Shown here piece by piece: positions 1 through 10,232 of a stretch of 10,232 bases of DNA (position 1 is its first letter; each line of letters begins with the position of its first letter). The stretch covers positions 1 to 10,232 of the forward strand of contig CAZJUB010000093.1 of NCBI GenBank assembly GCA_964549075.1, given 5' to 3'. The stretch comes from an uncultured archaeon (GTDB lineage: Archaea > Asgardarchaeota > Heimdallarchaeia > Heimdallarchaeales > Heimdallarchaeaceae). Made by a program: the position numbers and the translations under genes. The notes below the pieces were generated by a model that was given only the letters and a program-made list of their open reading frames with translations, ran no database searches and was not told where the DNA came from.

Positions 1-782
1 TTCTTTGGAGTTAATTGCTGTTTTTCTTGTGTTTTTAGTTCATATTCTTCTGTAATATCATTAGATACGAAAACTATATTCAAGACAATTCCAATAATTA
101 CTATTCCAGGAACCATTAAATCAAAAACTGAGGTGTTTCCAACGATACCAATAAAGTGTTCTACAATTATACTCCTACCTGTATTAGCTCCAAGACCTGA
201 TCTAGCTGCATCTACAAATTCATTATAAACAGTTGTAAAAGTTGATACTGCACTTTGATAAACTCCAGTAGCTGGGTCTCCTATTACTGTTATCTTAACA
301 TCACTATCAAAATTAAAGATAACTTCACTGAAATTTTGAGGAATAATCAGTGTAAGATGAAGACCATGGTCTTCATATATTAAGAAATCTTCCACAGATT
401 GATTGTATTCTTCTGCTTCATATACTTTAAAAATATTTATTGGTTCTTCTCCGTTTTCAATAGGATAAGTTAAGTTTTCTAATGTGCTAACCAGTAAATT
501 TCCAAACTCATAAGTTGTTGTAGCATTTGTAAAGCCTATATCTTCGTTTATTATGAGAACATTATAAGATTCAATAGTGGATGTTGGTCCTCCAAATATT
601 ACACCCATAAAAATCATCATTACAGCTGGAAGCAAAACTGCCATAATTATAAATAATTTTGATCTATATATCTCCTTGATAAATTTCAAACCAATCTTAT
701 AAGTTGTTCTTAATTGAAAACCAAGATTCTTTGCTATAGAAACAAATTTGCTTTGATCTTCATTTTTACCTTCCATTTTCAT
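1..782 (-). CDS. ABC-2 type exporter permease, 3'-truncated by the window edge
   Basis: Not in the ORF track. Translated by hand, the frame is open for 260 codons from ATG 782 (alternative ATG 776), and the start overlaps the ATPase stop (TGATG). Sequence: MKMEGKNEDQ...KEIYRSKLFIIMAVLLPAVMMIFMGVIFGG (TM1), a ~155-aa extracellular loop containing NVLIINED and LIIPQNFS, then VFDLMVPGIVIIGIVLNIVFVS (TM2) and ITEEYELKTQEKQQLTP, which resembles the ABC-2 E-E-x-GT-x-x-R-x-x-x-TP motif. Confidence 0.9.
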   Translation of the reverse strand, partial: MKMEGKNEDQSKFVSIAKNLGFQLRTTYKIGLKFIKEIYRSKLFIIMAVLLPAVMMIFMGVIFGGPTSTIESYNVLIINEDIGFTNATTTYEFGNLLVSTLENLTYPIENGEEPINIFKVYEAEEYNQSVEDFLIYEDHGLHLTLIIPQNFSEVIFNFDSDVKITVIGDPATGVYQSAVSTFTTVYNEFVDAARSGLGANTGRSIIVEHFIGIVGNTSVFDLMVPGIVIIGIVLNIVFVSNDITEEYELKTQEKQQLTPK

Positions 783-1735
783 CACACCCTTAGCTCCTTT
801 CCTGTAAGACTTATGAAAACAGTTTCAAGAGATTGTTTTGTAAGCTTAACATCTTGAACAATAAATCCTTCTTTTTCTATTGTATTTAGAATTTCAGGGA
901 TTTTTGATATAGCGTTCAAAGTCTTAATTATCAAATTATTGTCTTTCTTTTCGACAGCTAAATCCTTTGCAGATTTTGTGACTTTGGCAACTAGTTCATC
1001 AGTAAATTCCTTATCTATTTCTAGTTCAAGAATATCTCCTTTACCATGAGTATTCTTAAGATTTTCAGGGGTATCTATAGCAAGCATTTTACCCAAATCT
1101 AATATCCCAACTCTGTCAGAAAGAGCATCTACAATTTCCATCAAATGGCTGGTAATGATGATTGTTTTATGCTCCTTAGAAGCGAAATCTCTCAAATAAT
1201 CGTATAAATAATTTCTTGTTTGTGGATCCAAACCTACAAAGACTTCATCCAGTAGCAGAATTTGAGGATCATGTACCATCCCCATAGCTAAATTCAGTCT
1301 TCTCTTCATTCCTCCAGATAATTTTGATGCTAATTTTTTCTTATATTCTGTTAAATATAATCCTTCCAACAAATGATTGATTCTTTCTTTTAATTCTTTG
1401 TTAGGAATATTATATGTAGTTCCTATCACGTTGAGATTTTCATAAACTGTAAGATTTTTCCAAAAAGCTGTTTCTTGAGGAACATAGCCAATAATGTGTT
1501 TGAGATGTGAAGAATTGACATTAAGTTCCTCCCCGTTGTACAAAATATGACCAGAAGTAGATTTGAGTAAACCCACAAGCATTCTAATCAGTGTGGTTTT
1601 TCCAGCTCCATTGGGACCTAAAAGCCCAAAAATTTCTCCTTTGAAAATATCTAAGTCCAACGAATCTACAGCTTTTACGTTGTTAGAACTATATATTTTA
1701 GTTAAATCTTGTACACTAATTGCTGTCTCCGTCAT
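782..1735 (-). CDS. ABC transporter ATP-binding protein (DrrA/CcmA-like exporter ATPase)
   Basis: Walker A GPNGAGKTT, Q-loop GYVPQE, signature LSGGMKRR, Walker B LLLDE, H-loop TSH, and the C-terminal SLETVFISLTG typical of DrrA-type exporters. Confidence 0.96.
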   Translation of the reverse strand: MTETAISVQDLTKIYSSNNVKAVDSLDLDIFKGEIFGLLGPNGAGKTTLIRMLVGLLKSTSGHILYNGEELNVNSSHLKHIIGYVPQETAFWKNLTVYENLNVIGTTYNIPNKELKERINHLLEGLYLTEYKKKLASKLSGGMKRRLNLAMGMVHDPQILLLDEVFVGLDPQTRNYLYDYLRDFASKEHKTIIITSHLMEIVDALSDRVGILDLGKMLAIDTPENLKNTHGKGDILELEIDKEFTDELVAKVTKSAKDLAVEKKDNNLIIKTLNAISKIPEILNTIEKEGFIVQDVKLTKQSLETVFISLTGKELRV

Positions 1736-1757
1736 AAACTATTAAAAAAAGGTTCCC

Positions 1758-1772
1758 TTTATAAGTCTTACC
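1758..1772 (-). promoter_or_regulatory. Putative archaeal BRE/TATA promoter of the ABC exporter operon (leaderless or short leader)
   Basis: The minus strand reads GGTAAGAC-TTATAAA. TTATAAA (1764-1758) lies 23-29 nt upstream of ATG 1735, and there is no Shine-Dalgarno motif. Confidence 0.55.
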
Positions 1773-1846
1773 GAGAATAATTTGTTACTTCTTTATTCTT
1801 ATTTTTATTCTCTAAAAGCTTTTGAATCAAAAATGCCTGATAAAAC

Positions 1847-1906
1847 AAAATAAGTACTCATATACTATTCAAACAGCGTCTATAGTATACCCTATGAGTT
1901 TATTTT
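1847..1906. repeat. Extended imperfect inverted repeat (hairpin or cruciform)
   Basis: Three arm pairs: AAAATAA(1847-1853)/TTATTTT(1900-1906), ACTCA(1856-1860)/TGAGT(1895-1899) and TATACTAT(1861-1868)/ATAGTATA(1882-1889), closing a 13-nt loop. Confidence 0.55.
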
Positions 1907-1913
1907 TATTTTT

Positions 1914-1979
1914 TAAAACCTATAATTATCATTATGAATCTATATTTATCAAAGAAAGTCTATATTTATATAGGTTTTA
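1914..1979. repeat. 11-bp perfect inverted repeat enclosing an 11-bp direct repeat
   Basis: TAAAACCTATA(1914-1924) pairs with TATAGGTTTTA(1969-1979). TCTATATTTAT occurs at 1939-1949 and 1959-1969. Confidence 0.65.
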
Positions 1980-2028
1980 TTGCAGATAATGTTATAAGTT
2001 ACTAGGAAAATCCCCTTTTCGTATTTAT

Positions 2029-2262
2029 ATGAATTACATAGTTCAAGATTTCCAAAAAGAGAAACAAAGGGTAAGAAAACTAGCTTTTGTGAATTTGTGT
2101 ATAGTATTAATAAGTATCACAATAACGCTAATATGTTATTTTGCTGATAAGATTAGTTTAACTATACTCTTCGGTGTTATATCAGGATTGACTGCTTTTT
2201 TCCTTCTTATTGTATTAGCGGAAAGGTTAGAGCTCAACAATTTGAAAAACACAGAAGCATAA
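2029..2262 (+). CDS. Small hypothetical membrane protein with two TM helices
   Basis: 77 aa with a basic N-region (KEKQRVRK) and two hydrophobic stretches (LAFVNLCIVLISITITLICYFA; ISLTILFGVISGLTAFFLLIVLA). A TATA-like TTATAA sits at 1992-1997. Confidence 0.7.
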   Translation: MNYIVQDFQKEKQRVRKLAFVNLCIVLISITITLICYFADKISLTILFGVISGLTAFFLLIVLAERLELNNLKNTEA

Positions 2263-2274
2263 GATTAGTCTCAC

Positions 2275-2305
2275 CAAGCACTCTACTATTACACATGAGT
2301 GTTTG
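2275..2305 (+). other. Stem-loop just downstream of the small ORF (possible 3' end or processing structure)
   Basis: CAAGCACTC(2275-2283) pairs with GAGTGTTTG(2297-2305): 9 bp with one G-U pair and a 13-nt loop. Confidence 0.35.
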
Positions 2306-2452
2306 CTTGAATCAAAATTCGATAAAAGTAAGATCACACATTTCATCAAAGGATTTTTTTCTCAATTTTACTAATAAAACAAACATTTAATTATTTCACA
2401 AAACATTTTTAAATTTCTAAAAGAAATTAATTCTTTGATACAATCATCTATC

Positions 2453-2464
2453 TATGTGCACATA
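2453..2464. promoter_or_regulatory. Perfect 12-bp palindrome, candidate operator of the dehydratase/activase operon
   Basis: TATGTGCACATA directly precedes ATG 2465 and ends 18 nt before ATG 2483. Upstream lie AAAGAA-N5-TTCTTT (2420-2436) and a TATA-like TTTTTAAA (2406-2413). Confidence 0.35.
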
Positions 2465-2482
2465 ATGAAATCATCCAATAAT

Positions 2483-3505
2483 ATGGTGAAAATCGGGATC
2501 CCCAGAGCGTTATTATTCTATAAATTCTCTGCTTTATGGATTACTTTCTTTGAAGAATTAGGCGCTGAAATAGTTATCTCTCCCATAACAACAAAGAAAA
2601 TCAAAGATGACGCAGTAAAAAATGCACCTGATGAAGATTGTTACTCTACAAAATTATATTTCGGTCATGTCTTAGCTCTTAAGGATAAAGTAGATTATCT
2701 CTTTGTACCTCGCTTTGGAGGACGTAAGAAAAAGTATGTTGGTTGTCCAAAATTTATCGGTTTAGCAGAAGTTCTAAAATCAATGATTCCTGACTTACCA
2801 CCCATCTTGATGCCACACTATAATCGTGGAATGGATAAAAACACAAGAATAGGGCTTGTTATGAGAGCATACAGGTTGGGACGAGTTGTAACTATTAATC
2901 CTTTTAAAAGAATAAAAGCAATTTGGAGAGCTTTTAAAGCTCTGAGGATTCATAATCGAGAATTGATAATTGACGAAGAAACTCTTTCTAGATGGGAAAA
3001 AAGTGAAATTGTTTTAAACGATTTTCCAATTTATACCCTAAATCAACGAGTTCTTAAAGTAGCTCTGGTGGGACATTCATATGTGTTAAATGATCCTTAT
3101 TCTTCTTTAAACATACGTTCATTGATGCAAGAATATGGTGTTGACATAATAACTTCTGAACAAATGCCACGAAAGTTTATTGAGAATCAGATGGCAAAAC
3201 TTGAGTATGATATCTACTTTGATTTTGAGAGAGAGATATTAGGTACAATAATGCATTTTCTAGAAACTAAAACAATTGACGGAATTATCCATTTGATGAT
3301 TTTCAGTTGCGGACCTGATTCAATTGCGGGAGAAATTGCTTCTAGATTTTCAAAAAGAGATACAGTTATCCCGCTTCTTCAACTTGTCTTTGATGAGTTG
3401 ACAGGAGAAGCAGGTATGAGAACTAGAATTGAAGCTTTCGTTGATATGTTAAGACGAAGTATTGAAGAGCGAGTCGTACTTCTTCCAGCAAAAGTTCATA
3501 TTTAG
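2483..3505 (+). CDS. Acyl-CoA dehydratase activase-related Fe-S protein (DUF2229 / 2-hydroxyacyl-CoA dehydratase-like subunit 1)
   Basis: Motifs KIGIPRALL, FFEELG, EDCYSTKLYFGHV, LFVPR, GCPKFIGL, LVGHSYVLND, FSCGPDS and FDELTGEAGMRTRIEAFVDML, with three motif cysteines. ATG 2483 (MVKIGIPR) fits the family N-terminus better than the TTG 2435 in the ORF track; ATG 2465 is also possible. Confidence 0.88.
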   Translation: MVKIGIPRALLFYKFSALWITFFEELGAEIVISPITTKKIKDDAVKNAPDEDCYSTKLYFGHVLALKDKVDYLFVPRFGGRKKKYVGCPKFIGLAEVLKSMIPDLPPILMPHYNRGMDKNTRIGLVMRAYRLGRVVTINPFKRIKAIWRAFKALRIHNRELIIDEETLSRWEKSEIVLNDFPIYTLNQRVLKVALVGHSYVLNDPYSSLNIRSLMQEYGVDIITSEQMPRKFIENQMAKLEYDIYFDFEREILGTIMHFLETKTIDGIIHLMIFSCGPDSIAGEIASRFSKRDTVIPLLQLVFDELTGEAGMRTRIEAFVDMLRRSIEERVVLLPAKVHI

Positions 3506-3509
3506 GAGG
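3504..3509 (+). promoter_or_regulatory. Shine-Dalgarno motif for the 3519 gene
   Basis: AGGAGG overlaps the upstream TAG and ends 9 nt before ATG 3519. Confidence 0.7.
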
Positions 3510-3518
3510 AATGAATAA

Positions 3519-4610
3519 ATGCCATTATCTTTCCCTTATGTTGGAACTTTTACCTATGTATTTGAATCAATAGCTAGAGGTATGAGAAGAGATGATGTAA
3601 TCGTCCCTCATGAACCAACGGCTAAAACAAAACAACGTGGATCTAGTGCGTCTTCTGAGTTCGTTTGCACTCCATTTAAGATGCTTCTTGGTTCTATCAT
3701 TGAAGTTATTGAAAGAGGAGCTTATGAAATCGTTGCTACAGTATTTGTTGATTATTGTAGGTTAGGTTATTACTCGCCTTTATACAAGATTATCTTAGAA
3801 GATATGGGATATGAATTTGACCTTATCAATTTAGATTGGTTTGATAAAGTGGATTTTTTTAGAAGTTTTAAAAAACTTGCATGCAATGTTAATGCTATTC
3901 AAGCATTTCAGGCTTTTAGAGTTGGGTGGATAAAGAATAGATATATCGATCTTATAGATAAACTTCTTTACAGTTATGGAGCAGTCGAAATAACGAAGGG
4001 TACCTCTTACAAAACTGCACACAAGCTGTATAGACAAGTAGTAGAAACAGATGGGATGAAAAACATCAGACAATTACCTTTCATTATAAATAAGACCTTT
4101 GAAGATGAAGTAGAAATTGACGAAGAGTTAAAACCGTTGAAGGTGGGAATTGTCGGTGAATTATATGCTGTTGTAGAACCTGCTATTAACTTAGATATTA
4201 TGCGGAGATTAAATGATCTTGGTGTTGTTTCGTACACACCCATTACATTCACACGATGGATAGACTTAGGACAACGAATGAATCCGTTCAAAAAATGGCA
4301 CTATAAAGCTTGTATCAGAAGTGCTAAACCTTATGTAAGATATCCACTAGGTGGAAAAACCAGAGAATCTTTAGGTAGTGTTGTAGAATTTAAAAAAGAA
4401 GGTTGGGATGGTGTCATACATTTGTATCCTTTTACTTGTATGCCTGAAATTATCTCTAGAAGTATACTTCCTCAAGTGAGTAAGGAACACAATATGCCTG
4501 TTCTATCTCTAGTTCTAGACGAACATACTGGAGAAGCAGGTATTCAAACTCGTTTAGAGGCTTTTATAGATCTTTTAGAACGAAAAAGAACAGATGGTGG
4601 TGAAAAATAA
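3519..4610 (+). CDS. 2-hydroxyacyl-CoA dehydratase/reductase-like Fe-S subunit 2 (COG3581-like, 'CoA protein activase')
   Basis: Motifs EFVCTPFKMLLG, CRLGYY, VGIVGELYAVVEPAINLDI, GVIHLYPFTCMPE and LDEHTGEAGIQTRLEAFIDLL. The C-terminus is paralogous to that of the upstream gene. Confidence 0.88.
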   Translation: MPLSFPYVGTFTYVFESIARGMRRDDVIVPHEPTAKTKQRGSSASSEFVCTPFKMLLGSIIEVIERGAYEIVATVFVDYCRLGYYSPLYKIILEDMGYEFDLINLDWFDKVDFFRSFKKLACNVNAIQAFQAFRVGWIKNRYIDLIDKLLYSYGAVEITKGTSYKTAHKLYRQVVETDGMKNIRQLPFIINKTFEDEVEIDEELKPLKVGIVGELYAVVEPAINLDIMRRLNDLGVVSYTPITFTRWIDLGQRMNPFKKWHYKACIRSAKPYVRYPLGGKTRESLGSVVEFKKEGWDGVIHLYPFTCMPEIISRSILPQVSKEHNMPVLSLVLDEHTGEAGIQTRLEAFIDLLERKRTDGGEK

Positions 4611-4620
4611 ATGATAGAGG

Positions 4621-5601
4621 ATGAAAATGACATTAAGTAAAGGAAGATTCTATTTAGGAGTTGATGTAGGTTCTATTAGTACTAATTTAGCAGTGATAAA
4701 TGATTCAAAAGAACTTATCGAATCTGTTTATATACGAACTGAAGGGAGACCAGTAAAATCTGTCCAAAGAGGAATGAGGATTTTAAGAGACAAAATTGGT
4801 CAAGACTTATTAATATCTGGTGCTGGTGCTACAGGTAGTGCAAGAAAATTAACTGGAGTCATAATAGGAGCAGATGTAGTAAAGAATGAAATTACAGCAC
4901 ACGCATTAGCTGCACTACATTATAATCCTCATGTTCAGACTGTGATTGAAATTGGTGGTCAAGATAGTAAAATCATTATTATTAGAAATGGAATTGTGAT
5001 TGATTTTGCTATGAACACAGTTTGTGCTGCAGGAACAGGATCCTTTCTTGATATGCAAGCAAATCGATTAGAAATCCCTATTGAAGATTTTGGAGACTTA
5101 GCTCTTCAATCTGATACTGCAGTTTCAATTGCTGGAAGATGTACTGTTTTTGCTGAGAGTGATATGATCCACAAACAACAGCTAGGTCACCCCACTAAAG
5201 ATATTATCAAAGGTTTATGTGAAGCATTAGCTCGAAATTATCTAAGTAATGTAGGAAAAGGGAAGGATATTAAATCCCCAATCATGTTTCAAGGAGGTGT
5301 CGCAGCAAATGTAGGTATGAGAAAAGCTTTTAAAAAGTATCTAGAGCAAGAGATTATCGTACCTGAGAATTTTGCAGTAATGGGAGCTATTGGTTCAGCA
5401 ATACTTGCTCAAGAAGACTTTCTAAAAAATCCAAAGCCTTCAAACTTCCAGAGTTGGGATATATCAAAGATGAGTTTTAAAACATCTGGTTTTGAATGTG
5501 ATGGGTGTTCGAATATATGTGAAATTGTGGAGATATATAGAGAAGAACAACTGATTGCTCGATGGGGAAGTAGATGTAGAAAGTGGGATGTAATAAGCTA
5601 G
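4621..5601 (+). CDS. Acyl-CoA dehydratase activase ([4Fe-4S] ASKHA ATPase, BadF/BadG/BcrA/BcrD/HgdC family) with a C-terminal Cys-rich extension
   Basis: Motifs LGVDVGSISTN, ATGSAR, EITAHA, IEIGGQDSK, MNTVCAAGTGSFL, RCTVFAESD, FQGGVAAN and GAIGSA, plus the tail FECDGCSNICEI...GSRCRKW. The start may be ATG 4627, which has GAGG 6 nt upstream. Confidence 0.95.
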   Translation: MKMTLSKGRFYLGVDVGSISTNLAVINDSKELIESVYIRTEGRPVKSVQRGMRILRDKIGQDLLISGAGATGSARKLTGVIIGADVVKNEITAHALAALHYNPHVQTVIEIGGQDSKIIIIRNGIVIDFAMNTVCAAGTGSFLDMQANRLEIPIEDFGDLALQSDTAVSIAGRCTVFAESDMIHKQQLGHPTKDIIKGLCEALARNYLSNVGKGKDIKSPIMFQGGVAANVGMRKAFKKYLEQEIIVPENFAVMGAIGSAILAQEDFLKNPKPSNFQSWDISKMSFKTSGFECDGCSNICEIVEIYREEQLIARWGSRCRKWDVIS

Positions 5602-5620
5602 AGTTGCTTATGACGCAACT
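5602..5620 (+). terminator. Possible 3' hairpin after the activase gene
   Basis: AGTTGC-TTATGAC-GCAACT immediately follows the stop codon. A T7 tract lies further on at 5665-5671. Confidence 0.3.
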
Positions 5621-5668
5621 AATTAGAAAAAGATCATGAGTAGTTTAACTCTCTAAGAGAATTATTTT

Positions 5669-5676
5669 TTTATATA
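5669..5676 (+). promoter_or_regulatory. Putative TATA box of the aSelBL-like gene (leaderless)
   Basis: TTTATATA lies 23-30 nt upstream of ATG 5699, with no SD motif. Confidence 0.6.
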
Positions 5677-5698
5677 GTACTTTTTTCTTGCATTTAGA

Positions 5699-6721
5699 AT
5701 GGTTACAACAATATGTTCCTATCTACTAGGAAGCGATCCAGAAATCAGACAAAAACTAGCTAAACAATTAGGTAAAAAAGCAACAAGTTCTGATATAACT
5801 CTATATTCATATGATAAAGAATATGCTCTTGAAATAGTTGATCCTATACGATATCCAGACAAACCATTGGTTCTTTTTCAAACAATTTTAATGGCAGACG
5901 TACCTATAATTGTTATTACTTCTACTGGAATTGATATTCATACTGGTGAATTTGGCATTCTTTTAGATGCTTTAAAATATTCTAATGGTATTGTTGTGGT
6001 CGCTCATGATGGAGAATATGTTAATTTTGAAGAAATATCAGAGAATTTTAAAAAACTCTTCAAAGATATGGTGATTAAAGATTATCCTATTCTGAATATT
6101 GATCTTTCTAAAGGAGAAGATCTAACTCTTCTAAAACAAACTATGATCAAACAAAATGAACAAAAAATTGAACGTAAATGGAGTGAATCTAACCAATCTA
6201 GAGTTGATATTGATCATGTTTTTCCAGTAACAGGAGTAGGTACTGTCATCTTAGGTAGAGTAAGAGCTGGAACTCTTTCTAAAGGTGAAATGTTGCACGT
6301 GTTTCCATCAAAAAGAAATTGTGTCCTCCGATCCATACAGATTAACGATATTGACTATAGTAGCGCTACAGAAGGGCAAAGAGTAGGCTTAGCTTTACGA
6401 GGTTTATTACCAAAAGATGTAGAACGTGGATTCCTTCTATCCAATCAAGTTAATTGGACAATAACAACCGAAATAGATGTTAAGCTAGAAGTTGCTCCTT
6501 ATTCTAAACTCCCAGAAGAAGGAAAGATGAGGCATCTTATAGTAGGACTTCAAGCAGTTCCAGCGACAATTATTTCTTGTGCTCCCGTAAAGGAAGGACA
6601 ATCTGATTCGTATTTGATTAAACTAAAGTTAGATAGAAAAATTGTTGTGCATACTAAAGAACCTGCTTTTCTTATAGATTTGAATGGAAAACCAAAAACA
6701 ATAGGATATTGTAATCTTTAA
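5699..6721 (+). CDS. Archaeal SelB-like (aSelBL) EF-Tu family protein with a degenerate G domain
   Basis: The N-terminal LGKKATSSDITLY...DPIRYPDK matches my recollection of aSelBL proteins. EF-Tu domain II is clear (IDHVFPVTGVGTVILGRVRAGTL, SIQIND, GQRVGLALRG, DVERG) and a domain III-like region follows. There is no GxxxxGK[ST], DxxG or NKxD motif. Confidence 0.85.
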   Translation: MVTTICSYLLGSDPEIRQKLAKQLGKKATSSDITLYSYDKEYALEIVDPIRYPDKPLVLFQTILMADVPIIVITSTGIDIHTGEFGILLDALKYSNGIVVVAHDGEYVNFEEISENFKKLFKDMVIKDYPILNIDLSKGEDLTLLKQTMIKQNEQKIERKWSESNQSRVDIDHVFPVTGVGTVILGRVRAGTLSKGEMLHVFPSKRNCVLRSIQINDIDYSSATEGQRVGLALRGLLPKDVERGFLLSNQVNWTITTEIDVKLEVAPYSKLPEEGKMRHLIVGLQAVPATIISCAPVKEGQSDSYLIKLKLDRKIVVHTKEPAFLIDLNGKPKTIGYCNL

Positions 6722-6738
6722 GAAATGAAAAAATCTTC

Positions 6739-6769
6739 TTTAAAATTTTTAGCACAAACTTTTTGTGCT
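6739..6769 (+). promoter_or_regulatory. TATA-like box followed by an 8-bp inverted repeat upstream of the MFS gene
   Basis: TTTAAAA(6739-6745), then AGCACAAA-CTT-TTTGTGCT(6751-6769). Confidence 0.45.
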
Positions 6770-6791
6770 CAGATATCCATCTCTCTCATTC

Positions 6792-8126
6792 ATGACTGAT
6801 ACGAGAATAGATATAGCTCCAACTGAAGTCTTCATAGAAGAAAAGATAGATTATGAAGATTTACCCGATATTAAAAAGAAAGAAGCTTTTGCTCTCTATT
6901 CTCGTTCGATGGCATGGAGTATTTCTAATGGTCTAGTCAGTCCTTTTGTTTCGTTTATAACATTAAAAATGGGTTCTGGAGCAGCAATTTTAGGGTGGGT
7001 ACAAGCAGTAACTAATATGCTTAGACAATTCCTTGATCCGTTTTTTGGAAGAATATCTGATTTGATGAAAAGAAGAATACCTTTCATAGTTATATCAACA
7101 ATAACTTGGACGATACCTTATGCGTTTTTATATTTTGTAAATGCTCCTGCTTTTATTATTCTTATAGCAGCAATCGTGAATATATTGATGAGTTTCGGAA
7201 ATCCTGCTTGGACTGCATTACAAAATGAATTATTTCCATCAAAAGTAAGAGGAAAATTAACAGGAAGAGTAACCTGGTTTGGATCTTTTGGTAGTATGTT
7301 AGCAACACTCTTTACTGGAGTAGTTTTGACTTTTGCATTCGGAGAGAATATTGATTATCAAAAATTTGTATATATCCCTGTAGCTGTTGGAGTTGGTATT
7401 TCAATAATAGCAGTTATTCCTTTTTTCAGAATAAAGGAACCTCTTCAAAGAGAAGGAGCGTTTTTTCATCATTCTTACACCAATCTAAAAGATAGTTTTA
7501 AAGAAATACTTAGAAACAAGCTTTTTACCAAATTCACTTTGTTTTATGCAATTTATGGAATTTTCTGGACATTTTCTTGGCCACTATTCAGTATTAAACA
7601 AGTAAACATTCTTGGAGCATCTCCTTTACAAATAGCACTGCTTGAGATAATCTTTGCTTTGACTTCTCTGATATTTATTCTATTTGGAGCAAGATTCGCA
7701 GATAAATACGGAAGAACCAAACTTATTTTTCTAAATCGTTTTAGTTTGTTCTTTTTCCCTCTTCTTTATATTTTCGCTTCAAAAGTTTGGCATTTATACA
7801 TTATTCATTTCTTTGTATCAAGTTTGATGAGTTTTGGTTTTGGTGGAGTTAATGCCTACATTCTGGACTTAATACCTGCTAAAAATAGTGGATTATTTTT
7901 CGGTTTTTTCAGCATGGTTACAGGATTATTTTATTTCGTTGGATCTTTAGCAGGAGGATATATGGTTGATATATTAGAACATTGGTACTCAGAAGTGGTA
8001 TCATTGAATATAGCACTAGTATTTGTTACTATTATGAGATTCGTACTCAGTTTTATTTTTCTTTCACTAAAAGAAGTAAAGGAATTTCAAGATAAGTTGA
8101 ATTTAAGAAAAAGTAAGAAAAACTGA
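6792..8126 (+). CDS. Major facilitator superfamily transporter
   Basis: About 12 hydrophobic segments, motif A-like GRISDLMKRR and GARFADKYGRTK, and WTALQNELFPSKVRGK. ATG 6792 is preferred over GTG 6765, which lies inside the inverted repeat. Confidence 0.93.
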   Translation: MTDTRIDIAPTEVFIEEKIDYEDLPDIKKKEAFALYSRSMAWSISNGLVSPFVSFITLKMGSGAAILGWVQAVTNMLRQFLDPFFGRISDLMKRRIPFIVISTITWTIPYAFLYFVNAPAFIILIAAIVNILMSFGNPAWTALQNELFPSKVRGKLTGRVTWFGSFGSMLATLFTGVVLTFAFGENIDYQKFVYIPVAVGVGISIIAVIPFFRIKEPLQREGAFFHHSYTNLKDSFKEILRNKLFTKFTLFYAIYGIFWTFSWPLFSIKQVNILGASPLQIALLEIIFALTSLIFILFGARFADKYGRTKLIFLNRFSLFFFPLLYIFASKVWHLYIIHFFVSSLMSFGFGGVNAYILDLIPAKNSGLFFGFFSMVTGLFYFVGSLAGGYMVDILEHWYSEVVSLNIALVFVTIMRFVLSFIFLSLKEVKEFQDKLNLRKSKKN

Positions 8127-8130
8127 TTGC

Positions 8131-8178
8131 AGAGTTAACTCTTAGAAATGTCATGAAACATTCTTGAAAATGTCTTGA
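8131..8178. repeat. 12-bp palindrome followed by three imperfect 11-bp tandem repeats
   Basis: AGAGTTAACTCT(8131-8142), then AAATGTCATGA(8146-8156), AACATTCTTGA(8157-8167) and AAATGTCTTGA(8168-8178). Confidence 0.55.
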
Positions 8179-8256
8179 ACTAGTGTTTATAGTTGTTTAA
8201 ATTATACTTGTTTACTGAATAATAATTTCACTAGTAAGTAGGAGCTCTAAACCCTA

Positions 8257-10232
8257 ATGATAGAACTAATAAAAAGATCTAAATGGACAAAAATATTTAC
8301 GATTATTCTAATAACAAATTTTATTTCAATTACATTTTCTCCAAATCTAGTTAGAGTGGATGGAGCTCAAACACTGGCTTATTTAGTTTTCAAAACCGAA
8401 GGAGGAGGAGTTCGTCCCGATTACGGATTATATATAGCTCAATATCTACGAGCTCTAGGCATAGAAATAGAGGTTAAACTTGAAGAATGGAGCATTTTCA
8501 TTGGAACACTTTTAATTACTCATGATTACGATCTTGGGATAGTTGGACTTTCAGGTGGTGGTTTTTCTCCAGATATGAGAGATCTCTATACGGAAGATGG
8601 AGATTTGAATATGTTTTTGTTAGGTCAAGACTTACCTTATGGCAATCAAAGTGAACAAATGCAGAATCTTGCTGTGACTATTACTGATCTCGAAGAAAGA
8701 CAACAACTCTATTATGATTGGGAGCAACTCATGATGGACCGAATTGTTCCCATGCTCCCCTTATTTTCTCCCAATTCTTACTGTGGTACCTGGTCAAATA
8801 CACTTGGTTTTGATTCTCGATGGGGGATTGTAGAATCTTTACCCTACATGTATTATGATGGTTATCATGATGGACAAGTCTCACTTAATGAACTTAATCT
8901 CGCTGACGCAAATTGGCGAGAGTTAAATCCATTATTTACTGACGACTCTTCAAGTGAATTTATTTGGCAGTTGATGTCAGAAAAGCTTCTTCATTATAGT
9001 CCTGAATTTCAACCTTTGAACACAGGTATTATTCAAAGTTGGTCAAAAATAGATGATTTTCACTACAAGTTTACAGTAAGAAACAATGTTTATTGGAATC
9101 CCTCATATAATACTACTCTAAGAACAGCAAATTCAATTCCGCTAAGTGAAATAGAGGATGAAGAACTGATGTTAGGTCTAAAAAATTCCGAATTCAGCAA
9201 TGGAACTAATCAAAAAGTTACAGCTAAAGATGTTGTTTTTACTCTCTTGAGTTGGGGGAATGATAGAGTTAGTGAAAATACTGTCTTTTACGAATGGATC
9301 TCAGATTGTTATGTAGATCCTATTAATCCGCAAGTCTTTCATATCCTTATTGATGGTAATCCTGATACTCCTCAGAGAGAAAATTATGTTGATTTTTGGT
9401 GTAGATTATCAATAGAATTGTTACCAGAATTCTTCCTCAATTCTTCTTCTATAGAAACCTCATATACAGCTGGAGGAGCAGAATGTACTGGTTTGTATAA
9501 TGGAATACAAAATACTCCTCAGTGGATAGCATTTAGTACTTCTGCTTTTGGCTGTGGAAAATATATGTTAGATTATGCTGTTGACAACTCTGTTACTGCT
9601 TTAAGAGCAAGTCCATATTGGTACGGAATTGGGGCTATTGATGGTACACCTCAAGATTTAGATATCCAAACAATAAATATTCGTGTTATTCCTGATATCT
9701 CAGCTGAATTAGCAGAATTTAAAGCCGGAAAACTAGATTGGACTAGATTATCTTGTTTCCCCGCTGAAAGAAAAATAATGCAACACGATTCAAGATTTAC
9801 TGTTTATAAGACTCTTTCAAACAGCTTTACTTTCATGTTTTTCAACCTTAGAAGACCTTTTATTGGTGGTGCTTGGAATTTTGAATTTTTAGAAAATAAA
9901 GATAAAAAAGTCTATACTAAAGGAGCTGCTATACGTAAAGCCATTTGCTACGCTATTAATAGAGACGAAATGAACCAAGTTCTTCATGATGGGGAATATA
10001 CTGTTGCTAATAGTGTAATTTATCCTTTCAACTCTTTCTATTACTATGATGATATTATCAAGTATGACTTTAATCTCGAACTAGCTCAAGAATGGTTAAG
10101 AATTGCACTTGGTCTTATTGATTATTCCTTAGATATATTAATCTTAGGAGGTTTTACATCAGAACTTGTTGTTCGATTTGATGTCCTTGATGAGCAACTT
10201 GTTTCCAATGCCATTGTTTATTACAATATTAA
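8257..10232 (+). CDS. ABC transporter solute-binding protein, family 5 (OppA/DppA/NikA-like), circularly permuted, 3'-truncated by the window edge
   Basis: Not in the ORF track. The frame is open for at least 658 codons from ATG 8257, with AGGAG at 8240-8244. It starts with a signal-peptide-like MIELIKRSKWTKIFTIILITNFISITFS and carries family-5 motifs ELNPLFTDD, YKFTVRNNVYW, VTAKDVVFT, FGCGKYML, AEFKAGKLD, MFFNL, IRKAICYAINRDEM, YDFNLELAQEWL, IAQYLRALGIEIEV and DLEERQQLYYDWEQLMMDRIVPMLPLF. Confidence 0.92.
   Translation, partial: MIELIKRSKWTKIFTIILITNFISITFSPNLVRVDGAQTLAYLVFKTEGGGVRPDYGLYIAQYLRALGIEIEVKLEEWSIFIGTLLITHDYDLGIVGLSGGGFSPDMRDLYTEDGDLNMFLLGQDLPYGNQSEQMQNLAVTITDLEERQQLYYDWEQLMMDRIVPMLPLFSPNSYCGTWSNTLGFDSRWGIVESLPYMYYDGYHDGQVSLNELNLADANWRELNPLFTDDSSSEFIWQLMSEKLLHYSPEFQPLNTGIIQSWSKIDDFHYKFTVRNNVYWNPSYNTTLRTANSIPLSEIEDEELMLGLKNSEFSNGTNQKVTAKDVVFTLLSWGNDRVSENTVFYEWISDCYVDPINPQVFHILIDGNPDTPQRENYVDFWCRLSIELLPEFFLNSSSIETSYTAGGAECTGLYNGIQNTPQWIAFSTSAFGCGKYMLDYAVDNSVTALRASPYWYGIGAIDGTPQDLDIQTINIRVIPDISAELAEFKAGKLDWTRLSCFPAERKIMQHDSRFTVYKTLSNSFTFMFFNLRRPFIGGAWNFEFLENKDKKVYTKGAAIRKAICYAINRDEMNQVLHDGEYTVANSVIYPFNSFYYYDDIIKYDFNLELAQEWLRIALGLIDYSLDILILGGFTSELVVRFDVLDEQLVSNAIVYYNI

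Follow-up and report, generated by a model that had tools for sequence, protein, structure and literature searches.

A putative split three-gene reductase of the PlsA/PlsR/Ger (DUF2229) branch in a Heimdall-type Asgard archaeon, with a plausible role in lipid chemistry

The closest described relatives of the operon considered here are two enzymes of anaerobic lipid metabolism. The plasmalogen synthase PlsA/PlsR has been described from C. perfringens (CPE1194/1195), with single-gene PlsA versions in E. faecalis and L. cremoris (PMC12838417; PMC13159169), and Ger, a reductase of glycerol esters, from T. maritima (Tmari_0479) and D. alkenivorans (SHJ90043) (PMC13159169). Both combine an HgdC-like activation module with a DUF2229-bearing half, Red1, and a diverged half, Red2, and carry out oxygen-sensitive BCR/HAD chemistry that would also be expected of the present enzyme (PMC13159169; PMC12838417). 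A 'BBD' core, with two activase domains N-terminal to a fused DUF2229, is reported to be conserved in all alkyl-ether producers, and Ger homologues with the PlsA/Ger architecture have already been published from Asgard archaea (PMC13159169), which weakens the novelty that a preliminary description of this DNA had attached to an ether-lipid enzyme in an archaeon. Split three-gene modules of anaerobic Bacillota, annotated 'acyl-CoA dehydratase activase-related protein', correspond to what a 2026 paper terms 'additional PlsA homologs lacking the activation domain', whose role is there called unclear (PMC13274423).

The window, that is, the whole 10,232-nt stretch of DNA that was analysed, contains an operon that, judged from its sequence, encodes an intact three-gene enzyme in split form, from the DUF2229 (PlsA/PlsR/Ger) branch of the benzoyl-CoA reductase (BCR) / 2-hydroxyacyl-CoA dehydratase family of radical enzymes. 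Its three genes, all open and on the forward strand, specify subunit A (Red1-like; 2483-3505), subunit B (Red2-like; 3519-4610) and an HgdC-type activase of 326 aa (4621-5601), separated by gaps of 13 nt (3506-3518) and 10 nt (4611-4620). Subunit A likely starts at 2465, which matches a 346-aa database entry, or at 2483, a choice that is immaterial here, and 2435 is a further possible start. A GGAGG Shine-Dalgarno-like motif (3505-3509) overlaps the TAG stop codon of subunit A and lies 9 nt 5' of the subunit B ATG, and GAGG stands immediately 5' of the activase ATG, in agreement with the tight coupling first proposed. The upstream intergenic region (2263-2482, forward strand), presumed to hold the operon promoter, includes, at 2406-2413, the stretch TTTTAAAT, which is A/T-rich and TATA-like; downstream, positions 5602-5686 (forward strand) carry an inverted repeat, AGTTGC...GCAACT (5602-5620), and T-runs at 5664-5670 and 5681-5686, which may together serve as a terminator. 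All 17 sequencing runs listed were DNA metagenomes, with no RNA run among them.

Subunit A matches DUF2229 over the full length of the Pfam profile (PF09989; 1.1e-41, 143 bits, profile positions 1-216 of 218) and HGD-D (PF06050) at 1e-7, with 32.3 bits against a cut-off of 28.4; subunit B reaches 6.6e-6 for DUF2229 and 1.5e-5 for HGD-D, each slightly below the cut-off. Over 152 aa the two share 35.5% identity (E 2.6e-18) and are paralogues, B being the diverged one. The only three cysteines of A (C53, C88 and C276) are invariant in 27/27 archaeal homologues, and three of the five in B are conserved; C50, C80 and C307 are common to the B subunit of a second split module in the same genome, an activase-less A-B pair on contig C32, which is 44% identical to the window's B. 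Two paralogous dehydratase-like subunits with three motif cysteines each, as originally suggested, are thus present. Sequence searches of the PDB with A and B gave marginal matches only, and A could be placed only through its fold: its AlphaFold model (pLDDT 88.4) matched HadC, DCCP, BzdNO and MbdON in Foldseek at E values of 2e-9 to 8e-5, with HadC as the best structural match (3o3m_B; E 2.2e-9, TM 0.55).

The activase, an ASKHA ATPase, matches BcrAD_BadFG (PF01869; 4.8e-47, 161 bits) and the NCBIfam model TIGR00241, 'acyl-CoA dehydratase activase' (180 bits against a cut-off of 125), and aligns with HgdC (PDB 1hux; 1.5e-39 over residues 10-268) and HadI (1e-35). C135 and C174 are presumably the equivalents of the HgdC cluster ligands. 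In the PDB alignment the protein extends past the point where HgdC stops, into a tail with the motif C293-x2-C296-x3-C300 ... R318-C319, the CxxCxNxC...RC signature that had been read from the sequence; the motif is absent from HgdC-length proteins and occurs in 129/129 full-length split activases, counted over two overlapping locus sets. All three profiles that the preliminary description had named for a check (BcrAD_BadFG, DUF2229 and HGD-D) were therefore matched, B staying below the Pfam cut-offs, and the features of the BCR/HAD superfamily, namely an activase with conserved cysteines, an HGD-D-fold partner and three cysteines per catalytic subunit, are found together. The assembly has PF01869 matches only on contigs C93 and C97, the window's activase being the sole stand-alone one found.

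The match on C97 (1943-6166) is a fused protein of 1408 aa with two activase domains (residues 22-261 and 309-624) followed by DUF2229, in which the A-like region (661-965) precedes a B-like region (about 1028-1408), an arrangement of the form BBD(H). The operon is collinear with this protein, which carries the tail motif after its second activase domain (C595, C598, C602 and C620), so that the CxxCxxxC...C site after the activase is common to both forms; three cysteines in each reductase half are a feature shared with PlsA/PlsR and Ger. The proposal of a three-polypeptide version of the PlsA/PlsR/Ger machine, with an activase, a Red1-like A and a Red2-like B, accordingly agrees with the gene content. 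In contrast to PlsA/PlsR/Ger, in which two activase domains are fused to Red1, the operon has one free activase, and the BBD fusion is found in the C97 protein rather than in the operon; the window's A shares only 26% identity with the Red1 part of that fusion. In the phylogeny, A falls within an archaea-only split clade (support 99, 49/49 rows), and the fused Red1 rows form a separate clade (support 99; 41/41 in FastTree, 16/16 in IQ-TREE), which served as a stand-in for PlsA/PlsR/Ger because the trees contained none of the characterised sequences. With a Sporomusa ovata two-gene plsA-like protein as query, a search found 14 loci, and C. perfringens, Enterococcus, Lactococcus, Thermotoga and Desulfatibacillum were not among their sources. 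Of the PlsA/Ger-like reading, the parts list, the collinearity and DUF2229 stand; a grouping with the fused forms does not, and the fused C97 protein, not the operon, is the genome's closest relative of PlsA/Ger.

The preliminary description had cautioned that similar clusters occur in anaerobic Firmicutes, and the A-B-activase order, found at 29/51 archaeal A genes and at most of 80 activase loci, is indeed shared with the split modules of Bacillota, as are the cysteine pattern and the activase tail. The bacterial subunits differ in forming separate clades at about 35-41% identity to the window's, and 13 spore-former loci follow spoVAC-AD-AEB-SpoVAF, a context that does not occur in the archaea. 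Copies labelled 'Bathyarchaeia' (L008, L166, L192 and L196) and 'Thorarchaeota' (L004 and L160) come from one MAG each and nest among Heimdall sequences, and were not counted as a wider host range. One split A of Lokiarchaeum ossiferum (L122) does not group with the archaeal clade and sits on a very long branch.

In the genome, PlsY-like acyltransferases number three, genes for the fatty-acid-binding DegV at least 15 and Dak2 kinase domains two, and a genome search for the other acyltransferases found neither PlsX nor PlsC, so that the suggested survey of G3P acyltransferases was positive for PlsY-like genes alone. Canonical GGGPS had no match in this genome or in 14/17 sampled genomes of its family. 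A replacement of GGGPS by PlsA/Ger-like enzymes was rejected, and is kept only as a low-probability case, because the distributions are not complementary across families: one family (f13) has both GGGPS and DUF2229 (28/29 genomes each), and two others (f5 and f2) are mostly without strong GGGPS and without DUF2229. Across 151 genomes of the phylum, 36 have DUF2229 and PlsY, 15 DUF2229 only, 13 PlsY only and 87 neither, counts that do not amount to a statistical test because the genomes are related.

No lipid genes lie beside the operon in the window or in its seven closest orthologues, where the neighbours encode an ABC transporter and EF-Tu-like, MFS, LVIVD-repeat, HTH and TPR proteins. Elsewhere in the archaeal clade, PLAT-DegV-PlsY precedes A-B-activase in three Heimdall MAGs (L193-L195), L156, sister (support 97) to the window's orthologue group, has a DegV gene 108 bp upstream of its A, the order Fe-ADH-SCP2-A-B-activase recurs in three Promethearchaeum loci and one metagenome contig, and AFOR adjoins A in five archaeal loci. 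Altogether, a DegV, PlsY, SCP2, PLAT or AFOR neighbour is found in 12/51 archaeal loci, which represent few independent events, and in 0/81 bacterial-type loci (L199-L228 and L261-L311); some DegV adjacency is expected by chance because DegV is so abundant in these genomes. A metagenome scan added 29 archaeal-type loci, one with ADH-SCP2-A and three with DegV within 8 kb, none of these adjoining A. In C32, L186 and L187, the A-B pair that lacks an activase has an aminotransferase gene upstream. Neither a 510-aa protein beside PlsY (C173) nor a 389-aa protein after the L194 activase had a Pfam or PDB match, and an ORF of equal length on C97 is unrelated to the 510-aa one of C173.

The operon may perform ester-to-ether chemistry: a split enzyme that reduces a fatty-acyl ester lipid towards a vinyl or alkyl ether is the best explanation, to which we give a probability of roughly 40%, the substrate being a committed guess. 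The activase, presumably a homodimer with a bridging [4Fe-4S] cluster on C135/C174 and an extra four-cysteine site in its tail, would hydrolyse ATP to drive a low-potential electron into an A/B heterodimer in which each subunit may hold one three-cysteine [4Fe-4S] cluster; the electron would then generate a ketyl radical on the substrate carbonyl. A candidate substrate is the acyl-glycerol-phosphate that the PlsY-like enzymes might make, for which DegV-bound and Dak2-phosphorylated fatty acids could be the source, and reduction would turn the acyl ester lipid into a vinyl or alkyl ether. Because the classic single-piece enzyme is encoded in this genome as well, a lipid role for the operon is plausible but unproven. 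Against the lipid reading, one fused and two split modules are present in P. syntrophicum, an Asgard archaeon in culture, and the lipids reported for it are only phytane and biphytanes (PMC11316595), although the method is described as one that could have missed ester lipids (PMC13400652).

The same ATP-driven radical machine might equally well serve a substrate other than a glycerolipid ester, such as an acyl-CoA, a fatty acyl group that is free or bound to a carrier, or some other activated carbonyl, or act in a fatty aldehyde or alcohol step instead of ether formation, and we regard this as a serious possibility. Several split paralogues occur per genome (two here, and three in a Clostridiaceae genome without the fused form), which would therefore act on different substrates; the genomes of Moorella and Fervidicola have split modules only, the bacterial catalytic subunits share only about 35% identity with the window's, as against about 60% for the activases, and the AFOR and Fe-ADH genes of the Promethearchaeum and Heimdall loci and the aminotransferase of the activase-less pairs fit this reading too, as does the unclear role accorded to such homologues in print (PMC13274423). 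Lipids are favoured instead by those members of this archaeal clade that adjoin DegV-PlsY or SCP2, together with the fact that the sole characterised DUF2229 enzymes in the sources cited act on glycerolipid esters (PMC13159169; PMC12838417). A 2-hydroxyacyl-CoA dehydratase of the HgdABC/HadBCI/FldBCI type, working in amino-acid fermentation, appears improbable. Asgard archaea have been described as amino-acid fermenters, HadC is the best structural match of A, and the fold of A (Foldseek E 2e-9 to 1e-7), the activase family and its resemblance to HgdC and HadI, and ATP-driven electron injection are shared with HadBC/HadI, HgdAB/HgdC and the class I BCRs (BzdNOPQ, MbdONPQ). Yet A resembles HadC only marginally in sequence (E 0.018) and at a TM of only 0.55, the strong Pfam match is DUF2229 rather than HGD-D, the activase tail has no counterpart in HgdC-length proteins, and BCRs have two distinct ATPase subunits in place of one activase gene. 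The gene context is not that of a CoA-ester enzyme: neither a CoA-transferase nor a 2-hydroxyacid dehydrogenase was found in the window or in 51 mapped archaeal loci, and the Pfam matches in the window include no fermentation genes, as had been noticed at the outset.

Still less probable is a DCCP-like reductase of small molecules with its own reductase. DCCP and DCCP-R (6eno, 7yyl) likewise pair an activase with an HGD-D-fold partner, DCCP gave the best PDB sequence match (7yyl_C, E 0.005) and a fold match at E 6.9e-9, and DCCP-R matches the activase at 5.4e-24. The [8Fe-9S] double-cubane site of DCCP needs six cysteines per monomer, however, and is disfavoured because A has only three in total, with three conserved of five in B; the enzyme here would moreover be a heterodimer of paralogues rather than a homodimer, and it contains DUF2229. 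That the contig is a bacterial contaminant, or the operon a recent and functionless horizontal acquisition, is the reading to which we give least credence: the host is archaeal, and its MAG is that of a Heimdall-type Asgard. The estimated contamination of the MAG is 3.4%, and Bacillota activases are about 60-64% identical to the window's. Against this, Ribosomal_L15e is present and L21p absent, the nearest homologues (77-84% identical) lie in Heimdall MAGs, the contig GC (32.5%) agrees with the genome's average (32.4%, sd 1.2%), synteny is partly kept with L151, a Heimdall contig of 134 kb, the reading frames are intact with every motif cysteine kept, and DUF2229 occurs in 16/17 genomes of the window's family. 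Contamination was rejected on these grounds, and a recent transfer from Firmicutes, which the preliminary description had entertained, is unlikely because the archaeal split A sequences, 49 in number, all fall into a single clade.

For the preferred reading, an ester-lipid reductase, the wider interest lies in Asgard membranes, since whether these archaea make isoprenoid ethers only, or fatty-acid or mixed lipids, bears on the origin of the bacterial-type membranes of eukaryotes. Unlikely as we judge it, part of the membrane of Heimdall-class Asgard archaea may arise through ester formation and subsequent reduction rather than through prenyl transfer, a route in which DegV-bound fatty (or isoprenoid) acids would be phosphorylated by small Dak2 kinases, PlsY-like enzymes would move the acyl group onto glycerol phosphate, and the sn-1 ester would become an ether through split and/or fused PlsA/Ger-like enzymes. 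If true, the closest prokaryotic relatives of eukaryotes would harbour a living intermediate across the lipid divide. The operon, its fused C97 paralogue, the activase-less C32 pair and the DegV-PlsY-linked Heimdall copies are clonable candidates, and an assay result either way would assign the split branch, an orphan enzyme family that is very widespread.

The three co-directional open frames lie on the forward strand and encode subunit A (2483–3505, with alternative starts at 2465 or 2435), subunit B (3519–4610) and an activase (4621–5601), separated by gaps of 13 nt (A/B) and 10 nt (B/activase), with GGAGG 9 nt 5' of the B start and GAGG immediately 5' of the activase start. The activase stop is followed by an inverted repeat and then T-runs, and a separate A/T-rich region precedes the downstream gene, so the operon comprises three genes. 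In profile searches, subunit A matched DUF2229 (1.1e-41) and HGD-D (1e-7), subunit B matched both families slightly under the cut-off, and the third protein matched BcrAD_BadFG (4.8e-47) and, over the cut-off, NCBIfam TIGR00241 (180 bits). A and B are paralogous (35.5% identity across 152 aa). Subunit A has three cysteines in total, all invariant in 27 archaeal homologues; three cysteines of B are common to B and its paralogue on contig C32 of the same genome; and the activase carries C135, C174 and a C-terminal CxxCxxxC...RC motif. The genes, domains and cysteines given in the preliminary description are thus correct, and the gene set constitutes a complete activase and heterodimer of the DUF2229 branch. 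By family analogy, a cluster-bridged activase dimer would hydrolyse ATP and pass a low-potential electron into A/B, each subunit presumably holding a three-Cys [4Fe-4S] cluster as electron acceptor, and ketyl-radical chemistry would follow at a carbonyl.

The window is an entire 10,232-b contig of a 3.23-Mb metagenome-assembled genome (MAG; 217 contigs, 89.7% complete, 3.4% contaminated); its assembly contains no SSU rRNA, and L21p gave no match in it. A bacterial contig, the case in which the preliminary description saw no novelty, is contradicted by the presence of Ribosomal_L15e in the MAG, by the nearest homologues of A (83–55% identity) and of the activase (84–69%), all in Heimdall, Asgard and Promethearchaeum records, by the GC content (32.5% versus a genome mean of 32.4%, sd 1.2%), and by flanking gene families held in common with a 134-kb Heimdall contig. 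The contig is archaeal.

Two trees, both rooted on B-type subunits and built on a subsample (every third to sixth bacterial or fused sequence), place the enzyme more closely. A FastTree analysis of 147 rows put all 41 Red1 regions of fused, one-piece proteins in one clade (support 99) and the archaeal split A subunits (33 rows) in another (100); a quick IQ-TREE PMSF analysis of 92 rows did the same for 16/16 and 49/49 sequences, respectively (99 each). The position of the fused clade, amid split lineages of bacteria, is weakly supported (87–89), and one divergent split A of L. ossiferum has a long branch that falls outside the archaeal clade. Fused proteins serve here as a proxy for PlsA/PlsR/Ger, whose experimentally characterised members are not among the tree rows; a search for PlsA relatives returned only Sporomusa, Anaerolineae and Acidobacteriota sequences. 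On this evidence, the window enzyme appears to be a cousin of PlsA/Ger outside the PlsA/Ger clade (as represented by that proxy) rather than a recent bacterial import. The PlsA/PlsR/Ger-like reading proposed earlier therefore holds as a relationship within the DUF2229 branch and fails as membership of the fused clade, and the earlier caveat of horizontal acquisition loses ground as regards a recent transfer, with all 49 archaeal split A subunits in one clade. Split subunits from one MAG labelled Bathyarchaeia (four loci) and one labelled Thorarchaeota (two loci) nest among those of Heimdall, and these labels or bins may be wrong.

The PlsA/Ger architecture is found instead on contig C97 of the same genome. 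A census of DUF2229 and activase genes in this assembly gave three loci: the window, a second A-B pair (C32:25261–27370, forward strand; 57% and 44% identity to window A and B) with no adjoining activase, and a gene for a fused 1408-aa protein (C97:1943–6166, reverse strand) in which two activase domains precede a full DUF2229 (1.4e-51) and a terminal HGD-D part. This protein runs collinear with activase+A+B, and its Red1 region is only 26% identical to window A. Its architecture is that reported for both Ger (BBDHDDH, with "BBD" in all alkyl-ether producers, according to the available text of PMC13159169) and single-gene PlsA (Act1, Act2, Red1, Red2, in the accessible part of PMC12838417). 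Fused homologues are conserved in records of Heimdall, Gerd, Thor and Promethearchaeum, among them the 1419-aa protein of P. syntrophicum. Since the assembly has no stand-alone activase other than the window's, that activase probably serves the C32 pair as well. A class I/II aminotransferase gene precedes that pair, an order seen at two other loci, and the C97 gene is flanked by an unknown 510-aa ORF on one side and the gene of a NosD/beta-helix protein on the other.

By sequence, A has only marginal PDB matches (DCCP, 0.005; HadC, 0.018) and B none, while the activase matches HgdC (1.5e-39) and also MbdQ and HadI. A Foldseek search with an AlphaFold model of A (27-sequence alignment, pLDDT 88.4) retrieved HadC, DCCP, BzdNO and MbdON (E 2e-9 to 8e-5, TM ~0.5), and from the marginal sequence matches and these fold matches A is a distant BCR/HAD-fold member near no solved structure. 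These matches speak for a 2-hydroxyacyl-CoA dehydratase or a DCCP-like reductase, readings to which we assign small odds. The C-terminal cysteine motif, which lies beyond the HgdC-aligned region, is present in 129/129 full-length split activases (two overlapping locus sets) and recurs C-terminal to the second activase domain in the fused protein (C595, C598, C602, C620), whose reductase halves have the same 3+3 Cys pattern; these features link the split activase with the DUF2229 branch and not with the Hgd/Had/BCR systems. A relic is similarly improbable: in the window the motif cysteines are conserved and all three reading frames intact. As to gene order, 29/51 archaeal A genes show A-B-activase, 11/51 lie in A-B pairs without an adjoining activase despite at least 900 b of following sequence, and 11/51 are not judgeable.

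For this enzyme of the DUF2229 branch, we give a probability of roughly 40% to a fatty-acyl glycerolipid ester as substrate, reduced towards the ether; another acyl or carbonyl substrate is an equally tenable proposal, and gene neighbourhoods bear on both. Profile searches of the window ORFs found no lipid genes, the neighbours being ABC-2 exporter genes, a 77-aa ORF, an EF-Tu/SelB-like 340-aa protein, an MFS transporter and an SBP_bac_5 protein. Nor were lipid genes found at the seven closest orthologous loci, where an LVIVD-repeat protein, two unknowns, an HTH protein, small ORFs and a TPR protein occur. Lipid-handling genes do recur near archaeal-clade members elsewhere: PLAT-DegV-PlsY precedes A-B-activase by ~490 bp in three closely related Heimdall MAGs, DegV lies 108 bp upstream of A in a sister of the window's orthologue group, and Fe-ADH-SCP2-A-B-activase is found at three loci of Promethearchaeum, one of them in strain MK-D1, and on one metagenome contig. 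AFOR adjoins A divergently at five loci. DegV, PlsY, SCP2, PLAT and AFOR neighbours were found at 0/81 bacterial-type loci (later locus sets); in Bacillota the split module frequently lies 3' of the spoVA operon (13 loci), and the searched genomes of Moorella thermoacetica and Fervidicola ferrireducens have split modules only.

Several further features of these loci were recorded. The EF-Tu/SelB-like protein (5699–6721, forward strand) matches only Pfam EF-Tu domain 2 (7.5e-9) and, at 3.5e-21, the central part of the selB model, has no G-domain match, and lies outside the operon with its own A/T-rich upstream region. At the 13 loci of spore-forming Bacillota, the module directly follows spoVAC-spoVAD-spoVAEB-(spoVAE)-SpoVAF/GerA, with genes such as lysA, a PALP enzyme, the CCA-adding enzyme, scpA or scpB next at most of them. 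Heimdall MAG 12F4_9 carries two tandem A-B pairs whose intervening activase is split into two ORFs (88 and 145 aa), which may reflect a broken gene or an assembly error.

The genome search for G3P acyltransferases suggested earlier yielded three PlsY-like genes of the acyl-phosphate:glycerol-phosphate acyltransferase family (C173:780–1487, C9:21358–22098 and C79:18–533), one adjoining an archaeal class V FBPase; PlsC and PlsX gave no match in this genome. It also has at least 15 DegV copies (e.g., C1:88542–89387, C30:9020–9850 and C10:43241–44074) and two short Dak2 copies. Among 151 phylum genomes at least 80% complete (family counts without the window's own genome), the window's family (f1) showed GGGPS in 3/17 (one strong), DUF2229 in 16/17, and PlsY and DegV in 17/17. 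Within the same class, f2 had weak GGGPS in 2/6, DUF2229 in 1/6, and PlsY and DegV in 6/6; f5 had weak GGGPS in 6/7, DUF2229 in 0/7, and PlsY and DegV in 4/7 each; and the single genomes of f3, f4 and f6 all had PlsY and DegV and no GGGPS, with DUF2229 in f3 and f6 only. Elsewhere, f13 had GGGPS and DUF2229 in 28/29 each, PlsY in 16/29 and DegV in 0/29; f24 had GGGPS in 1/3, DUF2229 in 3/3, PlsY in 1/3 and DegV in 0/3; and in the other 17 families GGGPS was mostly present (f10 32/32, f16 14/14), DUF2229 and DegV were absent, and PlsY occurred only in f8 (1/2). Per genome, DUF2229 and PlsY occurred together in 36 and were both missing in 87, with DUF2229 alone in 15 and PlsY alone in 13, a descriptive count over related genomes.

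A strong GGGPS match is thus missing across the class apart from one f1 genome, and two single-contig f1 genomes have no match at all. With canonical GGGPS (PcrB, PF01884) missing in the window's genome and 14/17 family relatives and strong in most other phylum families, the enzyme for the first ether bond is not evident in these archaea. PlsY is present at 2–3 copies per f1 genome and throughout the class, most other phylum families being without a match, and DegV at 9–15 copies per f1 genome (30/33 genomes of the class versus 0/117 elsewhere in the phylum); short Dak2 (DhaL-like kinase) genes number two per genome in 17/19, with a single match in the other two. The DegV/FakB-type expansion together with the short Dak2 genes suggests that Heimdall archaea have a system resembling fatty-acid kinase. 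The available text of one report places plsY and plsC in Asgard metagenomes (PMC13400652), and that of another describes MK-D1 as lacking GGGPS, with phytane and biphytanes shown (PMC11316595).

The kind of enzyme is known, and Ger homologues in Asgard archaea, namely Lokiarchaeota (including P. syntrophicum) and Heimdallarchaeota, are already published in the accessible part of a survey that required a query coverage of at least 30% (PMC13159169); a single split protein could not pass that filter if Ger is ~1400 aa long, like the fused forms here. For the activase-less "additional PlsA homologs" of Bacillota, the role is called unclear in the available portion of PMC13274423. Among the literature matches listed for PlsY, DegV, fatty acid kinase or GGGPS, none names Heimdallarchaeia, and the PlsY/DegV expansion may be published. 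What is added here is a fused paralogue within the window's own genome, a clade confined to archaea and a single, probably shared activase, together with the DegV, PlsY and SCP2 contexts and a Heimdall-wide PlsY/DegV expansion that accompanies the missing canonical GGGPS.
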